Positions 1 through 41,279 of a stretch of DNA of 41,279 nucleotides are shown here, piece after piece; position 1 is the first letter of the stretch; each line of letters opens with the position of its first letter. The stretch is from a virus (taxonomy: Duplodnaviria; Caudoviricetes), in IMG/VR virus record IMGVR_UViG_3300020281_000049, positions 1 to 41,279 of that record; one strand, written 5' to 3'. The notes beneath the pieces were generated by a model. The model worked only from the letters and a program-made list of their open reading frames with translations, had not been told where the DNA came from and did no database searches. The position numbers were made by a program, and so were the translations under genes.

Positions 1-117
1 TGTTTGAAAATATGTAACAATATCAATAGTTTAGGGCTAAATGGCACCAGAACAGGCGCCAGTCCGCATAAACACAGACATTCGGCCCGAGATCTCGTGC
101 TGACAGGGAGAGGTTAT
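1..117. repeat. Direct terminal repeat, left copy (117 bp)
   Basis: 1-117 matches 41163-41279 except A78 vs C41240. Confidence 0.95.
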
Positions 118-185
118 GGATTTATTGATTAATATTGATATTAAATCAATGGCGATACTATATAGTACACCGTTAAAACTACATG

Positions 186-250
186 ATTTAAAAACTATTT
201 TAAAAATAATTTAAAAAAGTGTTTACAAACAGAATTATGCGGATTATATT
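186..250 (+). promoter_or_regulatory. Sigma70-type early promoter P1 with A-tract UP element
   Basis: TTTACA (222-227), 17 bp spacer, TATATT (245-250); upstream A/T tracts nearly identical to 1031-1075. Confidence 0.75.
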
Positions 251-301
251 ATAGATAATGACCAACACAATTAAGTGTGGTTATCAATAAAGGAGAATAG
301 T

Positions 302-721
302 ATGAATATAAATGTAGCCAGTTTAAAGAATAATGATAATTATGGCATTGTTGATCTTATCGATAGTTTAAATGATATACAATATCATGTTGAAAAAGGC
401 ACAATGACTGTCGAAGATGGTTTAAGTTTAGCCAACAAGTGTTGTAACGGTTTCTTATCTAGTGAGGATAATAATCCCATAAGTGATTGGGAGTCGGATG
501 GCAGTGATGATCCATTTAGTGGTATGGAAGATAATACGGAGCAATCGGCTGATGAGTATGAAAATATTCAAAAGGAGGCATTTGCGTTTTTAGATGAGCT
601 TCGTGATAGTGGTGCGGTTAATATGTTTGGCGCATCAAGAAATCTTGAAGATCATTTTGGTTATACTTCAGAGCAATGTAAGACATTACTTAAGGAATGG
701 ATGGTGCAATATGGAAAGTAA
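302..721 (+). CDS. Early hypothetical protein, acidic, with C-terminal LRDSGAVNMFGA motif
   Basis: ORF track 275..721; ATG302 follows AAAGGAGAA RBS. Confidence 0.8.
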   Translation: MNINVASLKNNDNYGIVDLIDSLNDIQYHVEKGTMTVEDGLSLANKCCNGFLSSEDNNPISDWESDGSDDPFSGMEDNTEQSADEYENIQKEAFAFLDELRDSGAVNMFGASRNLEDHFGYTSEQCKTLLKEWMVQYGK

Positions 722-956
722 TAGATATTTTAAGAGGCATCCAAAGACTGTTGCCAAGATACTAATGATATTGTTTTCAGTATTATTTGTGTGTGGTATC
801 GGGATTGGTGTCGGTGGTGGTTTGATCATGAGCTTGTACAGTGGTGAAACACTAATATTCTGGCTAGGTTTAATGATGGCCATGACGTCGGTGTTCGTCG
901 TTTTCTGGACAGTTTTAGGCTTTATCTTTAATGCGATCGACTACGCCAACGCGTAA
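711..956 (+). CDS. Small membrane protein (2 predicted TM helices)
   Basis: ATG711 overlaps the end of the upstream gene; two long hydrophobic stretches; followed by a terminator. Confidence 0.7.
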   Translation: MESNRYFKRHPKTVAKILMILFSVLFVCGIGIGVGGGLIMSLYSGETLIFWLGLMMAMTSVFVVFWTVLGFIFNAIDYANA

Positions 957-976
957 ATAATAATAATAAAATAATA

Positions 977-1007
977 AATGGGCAGCTGCAAAGTTGCCCA
1001 TTTTTTT
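977..1007 (+). terminator. Rho-independent terminator
   Basis: ATGGGCAGC-tgcaaa-GTTGCCCAT hairpin followed by a T run. Confidence 0.85.
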
Positions 1008-1030
1008 ATGCGCTCTATATTATATATACT

Positions 1031-1096
1031 ATTTAAAAATTAATTTTAAAAAAAATTTAAAAAAGTGTTTACAAATAATTTATTGCGCTGTACTAT
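1031..1096 (+). promoter_or_regulatory. Sigma70-type early promoter P2
   Basis: TTTACA (1068-1073), 17 bp spacer, TACTAT (1091-1096); repeats the P1 upstream region. Confidence 0.75.
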
Positions 1097-1129
1097 TAAT
1101 TAAATGTTCAAAATAAAGGAGAATGTAAT

Positions 1130-1402
1130 ATGAGCAATATAATTAGAATAAGCGATTATCAATATAAAAATGCATATAAAGCCGAAATCGACATTGCGCA
1201 CGATTGCCCAATATTCGAATTTATGGCTTGGGTTGAAAAATATAATTTAGGCCATAATTTAATTAAAGCGGTCGGCCCTGGCGGCGGCAACCCATGCTTT
1301 GAAATTTATTCAATGGACAAAAATGCCGTTTTGGCAGCATTGAGTGAACACCATCAAACACATACGGGCGACAAATTTATACACGAGAGTATATACCAAT
1401 AA
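1130..1402 (+). CDS. Early hypothetical protein (GPGGGNP motif)
   Basis: 90 aa ORF with AAAGGAGAA RBS, its own promoter and its own terminator. Confidence 0.8.
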   Translation: MSNIIRISDYQYKNAYKAEIDIAHDCPIFEFMAWVEKYNLGHNLIKAVGPGGGNPCFEIYSMDKNAVLAALSEHHQTHTGDKFIHESIYQ

Positions 1403-1420
1403 TATAAAGCGCTCGGCTCA

Positions 1421-1455
1421 AATGGTCAGCACAGAAATGTGTTGGCCATTTTTTA
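1421..1455 (+). terminator. Rho-independent terminator
   Basis: AATGGTCAGCACA-gaaa-TGTGTTGGCCATT hairpin with GAAA loop, then a T run. Confidence 0.85.
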
Positions 1456-1501
1456 TATATACAACTTTTTTAAAATAAAAATATTTTTATAGCCCCATTG
1501 T

Positions 1502-1524
1502 CAATAAATACAATATGCCAATAA
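1502..1524 (+). repeat. 23-bp element CAATAAATACAATATGCCAATAA, inverted relative to 40957-40979
   Basis: Exact reverse complement of 40957-40979. Confidence 0.9.
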
Positions 1525-1593
1525 TATTGTTATATAGTCTATAAATCGGTCGGCTCATTTTGTATTGGCCATAAAATTAATTCCAATAAACAG

Positions 1594-1622
1594 TGTACAT
1601 TATCGGATTTATGTAGTAGAGT
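1594..1622 (+). promoter_or_regulatory. Putative promoter P3
   Basis: TGTACA, 17 bp spacer, TAGAGT, upstream of an AGAAAGGAGAA RBS. Confidence 0.5.
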
Positions 1623-1646
1623 GATAATCAGAAAGGAGAAATGCTT

Positions 1647-1859
1647 ATGATAGTAAGTGAATTAATCGAGATTCTGCAGGGCCACGAGCCAAGTGCAGAG
1701 GTTAAGATTGCGACTAACCGCGCTAACCCATATATGAGTTCAGTAAGGGGCGTCGTGAGCACAGGTAGTAATTACCTGTTTATTTGTCAGGACTATGACA
1801 GCACAGCTATGGAGACTGATCCATGGCAAGAGCTCGATGGTCCATATCCATATAAATAA
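1647..1859 (+). CDS. Early hypothetical protein
   Basis: ORF track 1641..1859; ATG1647 is better spaced from the AGAAAGGAG RBS. Confidence 0.75.
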   Translation: MIVSELIEILQGHEPSAEVKIATNRANPYMSSVRGVVSTGSNYLFICQDYDSTAMETDPWQELDGPYPYK

Positions 1860-1876
1860 TCAGAAAGGAGAATGGT

Positions 1877-2407
1877 ATGACATCATTAGAAACAGCAAAA
1901 ACAGCAGTCGATTTAGGTATCGATGGTCTTAAACAGCACTCAATGGCTGAGCTTAACGGCATGTATTGCAATATTGTCAAGGCACCTCAGGCGCCAAAGT
2001 TTAGTGACAAGACTGCTGCAGCCAAGCGTATTATCAAAATGGCTGAGCAGGCGTTAGCTAACGACATGGAGCGATCGGCTGAGTCGGAGGTTGGCAACTT
2101 GACATTAACACCGTCACCTGCCAAAATACCAGTCAAGGTCGGTAGGCCAAAAGCCAAGGCACGTGAGTATATGTTCTTATCTGAGTCATCTGAAGAGCAT
2201 ATTGCTGACGCCACCAAGCAGGCTCGTGATATACATCAGAACATGGTTCACAATGAGTGGATCCCAGAGTCTGAGGTACGTATCCATATCGAGGCTATGA
2301 AGGGCGAGGGCAAGCTGGTTACGACGCAATCATCATGGCGTATATTCCAGTATTATCGTGCGCAGCTTATCAATCGCAGCTTACTCAAAATGCGTAATGC
2401 TGAGTAA
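1877..2407 (+). CDS. Hypothetical protein, possibly DNA-binding; C-terminal domain paralogous to 3492..3716
   Basis: 176 aa ORF, strong RBS, AT-hook-like GRP linker, KQARDI motif shared with the paralogue. Confidence 0.8.
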   Translation: MTSLETAKTAVDLGIDGLKQHSMAELNGMYCNIVKAPQAPKFSDKTAAAKRIIKMAEQALANDMERSAESEVGNLTLTPSPAKIPVKVGRPKAKAREYMFLSESSEEHIADATKQARDIHQNMVHNEWIPESEVRIHIEAMKGEGKLVTTQSSWRIFQYYRAQLINRSLLKMRNAE

Positions 2408-2415
2408 TATTAACC

Positions 2416-2440
2416 AAGGGGGCTTCGGCCCCCTTTTTTT
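2416..2440 (+). terminator. Rho-independent terminator
   Basis: GGGGGC-TTCG-GCCCCC (cUUCGg tetraloop) followed by T7. Confidence 0.92.
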
Positions 2441-2457
2441 ATTTCTAAATTTTTCCG

Positions 2458-2487
2458 TTTACATTCGAACAATAACTGTGGTAGAAT
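2458..2487 (+). promoter_or_regulatory. Promoter P4 for the DUF932 / nucleotide-metabolism / polymerase operon
   Basis: TTTACA (2458-2463), 18 bp spacer, extended -10 TGgTAGAAT. Confidence 0.7.
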
Positions 2488-2517
2488 GTAAACATCAATC
2501 AAGAAAGGAGAATGTGA

Positions 2518-3492
2518 ATGGCACATTTAGTTGAAACTATGGCGTATGCCGGTGAAGTCCCTTGGCACGGTTTAGGTACCAAGGTAGAAGATAATCTAAC
2601 CCCTCAAGAAATGATTGAGGCTGCAGGTTTAAATTGGACGGTATCAAGACGACCAGTCTTTGTACCTCAGGAGCCTGGCTATGATCACACTGAGGGCACA
2701 CTCACAACTACCGAGTTTGGTATGCTTGTGCGTGACTCTGACAATAGGATCTTAGGTCCTTGCGGCAGAAACTATATCCCTGCTCAGAACGAAGAGGTTT
2801 TTAGCTTTTTCAATAAGTTTGTAGAGTCAGGCGATATGACTATGGGCACAGCTGGTTCATTGGACAATGGCCGTCAGGTATGGGGTCTTGCTAATATAAA
2901 GCAAGGTTTCAAATTACCAGGTGGTGACGAGGTTCAAGGTCACTTGCTTATATCACACCCACATCAGTGGGGAAAATCCCTTACCATTATGTTCACTCCA
3001 GTCCGTGTCGTGTGTAACAACACATTGACTATGGCACTTGGGCAGCAAGGTGAGAGATTTAGAATGCCACACGTTAAGGCGTTCGATGCTGAGGTTGTTG
3101 CTGCAGCCGAGCAAGCATTAGGACTAGCTTCAGAGCAACTCGAGTCGTTCGAAGAGCAGTCTAAGTTCCTTGCTAGTAAGCAGTACAATGATGATCAATT
3201 TGATCGTTTTCTTGCTCAGCTTTTTCAACCAGCACTGATTGTTGACAACAAGGTGGATCGTACGCAATTCAATCGTACCTGTGAGAATGTACACGAGCTT
3301 GTGTATACTCAGCCAGGTGCCAAGATGAGCGAAGGTTCATGGTGGTCTGCTCTCAATGCTGTCACGTACTATGTAGATCATAAGGCTGGTCGTAACCGTG
3401 ACACTAGCCTGCAGTCTGCATGGTTTGGTCCACGAGCCGCAACTAAGCGTAAGGCTCTACAACTTGCCACGGAGATGGCGGAGGCTGCATAA
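2518..3492 (+). CDS. DUF932 / phage-plasmid-like (TIGR03299-type) protein
   Basis: Motifs MAH..ETMAY.GEVPWHGLG, AAGLNW, FTPVRVVCNNT, W.ALNAVT.Y.DH. Confidence 0.85.
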   Translation: MAHLVETMAYAGEVPWHGLGTKVEDNLTPQEMIEAAGLNWTVSRRPVFVPQEPGYDHTEGTLTTTEFGMLVRDSDNRILGPCGRNYIPAQNEEVFSFFNKFVESGDMTMGTAGSLDNGRQVWGLANIKQGFKLPGGDEVQGHLLISHPHQWGKSLTIMFTPVRVVCNNTLTMALGQQGERFRMPHVKAFDAEVVAAAEQALGLASEQLESFEEQSKFLASKQYNDDQFDRFLAQLFQPALIVDNKVDRTQFNRTCENVHELVYTQPGAKMSEGSWWSALNAVTYYVDHKAGRNRDTSLQSAWFGPRAATKRKALQLATEMAEAA

Positions 3493-3716
3493 TGCAAACT
3501 ACCTTCACTTTTGTGAAGTCATCAGACTCGTCCCTAGCCAAACAGGCTAGGGACATTCTTAATATTGTAGAAGCTAAAGGGTCAATAACAAAACAAGACC
3601 TGATACAGCAGATACAAGTTGACGTTAAATCGAAGCAAACTGCAGAGAGGCTGCTGTCATACTATAAGACAGCATTAATCTCTGACGGTTATATGGAAGA
3701 GAGGAAACATGGCTAA
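3492..3716 (+). CDS. Small hypothetical protein, possible winged-helix-like domain
   Basis: 74 aa ORF with TAATG coupling to the upstream gene; similar to the C-terminus of 1877..2407. Confidence 0.75.
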   Translation: MQTTFTFVKSSDSSLAKQARDILNIVEAKGSITKQDLIQQIQVDVKSKQTAERLLSYYKTALISDGYMEERKHG

Positions 3717-4548
3717 TGCTAGAGGAAAAAAGGTAGATACAACCTACCTTTCTATAGACAATGCCGAGGAGCGTGGGTTTCTACATAGAGACTATATCGC
3801 TCACTGTCTACGATGGTCACATGTTGTAAAGTATCTTGGCACAAGCCAAAGATATAAATCAGCACGTGTCCTCGATGTCGGCTGTGGCAAAGAGATGCCA
3901 CTATCGAAGCTGCTGCACTCATCACGTATGGGTACAGCGTGGTATGGCGCTGTCGATGTTGCACCACTGGTTACACCAGAGCAATTTCGTAATGCATCAT
4001 GGAAACCACATAAACTATGGTCTAAGACCGATGTATGCACATTGAAGCCAGACGATTTTGAGGCACCCCCTACAGCGATCGTCTGTTTTGAAGTTGCAGA
4101 ACATGTCGAGCCAGATCATTGTCGTCGTATGCTCGCTAAGTTTCATGAGCTACTCGAAGATGAGGGTCGTGTCTTTATCAGTACACCATGCTATGACGCC
4201 CATACCGGTGCTGCTGCAAACCATGTCAATGAGATGACGTACCAAGCATTTGGTGCTGCACTCGAAGATACTGGTTTCAGAGTCGAGGGTCATTGGGGCA
4301 CGTTTGCTAGTATGAAAGACTATAAAGACGAGCTCACGCCAGCACAACGTGAGGTATGGGATCAGTTACGTGACTATTATGACACTAACTACCTGTCCAC
4401 TGTGATGGCACCACTCGTACCGCAGCATAGTCGTAATGTGCTGTGGCAGTTAACCAAAGATCAATCATTGCCAAGACTATTTCCTAGTTTGAAAGATGTC
4501 GAAGGTATATGGGGATCATCAGAAGAATGGGAGAAACTATGTCCTTAA
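3709..4548 (+). CDS. Class I SAM-dependent methyltransferase (small-molecule / UbiG-like)
   Basis: Motif I VLDVGCG; IVCFEVAEHV; LLEDEGRVFISTP; no DPPY/NPPY or PCQ-ENV DNA-methyltransferase motifs. Confidence 0.85.
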   Translation: MANARGKKVDTTYLSIDNAEERGFLHRDYIAHCLRWSHVVKYLGTSQRYKSARVLDVGCGKEMPLSKLLHSSRMGTAWYGAVDVAPLVTPEQFRNASWKPHKLWSKTDVCTLKPDDFEAPPTAIVCFEVAEHVEPDHCRRMLAKFHELLEDEGRVFISTPCYDAHTGAAANHVNEMTYQAFGAALEDTGFRVEGHWGTFASMKDYKDELTPAQREVWDQLRDYYDTNYLSTVMAPLVPQHSRNVLWQLTKDQSLPRLFPSLKDVEGIWGSSEEWEKLCP

Positions 4549-4937
4549 CAAGTGACATACGTGAGTTCCATGAAAAGTTCGGGATGGAGTATGACGGGTT
4601 ACCTCGTAAGCTCTCTCCCGAGCTTCTAGAATTTCGCGTTAATTTTATAAAAGAAGAGTTGCTGGAATATTTGCAATCACACACATTGCACGACCAGCTT
4701 GATGCTCTTGTAGATTTAACCTATGTGATATTGGGCACAGCATATTTGCAAGGCTTTCCGTTTGAGGAAGCATGGTCAAGAGTGCATGCAGCCAATATGA
4801 AAAAAGTAAAAGGCCCATCAGAACGGTCAGACAAGTTTGATGTAATTAAACCAGAGGGATGGGAGCCACCAGATCTTACTGATCTATGTGGAGAACAAAT
4901 GGAGCTGTTTAATGATAATAATACTGGACGGTCCTGA
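4539..4937 (+). CDS. MazG-like / PRA-PH all-alpha NTP pyrophosphohydrolase
   Basis: FHEKFG, FIKEELLEY (EExxE), DALVDLTYV, VHAANMKK, KPEGWEPPDL. Confidence 0.88.
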   Translation: MSLTSDIREFHEKFGMEYDGLPRKLSPELLEFRVNFIKEELLEYLQSHTLHDQLDALVDLTYVILGTAYLQGFPFEEAWSRVHAANMKKVKGPSERSDKFDVIKPEGWEPPDLTDLCGEQMELFNDNNTGRS

Positions 4938-5898
4938 TGGTACTGGTAAAACTACGCTTGCTGAGCGTATGTGCACTGAGCTTAATGCTGAGTACCTGCA
5001 CCTTACATACCGATGGAAGGAACGGATCTTTGATTACCATACCGCTGCCATACGGTATGCTGCAAGAAAGCGTAGACCGATAGTCATCGATAGATGGTGG
5101 CCATCAGAAGCTGTATATGCCAAAGCATTTCGTGGCGGCAGTGACTGGCCCTTGCAAGGTCGTATGTGCGATCGTGTTGCTAAAAAGTTTGGCGTGATTT
5201 ACGTGTACTGCTTACCGGATGATGTACAGTCTGCAGTCGCAAACCACGCCGAGTTGAAGCAACAAAGGGAGGAAATGTATGAAGACATCGAAGCTGTTGC
5301 CGATCTTTATATTAAGCTATGGGACGGTGAAAGTACACATGAAGATAAGAACCAGTACATAGACCAAGTCATACGGCATGGCGGTATGGTTACACACCCT
5401 GATACAATCAAGTATACCATATCAGAGTGGGGTCATTGTATGGATCTATTTATCGAGCGTGTATGGGCACTTGCATCTGCATGGCGTCAGCTGCAGCTTC
5501 CTAAATTACTTGAGTATGATAATTGGAATATGCTTGGCCATGCTTCATGTGCAGAGTATCTAATTGTCGGCGAGCGTGTCAATCCTAAGTTTCGTGAATT
5601 GTACTGGCCTTTCTATGACTATGGCAACAGCAGTTTACACTTGACGCAAGCAATACATTCGCTTGAGCTCAAAGAGCATAACTTTATGTACGCTAATGCA
5701 TACAACCATGATGGATCACCTAACTGGCTGATTGATTATGTGATGCAGACATATAATAAAAAAATAATAACACTTGGTAAGCAGGCAGAAGACGCAGTCG
5801 CTCACCATACTATACATGCAGCCTTGCCGCATCCTTCGTATGCAAAGCGGTTCGGTAAAGTTGACATGGTGGAGGTAATGAAACATGCGATCTGTTAA
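4912..5898 (+). CDS. dNMP/thymidylate-kinase-like P-loop kinase fused to a C-terminal uracil-DNA-glycosylase-like domain
   Basis: IIILDGPDGTGKTT P-loop and VIDRWWPSE (TMK DR motif); C-terminal IVGER, YANA, IITLGKQA, LPHPSY (UDG-fold motifs). Confidence 0.82.
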   Translation: MIIILDGPDGTGKTTLAERMCTELNAEYLHLTYRWKERIFDYHTAAIRYAARKRRPIVIDRWWPSEAVYAKAFRGGSDWPLQGRMCDRVAKKFGVIYVYCLPDDVQSAVANHAELKQQREEMYEDIEAVADLYIKLWDGESTHEDKNQYIDQVIRHGGMVTHPDTIKYTISEWGHCMDLFIERVWALASAWRQLQLPKLLEYDNWNMLGHASCAEYLIVGERVNPKFRELYWPFYDYGNSSLHLTQAIHSLELKEHNFMYANAYNHDGSPNWLIDYVMQTYNKKIITLGKQAEDAVAHHTIHAALPHPSYAKRFGKVDMVEVMKHAIC

Positions 5899-6658
5899 TG
5901 CAGAATGGTATGCAGCACTTGATGACATCATTGCTCATGGTGCTAGCATAAAACCACGTGGCTTATCATGTCTTGAGTTATGTGGCTATCAAACCGTAGT
6001 TGATATGGAACACCCTATCTTGACTGTACCAGGCAGAAACATTGGCTATAAGTTTATGGCTGCTGAAGCTGCATGGATATTGTCAGGTGATAACCGTACC
6101 AGTACAATAACACCATATTCTCGTGAGATTGGTGGGTTCAGTGATGATGGTATCACTTATCATGGTGCGTATGGGCCCAAGATACGTGATCAGCTGCACT
6201 ATGTAGTTGACTGTCTTGGCAAAGATCCTGATACAAGACAAGCAGTAATAAATATTTGGCGTGAGAATCCGCCAGTAACCAAGGACGTGCCTTGCACGTT
6301 GTCTTTGCAGTGGGTGATACGGGAGGATACTATTCACTGCATCGACACAATGAGGTCATCTGATATATGGCTTGGCTGGCCTTATGATGTGTTTAATATG
6401 TCAATGATAACCCGTTACATTTTGTTGTATTTACGACAGGTGCATAGCAAGACTTATAAACTAGGTACATTAAGATTGACTGCCGGATCACAGCATTTGT
6501 ATACGATAAATCAGTCGGCTGTCATAAAGCTGCTGACTGAGACACGAGTTACAGACCATGTTGATTGGAGATTACCATTGTATGATCTTAGTGGACCTGA
6601 TGCGTTAACTAAATTTTTATGGGAGTGCGCAGAACATGGTACGCTCACGTCCCTGTAA
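5885..6658 (+). CDS. Thymidylate-synthase-fold enzyme, probable dCMP hydroxymethylase/methylase
   Basis: AEAAWILSG, DTRQAV, KDVPCT (catalytic Cys), MRSSDIWLGWPYD (Asp at the Asn177 specificity site), GSQHLY. Confidence 0.85.
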   Translation: MRSVNAEWYAALDDIIAHGASIKPRGLSCLELCGYQTVVDMEHPILTVPGRNIGYKFMAAEAAWILSGDNRTSTITPYSREIGGFSDDGITYHGAYGPKIRDQLHYVVDCLGKDPDTRQAVINIWRENPPVTKDVPCTLSLQWVIREDTIHCIDTMRSSDIWLGWPYDVFNMSMITRYILLYLRQVHSKTYKLGTLRLTAGSQHLYTINQSAVIKLLTETRVTDHVDWRLPLYDLSGPDALTKFLWECAEHGTLTSL

Positions 6659-7205
6659 GGATGAATATTTCCTCGCTATGGCTGTGCTTGTCGCAGCGCG
6701 TAGTACATGCAGCAGGCGTAGTGTCGGTTGTGTCTTGGTGGATAGTCGTAACCATGTTTTGGCTACTGGCTACAATGGTGTGGCTAGTGGTGTGGCCCAT
6801 TGTATTGACGAACCTTGCCCTGGCGCTGAGCTTCCTAGCGGGACTGGCCTCGATAAGTGCGAAGCCATTCATGCCGAACAAAATGCTATACTACAATGCA
6901 AGGACGTGGGAATTATTGAAACAGCGTATATCACGACAAGTCCGTGCCATACGTGTACGAAACTATTAATGAATACAGGCTGCAGCCGTATAGTCTTTCT
7001 CAAGGCGTATACGGATGTGAGTCCTAAAGAATTATGGAAAGGAGAGTGGATAGAGCATGGACCAATTAAGTATGTTTTTACCCAAAGCGAACTGGAAACC
7101 GCCAGCCGATCTACCAGACCTGAGCAAAGCAAAGGTAATATCATTGGACGTGGAAACAAGCGATCCAAACCTTCTAACCTCTGGTCCTGGTGGAGTAAGA
7201 AATGA
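6636..7205 (+). CDS. dCMP deaminase
   Basis: RSTC.RR.VGCVLV, TGYNG, HAEQNA and SPCHTC zinc motifs. Confidence 0.92.
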   Translation: MVRSRPCKDEYFLAMAVLVAARSTCSRRSVGCVLVDSRNHVLATGYNGVASGVAHCIDEPCPGAELPSGTGLDKCEAIHAEQNAILQCKDVGIIETAYITTSPCHTCTKLLMNTGCSRIVFLKAYTDVSPKELWKGEWIEHGPIKYVFTQSELETASRSTRPEQSKGNIIGRGNKRSKPSNLWSWWSKK

Positions 7206-8937
7206 CGGTAAACTCGTCGGGATCTCAGTATCAACGGACACTGGTTTTACAGGCTATTTCCCCATCGCTCACGAAGGAGGAGATAACCTTGACCGTAACA
7301 ATGTCCTCCGATGGGCACGCGATACCTTTGGAGGATCCCAAGATAAGGTTGGAGCAAACCTGCTCTACGATCTTGAATGGCTTAGATCAGAAGGGATACA
7401 AGTTAGTGGCAAGCTCAGAGATATACAAGTTGCCGAGCCCTTAATCAATGAGGAACGTGATGGCGGCTATAGTCTAAATAATCTTGCTAAGTATTATCTT
7501 AACGTAGAGAAAGATGAGAAGCTGTTGCGTGATGCAGCAAAGTCTTTTGGTGTAGATCCAAAGGGTGGTTTATGGAAGCTGCCTGCTAGGTATGTTGGCC
7601 CGTATGCAGAGGCTGATGCACGTCTTCCACTAGAGATATATGCTAAGCAAGAGAAGATCCTCAAAGAGCAAGGCTTATGGGATATATTCGAGCTCGAGTC
7701 TAGATTACTCAATGTTACACTAGACATGAGATTCAAGGGCGTACGTATTGACATAGATAAAGCTGAAATACTAAATGAAGATTGTTTAAGCAAGGAAGCC
7801 AAGCTGCTGACTGCCATACGCGATGAGTGTGGTCATGTAGTCGAGTGTTGGTCTGCTGATGACTTGTCAAAAGCATTTGATAAATTAAATATATGGTATC
7901 CACGTACACAGAAAGGCAATCCATCTTTTACTAGTGACTGGTTAAACGTACATGAGCATGAGTTTGCTAAGAAGGTAGCTGAGTGGCGTAAACTAAATAA
8001 GATGAGACGTGACTTTATCGAAGGTATATGTCTCAAGCAGCAGCACAATGGCAGGATACATGCACAGTTCCATGCCTTGCGTAAAGATGCTGATGGTACT
8101 CGCACTGGTAGATTTAGTTCATCGACTCCTAACCTGCAGCAGATACCTGCACGTGATCCATACTGGGGACCATTGATACGTGGTTTATTCTTGCCTGACG
8201 AAGGGCAGCAATGGGCTTGCCTTGATTACAGTCAACAGGAACCTAGAGTCTTGATGCATTATGCTGCCTTGCGTGGCTTGAAAGGTGCACAAGAAGCAGT
8301 TGATCAGTACAACAAAGATCCTGATACTGACTTCCACCAGATTGTAGCTGACATGGCAGGCATCGAACGTAAGCAAGCAAAGACTATTAATCTTGGTATG
8401 TTCTATGGCATGGGTATATACAAGCTGAGTACTGAATTAGGTATGCAGCAGTTTGAAGCCAAGCCTATCTTCGAGCAGTATCATAGTCGTGTACCATTTG
8501 TGCGTCAGCTAGCTCATGAGTGTACACGTGCTGCCAACAGCAAGGGATATATAAAGACTTTACTAGGCAGGCACAGACATTTCAATATGTTTGAACCAGC
8601 TGATAGTAGAAACACATGGCCAAACAGAGAGACACCATTGAACAGGGAAGCTGCAATGGAAGTATGGCAAGGCAGACCGTTACGTCGGTCGTTTACCCAT
8701 AAAGCTCTCAATGCTTTGATACAAGGCAGCAGTGCGGACATGACAAAGAAAGCTATGCTAGACTTATATGATGAAGGCGTAGTTGCACATATTACGGTAC
8801 ATGATGAGCTTGATTTTTCCGTCACAGACAGTGTACAAGCGAACAAATACCGTGATATAATGGAAGACTGCGTGGACCTTAAGTTACCACTCAAGGTCGA
8901 CGTAGAATTAGGCCCCACATGGGGTGATATAAAATAG
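7057..8937 (+). CDS. polA: Family A DNA polymerase with 3'-5' exonuclease domain
   Basis: Exo DVET, YD and YAEAD; TGRFSS..PNLQQIP; motif A DYSQQEPR; motif B RKQAKTINLGMFYG; motif C VHDEL. Confidence 0.96.
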   Translation: MDQLSMFLPKANWKPPADLPDLSKAKVISLDVETSDPNLLTSGPGGVRNDGKLVGISVSTDTGFTGYFPIAHEGGDNLDRNNVLRWARDTFGGSQDKVGANLLYDLEWLRSEGIQVSGKLRDIQVAEPLINEERDGGYSLNNLAKYYLNVEKDEKLLRDAAKSFGVDPKGGLWKLPARYVGPYAEADARLPLEIYAKQEKILKEQGLWDIFELESRLLNVTLDMRFKGVRIDIDKAEILNEDCLSKEAKLLTAIRDECGHVVECWSADDLSKAFDKLNIWYPRTQKGNPSFTSDWLNVHEHEFAKKVAEWRKLNKMRRDFIEGICLKQQHNGRIHAQFHALRKDADGTRTGRFSSSTPNLQQIPARDPYWGPLIRGLFLPDEGQQWACLDYSQQEPRVLMHYAALRGLKGAQEAVDQYNKDPDTDFHQIVADMAGIERKQAKTINLGMFYGMGIYKLSTELGMQQFEAKPIFEQYHSRVPFVRQLAHECTRAANSKGYIKTLLGRHRHFNMFEPADSRNTWPNRETPLNREAAMEVWQGRPLRRSFTHKALNALIQGSSADMTKKAMLDLYDEGVVAHITVHDELDFSVTDSVQANKYRDIMEDCVDLKLPLKVDVELGPTWGDIK

Positions 8938-8950
8938 AAAGGAGAATGAT

Positions 8951-9271
8951 ATGTGGTTATATACAGATCAAGGTCACGTATCTGTTGTTGCAGACCGTAA
9001 CAACGATAAAAAAGTTTTTGTGAGAGCTCGTAACAAAATATCATTGTTACATTTTTGGCATCACAAAATTATTGAAAAGAAAAATGCTGATTACAAGTAT
9101 CGTGTACACATACTCAAGACAGAGTTTGCACAGTACATGTATGACTATATCAGCAAGATGGAGTATGACAACTTCAAGGGTCATTTGCTGCATTCAGGTA
9201 TGAAAGCCAGTGAATACAAAGTATACACTGACGTCTATACCGCAGGCTTAGGATTTGAAGATGTCGACTGA
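8951..9271 (+). CDS. Hypothetical phage protein
   Basis: 106 aa ORF with AGAAAGGAGAA RBS; VRAR, ADYKYR and YDNFK motifs. Confidence 0.8.
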   Translation: MWLYTDQGHVSVVADRNNDKKVFVRARNKISLLHFWHHKIIEKKNADYKYRVHILKTEFAQYMYDYISKMEYDNFKGHLLHSGMKASEYKVYTDVYTAGLGFEDVD

Positions 9272-9668
9272 AGCTGCACTATGGCAGCTCGTTAAAAAGA
9301 ATGTTAAGGGTCACCTGATCCGGGTTGAGAATACAGCAGGATCAGGTACCCCTGACGTGCATGCTTGCCATCAAACACGTGAGACGTGGATAGAATTAAA
9401 ATTAGCTAAAGGTAACTGGCTGCACTTTAGATCTAGCCAGCTAGCTTTCTTTGCCAAGCGTGTTTGGAACCAGCACGGTAAAGTAAAAATATTATGGCGT
9501 AAGCAAGATGAGATTTGTGTATGTAGTGCTTTATATATTTTTCCCTTGTTAAATGAAGCAGTTGCTAATAAAGATGGCAGCGTAAAAATTCCGATTGAAA
9601 AAATTACGCACGAAAAATTTTTGAAACCATGGGATTGGGACGAAATTTCGGAAAAAGTCTATGTATGA
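9261..9668 (+). CDS. VRR-NUC / PD-(D/E)XK nuclease (Holliday-junction-resolvase-like)
   Basis: RVEN...GTPDV...WIELK...Q motif pattern. Confidence 0.8.
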   Translation: MSTEAALWQLVKKNVKGHLIRVENTAGSGTPDVHACHQTRETWIELKLAKGNWLHFRSSQLAFFAKRVWNQHGKVKILWRKQDEICVCSALYIFPLLNEAVANKDGSVKIPIEKITHEKFLKPWDWDEISEKVYV

Positions 9669-9697
9669 TTTACAAATTGCCAATAATATAATAAGAT
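9669..9697 (+). promoter_or_regulatory. Putative promoter P5
   Basis: TTTACA (9669-9674), 17 bp spacer, TAAGAT; spacer contains TGCCAATAATAT, also at 1516-1527. Confidence 0.6.
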
Positions 9698-9719
9698 CAA
9701 TATTAGAAAGGAGAGCTAT

Positions 9720-10040
9720 ATGAATAGCAAAGTTTATGTTGTGCAAGAGTCGCAAGGTCGTAACCTGCTACCTGCACAGGAGTATGGGGACATTAATGTC
9801 TTGCTGCCTCCAGGTAACGTTGCTTTCAGTAGTAGTCCAACAGTACGTAGACTTAGAAACGGACTGAAAGACTTTACTGACAGTGATTATCTGCTATTGA
9901 TGGGTGATCCTGCTGCTATAGCTATGGCTGGTGCAATAGCTACAGAACAGAACCGTGGACGTATGCAATTACTGAAATGGGATAGGCAAGAGCACCGTTA
10001 TTTTGTAATCAAAGTAGATATACATGGAGGAAGCGTATGA
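9720..10040 (+). CDS. Hypothetical protein
   Basis: 106 aa ORF with AGAAAGGAG RBS; DYLLLMGDP and LKWDR motifs. Confidence 0.8.
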   Translation: MNSKVYVVQESQGRNLLPAQEYGDINVLLPPGNVAFSSSPTVRRLRNGLKDFTDSDYLLLMGDPAAIAMAGAIATEQNRGRMQLLKWDRQEHRYFVIKVDIHGGSV

Positions 10041-10555
10041 TAGATGTTGATGATCAAGACCTTAAACAGGTCAGTATACTAGCTAATACTCAACGCGAGC
10101 TTGAGAATAAAATCAAGCAGCAAGAGGAAGAGCTAAAAGAAACTAAGAGACAACTGAAGCAAGTGAGTGAGGTAGATATACCTGAAGCACTGGCTGAGTC
10201 AGGACTCTCAGAGATTAAGTTGACTGATGGTACCAAGGTATCTGTGCAACAATTTTATAGTGCATCACTACCTAAAGATAAGGTTGATGAAGCATTAGAC
10301 TGGTTGCGTGACAATGGTCATGGTGACTTAATAAAAAATACGATCAGTGTAGACTTTGGCAAAGGCGAAGATGATGCAGCAGGTAAACTAAAGCAGCATC
10401 TTGTTGGTCAAGGTAATTCATACACTGATAAAACCGGTGTCCACCCACAGACGCTTCGTGCGTTTGCGCGTGAACAAGTAGAGAAAGGACAGAACCTGCC
10501 CCTGGACTTACTCGGTATTTATATCGGGCAGAAAACCGTCATAAAGGAGGGTTAG
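10037..10555 (+). CDS. Phage replication-module protein with N-terminal coiled coil
   Basis: ATGA overlap; WLRDNGHGDLIK and VHPQTL motifs. Confidence 0.8.
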   Translation: MIDVDDQDLKQVSILANTQRELENKIKQQEEELKETKRQLKQVSEVDIPEALAESGLSEIKLTDGTKVSVQQFYSASLPKDKVDEALDWLRDNGHGDLIKNTISVDFGKGEDDAAGKLKQHLVGQGNSYTDKTGVHPQTLRAFAREQVEKGQNLPLDLLGIYIGQKTVIKEG

Positions 10556-10559
10556 TATC

Positions 10560-11294
10560 ATGGCTCATGATATAGCAAAAAAGAAAGAGCAGCTTCCTAC
10601 AGTGATTAACTTCGCTGAAGATGCCTCTGACGGTATTGGCGATTTATCCGCACAGGATTTTGCCATACCATACTTGGTGATCTTGCAAAAGATGTCACCA
10701 CAAACCGACACACATGATGTGAAAGCCGGTGAGATATTTAACACTGTTACAGAGAAAGCAGCTAAGGAATTAGTTGTTGTCCCTTGTGCATACACACGAA
10801 ACTTCGTGGAGTGGGTGCCAAGAGATAATGGTGGTGGACTCGTTGGAGTACACAATATCAATAGCCTGCCTGAGCATAGTCGTGTTGATAATAAGCTGGT
10901 TACTAAAGCCGGTAACATACTTGTCGAAACCGCAAATCATTTCGTATTGACAGTCGATGGCAACAACGTAGATCGTGGTCTTATATGTATGACAAGCACG
11001 CAGCTTAAAAAGAACAGACGTTGGAATAGTCTTATGGCTGGTATCAAAATGACTGATGCCAATGGTAAGCTGTTTAGTCCCGCTAGATATAGTCACCTGT
11101 ATAAGTTGACTACCATGCAGGAAAAGAACGATCAAGGTTCTTGGTTTGGTTGGGACATATCTTTGGTCAAACAATTAGATGATCAAGGTATCTATGCATT
11201 GGCGAAAGACTTTGCTTCACAAGTTAAGAGTGGTGCTGTACAAGCAGGACCGCCACCTAGTGATGATCAAGGTCCGGTATCCGAAGACTTCTAA
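10560..11294 (+). CDS. Putative single-stranded DNA-binding protein
   Basis: Lies in the replication module; aromatic beta-rich core; acidic C-terminus ending SEDF. Confidence 0.6.
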   Translation: MAHDIAKKKEQLPTVINFAEDASDGIGDLSAQDFAIPYLVILQKMSPQTDTHDVKAGEIFNTVTEKAAKELVVVPCAYTRNFVEWVPRDNGGGLVGVHNINSLPEHSRVDNKLVTKAGNILVETANHFVLTVDGNNVDRGLICMTSTQLKKNRRWNSLMAGIKMTDANGKLFSPARYSHLYKLTTMQEKNDQGSWFGWDISLVKQLDDQGIYALAKDFASQVKSGAVQAGPPPSDDQGPVSEDF

Positions 11295-11302
11295 GTAGGG
11301 AG

Positions 11303-11324
11303 TGGGGAGGCTTCGGCCTCCCCA
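11303..11324 (+). terminator. Stable UUCG hairpin without U-tract (attenuator or mRNA-stabilising)
   Basis: TGGGGAGGC-TTCG-GCCTCCCCA between the SSB-like gene and the primase. Confidence 0.6.
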
Positions 11325-11333
11325 TGCGGATAC

Positions 11334-12821
11334 ATGATACATTTAAAATTTAAAGAATTATTTATGGGCTTAGATAGAGCTCATGGCAGCTATGAAATTA
11401 GTGGCGAGCGTGCTGATGGCAAGAAGCAAGGTCGTGCTAAGACAGTACGTGAGGATGTGACTGATGATAAGTGGCAAAGCCATATACAAGGCAAGATGGG
11501 TCTTGGCATTATTCCTATTAATGATAATAGTGAATGTCGTTTTGGTGCTATCGATATTGACGAGTACGAAGGACTCGATATTGGAGTCATCAATAAAAAG
11601 CTCATTGACTTCAAGTTCCCTCTCTGGCCCTGCCAAAGTAAATCAGGAGGTGTCCACCTGTACTGTTTCACTAGTGAATGGGTTGGTGCTGATACGCTGC
11701 AACGTAAACTTAGAGATATGGCTGCAGCCCTCGGATATGGCTCATCAGAAATATTTCCAAAACAAACACAGATCCTCGCAGAACGTGGTGATGTAGGCCA
11801 GTGGATTAACATGCCTTACTTTGGTAAGGAACGCTGGTGCAATAATATGGATCCCAAAGATTTTGTTGAGGCAGCATTAAAGAATAGATTAACAAGCAAG
11901 CAACTATCAGATCTTACAATTAAAATGCCGGCATCTGATTTTGATGACGGACCACCTTGTCTGCAGCACTTGTCAGGTCAAGGCTTTCCTTCTGGTACAC
12001 GCAACAATGGTTTATTTAATGTAGCAGTCTACTGTCGTAAGCGTGATCCAGATAACTGGCAACGAGACATGGAGGCTTTCAATGCAAAACTCATGGACCC
12101 ACCGTTATCGAGCTCAGAGGTTCAAGGCGTTATTAAATCAGCGTCGCGTAAGGACTATCAGTACACCTGCAGCAAGGCACCCATTGCACCGTATTGCAAT
12201 GCTGCTGTTTGCAAGCTCCGTAAGTTCGGTATTGATGGTAGCAACGACTTACCTGCTATTCATTCTCTCACTAAGTTTAATACATCTCCTCCAATCTGGT
12301 TTTTAGATGTAGATGGCGGTGGTCGATTAGAGCTAGAGACAGACGACTTACAGAACCAGCGACGGTTTCAGCGTAAGTGTATGGAGAAGCTAAACACCAT
12401 GCCTAACAAGATGAGCGATCAAGCATGGACTAAACTTATAAATCATTTGCTTGATACTCTTACAGTAGTAGAAGCACCTGTTGATGCTAGTCCTATTGGC
12501 CAGCTCATGGAGCATATAGAAAGGTTTTGTAATGGACGTGTACAAGCTAAGAACAGAGATGAGTTGTTACTTGGTAAACCATGGACTGATGAGGGACGAC
12601 ATTATTTTAGGGTTGCTGATCTTATGGCATACCTTGATCGTATGCATTTCAGAGATTACCGCGTACACCAGGTAACTGCCATATTAAAAGGGCAGCAAGC
12701 TGAGCATCACTTCTTTAACTGTAAAGGTAAAGGCGTTAACTGCTGGTCTATACCAGAGTTTGATAAGCATGAAGATAACTTTGACACGCCAGAGATAAAG
12801 GGTCAAGATGACATCTTCTAG
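11334..12821 (+). CDS. Archaeo-eukaryotic-type primase (AEP) with PriCT-like domain
   Basis: GAIDID (DxD), SKSGGVHLY, WINMPY; PPC..GTRNNGLFN..PPLSSSEV primase C-terminal domain. Confidence 0.8.
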   Translation: MIHLKFKELFMGLDRAHGSYEISGERADGKKQGRAKTVREDVTDDKWQSHIQGKMGLGIIPINDNSECRFGAIDIDEYEGLDIGVINKKLIDFKFPLWPCQSKSGGVHLYCFTSEWVGADTLQRKLRDMAAALGYGSSEIFPKQTQILAERGDVGQWINMPYFGKERWCNNMDPKDFVEAALKNRLTSKQLSDLTIKMPASDFDDGPPCLQHLSGQGFPSGTRNNGLFNVAVYCRKRDPDNWQRDMEAFNAKLMDPPLSSSEVQGVIKSASRKDYQYTCSKAPIAPYCNAAVCKLRKFGIDGSNDLPAIHSLTKFNTSPPIWFLDVDGGGRLELETDDLQNQRRFQRKCMEKLNTMPNKMSDQAWTKLINHLLDTLTVVEAPVDASPIGQLMEHIERFCNGRVQAKNRDELLLGKPWTDEGRHYFRVADLMAYLDRMHFRDYRVHQVTAILKGQQAEHHFFNCKGKGVNCWSIPEFDKHEDNFDTPEIKGQDDIF

Positions 12822-14274
12822 TTGGAACATAGTATATGGCCCGCCTGGTACTGGCAAGACTACCTTTGGTATGCAGTTTGTAGAAGATCAGATCAACAAG
12901 GGCATAGATCCTAGTCGCATTGGCTACATAGCATTTACAAGACGTGCTGCCAATGAAGCAAGAGAACGAGCTCAAACAAAGTTTAATCTGACTGACGATG
13001 ATCTGTTATACTTTAGGACTATACATAGTCTATGCTTCATGCAGCTAGGTGTTAACCCTAGTGGAATGATGCAAAAGCAAAACTGGACAGAGATTGGCGA
13101 GCTGCTAGGTGTAGAGACTACAGGTATGGGTGGTCTAAATGAAGATGCATATAATATGTCAATGCCTACAGGCGACAGATTATTCTTCCTTGAAAACCTA
13201 TCACGTATAACTAGGTCCTCACTGAGAGAGGTATATGAGCAGACTGTTGATGATGATATAGACTATGACCAGCTAGTCATTGCTGCTAAGACATTAACAG
13301 AATATAAGACTAAGCGTAAGCTACTAGACTTTACTGACTTACTAGACAAGTGGTTAATCAAGGGCCATGTACCTAGGATCGATGCACTGTTTGTAGATGA
13401 AGCACAAGACCTATCTAAAATACAATGGGAAGTCGTACATAAGATTAGTCGTGAAGTACCATTGAAGTATGCAGCTGGTGATGATGACCAAGCTATATAT
13501 CGATGGGCAGGTGCAGCAGTAGAAGAGTTTATTAATTTAACTGGTAACAAAACAATACTCTCTCACTCATATCGTATACCTGAGGCTGTACATACCATAG
13601 CCACCTCATTGCTAGATACCATAAGTCATAGGCAAGAGAAGGAGTTTAGTCATAACGGTAATGAAGGTTATGTTAACTACCACTTCAGTGCTGATGACCT
13701 AGATCTAAGCAATGGTGAATGGCTGCTGCTAGCTCGTAACGGTTATATGCTACGAGAGTATGAACGCATCTGCGAACAGAATGGCTATCCATACGAGAGC
13801 CCTAGCCGTAAACCTCTCCAGTCTGCTGCATTGAGAGCAGTTAAAGACTGGACGCAGCTTTGCAAGGGTGAGACATTGGTTGGCAAGCAACTTAAAAATG
13901 TTCGTCGGTTTCATGGTTTCTCCTTTAATATTGATGACGAACGTATTTATGCTTTGTCAGACCTACCAGTAGAGAATAAGCCTTGGTACGATGCATTCAC
14001 TAAGATAGGTGCGACACTAAGAGAATACTTCTTAGCAGCAAGAAGACAAGGCGAGAGCCTAAAGAAACCAAGAATAATAATTAATACCATCCATGGAGTC
14101 AAGGGAGGTGAGGCAGATCATGTTGCTGTGATGACAGATATGGCAGCAAGATCTCATAGATACATGCAAATGTTTCCAGACGACGAACAACGTGTGTTCT
14201 ATGTGGCAGCTACACGCGCCAAGAGCGGGCTAAATATAATTCAGCCACAATCTCGCCTGTTTTTCGAAATTTGA
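12808..14274 (+). CDS. UvrD/Rep superfamily 1 helicase
   Basis: GPPGTGKT, FRTIHS, VDEAQD, GDDDQAIY, TIHGVKGGE, YVAATRA. Confidence 0.93.
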   Translation: MTSSSWNIVYGPPGTGKTTFGMQFVEDQINKGIDPSRIGYIAFTRRAANEARERAQTKFNLTDDDLLYFRTIHSLCFMQLGVNPSGMMQKQNWTEIGELLGVETTGMGGLNEDAYNMSMPTGDRLFFLENLSRITRSSLREVYEQTVDDDIDYDQLVIAAKTLTEYKTKRKLLDFTDLLDKWLIKGHVPRIDALFVDEAQDLSKIQWEVVHKISREVPLKYAAGDDDQAIYRWAGAAVEEFINLTGNKTILSHSYRIPEAVHTIATSLLDTISHRQEKEFSHNGNEGYVNYHFSADDLDLSNGEWLLLARNGYMLREYERICEQNGYPYESPSRKPLQSAALRAVKDWTQLCKGETLVGKQLKNVRRFHGFSFNIDDERIYALSDLPVENKPWYDAFTKIGATLREYFLAARRQGESLKKPRIIINTIHGVKGGEADHVAVMTDMAARSHRYMQMFPDDEQRVFYVAATRAKSGLNIIQPQSRLFFEI

Positions 14275-14308
14275 CCTTCTAGGATGGCCATAGAGAGCGG
14301 AGAAAAGT

Positions 14309-15757
14309 ATGAGCCATAGTAACATATACCCTTTTAAGACCCGTCCCTACGCCCATCAGAGGGAGGCCTGGGAGCTTTCAAAGGATAAAGACGAATTTGC
14401 ACTGTTCATGGACATGGGTACAGGCAAGTCTAAAGTAATAATAGATAACATTGCGTATCTATATGATAGAGGGCGGATAGACTCTGCTCTGATTATAGCA
14501 CCTAAGGGTACTTATCAGAACTGGACGCGTAATGAGATACCAACTCACATGCCAGATCATATAGTAGTTAAGACTGCTGCCTGGTCTGCAACACCTAAGA
14601 AAGAAGAGAAGAAGAAACTTGAAAATATATTCTTCTCACTATCAGACTTGCGTGTACTAGTTATGAATATTGAAGCATTCAGTACTACCAAGGGCGTAAA
14701 GTTCGCTGAGCAGTTCTTACGTTGTGCTGGTAATTGTATGATGGTTATTGACGAGTCTACTACTATCAAGAACCCTAAGGCTAAGAGAACCAAAGCTGTT
14801 ATTAAGACAGGCATACAAGCAAAGTATCGTAGGATACTAACTGGTGAGCCAGTGACTCGTAGTCCACTAGATCTATATGCACAGTTTCAGTTCTTAAATC
14901 CTGTATGTCTAGGCTTTAGCAGCTTCTATACATTTAGAAATAGATATGCCATCATGATCGATATGAAGGCAGGTACAAGATCATTTAAAAAGATTGTTGG
15001 TTATCAAAGGCTGCAAGAGCTAGGTGACCAGATTAAACCATATAGCTATAGAATAAAAAAGGAGGACTGCTTGGATCTACCACCTAAGACATATATCTAT
15101 CGTGAGGTTGAGCTTACACAAGATCAAAAGAAAGTATACAAAGAGCTATCTGATCTAGCAGTTGCTTCATTAGACGGTGCCGTATTATCTGTTGATACCG
15201 TGTTAACTCAGATGTTAAGACTACACCAGATTACATGTGGTCACTATAAGTCTGATGACGATGTTATTATACCAGTAGCTAATAATAGACTATCGGAGTT
15301 AATGCAGATATTAGAAGAGGCCTCTAATAAGGTAATTATATGGGCAACATATATACAAGACATACAGACTATTTTAGCCGCTCTTAAAAAGGAATATGGT
15401 GATGAGTCTACAGTTGCATACTATGGGGCCGTGAACCAAGAGGATAGGAATACGGCTATAGATAGATTTCAAAAAGATGATACATGCCGCTTCTTTGTAG
15501 GTAACCCACAAACAGGATCTATGGGTATCACACTTACTGCAGCAGATACAGTAGTCTATTATTCTAATAGCTATAACCTAGAGCATAGACTACAGTCTGA
15601 AGATCGTGCACACCGTATTGGCCAAGAGAAAAATGTATTATATGTCGATCTAATATGCAGAGGTACAATCGACTCTAAGATAGTTAAGGCCCTGCGTGAT
15701 AAGAAAAATATCGCACAACAGGTAATGGGTGATGATTGGAAAGAGTGGCTTACTTAG
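14309..15757 (+). CDS. SNF2-family (SF2) helicase
   Basis: DMGTGKS, IDEST, LTGEP, GITLT, QSEDRAHRIGQ. Confidence 0.93.
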   Translation: MSHSNIYPFKTRPYAHQREAWELSKDKDEFALFMDMGTGKSKVIIDNIAYLYDRGRIDSALIIAPKGTYQNWTRNEIPTHMPDHIVVKTAAWSATPKKEEKKKLENIFFSLSDLRVLVMNIEAFSTTKGVKFAEQFLRCAGNCMMVIDESTTIKNPKAKRTKAVIKTGIQAKYRRILTGEPVTRSPLDLYAQFQFLNPVCLGFSSFYTFRNRYAIMIDMKAGTRSFKKIVGYQRLQELGDQIKPYSYRIKKEDCLDLPPKTYIYREVELTQDQKKVYKELSDLAVASLDGAVLSVDTVLTQMLRLHQITCGHYKSDDDVIIPVANNRLSELMQILEEASNKVIIWATYIQDIQTILAALKKEYGDESTVAYYGAVNQEDRNTAIDRFQKDDTCRFFVGNPQTGSMGITLTAADTVVYYSNSYNLEHRLQSEDRAHRIGQEKNVLYVDLICRGTIDSKIVKALRDKKNIAQQVMGDDWKEWLT

Positions 15758-15959
15758 CTCGCTTGTTTTCTTGTCCCATCCATATACCAAAGATACCAGT
15801 CATGACACCCATGATAACAGATACAAACGCTGATTGCTGCATTGTAGGATCTGGCAAGGACATAAACCATTCAGCACAACGCCATGACATAGCAACACTA
15901 GCAATCATTGTAAGTCTTGCTATTAGGTTATATTCCACAAGTTTCCTAAACCAGCTCAC
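15750..15959 (-). CDS. Small 2-TM membrane protein in the lysis module
   Basis: Hydrophobic 69 aa ORF coupled to the endolysin stop. Confidence 0.7.
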   Translation of the reverse strand: MSWFRKLVEYNLIARLTMIASVAMSWRCAEWFMSLPDPTMQQSAFVSVIMGVMTGIFGIWMGQENKRAK

Positions 15960-16405
15960 GCAATCTCAAAGTGAGGCGCGTCGATAAATGGGCGCCTTCC
16001 CTCACTCCTCCTTAAATCAACATAAGAATTCATAGCATCTTCCATACTCTGATCCCATTCACGTATATCAGGGATGTGCCATGCTGCACCCCATCTTATA
16101 CCTAGTCCTATATCCTGTGCTGCTGCCTTAAATGCATCGGCTATATCGTCATATACATTTAGCTCCCAGGTTATTCTTGACCCTATGTAGGCAACTACAT
16201 CAACAGCATTGCCTTCAAGGTGTTTGCTCTTCATTGTCTGAGAGGCCCCACTATCTACTAGTGCTTGTTGTTCTTCCATGGTCCGTAGTCCACAGGTCAC
16301 GCCAAAATCTATATTGGTTAATGTAATAGCTTTTTCTACTACTTCAACTAAAGGTGGGTTTACACCTTCTAGTCGCTCTAATGATCTTTTACTTAACTTA
16401 AACAT
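15956..16405 (-). CDS. Endolysin, peptidase M15 family (L-Ala-D-Glu peptidase-like)
   Basis: LS.RS...LEGV, GLRT.EEQ, SKHLEGNAVD, RWG..W, FIDAPHFE. Confidence 0.92.
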   Translation of the reverse strand: MFKLSKRSLERLEGVNPPLVEVVEKAITLTNIDFGVTCGLRTMEEQQALVDSGASQTMKSKHLEGNAVDVVAYIGSRITWELNVYDDIADAFKAAAQDIGLGIRWGAAWHIPDIREWDQSMEDAMNSYVDLRRSEGRRPFIDAPHFEIA

Positions 16406-16557
16406 TACTTTCCTTTATTAATTAAATCGAAGAGAGCTGATACTTTCTCTTCTAGTACCTTTACACGTACTAGGATCTCTGCACGAAAGGCTACAGCACA
16501 GCAAGCCACACCGGCTACTGCTACTATAATCGGCCAAAGCTCCAGAATTTGTGTCAT
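16405..16557 (-). CDS. 50-aa single-TM protein missing from the ORF track
   Basis: MTQILELWPIIVAVAGVACCAVAFRAEILVRVKVLEEKVSALFDLINKGK; fills the holin-endolysin gap with a TAATG overlap. Confidence 0.75.
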   Translation of the reverse strand: MTQILELWPIIVAVAGVACCAVAFRAEILVRVKVLEEKVSALFDLINKGK

Positions 16558-16559
16558 AG

Positions 16560-16955
16560 TTACTTGGTTATACCTTTATATTTCTCGAACGTACGTAAGC
16601 CACCAAGGCCCAACATACCCATTAAAACAGTTAATAGCGCTTCCATGTCAAACGTAGGAAGTTCAGGAATCTGCGCACCAAACCAAGCAGCTGCAAACAA
16701 AACCAACGGAGCAACAACAAAGTGATACGCAAGCGCGACACCACAGGTCCATCCGACGAACGGACGCCATCCAGCAACAAAGAGGGACCTGTGTGCTGCT
16801 TCTTGTTTGTTGATTTCAAGTTGTCCTTTTGCGAGTTCTTGTGCATGCCTTTCAGCCATTGTGGCTAAGTCATGTGCCAGCTTAGCCTTCTGGTCTTTAT
16901 CTTCGATAAACTTGTCTAACAGCCCTGTAACAGGACCAATCAATGCTTGTAACAT
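16560..16955 (-). CDS. Holin, GTA 3-TM type
   Basis: SLFVAGWRPFVGW and LMGMLGLGGLRTFEK signatures. Confidence 0.88.
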   Translation of the reverse strand: MLQALIGPVTGLLDKFIEDKDQKAKLAHDLATMAERHAQELAKGQLEINKQEAAHRSLFVAGWRPFVGWTCGVALAYHFVVAPLVLFAAAWFGAQIPELPTFDMEALLTVLMGMLGLGGLRTFEKYKGITK

Positions 16956-17425
16956 TATATATACCCCTTATCTCTTGCCGCCTTGAGCATGATATAACCA
17001 AGGAAGGTTAAGACGATCAAGACTATTAGAGACAAGAAGCCAATGCCCACAGTCTCTATTAATTTCTCTCTAGCTTTCTTAGCATCAGCAGCTTCTTGCT
17101 GCCGACGCTTTCTTGCCTCAACCTGAAACCGTACCCAGTCGTTCCATAAACCTGGACGACCACAGTAAATCATAAATTGCTTCAGTTCTTCTTCCTTTTG
17201 TTTGACCTGTTCGAGCGCCATAAACTCTTCAAGGTCGTTACCATCGCTCTGACGGAATTGCCCAAGAAAGCTATTTTTCTTTTGATGACCTCTAACATGT
17301 AGAGCATCTTTAGCGTTAGTAAAGTCACCAATCGCCTTAGCGCAAGAAGCAATGTCTCTACCATTCTGTACCGCGCTTTTTATAATTGCGAATGCCGCAT
17401 TGGCTGCTGCTAATTCTGCTAACAT
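16955..17425 (-). CDS. Hypothetical protein with C-terminal TM helix
   Basis: 156 aa ORF, coiled coil plus hydrophobic C-terminus, adjacent to the holin. Confidence 0.75.
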   Translation of the reverse strand: MLAELAAANAAFAIIKSAVQNGRDIASCAKAIGDFTNAKDALHVRGHQKKNSFLGQFRQSDGNDLEEFMALEQVKQKEEELKQFMIYCGRPGLWNDWVRFQVEARKRRQQEAADAKKAREKLIETVGIGFLSLIVLIVLTFLGYIMLKAARDKGYI

Positions 17426-17434
17426 CTATAACCA

Positions 17435-17890
17435 TCACTCAACTAAACCCTCTTTGGGAATTTTTGTTTTGACTGCATCCCATTCGGTAACTAGGTTATC
17501 TAGATCCGCCGGCAGTTTTTCACCACCTGCCTTTTTCTCTTTAAAATACTTAAGAATAGAGTCTAGCTGATCCGTGACATCAGGATATAACATAGCCCTT
17601 TCCATCGCATGTCGATTATTGCCAGGTGATGCTTCAAACAACGCTTTCATTTTTGCGTCTTTACTTAAATCTACTACTTTACAATCTATTTCTTTGTCTT
17701 GCTCTGGTATCTCATAGCCGTCCATAACTATACCAAAGTGTAATCCTTCTTCTGGATTGTAGCCAAGATGAATAAAAGATATTTGTGCACCTGGTGATGA
17801 CTTGTCATCAGGCTCTTTACCAGGACCAGGATCAGGAGCTATAAAGCATTTTGTCTCGTGATCTTTATATGTTATATATTGTTTTGCCAT
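17435..17890 (-). CDS. Hypothetical tail-fibre-associated protein
   Basis: R...YPDVTDQLD...W.AVK.KIPK C-terminal motif; coupled to the RCC1 gene. Confidence 0.7.
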   Translation of the reverse strand: MAKQYITYKDHETKCFIAPDPGPGKEPDDKSSPGAQISFIHLGYNPEEGLHFGIVMDGYEIPEQDKEIDCKVVDLSKDAKMKALFEASPGNNRHAMERAMLYPDVTDQLDSILKYFKEKKAGGEKLPADLDNLVTEWDAVKTKIPKEGLVE

Positions 17891-19737
17891 TATGCATTTC
17901 CGTTTAATTGACCATTCATTAGGGTCGGGTTATCATTAACATACCAACTGTTGTTATCCCAAGAGTGGTAGTAACCTGTGTGATACAGAGCACCATCTTC
18001 AAATAAGTAGTAGATAGTACCGCCATCTGAGCCGCTATCACCACACCACGTCTGTACAACCTTGCCATGTTTTTCGTATGGTAGGTGTGGCGTAGTCCAG
18101 TAATAATAGTTGCTGCCTTGTCTATATCTTTGCCATTGGTTATTACGGCCTGTAACCCAGACAGTACCGTCATTCAATAAAGCTACTAGGTAGTTAGTAG
18201 ATCCCCAGCCACCAGATCGTATGTCAACACAATAACGCTTTGCGCTAAACAACTGTTTACCGTTCCAGGTACTAGCCCAATCAAATAAAATTTCATAAAC
18301 TCCGTTATAAGTACTGCTTGACCTGTTGCTGCCAAGCTGACCATAACCAGAGTAACCTGCACCCCACAGTTTATTATCTTCTGTTCTTACATATATCTGA
18401 CCATACTGACCGCCAGTTGCCCAAACGTCTTTGGCCAAACCTTTAGATCCTGAGGGTCCAAAGTGCGAGTCTAGAGCTGTGTGGTTATTTGTACCTGATG
18501 TAGATCCTGACATGATTTGTCCATAGCCAGAGTAACCGCCAGTCGATACTGTACCATCATCATACAAGTAAATTGAATGACATACATCACCATTGGCAGA
18601 TGCTGCAATCTTTATACACTTCTTACCGACGTTAGTTGTACCTGAACCATTATGGCCACAAGGCACAAAGTATGTTTGATTATTACCATGAGCATATTGC
18701 ATCTGATAATATGAATTACGTCCTGCTGCCCAAACTAATCCATCTTCGTCAATATACCAAACAGTACCATATTGGCCATTTGTCTCTTTAACATAGACAG
18801 CGTCCTCTACATACTGTACTCCTGACTCTCCGCTCTTAGGACCTCGTGCACATTTTCTAGGGCCATACGTATAGGAATTGCTGCTTGTACTATTGTTAAC
18901 GCCAACTTGACCATAGCCATTATAACCCCAGCCCCACAGTGAACCATCATCGCATAAGGCATGAAATGACAAAGCTGAATCTGATTGTTCGCCAGAGCTA
19001 CTAAACTGAATTACTTTTCTTGGCTTATCAGTAACAGTGTTCCAGTAAAGTCTTTCGTAGTGATTAGCTGACGCGCCAGGGTAAGTATAACTCCAGCCAA
19101 CTACACGTAAAGATGCTCGGTTCGAGGTGGCTTGATCTCCTACCTGTCCGTGTCCATTATAACCATTAGCCCACAGAATGCCATTAGCAGTTAGGAACAT
19201 ATTGGTATATCCCATGTATATACCAACAATCCGCATGCCGGTCTTACCTTCAGCCATGTGTTCACGTAAGTCATAGCCAGTCCAAGTGCTAGGAATATCA
19301 TCTTTTGATATATTTCCAATCATAATCTGACGTAGTACATCTCCGTTGATACTTACCCATTGCATCGGCGAGTGTACACTAGCACCGTTATAGTCCCATG
19401 AGCTATGGTTACCAGCACCTTTATCTGAGTATTGATTAACACCCATCATGGCAATAGAATAGCCGTCATTAACTACAAAGGCATATTGTGAGTCAGCGCC
19501 CTGCTGATCATTAGTTATAGTGTGACGCCAGTTCTTACTACTTCGTTTGTTAATGTTGTGGACGATATTATATAGGCTTTTACTCTTAGCTGCTTGATCA
19601 CCATACAGTGGCCTGCTTCCAGGAAGAAGCTGGACTTTCATAAATTGACCGCCGCCTCCTGATGAAGGAACAAAGCTGCTTCCTCCAGCGGAAGCAACTT
19701 TTTTAGGAAGGTCGACTGTTATGGTGTTGTTAGCCAT
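17890..19737 (-). CDS. RCC1-like repeat beta-propeller, probable tail / receptor-binding protein
   Basis: Repeats GYNGHGQVG, GYNGYGQVG, GRNSYYQ, GYSGYGQI, GYSGYGQLG, GRNNQWQ. Confidence 0.85.
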   Translation of the reverse strand: MANNTITVDLPKKVASAGGSSFVPSSGGGGQFMKVQLLPGSRPLYGDQAAKSKSLYNIVHNINKRSSKNWRHTITNDQQGADSQYAFVVNDGYSIAMMGVNQYSDKGAGNHSSWDYNGASVHSPMQWVSINGDVLRQIMIGNISKDDIPSTWTGYDLREHMAEGKTGMRIVGIYMGYTNMFLTANGILWANGYNGHGQVGDQATSNRASLRVVGWSYTYPGASANHYERLYWNTVTDKPRKVIQFSSSGEQSDSALSFHALCDDGSLWGWGYNGYGQVGVNNSTSSNSYTYGPRKCARGPKSGESGVQYVEDAVYVKETNGQYGTVWYIDEDGLVWAAGRNSYYQMQYAHGNNQTYFVPCGHNGSGTTNVGKKCIKIAASANGDVCHSIYLYDDGTVSTGGYSGYGQIMSGSTSGTNNHTALDSHFGPSGSKGLAKDVWATGGQYGQIYVRTEDNKLWGAGYSGYGQLGSNRSSSTYNGVYEILFDWASTWNGKQLFSAKRYCVDIRSGGWGSTNYLVALLNDGTVWVTGRNNQWQRYRQGSNYYYWTTPHLPYEKHGKVVQTWCGDSGSDGGTIYYLFEDGALYHTGYYHSWDNNSWYVNDNPTLMNGQLNGNA

Positions 19738-20747
19738 TAGTAATCTCCGCTATAAATATCTATATAAACACTACCTATAGCTCCAGCGGTATCTGCTGGC
19801 TTAGCGACATATATCGGGTGTTTGCATAACCACCATCTATCACCGTCAAGCCACGGTGCTTGAGTCAAGTCCATACCGCTAACTGCAACAGCACCGCCGT
19901 AACCTGCTAAAGCTGCTACCGACATACTAAACATCGATATAAACTTATAAGCTGTTACACTCTGACCAAGCTGCTGGGTTATGGTATTACCAGGCGTATT
20001 AGTTAGTGTTAATACAGTCGTTGTTATTGATGCAACACGATAAGCTCCTCTGTTAGCTGCTGCTACAGAAGTACCTAACGATATAAGATCTCCAACAATT
20101 AGATCTGAATGATCTGTTGAAGCATCCCAGTTAGCTGCATCGGTTCTTGTCATTGTAAAGGGATCTGAAGCTGGCGTACTACCTGGCACTAGGTTAACAC
20201 CAATATTTCTAAATATCGGTCTCATGTAACCAAAGTGAAGTACCGCAGCATTAGATGGGTCCTCGTTTCTCAGTGCAATCTGATGAATCCTAGATCCATT
20301 ACGACCAGGATTAAAAGCAAGGATAGGCTCGTTTGCATCTGTTGGCCTTAGTTCTGTATGGTCTTGACGATACTTACCTACAAACAAAGGTTCTTTATTT
20401 ATAGCTACATCATCAGTGGTTGCTTGACCACCCATATCAGGATGCGAATTACAGTAGTACCAAAGCTCCTCTGTTGCGGCACCTACCTTAATCATTGTGT
20501 AGGCATTAGCCTGACCTGGCGTACCGCCTGTTGTCACGCCAGTGGTATATCCTGAACCACCATTGTGTGTACCATCCGCAACGGTGGAAAATCTAAGAGG
20601 GTGCCCCGTATTACTAAGATCTGATTGATCAAGGTAATAGTACTTACCCTCATCTAGTCTTAATGTAGGAGTCTCGTACCCGTCAATGAAGTATCGATTC
20701 CCATCGGCGGTGGCTTTAACTTTAACTATCATTTTAATATAGTTCAT
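19737..20747 (-). CDS. Tail-associated protein with a cupredoxin-like N-terminal domain
   Basis: DQSDLSNTGHPLRFS ... LWYYCNSHPDMGG. Confidence 0.75.
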   Translation of the reverse strand: MNYIKMIVKVKATADGNRYFIDGYETPTLRLDEGKYYYLDQSDLSNTGHPLRFSTVADGTHNGGSGYTTGVTTGGTPGQANAYTMIKVGAATEELWYYCNSHPDMGGQATTDDVAINKEPLFVGKYRQDHTELRPTDANEPILAFNPGRNGSRIHQIALRNEDPSNAAVLHFGYMRPIFRNIGVNLVPGSTPASDPFTMTRTDAANWDASTDHSDLIVGDLISLGTSVAAANRGAYRVASITTTVLTLTNTPGNTITQQLGQSVTAYKFISMFSMSVAALAGYGGAVAVSGMDLTQAPWLDGDRWWLCKHPIYVAKPADTAGAIGSVYIDIYSGDY

Positions 20748-20757
20748 TAGTCACCTC

Positions 20758-21549
20758 CTAAATAAAGTTACTCACCAGCTGCACTTTAGTTATTGCGCCG
20801 ACGGCAGGACTGAGTGCAACTGATCGTGTTTCATTCCCTCCATCGTTATTAGTTGTCATACTAATTCCAGTACCCTCGACAATTTTAGCTTCGACAAAAC
20901 TAGCCGTTGCGTCATTAGCGCTAATCTTAACATTACCAGGGCTTAATTGATTTTGAATGTTGGTCGCAGTTTGTGCAGCAGCCGCCGCATCTATAGCAGA
21001 TTGATTTGCTGCAGCAGCATTTGTCTGGGCATTAGCTATGTCAGTAGAGTTAGGTCCATTAATAAGACCACTACCTGTTGGATTCCAGATTAATGCACGA
21101 CCAGCTTCTGGTTCTGCGAGTTCAATACTTGTTACAGTGGCAGATGTAATAGCAACTTTTAATGATCTATCAATCTGCTCACTAAGCATAGTAGCAATAA
21201 GAGTAAGTTTATCTAGGGCACCTTCATGCGTTTCAGCAGGGAATGGATCACCCTCAACATAGTCAACTTGTTGTGTAATATCGATAGCACGCACAATAAT
21301 AACTCTGTGCGTGGTAGGCAGATTAGTATTCAGAGTAATCGTAGCATATTTAGTAGACGAGTTAATTGACATTGTATAGTCATACGTTCCACCGCCGCCT
21401 CGTACTTGCAGGGCTCCTGTATTCGTAGTTGTGTCAAATGTGTAGACTGCTAGATCATCAAGAAGTTCAACCGGCGCATTAAAATAAAATGTCTTGGTCG
21501 CTCCTGTACCTAGTTCTACAACTCGTTTTACCTCAGTTGCTATTGTCAT
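20758..21549 (-). CDS. Tail fibre / adaptor protein (T7 gp17 N-terminal-like)
   Basis: G.T.TF.F...DDL.V, FPAETHEGALDKLT, Ala-rich coiled coil. Confidence 0.8.
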   Translation of the reverse strand: MTIATEVKRVVELGTGATKTFYFNAPVELLDDLAVYTFDTTTNTGALQVRGGGGTYDYTMSINSSTKYATITLNTNLPTTHRVIIVRAIDITQQVDYVEGDPFPAETHEGALDKLTLIATMLSEQIDRSLKVAITSATVTSIELAEPEAGRALIWNPTGSGLINGPNSTDIANAQTNAAAANQSAIDAAAAAQTATNIQNQLSPGNVKISANDATASFVEAKIVEGTGISMTTNNDGGNETRSVALSPAVGAITKVQLVSNFI

Positions 21550-24065
21550 TATCTTACTCCTTCGAACAGCCTATCGCCGCCACCGTATGGAATTGCTCTA
21601 GAGGGTGGCATAAAGAAACGCTGATCATTTTCAGTCATTATACGCTGTTCTAAACGAGAAAGATACCCCGGATTTACAAATTCTTGTAACTGGTACAAAA
21701 ATAAGTAATCTATGGCCATTCTAGTATAGAAAACATTAATAAACGGGGTGTTATCTTTTGCTAATTTTATTAGGTTAGCAGCAACATCTTCCCCGTTACG
21801 AGCCCTTGTCCATAGTTCTGCTACCGCGTCAATCTGACCAAAGGTAGGTCCTGCCAAGGTTGACAAGAAACTACGACCAAATCTATTATATTCACCAAAT
21901 AAGAAGTCACCATATATACCTAGACCTCCACCTTGTACCATGGCTGCTAATGCTGTTGAATAACTAAACTCTCTTGGCGATCTGCCTTTTAGCATATCCT
22001 TAGCCATCATAGCGCCGTAACCAAACACAGTACTCATAACTAGTAGTTGAGTAATTCCTGTTATATCAGCTTTACCATTAGCTTGCCCGTATACTTCTCG
22101 TCCTAAACCTCTACGTACAATAGTAACAGGGAATGATTTAAACTGCATAAGCAGCCTATACATCTCACCCGTTGCTGTACCGGCTACAGATCCCTGGTTC
22201 ATGATCGCTCGTTCTCTAGCGCCAGGCATTGGAATGCCATAATCAGCACGATCAATATAAAATGAGTCAAGCATAGTCATTAGATCATTTTTAGCATCTG
22301 CTATAGTTCTAGCATTAAATACACTCTTGCCTTTAGATTTCATGTAGCCTTTGACTATATCATCGCTAATATCTTCTAGGCCCTCACTAACCATAAAGTT
22401 GCCTTGATTATTACCAGCATCTTTTACTGCATGGTTTCTGTATAGTTCCCACTCAAGATCTTCAATACCATATTGCTTTAATACATTCTGAAGCCTAGGT
22501 CCAAGCTGCTTGTAACTAAGATTAGCGTTGTCTGCTAGATTAGCACTCATCATTAATGCCATACCAGTACGATGAGAATCGTTCCACCAGCTCATTAAGT
22601 TTATCTTAAAAAACTTTTGCTGAGCTTTTGCTGCCATACCAGGTAATTGATCGTTAGCATGAAACCTGCTCATTAGATCACCTGTGATTCCATCAAAGCC
22701 AACACCCAATGCTCTTGCTATCTGTCTTTGTTCCTTATTTCCTCGGCCGCGGAATAAATTCCTAAAGGCATTTGTATAACCTGACATTAGGCCTTTACCT
22801 TGATACCTTAACTCCGCTGCCTGATAAGGAATATCAGTTATAGCTGAAATGGTTGCACCACCTAGTTTTGATAGGTTTGCGATAACTCTAGTAATAGCAC
22901 CAATACGCGCTAGATTTGGACTAGCAATCATACGAGCAGAGCCGTCTAGCTCTTGATATAAGTTTTTAATTTTTTGACTTTTAAATAAATCTGACTGCTT
23001 TGTATCACCTTTCTTAATTGTACGATCTCGATATTCAGCTACTAAGTCGTCTAGCATTGACTGTGGATTAGTACCAAGATTTCTCATTAAAGCTGTATTA
23101 TGAGCGTGGTGCTGCAAACCATTAATAATACCTTCTCTAAGATCTCCCGTTCCTACTGCTCTGTTATATTCCATAAATGAAGCAGAGTCTTTAAAATGCA
23201 ATAGTCTTTCAGCACTAGCTTTTTTACCTAGATTAGCGTAACCTTTAAAACCATTTAAGTGCATTGCTGTATCGTCAGCAGCGCCAGCAGCTTTTCTATG
23301 TATACCTGCTGCTAAACCTCTATAAGCACCTTGTAAAAACTTTTTAGGATCAGCACCCTTAAAAGTCTTTTTATCAAGTAGTGGCATGATAAATTCAATC
23401 CACTCATCTTCGCCCATCTTCCTGATTTTAATCATGTCGTGGCTTTGACGCATAATATAACCAGGATATGACTTAATATAAGATCCTGCTAAATTAGAAT
23501 TCTTAACGGCTAGCTCTTGTATAGCATGTATCTTTTCAGCAATACGTCTTGCTGCAGCATTCTTAGTTACGCCTGGATTACCGCCTGGTTTAAGTTCCCA
23601 CAATTCAGCAGCAATGTCATCATCAAACTTTCCGCCTTTCATAAACAAGCGAAGATCGCCGTGCTCATTATCTAGATCTTTAATTATCTTGCCAATGTAT
23701 TTATTTGCAAGAGACTTGCCTTGTGTATCAATACTTAATTTAGACTTGTGTGAAGACTCAAGAGTACCACCAAGTAACGACATAATACCTAAGTGAGGAT
23801 TATCAAACTTATCTAAAAAATTACGGGCCCTTGCTTTAGCCAAGGCATTAATAATCTTATTACGCTTTTCTATTTTAGCAGCAAGCATAGAGTCACTTAA
23901 CTGTTGAGTCAAGTGCGTCATAAGCTCCTGATCTACATTATCTGCATTTTTAACATTTGTAATAAACTCATCGATTTCTTCCAGCATCTTCATTGCTGCG
24001 TCATCATCGATAGTTCCGCTCTTATTAGCTTTCTTAATAACAGCGATACATTTTTGTATACTCAT
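21549..24065 (-). CDS. Internal virion (ejection) protein
   Basis: Start MSIQKC with ATGA overlap; C-terminal QFKSFP, QGGGLGIYGDFLF and NPGYLSR motifs; position before the tail fibre. Confidence 0.8.
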   Translation of the reverse strand: MSIQKCIAVIKKANKSGTIDDDAAMKMLEEIDEFITNVKNADNVDQELMTHLTQQLSDSMLAAKIEKRNKIINALAKARARNFLDKFDNPHLGIMSLLGGTLESSHKSKLSIDTQGKSLANKYIGKIIKDLDNEHGDLRLFMKGGKFDDDIAAELWELKPGGNPGVTKNAAARRIAEKIHAIQELAVKNSNLAGSYIKSYPGYIMRQSHDMIKIRKMGEDEWIEFIMPLLDKKTFKGADPKKFLQGAYRGLAAGIHRKAAGAADDTAMHLNGFKGYANLGKKASAERLLHFKDSASFMEYNRAVGTGDLREGIINGLQHHAHNTALMRNLGTNPQSMLDDLVAEYRDRTIKKGDTKQSDLFKSQKIKNLYQELDGSARMIASPNLARIGAITRVIANLSKLGGATISAITDIPYQAAELRYQGKGLMSGYTNAFRNLFRGRGNKEQRQIARALGVGFDGITGDLMSRFHANDQLPGMAAKAQQKFFKINLMSWWNDSHRTGMALMMSANLADNANLSYKQLGPRLQNVLKQYGIEDLEWELYRNHAVKDAGNNQGNFMVSEGLEDISDDIVKGYMKSKGKSVFNARTIADAKNDLMTMLDSFYIDRADYGIPMPGARERAIMNQGSVAGTATGEMYRLLMQFKSFPVTIVRRGLGREVYGQANGKADITGITQLLVMSTVFGYGAMMAKDMLKGRSPREFSYSTALAAMVQGGGLGIYGDFLFGEYNRFGRSFLSTLAGPTFGQIDAVAELWTRARNGEDVAANLIKLAKDNTPFINVFYTRMAIDYLFLYQLQEFVNPGYLSRLEQRIMTENDQRFFMPPSRAIPYGGGDRLFEGVR

Positions 24066-27000
24066 GCGGCACCTCTTACGCAAACAGCTGCAGCTTTAGC
24101 GGCTTCGTATATATCGTTAACTTGCGCTACTGCGTCGTCTGCTTCTTTATTTATATTATCAAGTTCTTTTGTAACTGCTTTAATATATTTAGGATCCATG
24201 TTAGGCATCTCAGCATTTATCTGCTCTACAAGATCATTGATAGCTTGTTCTTGCTCGGCCATATCTTTCGATACATTAGGCAGCAAAGTTTCTTTTGTCT
24301 GATTAGGATTAGTTTGTAGATCTATATCAGCATCGTCTATATCAGCGGTAGAATTAGATTTATTAGCGTTGTACTTTTTAGCAATCTGTATAGACTGCTG
24401 CATCGGTACTTTTGCAGGTAATTTTTCTCCTGGCAGCATAGCATCTACTTCAACAAAACTGCCTTTATTAGTATTAACTACACTTTTTACGACAAAGGTA
24501 GTATCATGAGGTAGAATTACTTCTGACTCACTTTTACCAAATGACCAATGTTTATTTTCACCAGCATATAAAGCTGGCATACCTTTTTTAAGGTTAATTT
24601 TTAATTTAACATCACTGCTGCTGCCAAACGAAAAAGCCTTACCTCTATATAATCCTGTAGATAGGAAACCGCTTAATTTAAACTGGCCTCCTATCATCAT
24701 TTTAGCAGTACCAGCATCTGTTGCTGGATTACCTTTTAGACTTAAACCATTGACACCGTTCAAGGCGGTATAAGGGGTACCCCCACGCCAAACACTAATT
24801 TCTTGAGGTAATGTGTTCTTCTTAATAGCCGCATCTAGTATCCCCGTGTACTTGTTAAGGACCTCTTTTGTTTGTGCCGGTGTTGGTTCATCAATGCCTA
24901 CATATTTACCAACCATTTTTGCATAGCCATGAGCTTCATTAGGGCTCATTTTTCCACGCAGCCAGTTATTCATCCATGCATAACTGCTGCCAGTATAGTT
25001 TTTAAGTATTTTACCTTCTTGTACTGTTAGTTTTGTTTCTTGCGCGTCATTCATTTTAGTCAGTGCTTTTTTAGCAGATGACAAGCTGTTAGCTACAATC
25101 GTACCTTTTTTAGTTGACGTAGCTTGTTGTGTACGTAAAAAGTCAGTGCTGTATTCTGTTAATGCCTGACGTCTATTTGTAATTAAGGATTTTAATTTAG
25201 TTGCATTTTCAGGTGTAAAATCTAGAATATCAATAATTGCATTTATTTCTGATTGATCTGTTTCAAATATTCTTGCTGCAGCAAACTGGGCTTTCTTTAT
25301 AAACTCTGCTTGTGATAAACCAGTAGCTTCAAATACTTTAAATGTAGTAGGATTCTTTTTAGGATCTAGCATAGACTTTATTTCATCTATAGCCATCTCA
25401 TTAATATTTTTAGTTCCGCCTTGAGCTCTAAATATTAACGCCCCACCTGGATCGATACGTATAACATTGCCATTTGGCATTTGCATAATATTAAAGTTAG
25501 GTGCATTACCGACAACATCCCAGTTACCTAGGAACATATCGACAATTAAGTCATCAGCAAACTGCTGCTTAACTTCAGCAGGTAATTTAGCAAAATCGTC
25601 TGGCGTAATCATCTTAGCGCCAGGTACTATCTTAGAGGCTATACCTACAATTTCACCGTTTGAATTACCAACTAGCTTTGGCTCAGGGAATGCAACACCA
25701 AACATTCTATATAGTGTAGCAGCTAAAAACTCGTTCTTAGCAGCCTGTATATCTTTAGGATACTTAACATAATACTGTTGGCCTGTAGCAGCATCTGTAA
25801 AGAAGCCACCTTTTTGTGTACCAGCTTGATCTCCTGTTTGCTGTAAATTTGTATCTAAAAGTTGTTCATCAAATTGTGGTGATTTATTTTCTGGTAAAAA
25901 TTCACCTTCGTCAAATTTAGTCATAGCTTGATCAACGGCATTCTTACCAGATGGCATAGAGTCGCTGAATGCTATAATCTTAGGATCGCCAGAAAATAAT
26001 TTTACTGCTTCGCTAGGTGCTGCCACTACCACATTATTCTGGTTCATCTTTGGATTAAATACGGCATTGTCTATATCAATGAGGTGTGTAATCTCACCTT
26101 CATCAAATTTTACAGAGGCCTTATATTTAATATCAGATGCAGCCATATCTACGCCATGCATCAGCATAGACATGTGTGCCTTTTCTCCAAGCTCTAGTGG
26201 ATCACCTGCTTTACTTCCTATCTGTTCTTCATCAAAAAGACGTAACGGTCCTTCTTCACCTCGAACAAGGATAAAGTCACCATTTTGATTTTTGATACGA
26301 AATGCAATTTTGTTTTTAGCACCCGCTTTAGTAGCAGCTTCAACTGCTTCTTGATATTCAGTGCTTTGCGCTAAGGCATTTTTTAATTTAACGCCACTTA
26401 ACGGTGCAGCTTTTTCTCCTGCTCTTACTAATTCTAAAGACTCAGTTGTATTTGCATGCGGCTTATATTCTGCCGTTGCCCCTTTAACAACTGGTCCATC
26501 TGAGTCACCTTGATTAACACGCTGTACTGGCGAGTTAGCATCGCTTCCAGGTGCTGCCGGTGCATCAGGATCATTAGTTGGTGTCTTTACTTGTACATCA
26601 TCTCCATGGTGCACGATAGGACTAACCTCGACACTATCACCATTTGCAGCTTGTCTAACTGCTGTATTAAATGCTTTACCGTGACGTTTAGATCTTACAT
26701 ACTTGATACCATCTACTACGCTACCGCCCACAACATGCAGTCCGCCACCTAATACAGTACCAAATGTTATATTCATAAATGATTGAGCTAACCCGTAATC
26801 AGCTTGCTCTTGTGTAGCAGCACCATAAATTAAAGGCTCAACTGCGACTGATCCATAAAAACCAGCCATACCACCTGTAACGGCTCTTGTACCTAATTTG
26901 GATCCGGTAAGGCCTAAAGCACCGACCACTCTAGCACCGCCAAGGGGAGGAATAAAAAACAGTGGGATACTAACTGGATCGACTAAAGCCATGCCAAGCT

Positions 27001-27583
27001 CTAGGCCCATACCTTTCCAAAACTGCGCCCCATAAGCATTGTCAAGAGCGTAGTTAAACTTTATTTCTTGTTCTTTTCTTTCTTTTAAAACGTGAGCTTC
27101 TAAATTAGAAATAGGCTCTGAAAATTTTAGTTGGCCATCAATACCATATACTTCGTTAGCTTCTTCTGGCTCTAATATTTTTACATCTGGGTTAGCATTA
27201 AAGAAATCTGGATACTTTTCTTTTAGTGCATCTGTAGTAATACCAATATTTTTAATCCCTGAACCTGGCTCTGGCATACCAGCATAAGGAGCTACACCCA
27301 TAAGTCCTGGTGTACCGCCCATTGGCATTGGCTGATATGACTGAGCATAAGCGCCGCTGTTTGCCCAATTGTCATATTCAGATCTTTCCTCAGCTGTAGC
27401 ACCGGCAAAAGATCTAATATTAGATATTTCACCTAGACGGTCTAATGAATTAAAACCTGTATAACGCCAGCCTCTATCTTTTGCTTGTTCCGTAACTGTA
27501 TCACCAGTAGCAGCAAGTAAATCCAAGCCCATTATATTTGTAAATTCTGGGTTATATGATTTATTATATTTTATAAAACTCAT
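24062..27583 (-). CDS. Internal virion protein carrying HipA/PI3K-like kinase and ADP-ribosyltransferase domains
   Basis: Hydrophobic ejection-protein N-terminus; kinase YYVK, KNE, GNWD, RIDPG; ART YT..Y..MN.WLR, VWRG, FLST, ESEVILP. Confidence 0.82.
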   Translation of the reverse strand: MSFIKYNKSYNPEFTNIMGLDLLAATGDTVTEQAKDRGWRYTGFNSLDRLGEISNIRSFAGATAEERSEYDNWANSGAYAQSYQPMPMGGTPGLMGVAPYAGMPEPGSGIKNIGITTDALKEKYPDFFNANPDVKILEPEEANEVYGIDGQLKFSEPISNLEAHVLKERKEQEIKFNYALDNAYGAQFWKGMGLELGMALVDPVSIPLFFIPPLGGARVVGALGLTGSKLGTRAVTGGMAGFYGSVAVEPLIYGAATQEQADYGLAQSFMNITFGTVLGGGLHVVGGSVVDGIKYVRSKRHGKAFNTAVRQAANGDSVEVSPIVHHGDDVQVKTPTNDPDAPAAPGSDANSPVQRVNQGDSDGPVVKGATAEYKPHANTTESLELVRAGEKAAPLSGVKLKNALAQSTEYQEAVEAATKAGAKNKIAFRIKNQNGDFILVRGEEGPLRLFDEEQIGSKAGDPLELGEKAHMSMLMHGVDMAASDIKYKASVKFDEGEITHLIDIDNAVFNPKMNQNNVVVAAPSEAVKLFSGDPKIIAFSDSMPSGKNAVDQAMTKFDEGEFLPENKSPQFDEQLLDTNLQQTGDQAGTQKGGFFTDAATGQQYYVKYPKDIQAAKNEFLAATLYRMFGVAFPEPKLVGNSNGEIVGIASKIVPGAKMITPDDFAKLPAEVKQQFADDLIVDMFLGNWDVVGNAPNFNIMQMPNGNVIRIDPGGALIFRAQGGTKNINEMAIDEIKSMLDPKKNPTTFKVFEATGLSQAEFIKKAQFAAARIFETDQSEINAIIDILDFTPENATKLKSLITNRRQALTEYSTDFLRTQQATSTKKGTIVANSLSSAKKALTKMNDAQETKLTVQEGKILKNYTGSSYAWMNNWLRGKMSPNEAHGYAKMVGKYVGIDEPTPAQTKEVLNKYTGILDAAIKKNTLPQEISVWRGGTPYTALNGVNGLSLKGNPATDAGTAKMMIGGQFKLSGFLSTGLYRGKAFSFGSSSDVKLKINLKKGMPALYAGENKHWSFGKSESEVILPHDTTFVVKSVVNTNKGSFVEVDAMLPGEKLPAKVPMQQSIQIAKKYNANKSNSTADIDDADIDLQTNPNQTKETLLPNVSKDMAEQEQAINDLVEQINAEMPNMDPKYIKAVTKELDNINKEADDAVAQVNDIYEAAKAAAVCVRGAA

Positions 27584-30099
27584 TGACCGCTCACAACTCC
27601 AGATTTACCTTGTGCTGCTTTCTTTTTCATATCGGTTATCTCAGCTTCAGATAAACCGCCCATCCATTCAAACATATTACTAGACCACCAACCAGGAGGT
27701 CTAGTGTAGTTGAGATCTGCAAATGATACTTCAACAAATAAATTATTACCACTAGAATCTGTTTGATGTAGTTGCACAGGTACAAGCAAACCACCACCAT
27801 CGGATGCTGCAGCACCACCTGCCAAAGCAGGATAAGTAAGCATTAGCCCGTCGCCAGTATCATTCATAACCCATCGGCCGTTAGCAATAAGATAATCTGC
27901 AAAATAGCCTGAAGCAAAAGCCTGATCAGCATTAACTTGTGGTATTAAGGATGGCGGTACCTTTATACCGCGATCAACAATCATCTGCATGACTGTTTCT
28001 TTATCATTAATTATATCTGTTAAATTATCATTAACGACAGTAGCATTTATCTTTTCGCCATTATTGCCTACATGTTGCGGTAGCACATAAAAAGCAGCAT
28101 CTTCATTATTAACAAACTGTATTTGAGTTTCTAAAGTTTTCTTAACTATATTAGCTGCCTTAGTAACATCTGTCTTACCGCCACTTTTTTGTATTTCCAT
28201 CATAACAGCCGTTGTAATTAAGTCTCGCATATCTTGCCCGGCATCTTCCCTGCCAAACATGCCACCATGAAATGTATGCAGCAGCTCGCCCATAGTACCT
28301 TGAACTGCTTCATTAATTTTTTGCATTTTAAAACCAGCGCCATAAGACTCAACTGTCTTTTTTAATTGATCATTATCTACAGCAAAGGCAGCTGCTAACA
28401 TTGGACCAGCATTTGATTTACTAAAGGCACCTATTAGCATCCATTCATTACCTAGACCGCCTTTCATCGTAGTCAATTGACTCCAGACTCTATCAAAATG
28501 CTCGCCATAATCTTGTTCTAACTGGCCATAAGCAACCATCATCATATCAGGATTAGTCATACTTTTAAGATTAGCAACAATTTTTGCAGCATCTCTATTT
28601 GGCAGCAAGCTAGGATTTTTAATTCCTAACTGATCAGCGTAAGCAATGATTGCATCCCGCTTTTCAAAGGGATCTTCAATAGATTGTATTGGATCATGGT
28701 TGTATGCATACTCGCCAAAGTCTGACGATCTTAATTCAAGCACACTATTCATGTGCGTCAAAACGCCAGAAGTAAATGTCTGTAATTCAACAGGGTTCAT
28801 CTTAGTAAGATCTACTACTTCATCACCAATATTTTGTAATATCAAGTTTTGTACATCACTTGCCTTCATGTTTGTTATATCTTTATTTTTAACAAGATCG
28901 GCAAGATCTCTGGATGCAGTTATAATTTCATCAGTAGTAAGATAAGTACTGCCATTGACAAACTGCCCAACTGCTCTTGCTACTTTAATTTTACTAGCAG
29001 CAGCTTTTAAATCTATCTCATAAGCATCGTAAAGTTCAGGTAGCATCTGCAACTTGATTGCACCATAAGGACCGCCGTATGTACCGATAAAAGCATTCTC
29101 TAAACCATTCGGTTTATTAAAGGCCTCTATACCATCGCCACCTGCTGCCAAACTGGCTACGTGATTGCTAACAGAATTATTTAAGTCATTAAGTTCTTTT
29201 TTACCAACAACCATAGCTTGTATTTTAGCTTTGGACATCAGTTGTTCTTTAATTCCTGGTTTTAAAATTCCTAAATGTTTAGCAAGATCATGATCAAAAT
29301 TTTTGCCGCGTTTACCTTGTAGCAAGGCATAAGCTAAAAAGGCATCCTCCCTGATTAAACCAATAGTAGCGTTATACACTAGGTCTTGTTGAGCTGCACG
29401 TGAGACACCAATCAAGTGTTCTGCTTTAATACCACCTTCTATGTTTTTAGTTTTAGGATCATCTTCAACCTCGGCCAAAGTTTTTATACTCATCATTGAT
29501 ATATCAATGAGCTCTGGATTTTTTAAGACTTGATTATTATACTTGTCAAATGACTGTGTAAGTTTGTCTAGTTTAGCTTTAGACCTTAAGTCAGCTTCAT
29601 AGCCCATAGCTTGATTTGCATAGGCTCCTTTAAGCTGTACTTTTTGCTGTTCCCACAATTGAGCAGTATATTCGTTTGGTGCTTTATATCTTGATGACTC
29701 GCTGCCATCAGGACCCTTTTCAGTTTTATTGATAATACCATCAAAACCATTTTTAATCTGGTTAGTATATGTATTTTGATTGCTGCCATCTTGAAAGGAA
29801 TCGTTTGCCAAGTAATCATCTGGCTTTTGTTTTAATTTTGTATCTTCGATTAACGCAGTCATTTCTTCTCTTAGATCTGCTTCTGCTGATACAACCCACA
29901 TCTTAGCTTCTTTTTTAGCTTGATCTATTTCATAGTTAGCAATGCTTGTGCCTGCAGACACCGCGCCCTTACCCATGTTAGCCATAGCTCTACCAGGAGC
30001 AGCAAGCTGTTGTATAGCACCACCGCTCATAGGAGTTAGCCTACGTGTAGGTAAACTTACTTCACCACCTTGATCTGAATATTTAGGGACCTGTACCAT
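27580..30099 (-). CDS. Internal virion protein (T7 gp15-position)
   Basis: 839 aa helical ORF between the gp14-like gene and the large ejection proteins. Confidence 0.7.
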   Translation of the reverse strand: MVQVPKYSDQGGEVSLPTRRLTPMSGGAIQQLAAPGRAMANMGKGAVSAGTSIANYEIDQAKKEAKMWVVSAEADLREEMTALIEDTKLKQKPDDYLANDSFQDGSNQNTYTNQIKNGFDGIINKTEKGPDGSESSRYKAPNEYTAQLWEQQKVQLKGAYANQAMGYEADLRSKAKLDKLTQSFDKYNNQVLKNPELIDISMMSIKTLAEVEDDPKTKNIEGGIKAEHLIGVSRAAQQDLVYNATIGLIREDAFLAYALLQGKRGKNFDHDLAKHLGILKPGIKEQLMSKAKIQAMVVGKKELNDLNNSVSNHVASLAAGGDGIEAFNKPNGLENAFIGTYGGPYGAIKLQMLPELYDAYEIDLKAAASKIKVARAVGQFVNGSTYLTTDEIITASRDLADLVKNKDITNMKASDVQNLILQNIGDEVVDLTKMNPVELQTFTSGVLTHMNSVLELRSSDFGEYAYNHDPIQSIEDPFEKRDAIIAYADQLGIKNPSLLPNRDAAKIVANLKSMTNPDMMMVAYGQLEQDYGEHFDRVWSQLTTMKGGLGNEWMLIGAFSKSNAGPMLAAAFAVDNDQLKKTVESYGAGFKMQKINEAVQGTMGELLHTFHGGMFGREDAGQDMRDLITTAVMMEIQKSGGKTDVTKAANIVKKTLETQIQFVNNEDAAFYVLPQHVGNNGEKINATVVNDNLTDIINDKETVMQMIVDRGIKVPPSLIPQVNADQAFASGYFADYLIANGRWVMNDTGDGLMLTYPALAGGAAASDGGGLLVPVQLHQTDSSGNNLFVEVSFADLNYTRPPGWWSSNMFEWMGGLSEAEITDMKKKAAQGKSGVVSGQ

Positions 30100-30579
30100 T
30101 TATGTTAATCCTAACGCTTTACCTTGTGAGTGTGTAGTATACGTCTGACCACCGCCTGCTAACAAGGTTCCAGCAGCATTATACATACCAGCTTTATATG
30201 CAGCTTTACCTTGCATTCTAGACAAGGCTGCTTGCGAGCGCTGATTAACGGCTTCTACGCTACCGCCATATAATATTGCCATTTTATCCATTTCACCCTC
30301 CGTCATTGTTTGGCGTAAAGTATCAAGCGCTGTACCTGTACCAGATACAAAACCAGATCCTGCATAAGCAACACGTTGTGCTGCCAGCATTTTACGCGTT
30401 CTAGCTTCTTGACGACGAGCTTCGTATTCGGCCTGATCTTTAGCTATCTGAGCATTACGCTCTTGTATCTGAGCATTATAATCATAAGCGCGTTTCTGCG
30501 CCTTGCCTGCTTGATACTGGCCATAGGCTGAAACTGCGGTACCAACCGCCATCATAGCTACTGCAACTTCAAACCCCAT
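30100..30579 (-). CDS. Internal virion protein B (T7 gp14-like)
   Basis: Ala/Gly/Gln-rich, hydrophobic N-terminus, QR.AYAGSG motif. Confidence 0.8.
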   Translation of the reverse strand: MGFEVAVAMMAVGTAVSAYGQYQAGKAQKRAYDYNAQIQERNAQIAKDQAEYEARRQEARTRKMLAAQRVAYAGSGFVSGTGTALDTLRQTMTEGEMDKMAILYGGSVEAVNQRSQAALSRMQGKAAYKAGMYNAAGTLLAGGGQTYTTHSQGKALGLT

Positions 30580-30989
30580 TAATACACCTTTGCATATCTA
30601 TAATGATCGCGTCCATCTGGCCCAAACGCTTTCATCACGCCTTCATTAACATACCCCTGCCACTCTAACCAACGCTGCCAGACACAGTTAGCGGTAGGCA
30701 CTGTTGTTTGGGCACGCCTTGGCTTAAAGTTATCAACAAGAAATTTTTCTTGCTGCTTAATTAACTTTATACACTGCAATTTGCGGTTTTGAAACTTTTT
30801 ACTTACAAATAAGAATGTTTCATAATTTCCTGGCCATATAGGTATCGCCCCAAATATGGCATAAAAATGACCGTCTTCAGTCAGAGTAAAAGCCACAGCT
30901 TGCTTTTCCCAATTTACTCCATCCCTAAATACAGGATATTCAGGTACTAAAAAATCTAAATGCCAGTTTTCGAATGGTACAACTATCAT
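30579..30989 (-). CDS. GNAT-like / T7 gp13-position protein
   Basis: ATG30989 in ATGA overlap with tail tube B; RWLEWQGY.NEG.M..FGPDG.D motif. Confidence 0.7.
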   Translation of the reverse strand: MIVVPFENWHLDFLVPEYPVFRDGVNWEKQAVAFTLTEDGHFYAIFGAIPIWPGNYETFLFVSKKFQNRKLQCIKLIKQQEKFLVDNFKPRRAQTTVPTANCVWQRWLEWQGYVNEGVMKAFGPDGRDHYRYAKVY

Positions 30990-33046
30990 CGTTCTGACAC
31001 CACCAATGCATACATGATAGCCAAAACTGTACAAGGTAATGGATCGTCATGCACAAAATATAAATCAAACTGTCGATCAGGGGTATGAGCTAACAATAAC
31101 CTTTTATCACCAGTAAATAGTTCTAATGAACCCATAGGTATAGATGGCGTACGAAAAGGTATCTCTTGTAGATTATTAAGTGATGGCCCTATTTTAAGTG
31201 TATAAGTATCTACCACCCTGGCTGTAATTCTTTCAATACGTCTAGTCTTACCTTGTGACGGGCCTGTTTCTGTTTGTACTTCAGGATCTAGCGTACGCAT
31301 CAACGCTCTATATGATAAGCCTACATGTACAGTATTAGCAGATCTTTCTAATGTTACTGCGCCGCCACTAACTGTCTTATTAGGATGGTTAGCACCATCA
31401 GCTAATATCCTAACGCTTTCACCTTCTAAGTGATCTAAACCAGAGACAGAAGTAACAGCCGTTGTAGGATCATCATAGGTCAGCCCACTATCAACAAAGA
31501 AGGCATCTTTAGGAACGTCTCCTTTGGCCTGGTCAAATGCTTTTTCTAAAAATTCTACATACTGCTTTGTCGCACCGCCTATATTTCTTTCAACAATCAT
31601 ATATAATTGTTCTTCTAATTCATCTGCTGACGGTATGGCTGCAATACTTTTTACTTTGGCAGGACCACCAGTTGTAGCACCTAGTATGTGTCTATGCCAA
31701 GCTACAACGTCTTGTGCTCTCTCGTATGTCAAGCACCTTAATTCACCTGTATCTAGTAATGTCCATATTAAACTATCAGGTGAACGAGTATAAGCTAACT
31801 CCTTGGCGTTACCGGTAGTAATATGTTCAGCAATAAGAGTAAGATCAGGAGTACTAAAGCCGTCCACCTCGAGATTATAAGCGAGTTCTCTGATCTTCGT
31901 TCTGGTTCGATCAATAAAAATAGTGGCCCTAGAAGCACCAATAGGACGCAGATTAGCAGTACCATCCGTTGTCTCCCTGTTAACTGTTACGTTGTTGGGA
32001 GTCAGCGCAAGGTTATCACTACCAGACGATACAACAAAAGGCCCGTCAGATGTACCAAGGAGTAGCTGCTTGGCTCCATACATCCAACGTATTGCATTCA
32101 CTTGATCAGTAGCTAAGGTAAGATCAAGACCGGAGTCATCTAGCACCTCTGCGTCTCTATTAGTGGGGGAGAAAGTCTCAAAGTTACCTGACTCTGATGC
32201 CCACAGAGTATTTGGAGTTGTTATATTATTTGCAAAAAATAATCGTTGTTGATAAAAAGTAGCAGTAGTAGGCCAGCCAGTAGTATCTGACCATATACCT
32301 AAGCGCCAGTTATCAGTACCAGTAGTATCACCAAAAGAAAAATCAGGCCAAGTAGTGGCAGTAACAGATGTCGTACTGTTAACCGCTGTGATGTATGCTG
32401 CTCCCCATTTGCCCGACCTAAGTATCCTAATACCACGCCCCACATCTGTCGCTAAAAATCCTTGTCCTGAGTTAATGCCAGTTACAGCTGATGCTGTAAT
32501 CGTAACACTACCTGACGTAGCAGAAGCAGTCAATGTAGTGCTTGTAGTATTTATTTCACCCCATGGTCCATCAATGGCGTCAAATAAACTAAATGAAAAA
32601 GCTGTATGACCAGTACGACTTAATTTACGTGTTTGATAATTAGGATGCGTTAAATATAAAATATCTGCTGATTGCGTAAATTTAATTTCATCTAAGTCAT
32701 CTTCACCATAAGGACTAGCTATTTCATAAGCACCTGTACCAGGTGATGGTACTTGTATTTGTCCCTCATTACGATAAAATCTTACATAGTTATGGCCAAA
32801 CTCTAAAACATAAGCCTGTACCGTACTAAAGATAAATGGTATCAAACGTACTTTTTTACTGCTGTCTTTTACCTCAGCAATAAATCTTGTACCAGATCGT
32901 TTAGTGATACCGCCATGAGGGAAACAAATAAAGTTTTCACAACGCTGCACAGAGCTTGTGTACTTAGTCAAATCAACACGACCAAGCAGTCTAGGACTAA
33001 TTTCACCGCCCGTAAAATTTGTTTGTATCGGCGTGACTTTAGCCAT
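30986..33046 (-). CDS. Tail tubular protein B (nozzle)
   Basis: QTNFTGGEISP.L.GRVD, QSAD, FYQQRL, AWHRH, GL.HLEGE.V. Confidence 0.9.
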   Translation of the reverse strand: MAKVTPIQTNFTGGEISPRLLGRVDLTKYTSSVQRCENFICFPHGGITKRSGTRFIAEVKDSSKKVRLIPFIFSTVQAYVLEFGHNYVRFYRNEGQIQVPSPGTGAYEIASPYGEDDLDEIKFTQSADILYLTHPNYQTRKLSRTGHTAFSFSLFDAIDGPWGEINTTSTTLTASATSGSVTITASAVTGINSGQGFLATDVGRGIRILRSGKWGAAYITAVNSTTSVTATTWPDFSFGDTTGTDNWRLGIWSDTTGWPTTATFYQQRLFFANNITTPNTLWASESGNFETFSPTNRDAEVLDDSGLDLTLATDQVNAIRWMYGAKQLLLGTSDGPFVVSSGSDNLALTPNNVTVNRETTDGTANLRPIGASRATIFIDRTRTKIRELAYNLEVDGFSTPDLTLIAEHITTGNAKELAYTRSPDSLIWTLLDTGELRCLTYERAQDVVAWHRHILGATTGGPAKVKSIAAIPSADELEEQLYMIVERNIGGATKQYVEFLEKAFDQAKGDVPKDAFFVDSGLTYDDPTTAVTSVSGLDHLEGESVRILADGANHPNKTVSGGAVTLERSANTVHVGLSYRALMRTLDPEVQTETGPSQGKTRRIERITARVVDTYTLKIGPSLNNLQEIPFRTPSIPMGSLELFTGDKRLLLAHTPDRQFDLYFVHDDPLPCTVLAIMYALVVSER

Positions 33047-33048
33047 GT

Positions 33049-33648
33049 CTACCTCGGTGGAGTGTTAATATTAGGTCTAATTACCCCTTGTCGTGATTCA
33101 AGCCAGTAGTCAGCATCTAGCACGTCTTGTTGTTGCTCTTGTGCATCTACAAACTTAGCTTCTCTTAATTTAAGTTCGTACATCTGGAACATCTGTTCCA
33201 TGGCAGATGTACTTTGCAGCAACGGTTGAGCTAGATCAGCAGCGACTCTTGCAGCCAATGTATCAACTAATAGCGTGTCATATAAAGTTACGTCTGTAAC
33301 TAGGGACGTATACTTAATATTCATTTGCCCTTCGTCAGATAATATATGCCGCCTTTCTAATTGAAACACTGTTTGTGTCGGATCTTCTACTTCTAATAGC
33401 CTTAGAAAATCAGCAGGTAATACAAACCTGTTTGCATATCCATAAACCGGTGGAGTTACATCTTTAGGTAAAGCTGCTCGTTTTGTCAAGCAGTTCCAAG
33501 GATGCCCCCTAAATACAGCTGCACGCGTATCATCAAATAATACACGAGCTACTGATGCCTGTTTACTGTTATCAGATAGTGAGGTGATCGACTCAATACC
33601 TAATAGTGCTAGGCTTCGGTTTATAATTTCTATGTCAGATGCTGCCAT
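33049..33648 (-). CDS. Tail tubular protein A (adaptor)
   Basis: I.N.SL.LLG...I.SL, HPWN, LP.DFLR. Confidence 0.88.
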   Translation of the reverse strand: MAASDIEIINRSLALLGIESITSLSDNSKQASVARVLFDDTRAAVFRGHPWNCLTKRAALPKDVTPPVYGYANRFVLPADFLRLLEVEDPTQTVFQLERRHILSDEGQMNIKYTSLVTDVTLYDTLLVDTLAARVAADLAQPLLQSTSAMEQMFQMYELKLREAKFVDAQEQQQDVLDADYWLESRQGVIRPNINTPPR

Positions 33649-33655
33649 GATAGGT

Positions 33656-33690
33656 TTGAGGGGAGGTGTTCGGAATTAACCTCCCCTCAA
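33656..33690 (-). terminator. Hairpin downstream of the capsid/decoration genes (no U-tract)
   Basis: 12-bp inverted repeat TTGAGGGGAGGT / ACCTCCCCTCAA. Confidence 0.6.
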
Positions 33691-33695
33691 TCTCC

Positions 33696-34148
33696 TTAGT
33701 CGATGACGTAACAGACGTAGCCGTTTAACGTTGCTGCATCAGGTATAGTACCATCGTTGATCTGTGCAGCCAATACAAAACCGTCTTTGGTTGTGATTTG
33801 GCTGTTGATCTGAATGGTCGTAGTACCTGCAGTAGCAACTGCGGTATCTGCACTAAATGCATCAGGGTCAGCGGCAATCGCATTACCATCAGCATCATTA
33901 GCACCTAAATGACCCAGGTCCATAGTTCTGGACGAACCGAGAGCACTATTTGTCACAACGGCATACAGGACCCTCATAGCCCCTGCTTCCATTTGAGCAA
34001 GTAATGCTTGATCACCGGCTGTACCAGCACCAGATTGAGTGAAGTCAAACGCTTTAACTCGAACCCTACCACGATCTTCGTGAGTAGCATTCATCACTCG
34101 AGGAGTGGCCTGAGTATTAGCGTACTGAGTTGAGTTTTGTGTAGCCAT
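33696..34148 (-). CDS. Probable capsid decoration / cement protein
   Basis: 150 aa beta-rich ORF directly after the major capsid gene, with AAGGAGGA RBS. Confidence 0.65.
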   Translation of the reverse strand: MATQNSTQYANTQATPRVMNATHEDRGRVRVKAFDFTQSGAGTAGDQALLAQMEAGAMRVLYAVVTNSALGSSRTMDLGHLGANDADGNAIAADPDAFSADTAVATAGTTTIQINSQITTKDGFVLAAQINDGTIPDAATLNGYVCYVID

Positions 34149-34159
34149 ATCAGTCCTCC

Positions 34160-35047
34160 TTAGCTCTCATCGCACTTGATTTCAAGTACTTTCTGTTCTT
34201 CCATTCGGACAGCGCCGAAAGAAGCTGAGCAATAAACCTGAGTACTATTTCTCTTATCACGTCTAGGACCAATGTCTACGTTGACATCTTGTCCTACGGC
34301 CATTAGCAATCCTGATTTACAGTATGCCAAAACCCTACGATGAGAGTTAGCGTCAGTGTTTACGAGTTCAGTGCGTATAAACTCGAAACCCATGAAAGTG
34401 TTAACATCGCCTTGGACCAGCGCTTTAACTGAGTTAAAATCAGCACTAGTTACCTCAGTTGTTTGCAATAGATCAGTGATCTGCTTTGCAGTACAAATAA
34501 CGTACCTAGGATCTGATGGATCAGTCTCAGCCGCATCAAGCGACTCTTTAGCTGCCCTTAGCTTACCAATGGTTAGACCAGAGTTTGCAGCTGCACCACT
34601 CTCTACATAGTTAACAGCAATTTGCTGTGCTGCAGGGAATGTCACAGTTGTTGCGCCAGTCTTACCTGTTTGGACTCCACCGAATGCAGCCTCAAGAATG
34701 ATCTCGTCCATCTTACGACCTAGCGCAAAGGATGCGTTTTGGCTGTATGGTGAAGTAGGATCAATCAACATTCTGATTCGATCTTGTCTATCAATCAACT
34801 CTGCCCAGTCAAAGTCACGCAATGAGACTCTACGTCTGTCATGCGGTACGTTGATAAGCGGAGTATCTTGGTGACGTCCAGTAACCTCTTGTGCAGAAGT
34901 CGCGCCAATTCTGTCATAAAAGTCAAACTCAGCTGACTGAGTCTCGACCCTCACGTACGGACGTAGGCGGGAGCCTTTCTGCTGCAGGAGGTGCTCGACG
35001 TTTGCTTTGTACTGCTGTACAAAGGCTGTCGTGATTTGAAAGCTCAT
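34160..35047 (-). CDS. Major capsid protein
   Basis: MS.QITTAFVQQY..NV..LLQQKGSRL, GRKMD, ALVQG.VNTFMGFEF; AAAGGAGG RBS. Confidence 0.9.
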   Translation of the reverse strand: MSFQITTAFVQQYKANVEHLLQQKGSRLRPYVRVETQSAEFDFYDRIGATSAQEVTGRHQDTPLINVPHDRRRVSLRDFDWAELIDRQDRIRMLIDPTSPYSQNASFALGRKMDEIILEAAFGGVQTGKTGATTVTFPAAQQIAVNYVESGAAANSGLTIGKLRAAKESLDAAETDPSDPRYVICTAKQITDLLQTTEVTSADFNSVKALVQGDVNTFMGFEFIRTELVNTDANSHRRVLAYCKSGLLMAVGQDVNVDIGPRRDKRNSTQVYCSASFGAVRMEEQKVLEIKCDES

Positions 35048-35085
35048 AGCTTTCCTCCTTTCAACATATTTACATTAATCGCTTC

Positions 35086-35189
35086 GGCTGCCCTTGCGGA
35101 CCTCTGCTTGCCGTTTTAAGTCGTGGCATGCTCTGACTTCGGACGGTAAAACCGCTACCCGATATTACTCTAACGCATTTTTGGCGTTA
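35086..35189 (-). ncRNA. Candidate structured cis-regulatory RNA leader of the capsid gene
   Basis: Two bulged hairpins sharing a GUCC/GGGYAGC motif flank a possible pseudoknot; folded by eye only. Confidence 0.45.
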
Positions 35190-35195
35190 AGTAAA

Positions 35196-35540
35196 CTATC
35201 CTCCGAGTTTTGTGCCTGTAGTTTTGCCCGCTGCACGGCGAACAATACCTTGAGCATCAGCCCCAGAATAACCTGCAAATTCAGCACCCCTAATCGCTGC
35301 TTCAGGATCAGTGACACCTCTACCTCTAGCTTGATTAGCAACCCGTTTTACAACAGGATCTTTCTTGCCAACCTTTTTAATCATAGCATCAGCGGCGTCT
35401 AAATAGCTAGATGGTATAGCTAGACGCTCTGCCAGACGCTTCTGGTATTCGTTATATTTCTTTTGAGTACTTGACGTACGACCCATTTTAGTCTTACGAA
35501 ACTCGTCGTCTAAATACCCTATCTTAATAGTCTTTGCCAT
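35196..35540 (-). CDS. Small basic hypothetical protein
   Basis: 114 aa, Lys/Arg/Gly-rich, TAATG coupling. Confidence 0.75.
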   Translation of the reverse strand: MAKTIKIGYLDDEFRKTKMGRTSSTQKKYNEYQKRLAERLAIPSSYLDAADAMIKKVGKKDPVVKRVANQARGRGVTDPEAAIRGAEFAGYSGADAQGIVRRAAGKTTGTKLGG

Positions 35541-35740
35541 TATGTTTTCTTCGTTTTTGATTTATATTGAGCTAATAGTTTATCACCCATACCCATAGAT
35601 TTACCAGCTCCAAAGAAAGTATTATCGCCAAAGGCTTTAATAAAACGTTCTTTTTGAGTCTGAGAAGGGCCGGTACCTTGAGTCATCTTAGTCTTACCGG
35701 CTTTCTTTTTCTTAGAAACATTGACATCAACTTGGCTCAT
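35540..35740 (-). CDS. Small basic hypothetical protein
   Basis: 66 aa, Lys-rich, coupled to both neighbours. Confidence 0.7.
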   Translation of the reverse strand: MSQVDVNVSKKKKAGKTKMTQGTGPSQTQKERFIKAFGDNTFFGAGKSMGMGDKLLAQYKSKTKKT

Positions 35741-35793
35741 TTCTTTTTGCCGCCCTTGCCTTTGCCTTTGCCGTAGCCTTTACCTTTTGGCAT
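35737..35793 (-). CDS. 18-aa Lys/Gly micro-peptide MPKGKGYGKGKGKGGKKK
   Basis: AAGGAGGT RBS and ATGA overlap with the downstream gene. Confidence 0.65.
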   Translation of the reverse strand: MPKGKGYGKGKGKGGKKK

Positions 35794-35803
35794 ATTTACC
35801 TCC

Positions 35804-35953
35804 TTATGCTTTTTTAGTTTGTGAACGTTTCAAATCAGCTTCAGTCGGGGCCCCTTTAGACCCCGGCTTCCGCATTTTCTCACCAGAACCGGCCTTTATT
35901 CTTTTACGCTTAGCGTGTATATTAGCCCAAAGGCCCATTTTAGTTTTTCCCAT
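35804..35953 (-). CDS. 49-aa basic protein (GLWANIHAKRKRIKAGSGEKMRKPGSKGAPT)
   Basis: ATG immediately follows the scaffold stop codon; absent from the ORF track because of its length. Confidence 0.8.
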   Translation of the reverse strand: MGKTKMGLWANIHAKRKRIKAGSGEKMRKPGSKGAPTEADLKRSQTKKA

Positions 35954-36760
35954 TTATGTCTCCGGATATGCAAACCCAAACAATGCTTGCATCTTTTCAA
36001 TGGCAGCAGCGTGTCCATCTGTCTCACTGTCATTGTATTGCTTCATAAAGTTTGGATCTCGTTGTAATCTAGCAATCTCCTGCCTTGCTGCATCCGGTGT
36101 CAATGTAAATGAATTACCTCGACCTGATGTATCAGCAGAATCTTCCAGGATACCCATGCCTATCTTAGAAAACATCTTAATAAACATAGGGTGATCACCT
36201 AGACCTGTTTCATCTAGCCAACCAAGAAACTCATCGCCGCCAAACTCGGCTGCTGCACGTTGAGCTGCGTCTACGCGCTCGTCGTATGCTGCGCCAAATT
36301 CTTGTTTAATCTCTCGATCCCACTCAGCTATTTGAGACTCACGACCTACAGTCATATCTTGATGACCTTTGCCGATATAGTTCATATAGCCAGTAAACAA
36401 GTTCTGAGCTTGTTTTTGAGACAGACCAGACTCATGCATAAGTTTAAGCATTTCTGTTTCCATCTCTTGATTATACTCTAGGCCTTCAGGTAAATCTGGC
36501 CTAGAGATCTCATACTTCTCTGGCCTACCTAACCTATTGTAAAAATCATTCATCTCCTCTGGTGATGCATCATCTTTAGGAATAACTACCTTATCTGCAC
36601 CAACCATTCTTTGACCATGAATAAAACTCTTGGCCAAACCATTAACGTCCTGTATTGAAGCGAGACTCGGATCGTTTCTTATATCGTCACTTAATGACGC
36701 TCTCCAATCACCACCCGAGCTCCCCGCATCAACTTGTACGGACTCGACGTTCTCACTCAT
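35954..36760 (-). CDS. Capsid scaffolding protein
   Basis: Acidic and helical, LGRPEKY and GLG.HP motifs, between portal and capsid. Confidence 0.82.
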   Translation of the reverse strand: MSENVESVQVDAGSSGGDWRASLSDDIRNDPSLASIQDVNGLAKSFIHGQRMVGADKVVIPKDDASPEEMNDFYNRLGRPEKYEISRPDLPEGLEYNQEMETEMLKLMHESGLSQKQAQNLFTGYMNYIGKGHQDMTVGRESQIAEWDREIKQEFGAAYDERVDAAQRAAAEFGGDEFLGWLDETGLGDHPMFIKMFSKIGMGILEDSADTSGRGNSFTLTPDAARQEIARLQRDPNFMKQYNDSETDGHAAAIEKMQALFGFAYPET

Positions 36761-37016
36761 CTTCTACCTCCTTTGGTAAGTTTAACAATTCTTGCGGATC
36801 TTTGTCAATGAAACGCAAGAGACTTAAAACCACTCGACGCATACCTTCACGATGTGCTGTCTCGTGGGTATCACCTGGTACATAGGTTGCTTCATTTACA
36901 TGAGCAATCTTGCACAGATAATTCAGTACCCTAGTTCCCGAAGGAGTAAGGAACACAGACCTCATGTCTGTGTGTAATTCGCTTAGAGCGTTAGTTTCCT
37001 GGGGCTTGTCCACCAT
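36753..37016 (-). CDS. Bbp19-like head morphogenesis protein
   Basis: F.TP.G.RVL..L...A.REG.R.VV motif, directly after the portal. Confidence 0.75.
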   Translation of the reverse strand: MVDKPQETNALSELHTDMRSVFLTPSGTRVLNYLCKIAHVNEATYVPGDTHETAHREGMRRVVLSLLRFIDKDPQELLNLPKEVEDE

Positions 37017-38637
37017 TTACCATCGGCTCCATTCCTGCATTCTTAGCAGCAACTGACATATCTTTAGCTGTTGTAGCTTGCTGCTGCATCATTGCTGCTT
37101 GCTGCATTTCTTGTTCTTGTTCTGCTCTAGCTTGACGCTGTTCCTCTACTGTTTTAGGATCTGTCAGCGTTTCTGCTGGAGCATCTAATGTATGATGCGC
37201 CCACCTGAACGTACCATCTGCATTTATGTTATCAAATATCTCTGGCTTGACATTTGCCAGAGGTATCATCTGTTCTAAAAATCTTGTAAAGTTAAATACT
37301 GACTGTGCTTTCTGAGCACGTGCTACTGGTGATATATAATCAACGTGCAGCTTCACGCCTTCTAATTCACCTGGAGGTCTAGCTAGTTCGTTACGTCTTA
37401 GCATAAGAGCAAAGACACGATCGATCATAGGGCCAAGAAACTCAGATTGTAGTCGGCCAACCATTGGACCCATAAGCCTCATCTTCTCTTCTTGACGTTG
37501 TAAGACCTCAGTCGCAGTCATTTGTGGACCATCACGCAGTTGTAACCAATCAACATGAAACGATTTGCTGATATGCTCACGTCTAGACTCAATAAAGTCT
37601 AGTCCTACGTCAGGTCTTTCGCCACCTACTAATGGTTCTACCTTATCAGGTGTACCCGATCTATAATAGTTTAAGCCACCTGGTATAGTACGTAATGGCA
37701 TCATAAAGCCATCATCTGGTACCATAAGTGGTGGATCTGTTGCTTTTTGTGCTGCCCTGATAGTAGTCTTCATCATTTCATTGACCATACGAATATCAGG
37801 TAAACAAACCATAGCAGGGGATCGGCCATATACTTCACCTGATGTTTTAGACCATCGAGGTACCATATATGGAAACTCCATAAAGCCGCCTTCTTTAAGC
37901 AGCAGCTTTTCTTCTACTAAAACGTAACAGGACTTAAAAGGCATACTAAGTGGATCTTTTTTGTCTTCCCCTGTATAGACTAAGTCAGCTCTAGGTTCAA
38001 CTGCATGTACACAGGTAAACTCTTGGAATGGCTGCTTAGTAGCTATCTCTTTAAACTTTTCGGGTAAAACATCAGAATACAACTGCATCAATTGTCTTGC
38101 AGTATGTTTATACTTCCTATAACAAGTATCAATCATTCCCTCATGGTTTTCTGCTACATAACAGTCTGCCAAGTGGAAAGATCTAAATTGTATAGGTTTG
38201 CCTGGCCTGTCCTCAACGTAGAATACTGCAGTACCGTATGCACCTATATCTAGATACATTTCATGTACTGCTGTTATGAAGTTAGTTTCAGGTAGATTAA
38301 AGCACGAGTCAAACATAGCTTCGACTGTGCCTTGCAGCCATTGTCTCATACTAAGAGATGGTTCATCGTTACCAGGTACTCTTAGACTAAACCAACGTTC
38401 TGCAGTATTGGTCAGGTGACCATGTAATCCAGATGCCAATTGTTCATTGGCAAGTGGTGCTGTAGAGTCAAAAACTTTATCAAACCTAGATCGACTACCC
38501 CGGAATTGCTTCGTAGTAAAATCCCCACGGCGAGGATTGACATAATCAGTACAATCCTGCCAGAGACTTTCCCACGGGGCACGCCAAGACTCAAGCTGCT
38601 CTAAGCGCTTGATAATTTGGTTTACAGCATCTTTCAT
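36991..38637 (-). CDS. Portal (head-tail connector) protein
   Basis: FDSTA..A...LASGL, PRW.K.SGEVYGRSP, MTATEV, SP.A.AQK. Confidence 0.93.
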   Translation of the reverse strand: MKDAVNQIIKRLEQLESWRAPWESLWQDCTDYVNPRRGDFTTKQFRGSRSRFDKVFDSTAPLANEQLASGLHGHLTNTAERWFSLRVPGNDEPSLSMRQWLQGTVEAMFDSCFNLPETNFITAVHEMYLDIGAYGTAVFYVEDRPGKPIQFRSFHLADCYVAENHEGMIDTCYRKYKHTARQLMQLYSDVLPEKFKEIATKQPFQEFTCVHAVEPRADLVYTGEDKKDPLSMPFKSCYVLVEEKLLLKEGGFMEFPYMVPRWSKTSGEVYGRSPAMVCLPDIRMVNEMMKTTIRAAQKATDPPLMVPDDGFMMPLRTIPGGLNYYRSGTPDKVEPLVGGERPDVGLDFIESRREHISKSFHVDWLQLRDGPQMTATEVLQRQEEKMRLMGPMVGRLQSEFLGPMIDRVFALMLRRNELARPPGELEGVKLHVDYISPVARAQKAQSVFNFTRFLEQMIPLANVKPEIFDNINADGTFRWAHHTLDAPAETLTDPKTVEEQRQARAEQEQEMQQAAMMQQQATTAKDMSVAAKNAGMEPMVNGGQAPGN

Positions 38638-38639
38638 AC

Positions 38640-38858
38640 TTAGTAGTTACCAAGTTTCTCTGAAGCTCCACCAAGAAGTTTCTTCTTCTTGATTTTCTCC
38701 ATTTCAACACCTTCACCTGAAGTTAATACCGTAGACTTTTGACCTTTACGCTTCTTTTCAGATTCAGTCAAATCATCCACACTTTGCTTCACGTCCTCCA
38801 CCTTAGGTACTGGTGGTGGCGCGGGTGGTGGTGCTGGTGCTCTTCCGCCTCCGCACAT
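38640..38858 (-). CDS. Small Pro-rich virion-associated protein
   Basis: MCGGG.PAPPPAPPP...ST.LT...KKLLG, upstream of the portal. Confidence 0.75.
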   Translation of the reverse strand: MCGGGRAPAPPPAPPPVPKVEDVKQSVDDLTESEKKRKGQKSTVLTSGEGVEMEKIKKKKLLGGASEKLGNY

Positions 38859-38860
38859 AT

Positions 38861-39328
38861 TTACCTCCTTTTTACAAACGTGTGCCCTACGGTATCATAC
38901 CCTAGAGCGTTGTACAGTTGCCTCGTCTCCTCAGTTTTTACGCCTGTCGACGAAGCGGGCCGTATTTCCTTCGCACCGTTTGCAAATGCCCAATCTTCAA
39001 ATTCTTTTATCAATCTAGCTGCAGCTATCCCGCCGCGTCTATCTTGACTTACGAATAATAAAAGATCATTCGCTACTAGGTCCTTACCGAAATAATAACT
39101 CGAAATGAGTCCGACGTACATCGCAAAAATTTTATTTTCTGCGGATGTAACTAATTTACAAAAATATACCTCTGGATTAGCTATCCACGTATGGCCCATC
39201 GCTGTAATAACTTCGGGATCAAAGTCAAGGTGGCTATAACTAGACTCAGCATGCGCTTCTTCTGCTAGCATTAGCACTTGATCCATATCGCTAAGTTTAA
39301 GATCCCTAATAATTACCGAAGATGGCAT
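38861..39328 (-). CDS. GNAT-family acetyltransferase
   Basis: IIRD...D, LLFVSQDRRGG (acetyl-CoA motif A), LYNALGY. Confidence 0.8.
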   Translation of the reverse strand: MPSSVIIRDLKLSDMDQVLMLAEEAHAESSYSHLDFDPEVITAMGHTWIANPEVYFCKLVTSAENKIFAMYVGLISSYYFGKDLVANDLLLFVSQDRRGGIAAARLIKEFEDWAFANGAKEIRPASSTGVKTEETRQLYNALGYDTVGHTFVKRR

Positions 39329-40610
39329 ACTCCCCCTCTGCTTGACGTGGTAGTTTCTTTAAATTTTTATTAACACGGTCCCTGATCCCTAGTGCAAGAT
39401 ACCTAAATGCATCAGCGGGATGTGATGTCCAGTCATGGAGTGGCCGATCTTTGAAAGTCTTCTGTTTTTCATCATAGTCTTTTCTGTACTGTCTTAAGGC
39501 TTCAATCAACCGGTCACACTTATTCTCGTCAAAATAACAACGGGGCAATATACTACGTGCTGCCTCTATACCGTCATCTATTCTTAGTTGAGGTACTATA
39601 CGGAATCGTATACCAAGCTCACGTGCTACCTCTATACGAGATTTACCTGTACTAAAGTCTCTTACCTGAATATCGTGGGGCGCGATGTGATCGCCGTAGA
39701 CGTACTCTTTTTCGCGTACGACCTTTACGTAATGAGCTAGCCCCTCTCCCTCATTCTCATAATAGTCAATAATCCTGATCTCATTGTGATGCATCTGGAA
39801 GAATATTATCACAGTCGAGTCCCCGACACCTAGGTCCCAAGCTGTATGCACGTCAAGTGTAGGCTCGTACGGAACCTTGGTCAGGTGGTTATCGGCTAAC
39901 AAGCGACTCATCGCGTTACCATAGTATGATCCAACTAATGGTGCATCAAAACTACAAAAGAATTCTTGCTGTATCATTTCCTCAGGCATACCTGCAGCAC
40001 GTTCTTCGTCAATTGCTTCTATAGGTATAGCCCTAGTATCTTCAACAGATAGTACCTGCTGAAACCAGCTTTCATTTTTCTTAGCTACATTTAATAAATC
40101 ATATCCGTGATTTCTACCTCGAGCGGTATAAATAAACATTGCCCATCCTCCGTTCTCTGCCAAGATGGGACGAATGTAATCCCAGGCACGAGGATCTTGC
40201 AAGGCGTATTCAGAAAATACCACTCCAACGGGATTTGCTCCAACGAGTCTATCGACGTTATCGGTACCCACCACTTGATAGATTGACCCATTTTTTAAAG
40301 TTAACCTCATTTCCGTATTATTTGTTGCTTCATGCATTTCTTTTGGGAAATGATCTAAAAACTTACGGCCATCTCTAGTCATACCATCCCAGGCAATCTT
40401 TCGGCCCTGGTTATAGGTTGGAAATAAATGCCAGTATAAACCGGGACGCGTCAACGCGGAGACTGCACACCAGTTAATGCTGCACAAGTCTTTACCTGCA
40501 CGACGGTGCCAAACACAAACAGCTCTTTTGCCTCCGCCCTCCATAAACTTCCACATAGGCATTTGATAAGGGCGTGGTCGCCAGTTACTCGGTACTGTTA
40601 TCTGACTCAT
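39306..40610 (-). CDS. terL: Terminase large subunit
   Basis: PRPYQ, WHRRAGKD Walker A, VVFSE Walker B, WDLG..D nuclease motif, SH.ADAFRY. Confidence 0.95.
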   Translation of the reverse strand: MSQITVPSNWRPRPYQMPMWKFMEGGGKRAVCVWHRRAGKDLCSINWCAVSALTRPGLYWHLFPTYNQGRKIAWDGMTRDGRKFLDHFPKEMHEATNNTEMRLTLKNGSIYQVVGTDNVDRLVGANPVGVVFSEYALQDPRAWDYIRPILAENGGWAMFIYTARGRNHGYDLLNVAKKNESWFQQVLSVEDTRAIPIEAIDEERAAGMPEEMIQQEFFCSFDAPLVGSYYGNAMSRLLADNHLTKVPYEPTLDVHTAWDLGVGDSTVIIFFQMHHNEIRIIDYYENEGEGLAHYVKVVREKEYVYGDHIAPHDIQVRDFSTGKSRIEVARELGIRFRIVPQLRIDDGIEAARSILPRCYFDENKCDRLIEALRQYRKDYDEKQKTFKDRPLHDWTSHPADAFRYLALGIRDRVNKNLKKLPRQAEGEYAIFGNY

Positions 40611-40887
40611 CTAGATCCGCAAACTTTACAACTTGAATATTAACACTACCATCGACTGTTGCGTCAATGTCAACGGCTTTACGCTTTGGAGCTACATACT
40701 GCGCCAACTCTTTCATTGCAGCTAGTCTAAGGCTGTGATCAAGAGATGTATCGTTCATGATCATAGCCATGCCTTCAATCGGGTCACAGTTTAGCTCTTC
40801 TAGCTTATCAGCTATAGCTTGAGATCGTTTGTTTGTGGCACCAGCGGGTCTTCCTGCACCCTCTCTTTTGCCGCCTTTACTTGACAT
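40585..40887 (-). CDS. Putative terminase small subunit
   Basis: GGKREGAGRP..A.NK, ELAQY..PKRKAV; overlaps the terL start. Confidence 0.75.
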   Translation of the reverse strand: MSSKGGKREGAGRPAGATNKRSQAIADKLEELNCDPIEGMAMIMNDTSLDHSLRLAAMKELAQYVAPKRKAVDIDATVDGSVNIQVVKFADLDESDNSTE

Positions 40888-40916
40888 GCATATATCTCCG
40901 TAAATTTTATATATAG

Positions 40917-40945
40917 ATATTACTGTAAAAGTAAGTTCCTGTAAA
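40917..40945 (-). promoter_or_regulatory. Putative late (structural arm) promoter
   Basis: Minus strand TTTACA (40945-40940), 17 bp spacer, TAATAT (40922-40917). Confidence 0.6.
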
Positions 40946-40956
40946 CCTGATATTGC

Positions 40957-40979
40957 TTATTGGCATATTGTATTTATTG
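40957..40979 (-). repeat. 23-bp element, second copy
   Basis: Exact reverse complement of 1502-1524; 11 bp upstream of the late promoter -35. Confidence 0.9.
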
Positions 40980-41162
40980 GTAACTTACAAAGTATTACAA
41001 TTTATTTCTAATTATTTCCTATATATGGCTAATATATAGTGTCGGATAAAGTCCGATTGTAAAAACTTGCCCCGCAGATCGACTAAATAGGCGCTAGATG
41101 ACCGCGAACCCGGCTCCGGCGCCCCCGGGCCCTGGTCCTGGGACCGCGTCTGTATTGGTTCT

Positions 41163-41279
41163 TGTTTGAAAATATGTAACAATATCAATAGTTTAGGGCT
41201 AAATGGCACCAGAACAGGCGCCAGTCCGCATAAACACAGCCATTCGGCCCGAGATCTCGTGCTGACAGGGAGAGGTTAT
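41163..41279. repeat. Direct terminal repeat, right copy
   Basis: 116/117 identical to 1-117. Confidence 0.95.

Follow-up and report, generated by a model that had tools for sequence, protein, structure and literature searches.

A Hen1-like methyltransferase in a predicted phage cytosine-replacement cassette and a predicted route to 5-methoxymethylcytosine DNA

A gene neighbourhood with a thymidylate synthase (TS) homologue, a deaminase, a PRA-PH enzyme and PolA at its core has been published as a cytosine-replacement system, and 5 of 7 synthases tested from such neighbourhoods made 5mdC (bioRxiv 10.1101/2024.12.05.627091). In the available part of another study, an hmC carbamoyltransferase modifies the hydroxyl of hmC, and of hm-dCTP too, the product of its cassette being 5-carbamoyloxymethylcytosine (Yang et al. 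2021, PMC8670742). Phage Xp15 has genes in the order carbamoyltransferase-MazG-kinase-TS-deaminase, while Xp12 and PaMx74, which replace cytosine with 5mC and use a 5mC-selective deaminase, have a D177 synthase, a deaminase and a pyrophosphatase in one run next to a DHFR gene. The window analyzed here is a stretch of 41,279 nucleotides from an IMG/VR virus (Caudoviricetes), rated by CheckV as a 100% complete genome. It contains a locus that a sequence-only reading had modelled on T4. Four upstream functions are indeed common to T4 (gp56, gp42, gp1 and cd) and the window, but the closer analogue is the Xp15/MetaGPA cassette: the order of genes equals that of Xp15, with a SAM methyltransferase in the carbamoyltransferase slot. 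The likeness to Xp15 lies in gene layout, synthase signature and deaminase, 5cmdC being the product described in PMC8670742. The hmC hydroxyl is the predicted target of both modifiers, and the product of the window cassette would be a methyl ether. Unlike T4, the window has a thymidylate kinase/YorR-like kinase joined to a uracil-DNA glycosylase (UDG) fold, a PolA in place of a family B polymerase, and no T4-type glucosyltransferase.

As previously described from the letters alone, six plus-strand ORFs are joined by head-to-tail overlaps of 10–149 nt into a single run (3709–8937), with families assigned by Pfam. The run begins with a class I SAM methyltransferase (3709–4548, 279 aa, PF13489), followed by a MazG-like/PRA-PH ORF (4539–4937, 132 aa, PF01503; 10 nt overlap), a kinase-UDG fusion with a P-loop kinase (4912–5898, 328 aa; 26 nt overlap), a TS-fold synthase (5885–6658, 257 aa, PF00303; 14 nt overlap), a dCMP-type deaminase (6636–7205, 189 aa, PF00383; 23 nt overlap), and PolA (7057–8937, 626 aa, PF00476 and PF01612; 149 nt overlap). 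Each of the six starts is preceded by a GGAG/AGGA-type site. A DUF932 gene (2518–3492) and a 74-aa ORF with no family match (3492–3716, plus strand, sharing 8 nt with the beginning of the methyltransferase gene) lie upstream and are probably on the same transcript; the small ORF is kept directly upstream of the methyltransferase in many podovirus relatives. Because the gene order was found again in Stenotrophomonas phage AXL3, Pseudoxanthomonas phage PW916 and many IMG/VR contigs, it is beyond chance. Pfam scans of 47 window ORFs (42, then 5 more) found no glycosyltransferase, that of the 42 no carbamoyltransferase either, and the T4 alpha- and beta-GT profiles had no match in the complete genome, in agreement with the earlier statement that a glycosyltransferase is missing.

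The likely product of the synthase can be read from six diagnostic active-site positions: D134, C137, T138, M156, D160 and D168, which are equivalent to E. coli residues 143, 146, 147, 165, 169 and 177. The resulting signature, DCTMDD, is the same as in T4 gp42 and also Xp15; other signatures are NCPLDD (Xp12 and PaMx74), LCHQDN (E. coli ThyA) and DCNNDN (M6). Relative to ThyA, N177 is changed to D, which makes this the Asp-type TS that had been claimed, H147 to T, and L143 to D. C137 corresponds to the catalytic Cys146, E61 to the catalytic Glu58, and S158 and R118 to Ser167 and Arg126, the deoxyribose-preference type. According to the accessible text of PMC13326640, D177 denotes a dCMP substrate, an acidic 143 a product other than methyl, and N169 a 5-hydroxy product; all tested 5-hydroxy-dCMP synthases have Asn169, and an acidic 143 and D177 are present in them as well. 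Ser167/Arg126 denote a deoxy substrate in the part of PMC5175136 that is available. The window enzyme has every residue expected of a dCMP hydroxymethylase (Asp177, acidic 143, Cys146, Glu58, Ser167 and Arg126). It has Asp rather than the Asn169 of RB69 gp48-type 5-hydroxy-dCMP synthases, lacks the non-acidic 143, the C-P at 146–147 and the linked DHFR of Xp12-type 5-methyl-dCMP synthases, lacks the Asn177 of canonical ThyA and dUMP hydroxymethylases, and has Ser and Arg in place of the Ala176 and Lys133 of the CMP hydroxymethylases MilA and BcmA, MilA being its best PDB sequence match (E 2e-19). Judged by these residues, the synthase is a predicted dCMP hydroxymethylase, and the published rules disfavor dTMP, 5mC, 5-hydroxy-C (and so 5-methoxy-dC) and ribonucleotide products. 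A quick tree with long branches, used just for the gp42 grouping and the presence of several subclades, placed the synthases that accompany the methyltransferase in four subclades. One of these joins T4 gp42 at 100% support, so that some carriers have a gp42-clade synthase; that of the window falls in a different subclade.

The methyltransferase model (pLDDT 93) matches HEN1 (3htx) with a Z-score of 17.3 (rmsd 2.7, 185 aligned). Its Hen1-type residues (H32, R35, DxGxG at 56–60, E128, E131, H132, STP at 158–160, and H172) are invariant in 120/120 aligned homologues, and R35, E128, E131, H132 and H172 align residue for residue with bacterial Hen1. The alignment with HEN1/Hen1 spans HxxR, DxGxG, ExxEH, (S/T)TP and a distal HxxE at 18% identity, with about 70 extra C-terminal residues in the window protein, and the Hen1 metal ligands (E-x-x-E-H, distal His, motif-X Arg) appear to be in place. 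The four residues that correspond to E128, E131, H132 and H172 hold Mg2+ on hydroxyls in Hen1, as described in the available portion of PMC10781085. Nevertheless, the protein falls outside the curated Hen1 family (TIGR04074, 15.9 bits versus a cut-off of 340). Unlike Hen1, it lacks the N-terminal Hen1 domain, has no Pnkp as a partner and is found in a dNTP-synthesis context; moreover, hm-dC does not have the two vicinal hydroxyls to which the Hen1 metal binds. The fold matches are unspecific, as ChlM (Z 18.6) and a CmoM-like protein (Z 17.7), both of which we take to be carboxyl methyltransferases, tie or exceed HEN1, and N- and C-methyltransferases come next, within 1–2 Z. Foldseek returned generic class I matches from the PDB (10–20% identity, HEN1 being absent among the matches listed) and one true family member plus generic matches from viral models, and the ESM Atlas returned virus-only methyltransferase clusters, automatically named. 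UbiG is among the profile matches. Some uncharacterised bacterial methyltransferases whose gene neighbours are unrelated have the E-x-x-E-H...STP...H motif too, and the neighbours of the nearest cellular relatives (L135–L137) indicate no clear substrate. A DNA C5 or N4/N6 methyltransferase was considered and rejected: NPPY-type and PC/ENV motifs are absent from the conserved columns, and no DNA methylase was matched in Pfam or NCBIfam. We predict that the protein is a 5-hydroxymethyl O-methyltransferase of a virus-specific family, which comprises 1,237 protein clusters, has 224 IMG/VR matches and is nearly missing from 185,579 prokaryote genomes.

Linkage of this methyltransferase to Asp-type synthases, which the sequence-only reading had raised as a question, turned out to be tight. 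A synthase is present at 37/37 methyltransferase loci that are flanked by 6 kb on each side and at 85/106 methyltransferase loci, where 82 have DCTMDD and 3 are cut by a contig end; D169 is found in the window synthase and all 82 full-length partners. Carrier records that are at least 90% complete all have PF00303 (25/25). At loci L029–L035, the methyltransferase is 61–63% identical and the synthase 24–26%, and the methyltransferase therefore tracks the product, not a single partner protein. It is dispensable for the window synthase clade, since 13 of 61 synthase loci are without it; T7-like pelagiphages have this clade and no modifier. Carbamoyltransferase (PF02543) and DHFR were each found in 0/39 carrier records, with the Xp15 and Xp12 controls found. 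GT1 and GT2 were also missing from the 39 records, but these profiles failed to detect the glucosyltransferases of T4 itself, which means that a divergent transferase could escape them; T4-specific alpha- and beta-GT profiles, added after this failed control, found T4 and 0/40 carrier records. The methyltransferase family is spread over podo-, sipho- and T4-like backbones. In one T4-like carrier (L058), sugar-nucleotide genes adjoin the methyltransferase-synthase pair.

AXL3 (gp27–31) and PW916 have five genes in common with the window, in the same order. Identity to the window proteins is 50% for the synthase and 30% for the methyltransferase, which retains the residues of the metal site; unlike the window, both phages are siphoviruses with ThyX, which in AXL3 is a separate source of dTMP. 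In the accessible parts of PMC7504290 and PMC9414467, the cassette is presented as a dTMP pathway and no modified base is identified. AXL3 DNA was cut by 2 of 37 enzymes (PMC7504290, available part), and because both recognize A/T-only sites, its T looks unblocked. KpnI has 13 sites in AXL3 and left the DNA uncut, while it cuts 5mC (Xp12) DNA completely; PdmI has 21 sites and did not cut, while XmnI partly cuts plain-hmC DNA. This comparison combines two studies, isoschizomers and different digestion times, and involves a methyltransferase of just 30% identity. The cutting pattern is not the one expected of 5mC, and its agreement with plain hmC is imperfect.

The fusion proposed for the third ORF was recovered by fold in both halves. 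Residues 1–190 match thymidylate kinases (Z 13.5, rmsd 3.1, 163 aligned), making this half a thymidylate-kinase/YorR-like dNMP kinase, and residues 193–327 match the family-4 UDG 1ui0 (Z 12.7, rmsd 2.5, 132 aligned). The UDG half was detected by fold comparison only, the Pfam scan of the window protein and a PDB sequence profile search having missed it, and BLAST gave no significant match between it and the UDG-like gene that stands alone in ct3Et533. Conservation among 95 homologues is high at G219 (94/95), N261 (91/95), H306 (87/95) and P307 (94/95), presumably motif A (G-E/D), the central Asn and motif B (HP), and fold and motifs together place this half in a family-4-like UDG superfamily. 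At methyltransferase loci, 39/59 kinase ORFs are long with a C-terminal HP motif.

Replacement of cytosine by a C5-modified base, as originally suggested, is well supported, and phage DNA very probably contains a modified cytosine of some kind. That this base is 5-methoxymethylcytosine in place of cytosine has somewhat more in its favor than against it. Of the two further-methylated products named at the outset, 5-methoxymethyl-dC is still the best guess, while 5-methoxy-dC is disfavored because the synthase has Asp169, not Asn169. In the proposed pathway, the MazG-like all-alpha pyrophosphatase (PF01503, E 6e-11; phrog_671, phrog_2144) would act as a dCTPase and dUTPase, to judge by its family and position, clearing unmodified dCTP and supplying dCMP to the synthase. 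With methylene-THF, the synthase would form hm-dCMP, as suggested by its identity to gp42 at the six positions; this step needs no DHFR, and none is present. The methyltransferase, given its Hen1-like site and linkage, would then probably use a divalent metal held by E128/E131/H132/H172 to activate the 5-CH2OH and transfer the SAM methyl to the hydroxymethyl oxygen, with the free nucleotide a somewhat likelier substrate than DNA. The kinase half, predicted to phosphorylate modified dCMP, would together with host NDP kinase give the triphosphate for incorporation by PolA. The zinc deaminase is predicted to feed host thymidylate synthase by diverting dCMP into dUMP, and the UDG-fold domain to remove U, or modified C once it is deaminated. 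Capped with methyl, the hydroxyl would be concealed from the hmC-recognising nucleases that read it, as it is by T4 glucose or an Xp15-type carbamoyl, and the base would serve as armour against host nucleases.

A different possibility, unlikely but carrying real weight, is that the DNA has hmC and the methyltransferase acts elsewhere: at another atom (N4 or N3), on a by-product such as hm-dUMP, on the ends of RNA in the manner of Hen1, or on a sugar that some unrecognised transferase attaches. Such a role is suggested by the N-, C- and carboxyl methyltransferases among the fold neighbours at tied Z, by a Hen1 likeness that extends to H32/R35, by the sugar-nucleotide genes of L058, and by the pelagiphages with the same synthase clade and no modifier. 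However, an RNA or unrelated target would not account for the linked synthases, which come from four subclades of hydroxymethylases and include none of the 5mC or hmU type. Also against it are the lack of an NPPY-type amino-methyltransferase motif in the conserved columns, the apparently unblocked T of AXL3, and the failure to find any of the five tested transferase families in the 39–40 carrier records. It is improbable that the synthase is instead a hydroxylase forming 5-hydroxy-dCMP for methylation to 5-methoxy-dC. Its acidic 143 and D177 are shared with 5-hydroxy-dCMP synthases (PMC13326640, accessible text), and a phenol-like 5-OH beside N4 would suit a metal-dependent O-methyltransferase, UbiG being among the profile matches; the tested enzymes are nevertheless all N169, whereas the window synthase and its 82 full-length partners are D169.

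Replacement by 5mC as in Xp12, with 5m-dCMP from the synthase, dTTP made from it through the deaminase, and an incidental methyltransferase, appears slightly more improbable still. The 5mdC made by most tested synthases of the core neighbourhood would agree with it, as would S28C10, where a 62%-identical deaminase adjoins a V143/D177 synthase, but NCPLDD and an adjoining DHFR mark Xp12 and PaMx74, the window has DCTMDD, DHFR is missing from all 39 carriers, and KpnI cuts Xp12 and not AXL3 DNA. Least probable, and about equally so, are two further readings. An ordinary dTMP supply with canonical DNA, in which the deaminase yields dUMP, TS dTMP and the kinase dTDP, is how the cassette is annotated in the available parts of PMC7504290 and PMC9414467, and its deaminase and UDG fold speak for this reading; the D177, T147 and D143 of the synthase and the separate ThyX and restriction-resistant DNA of AXL3 oppose it. 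In a bacimethrin-like route, hm-CMP would be formed, its base released by the glycosylase fold and the free base methylated to a thiamin antivitamin. Bacimethrin clusters do combine a methyltransferase with a homologue of thymidylate synthase (10.1101/2025.04.17.649140, available part), and MilA is the best PDB match, but MilA and BcmA have Ala176/Lys133 for ribose against the deoxy-type Ser/Arg here, the cassette genes are joined to a dNMP kinase and PolA, and the methyltransferase family is nearly missing from the 185,579 prokaryote genomes.

Returning to 5-methoxymethylcytosine, we would give slightly better than even chances to a broader proposal: a widespread virus-specific Hen1-type offshoot caps hmC, many architecturally unrelated phages from the sea, fresh water and soil, the cultured AXL3 and PW916 among them, build whole genomes with the methoxymethyl base, and the fused UDG fold is the matching repair enzyme for its deaminated form. 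The methyl-capping step would be the only new part, the core neighbourhood of synthase, kinase, pyrophosphatase, deaminase and PolA having been published. We found no description of 5-methoxymethylcytosine as a DNA base; Iyer et al. 2013 and subscription reviews may mention the neighbourhood. If true, this would add a so far unreported base to those of natural DNA and a third way to conceal hmC, one that uses no sugar, and it would account for the unexplained restriction resistance of AXL3. It would also represent a common anti-restriction strategy among aquatic phages, because the methyltransferase family is large and passes among podo-, sipho- and T4-like backbones. An hmC-specific O-methyltransferase could additionally serve as a sugar-free tool for labelling 5hmC in mammalian DNA with SAM analogues.

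Other features of the window are less distinctive. No palindrome avoidance was detected (6-mer O/E of 0.85 with C/G and 0.88 for A/T-only), and there is no terminal repeat of at least 15 nt. PolA is a family A DNA polymerase with a 3'-5' exonuclease and would incorporate the modified dCTP; a DpoZ/Z-genome assignment was rejected, with a DpoZ model score of 330 below the cut-off of 500 and no match to PurZ in the window. The deaminase is 61% identical to that of Xp15. Its C-terminal ∼45 aa, which overlap the start of PolA, are variable in relatives, whose lengths range from 146 to 210 aa.

The phage genome is complete at 41,279 bases (CheckV 100%). Portal, capsid and tail genes of T7/P22-like type lie on the minus strand of the window, and the plus strand bears a replication arm that is Pam3-like (Pfam, PHROG). 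The run of six genes that the sequence-only reading had described at 3709-8937 (+) was borne out. All six share one strand with successive overlaps of 10, 26, 14, 23 and 149 nt, each is preceded by a ribosome-binding-like site, and Pfam assigns them to a class I methyltransferase (3709-4548), a PRA-PH/MazG-like pyrophosphatase, a P-loop kinase (4912-5898), a thymidylate-synthase fold (5885-6658), a zinc dCMP deaminase and PolA (7057-8937). The second half of the kinase reading frame had no Pfam family match, and its UDG character was recognized by fold: in a predicted model (pLDDT 95.6), residues 193-327 match family-4 uracil-DNA glycosylases (Z 12.7, rmsd 2.5, 132 aligned), while residues 1-190 match thymidylate kinases (Z 13.5, rmsd 3.1, 163 aligned). 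PolA reached 330 bits with the DpoZ model (cut-off 500), exceeding its scores on generic PolI models; Pfam and PHROG scans found no PurZ in the window genome.

The core of this cassette is already known, because it matches both a published neighbourhood and the gene order of phage Xp15. Thymidylate synthase (TS), deaminase, PRA-PH and PolA are described as the leading neighbourhood on contigs with modified cytosine in a preprint that reports 5mdC formation by five of seven synthases tested (Yang et al., bioRxiv 10.1101/2024.12.05.627091). The Xp15 order (carbamoyltransferase, PRA-PH, kinase, synthase, deaminase) equals that of the window, with only the first gene exchanged for a methyltransferase. 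A carbamoyltransferase from such a neighbourhood is reported to act on the hmC hydroxyl, with single-stranded DNA and hm-dCTP as substrates (Yang et al. 2021, PMC8670742). Searches of the open-access literature found neither 5-methoxymethylcytosine in phage DNA nor a function for this methyltransferase; one article mentions O-methyltransferases only as neighbours of other phage modification genes (PMC13229309). We regard the cassette as a variation on known hmC-hypermodification systems, with the methyltransferase step as its new element.

The synthase was aligned with E. coli ThyA, T4 gp42 and the enzymes of Xp12, PaMx74, M6, Xp15, AXL3, HTVC200P and S28C10. Its residues at E. coli positions 143/146/147/165/169/177 are DCTMDD, as in T4 gp42 and Xp15, against NCPLDD in the two 5mC synthases (Xp12 and PaMx74), LCHQDN in ThyA and DCNNDN in the M6 hmU synthase. 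The rules of Lee et al. 2026 (PMC13326640) assign the choice of dCMP to Asp177, link an acidic residue 143 with products other than methyl and treat Asn169 as the mark of 5-hydroxy-dCMP synthases. Deoxyribose is selected by Ser167/Arg126 (Zhao et al. 2016, PMC5175136), and equivalents of both are found in the window synthase. Because of the DCTMDD signature, these published rules and the Ser/Arg pair, its product is predicted to be 5-hydroxymethyl-dCMP. Of the two modified bases proposed from the sequence alone, 5-methoxymethyl-dC thus stands as the best reading, while the same residues weaken 5-methoxy-dC; the deoxy-type Ser/Arg pair likewise weakens the bacimethrin route (10.1101/2025.04.17.649140). 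A DHFR gene adjoins the synthase in Xp12 and PaMx74 and was found by profile search in 0 of 39 methyltransferase-carrying records (Xp12 control positive), a pattern that agrees with the predicted product.

The methyltransferase model (pLDDT 93), built for a cluster representative that differs from the window protein by E175D, has a class I fold without an extra nucleic-acid-binding domain; the pI is 5.95 (family median 6.0). As modelled, the fold by itself does not reveal the chemistry, because the top Z scores among 48,161 chains tie: ChlM 18.6, E. coli 4htf 17.7, HEN1 17.3 (rmsd 2.7, 185 aligned) and an N-methyltransferase 17.2. Residues R35, E128, E131, H132, S158-T159-P160 and H172 are invariant in all 120 aligned homologues, are retained in gp31 of the Stenotrophomonas phage AXL3 and match one-for-one a bacterial Hen1 scoring above the TIGR04074 cut-off. 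In plant HEN1, Mg2+ is described as held on the substrate hydroxyls by E796, E799, H800 and H860 (PMC10781085), and an active site of R701 plus EhhEH and TPN motifs had been predicted (PMC1397878). Metal-assisted methylation of a hydroxyl by the window enzyme is likely on these residues, which are not proof. We hold the reading at this strength because the protein scores only 15.9 bits against the 340-bit TIGR04074 cut-off, by which Hen1 membership is rejected, and because the same motif is present in uncharacterised bacterial enzymes. The sole new hydroxyl that the cassette is predicted to make is the 5-CH2OH.

Relatives of the methyltransferase number 1,237 among clustered proteins; the GenBank phage set contributes 5 records and IMG/VR 224 matches. 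From 185,579 prokaryote genomes came only 11 loci: 7 true members, located on short assembly contigs, and 4 remote ones. The anticipated linkage to an Asp-type TS was examined in 106 IMG/VR loci, drawn from two scans by taking the best 80 of each. A synthase is present in 85 of these 106 best-matching loci (44 of 52 clusters at 90% identity); all 82 full-length copies are DCTMDD, and 3 are broken by a contig end. Every one of the 21 loci without a synthase is flanked by less than 6 kb on one or both sides, and all 37 loci with 6 kb on both sides hold one. Whole-record searches found PF00303 in 37 of 47 methyltransferase records chosen with preference for long contigs, and in 25 of 25 that are at least 90% complete; the 10 lacking it are 7-61% complete. 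The partner synthases are diverse: some belong to the clade of the window enzyme, some are Xp15-like, some form a third type and others join T4 gp42 (100% support, quick tree of 62 sequences). Across the related loci L029-L035, identity to the window is 61-63% for the methyltransferase and only 24-26% for the synthase, and gene order varies, with the synthase immediately 5' of the methyltransferase in contigs L058 and L113. Given this diversity, divergence and rearrangement, the methyltransferase follows the predicted hm-dC product from one unrelated backbone to another.

In the other direction the association is less strict: among the best 80 of 474 synthase matches, the methyltransferase accompanies 48 of 61 window-clade synthases with 4 kb upstream (32 of 42 clusters). 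Seven of the 13 loci without it were mapped, and these are arranged as in T7-like pelagiphages and lack a modifier gene, as HTVC200P does; contig L191 has a different small methyltransferase where the window family would sit. Carbamoyltransferase was found in 0 of 39 carrier records (Xp15 control found). The proposed mutual exclusivity with glycosyltransferases held for the T4 beta- and alpha-glucosyltransferases, found in 0 of 40 records including the window (T4 control found); for GT1 and GT2, the count of 0 in 39 carrier records is weak, the profiles having missed the T4 control.

AXL3 and the Pseudoxanthomonas phage PW916 carry five cassette genes in identical order. AXL3 carries ThyX as well, so its ThyA-fold gene is unneeded for dTMP. 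For the digests compared here, we take Eam1105I to be an isoschizomer of AhdI, and PdmI of XmnI. The papers on AXL3 (PMC7504290) and PW916 (PMC9414467) annotate the cluster as dTMP synthesis, and of 37 enzymes used on AXL3 DNA, two are reported to cut it, both at A/T-only sites, the modification being left unassigned (McCutcheon et al., PMC7504290). For HpyCH4III, Hpy188I and BtsCI, which tolerate hmC as EcoRV does, we counted 100-133 sites in the AXL3 genome. Were the base 5mC, the DNA might be expected to behave like that of Xp12, which KpnI cuts completely and AhdI partly (Flodman et al., PMC7653180); KpnI and Eam1105I are reported to fail on AXL3 DNA (PMC7504290) despite the 13 and 14 sites that we counted, which argues against 5mC. 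Plain hmC DNA of T4gt is partly cut by XmnI and XbaI, and glucosylated T4 DNA is not (Flodman et al., PMC7653180). The reported failure of PdmI and XbaI on AXL3 DNA (PMC7504290), despite 21 sites and 1 site counted, hints at a capped hmC, a comparison weakened by the isoschizomer pairing and differing digestion conditions.

In the pathway we envisage, the MazG-like enzyme would convert dCTP to dCMP and the synthase would convert dCMP to hm-dCMP, which the methyltransferase would O-methylate, probably as the free nucleotide; the kinase, host NDP kinase and PolA would then carry the modified nucleotide into DNA. The deaminase may give dUMP to host ThyA, a Pfam scan having found no ThyX in the window, and the UDG fold may clear U or a deaminated base. 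The genes, folds, residues and linkage are established directly here; the reactions are inferred. That the phage DNA contains a modified cytosine is very probable, and we lean modestly towards 5-methoxymethylcytosine as its identity.

Related loci carry variant cassettes. Compared with the window, contigs L009, L011 and L012 are 88-90% identical in the methyltransferase, 81-85% in PolA, only 55-60% in the synthase and 38-58% in the UDG half; because the last two fall below the others, the synthase and UDG half turn over faster than their neighbours in close relatives. The related T7-like phage uvMED S28C10 has a MazG-kinase-synthase-deaminase run (L097:5417-7438) in which the synthase reads VCCFDD and is expected to yield 5mC and the deaminase is 62% identical to that of the window, so synthases are exchanged within the cassette. 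A kinase and DCTMDD synthase with no modifier gene occur in T7-like pelagiphages, namely HTVC200P (L003:6481-7759) and loci L150, L161, L171, L179, L200, L203 and L207; cultured members include HTVC200P and HTVC119P, and plain hmC genomes are predicted for such SAR11 phages. A Nudix hydrolase replacing MazG and a stand-alone UDG-like gene, unfused to the kinase, characterize variants at L113:5966-9392 and L004:13784-14272. T4-like contigs with UvsX, DnaB and ThyX (L058:284-4752; also L052, L053 and L073) place a gp42-clade synthase, methyltransferase and deaminase amid cupin, cytidylyltransferase, UDP-glucose dehydrogenase and epimerase genes, and a sugar-plus-methyl variant is possible there.

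Three hm-dC cassettes contain a homologue of C5 cytosine DNA methylases (PF00145; L116:8867-9901, L124:9135-10184, L191:4984-6033) that keeps the NPPC motif and in which no ENV motif was found, an odd gene for genomes predicted to be without plain cytosine. It lies directly 3' of the methyltransferase in L116, and the L124 cassette has a TylF-type O-methyltransferase in addition. Elsewhere in the window, a 1,173-aa virion-module protein (24062-27583, minus strand) with an ADP-ribosyltransferase domain (PF03496) and an Alt-like PHROG match is probably an injected host-takeover enzyme. The tail region encodes an RCC1-repeat protein (17890-19737, minus strand), and a GNAT acetyltransferase gene (38861-39328, minus strand) lies between the terminase and portal genes.

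Follow-up and report, generated by a model that had tools for sequence, protein, structure and literature searches.

A phage family of SAM methyltransferases as probable tailoring enzymes of hydroxymethyl-pyrimidine pathways, with the acceptor proposed from genome context

The gene at positions 3709-4548 (+) of the phage genome analysed here encodes a probable tailoring enzyme of phage hydroxymethyl-pyrimidine pathways, the acceptor of which we infer from genome context. On balance, we favour the view that this SAM-dependent methyltransferase O-methylates 5-hydroxymethylcytosine (hmC), giving 5-methoxymethylcytosine. A wider proposal, which we hold more tentatively, is that its family consists of metal-dependent nucleobase O-methyltransferases making 5-methoxymethylcytosine (in this phage and in phages AXL3 and PW916) and 5-methoxymethyluracil (in a subfamily linked to 5-hydroxymethyluracil, hmU), as a sugar-free alternative to glycosylation. 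The window, i.e., the whole stretch of DNA analysed, is an entire virus record of 41,279 bases (41.7% GC, estimated to be 100% complete), whose structural arm, podovirus-like, lies on the minus strand and whose replication arm lies on the plus strand.

The open reading frame begins with ATG, encodes 279 amino acids, and is a real and conserved class I SAM methyltransferase. It matches Pfam Methyltransf_23 (PF13489) with 52 bits, over the 27-bit cut-off, and contains the four motifs reported in an initial annotation of this DNA: VLDVGCG, the SAM-binding motif I (residues 54-60; 3868-3888, +), FEVAEHV (residues 127-133; 4087-4107, +), GRVFISTP (residues 153-160) and NHVNE (residues 171-175; 4219-4233, +). 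Across an alignment of 133 diverse rows (family representatives of at least 230 amino acids), E128, E131, H132, S158-T159-P160, H172 and E175 are 98-100% conserved (E131 and H132 in every row, E128 and H172 in 132, E175 in 131), and D56, G58, C59 and G60 of motif I are kept in 124-127 of 129 rows. Conserved residues specific to the family are H26-R27-D28, H32, R35, G197-T198-F199 and R242-N243. An AlphaFold model, made from P0001 (E175D relative to the window protein), has a pLDDT of 92.2 and a class I Rossmann fold.

The initial annotation had set this enzyme apart from the DNA methylases, noting the lack of NPPY/DPPY and PCQ/ENV, and a motif scan of the protein bore this out: [ND]PP[YFW], SPP[YF], PCQ and ENV are all absent. 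We rejected an N6-adenine or N4-cytosine DNA methylase, since [DNS]PP[YFW] is missing and there is no such Pfam, NCBIfam or PHROG match, and a C5-cytosine DNA methylase, since PCQ and ENV are missing, the cysteine of STPC is variable and PF00145 is not matched. Because C161 is less than 70% conserved and is replaced by N in the hmU-linked subfamily, the single PC pair of the protein (STPCY, P160-C161) is not the catalytic PC of a C5-methylase. Generic class I methyltransferases, and no DNA methylase, appear among the profile and fold matches listed.

A fold search with the model returned 4htf (an E. coli methyltransferase, CmoM/SmtA, which acts on a tRNA carboxyl group; Z 18.7, rmsd 4.2, 210 aligned residues), ChlM (Z 18.5, rmsd 2.7, 187 aligned), HEN1 as the third match of the wide search (Z 17.4, rmsd 2.6, 185 aligned) and UbiG (Z 16.0, rmsd 3.2, 193 aligned). 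These best matches are O- or carboxyl-O-methyltransferases, all within about 3 Z units, and because they are nearly tied the fold names no substrate. A search of the PDB with the single sequence gave no match, and the best PDB match by profile was a protein lysine methyltransferase (E 2e-7).

The designation of the enzyme as UbiG-like in the initial annotation holds at the level of fold and motif, in that motif I, ExxEH and ST are shared with the quinone O-methyltransferases UbiG and Coq3, but not at the level of membership: The score against the UbiG model TIGR01983 (27.7 bits) is far under the cut-off of 102.95, the phage family is viral, a quinone context is absent, and the metal-ligand pattern matches Hen1 as well. 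Membership of bacterial Hen1 was also rejected, since TIGR04074 gave 15.9 bits against a cut-off of 340 and was matched only at model positions 266-397 of 462. A profile comparison with the catalytic domains of nine actinobacterial Hen1 proteins (hhalign 98%, E 8e-14) nevertheless pairs FEVxEH with EVIEH, STP with TTP, and NHVNE with DHRFE, placing E128, E131, H132 and H172 on the four metal ligands of this small-RNA 2'-O-methyltransferase. According to the available text of PMC10781085, the E, E, H and H residues of Hen1 bind Mg2+ together with the substrate hydroxyls and activate the hydroxyl. The pattern ExxEH...STP...HxxE is not specific, being found in 12/52 distant bacterial matches, with ExxEH also in UbiG; this weakens the case for hmC, and the motif set marks a broad, probably metal-dependent, O-methylating clade and not Hen1 itself. 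Also against hmC as acceptor, the substrates of Hen1 and UbiG are vicinal diols or catechols, and hmC has only a single primary alcohol to offer.

In contrast to Hen1, the phage protein is single-domain, has no RNA-repair partner, occurs in a setting of pyrimidine biosynthesis, and has motifs of its own (HRD..AH..RW, GTFAS, P..SRN..W). If the enzyme were a Hen1 proper, it would methylate the 2'-O of an RNA 3' end (of a tRNA or a repaired RNA) or else a by-product at the ribonucleotide level, e.g., hm-CMP. The four aligned ligands and the rank of HEN1 in the fold search speak for such a role, as does the finding that the closest solved relative of the neighbouring thymidylate synthase (TS) homolog is MilA, which uses CMP. 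We regard it as quite improbable, given the TIGR04074 score, the acidity of the protein (net charge -7, pI 5.9; family median -4), the deoxy-preferring Ser167 of the TS homolog, and the lack of a Pnkp or RNA ligase among the annotated window ORFs; and RNA methylation would leave the strict association with hydroxymethylases, described below, unexplained.

The methyltransferase ORF overlaps both flanking ORFs, and a run of enzyme genes on the plus strand starts with it (annotated in a comparison of 30 window ORFs with Pfam and 44 with PHROGs). Next is a dNTP pyrophosphatase of the MazG/PRA-PH family (4509-4937; PF01503, 42.9 bits; phrog_671), a predicted dCTPase with an in-frame ATG at 4539 that overlaps the end of the methyltransferase; in P0253, one of 14 longer homologs scanned, the methyltransferase is fused to such a PRA-PH (MazG) domain. 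It is followed by a dNMP kinase (4888-5898; phrog_761, thymidylate kinase, 1e-14), a TS homolog predicted to be a dCMP hydroxymethylase (5885-6658; PF00303; best PDB match the CMP hydroxymethylase MilA, 2e-19), a dCMP deaminase family protein (6636-7205; PF00383, 78 bits) and a family A DNA polymerase, PolA (7057-8937; PF00476, 219 bits). The tail of the kinase (5500-5898, +) weakly resembles a UDG domain (PF03167, E 0.005, below cut-off), and a free-standing UDG-family ORF occurs in locus L244.

The start of the methyltransferase is overlapped by a 74-residue ORF (3492-3716, +), possibly helix-turn-helix-like (weak Atlas leads, 0.85-0.87) and limited to certain lineages: It lies directly upstream of the methyltransferase in 43/80 close loci and in 0/28 AXL3-like and 0/78 distant loci. 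It is not a universal partner, and it has no usable alignment with the upstream protein of AXL3 (hhalign 1.8%). It clusters with the ORF at 1877-2407 (+), and both may be helix-turn-helix-like. The early region has more terminator-like hairpins than expected (20, against 6.3 in shuffles), e.g., at 976-1003, 1221-1257, 1420-1451, 2416-2435 and 3530-3554, and one lies inside the 74-residue ORF. In the structural arm, a 1173-residue predicted internal virion protein (24062-27583, -) carries an ADP-ribosyltransferase domain at its C-terminus (PF03496, 73 bits; Alt-like PHROG) and is probably injected into the bacterial host, and a tail-region protein (17890-19737, -) contains RCC1 repeats. Palindromic 4-mers have observed/expected ratios of 0.80-1.26 in the window, with no clear avoidance.

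In the TS homolog, residues D134, C137, S158, D160 and D168 correspond to D143, C146, S167, D169 and D177 in E. coli numbering. By the rules given in the available text of PMC13326640, D177 indicates dCMP as substrate, an acidic residue at 143 correlates with a hydroxymethyl over a methyl product, L143 likewise being only said to correlate with product, and N169 occurs in all tested 5-hydroxy-dCMP synthases; S167 signifies a preference for deoxyribose in TS homologs, as stated in the consulted portion of PMC5175136. These rules predict a dCMP hydroxymethylase, and S167 ruled out a preference for ribo-CMP. The dependence of the hydroxymethylase call on residue rules is itself a point against hmC as the acceptor.

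Very little probability attaches to the alternative that the TS homolog makes 5-methyl-dCMP or 5-hydroxy-dCMP instead of hm-dCMP, the hydroxy product of which would lead to 5-methoxycytosine. When tested, TS homologs that neighbour deaminase, PRA-PH and PolA genes gave 5mdCMP in 5/7 cases, according to the available part of a preprint (bioRxiv 10.1101/2024.12.05.627091), and the putative metal site would suit an aminophenol-like 5-hydroxycytosine; but D143, the hydroxymethyl-type residue, and D169 are present in the window and in 165/165 readable partners. Because D169 is kept, a 5-hydroxy-dCMP substrate is unlikely, and the D169N change of the 5-hydroxy-dCMP pathway of RB69 and DLP3 (PMC13326640, as far as its text was available) is not present. 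The initial annotation had tied the methyltransferase to a modified pyrimidine; the tie to the pathway is upheld by genome context, but not the 5-hydroxy-dCMP option, so that hm-dCMP, hm-dCTP and hmC-DNA are the candidate substrates left from its list.

The association between the two genes was examined at 187 viral loci anchored on the methyltransferase, with a TS homolog sought within the fetched flank. One was found at 166, of which 165 read D143/C146/S167/D169/D177 and the remaining one is truncated; most of the 21 loci without it end within 2 kb of the gene, and in the four genomes followed up over their whole length, a TS outside the flank shows this signature too. Several TS clades are represented among the partners, including one near the T4 gp42 type with a motif almost identical to that of gp42 itself. 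Divergent TS was present in 49/49 whole methyltransferase-bearing records (43 chosen via the methyltransferase and six via a TS search, all for length), with canonical ThyA additionally in two. Given the ThyA of these two records and the ThyX encoded by AXL3 and PW916 (as stated in the available text of PMC7504290 and PMC9414467), the divergent TS does not simply supply dTMP. An unusual combination occurs at L600 (G202), where a TS with a dUMP-hydroxymethylase-like scaffold (GAYGT) has Asp at 177 and a family methyltransferase lies 14 kb away.

A sample anchored on PolA, taken from 4/64 parts of the collection and comprising its best 80 loci, included 34 with at least 4.5 kb upstream: Both genes were found at eight, TS only at 11, neither at 15, and the methyltransferase only at none (Fisher p 0.0045, for loci that are not independent). 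In 18/18 records picked for having no methyltransferase locally (11 further loci being left out), including the complete pelagiphages HTVC200P and HTVC119P, the TS clade is present and the methyltransferase absent from the whole record. The dependence is one-way, phages with this TS clade being viable when they have no methyltransferase. In the two pelagiphages (L112, L113), the annotated thymidylate synthases carry the hm-dCMP clade signature with a kinase adjacent, which suggests that these are cultured pelagiphages with modified cytosine.

If the substrate were instead a protein of host or phage, or some small metabolite, outside the base pathway, the enzyme would be only co-regulated with the nucleotide genes. 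The fold matches to generic small-molecule methyltransferases, the best PDB match by profile, and the 5-14 kb that separate the methyltransferase from TS in some genomes are compatible with this. We consider it improbable, given that no case of the methyltransferase alone occurred among the 49 genomes and 34 PolA-anchored loci, across podovirus and siphovirus backbones and several TS clades, and given the MazG fusion and the exchange with a glycosyltransferase described below.

TS loci were collected with alignments, the window TS as a single query having yielded only nine. Some of those lacking the methyltransferase have glycosyltransferase-like, epimerase, PLP-enzyme or C5-methylase-like genes, and many have no recognisable tailoring gene nearby; because of the latter, the absence of glycosyltransferases is by itself weak evidence. 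Genome-wide profile searches of the 49 methyltransferase genomes found none with the TET-associated glycosyltransferase (TAGT; positive control detected), a carbamoyltransferase, PF00534 (of which the added viral control record likewise had no match) or the glycosyltransferase-like gene of the methyltransferase-less loci (control detected), and no glycosyltransferase was found among the 30 and 44 window ORFs scanned, although divergent ones could escape such a scan. Linkage counts throughout are phylogenetically non-independent.

Certain methyltransferase-less loci merit separate mention. A glycosyltransferase-like protein (phrog_14998), a sugar epimerase and an atypical C5-methylase-like gene accompany dCMP hydroxymethylases at L192:3846-9432, L229:3167-5109, L274:6646-9256 and L244:4254-5552, which are candidates for another hmC hypermodification. 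The gene in the methyltransferase slot of L192, L229 and L274 has no Pfam match, a model pLDDT of 49, and only weak full-length matches to glycosyltransferases (E 1.5e-3 at best), so its glycosyltransferase-like character is a lead only. In T7-like phages with this TS clade, at L150:1058-3787 and related loci, a block of three genes (an uncharacterised phrog_13881 protein, a second uncharacterised gene and a PLP enzyme) lies upstream of a MazG-like gene.

That the common handle is a hydroxymethyl group is indicated by a distant methyltransferase subfamily, homologous over its full length (hhalign 99.6%, E 5e-24) and sharing the family-specific motifs; aligned by profile, it is only 22% identical with the query family. 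Six of the eight PolA-anchored loci with both genes belong to this subfamily, in which the neighbour is a dUMP-type hydroxymethylase (GAYGAN, N177, D143). A dedicated scan recovered 80 such loci from one lineage (at least 60% identity), with TS in 78 and N177 read in 74 of these. The gene order at L452:5408-6271 and L520-L599 is fixed, i.e., methyltransferase, a gene with PF18723 (5-hmdU DNA kinase helical domain), dUMP hydroxymethylase (N177), a small conserved ORF and PolA; the PF18723 gene is adjacent in 80/80 of the hmU-type loci, and TAGT in 0/80. Within the same TS clade of the PolA-anchored sample, TAGT was present at 0/6 methyltransferase loci versus 9/12 others (p 0.009). Because the subfamily flanks dUMP-type synthases, the shared feature is the C5-CH2OH and not the C4 amine; and because members are found with hm-dCMP synthases as well as with hm-dUMP synthases, in alternation with a glycosyltransferase, the family acts most simply on the 5-hydroxymethyl oxygen. 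L452-type loci are candidates for a methylated hmU pathway.

The frequency of the PF18723 gene also allows for a different atom or intermediate of the same pathway: The methyl group could go to a kinase-added phosphate on the hydroxymethyl (a methyl phosphodiester cap), to the N4 amine, or to a group added by an unrecognised enzyme. In the available text of PMC8989533, 5-HMUDKs phosphorylate the hydroxymethyl in DNA; the PF18723 gene occurs in every hmU-type locus, in 6/80 distant loci and in 4/49 genomes of the mostly hmC-type set, where another acceptor than the free hydroxyl may therefore exist, and carboxyl methyltransferases are among the best fold matches. Such a target is possible but, in our estimate, unlikely, since 45/49 genomes are without PF18723 and no match was found among the window ORFs scanned with Pfam; N4-methylation, in particular, is inapplicable to the uracil-linked subfamily, and the PPY motif is absent.

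Under the favoured reading, in which the hydroxyl of hmC is methylated, the cassette (MazG-type pyrophosphatase, dNMP kinase, TS with the hm-dCMP signature, dCMP deaminase and PolA, as read from its sequence) would operate by analogy with T4-type pathways: dCTP would be destroyed, and dCMP would be converted to hm-dCMP, phosphorylated, and polymerised in place of C. The residues E128, E131, H132 and H172 would hold Mg2+ or Mn2+ and activate the 5-CH2OH, to which SAM would donate the methyl group. Because the protein is acidic and single-domain, is fused to MazG in one homolog, and is encoded where it is in the operon, methylation of the free nucleotide is slightly favoured over methylation in DNA. 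Capping of the hydroxyl may serve to conceal hmC from modification-dependent nucleases without loss of resistance to ordinary restriction, and would cost SAM instead of nucleotide sugar. As expected for bulk use of SAM, a gene with a SAM-synthetase domain (PF00438) adjoins the methyltransferase in 9/80 distant loci, e.g., at L388:12572-13390, between methyltransferase and TS.

The hmC pathway of T4 comprises the dCTPase gp56, the dCMP hydroxymethylase gp42, the kinase gp1, a dCMP deaminase and glucosyltransferases. At the level of protein families, the window has likenesses to it in the pyrophosphatase, the kinase, the D143/D177 TS homolog and the deaminase beside a phage polymerase, and some members of the methyltransferase family adjoin near-gp42 enzymes; it differs in that no glucosyltransferase was found, a SAM methyltransferase occupies the tailoring position, and the hosts of the pathway are small podo- and siphoviruses with PolA. 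The 5hmC carbamoyltransferase pathway of MetaGPA (PMC8670742, main text) likewise joins TS(Asp177), PRA-PH and dCMP deaminase to one group-transfer enzyme acting on 5-CH2OH, but the transferase here is a class I methyltransferase, and methyltransferases are unmentioned in that main text. The thymidine hypermodification systems of M6, ViI and PaMx11 resemble the hmU-linked loci in having a dUMP hydroxymethylase and a PF18723 gene, but the available text of PMC8989533 lists no class I methyltransferase among their tailoring enzymes, and the window TS is of the dCMP type. In the portions of the literature examined, the caps that pyrimidine hypermodifications place on the C5 hydroxyl are sugars, phosphate/amino acids or carbamoyl.

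The family, as we find it, is uncharacterised and almost exclusively viral, in line with the initial annotation's view of this gene as the likeliest novel enzyme of the cluster. Searches identified 1237 homologs among 1993 candidates, with 328 representatives (clusters at 50% identity) at E<=1e-30. A scan of 185,579 prokaryote species genomes gave full-length members at only 10/62 loci, all of them MAG contigs, and 9/10 among the Atlas matches listed are 95-100% viral. Members occur on both podovirus and siphovirus backbones, and the only matches in 50,697 phage records, five in number, come from Stenotrophomonas phage AXL3 (twice), Pseudoxanthomonas phage PW916 and two spring-virome genomes. 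In each of these four genomes, the genes are arranged as methyltransferase, NTP pyrophosphatase, kinase, TS and deaminase. No account of the family or of 5-methoxymethylcytosine was found in the main texts of the open literature searched, and an earlier prediction is possible; O-methyltransferases near phage dioxygenases are mentioned without detail in the available text of PMC13229309.

The cultured phage AXL3 provides an experimental point of contact. Its DNA was resistant to 35 of 37 restriction enzymes, the two that cut both having A/T-only sites, and its authors left the modification unidentified and interpreted the cluster as one for thymidylate synthesis (PMC7504290, as far as its text was available). 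This resistance fits a modified C, and hmC alone would explain it.

If 5-hydroxymethylcytosine is indeed the acceptor, its methyl ether would add a new base to those of nature, and a Hen1-like active site would have a new reaction in a DNA pathway, in a family that spans hundreds of uncultured phage lineages. The modification of AXL3, a cultured therapy candidate, would then have a name, and the success of such phages against hmC-dependent restriction could be predicted. The enzyme could also become a SAM-based tool to label or protect 5hmC and 5hmU in epigenetic sequencing.
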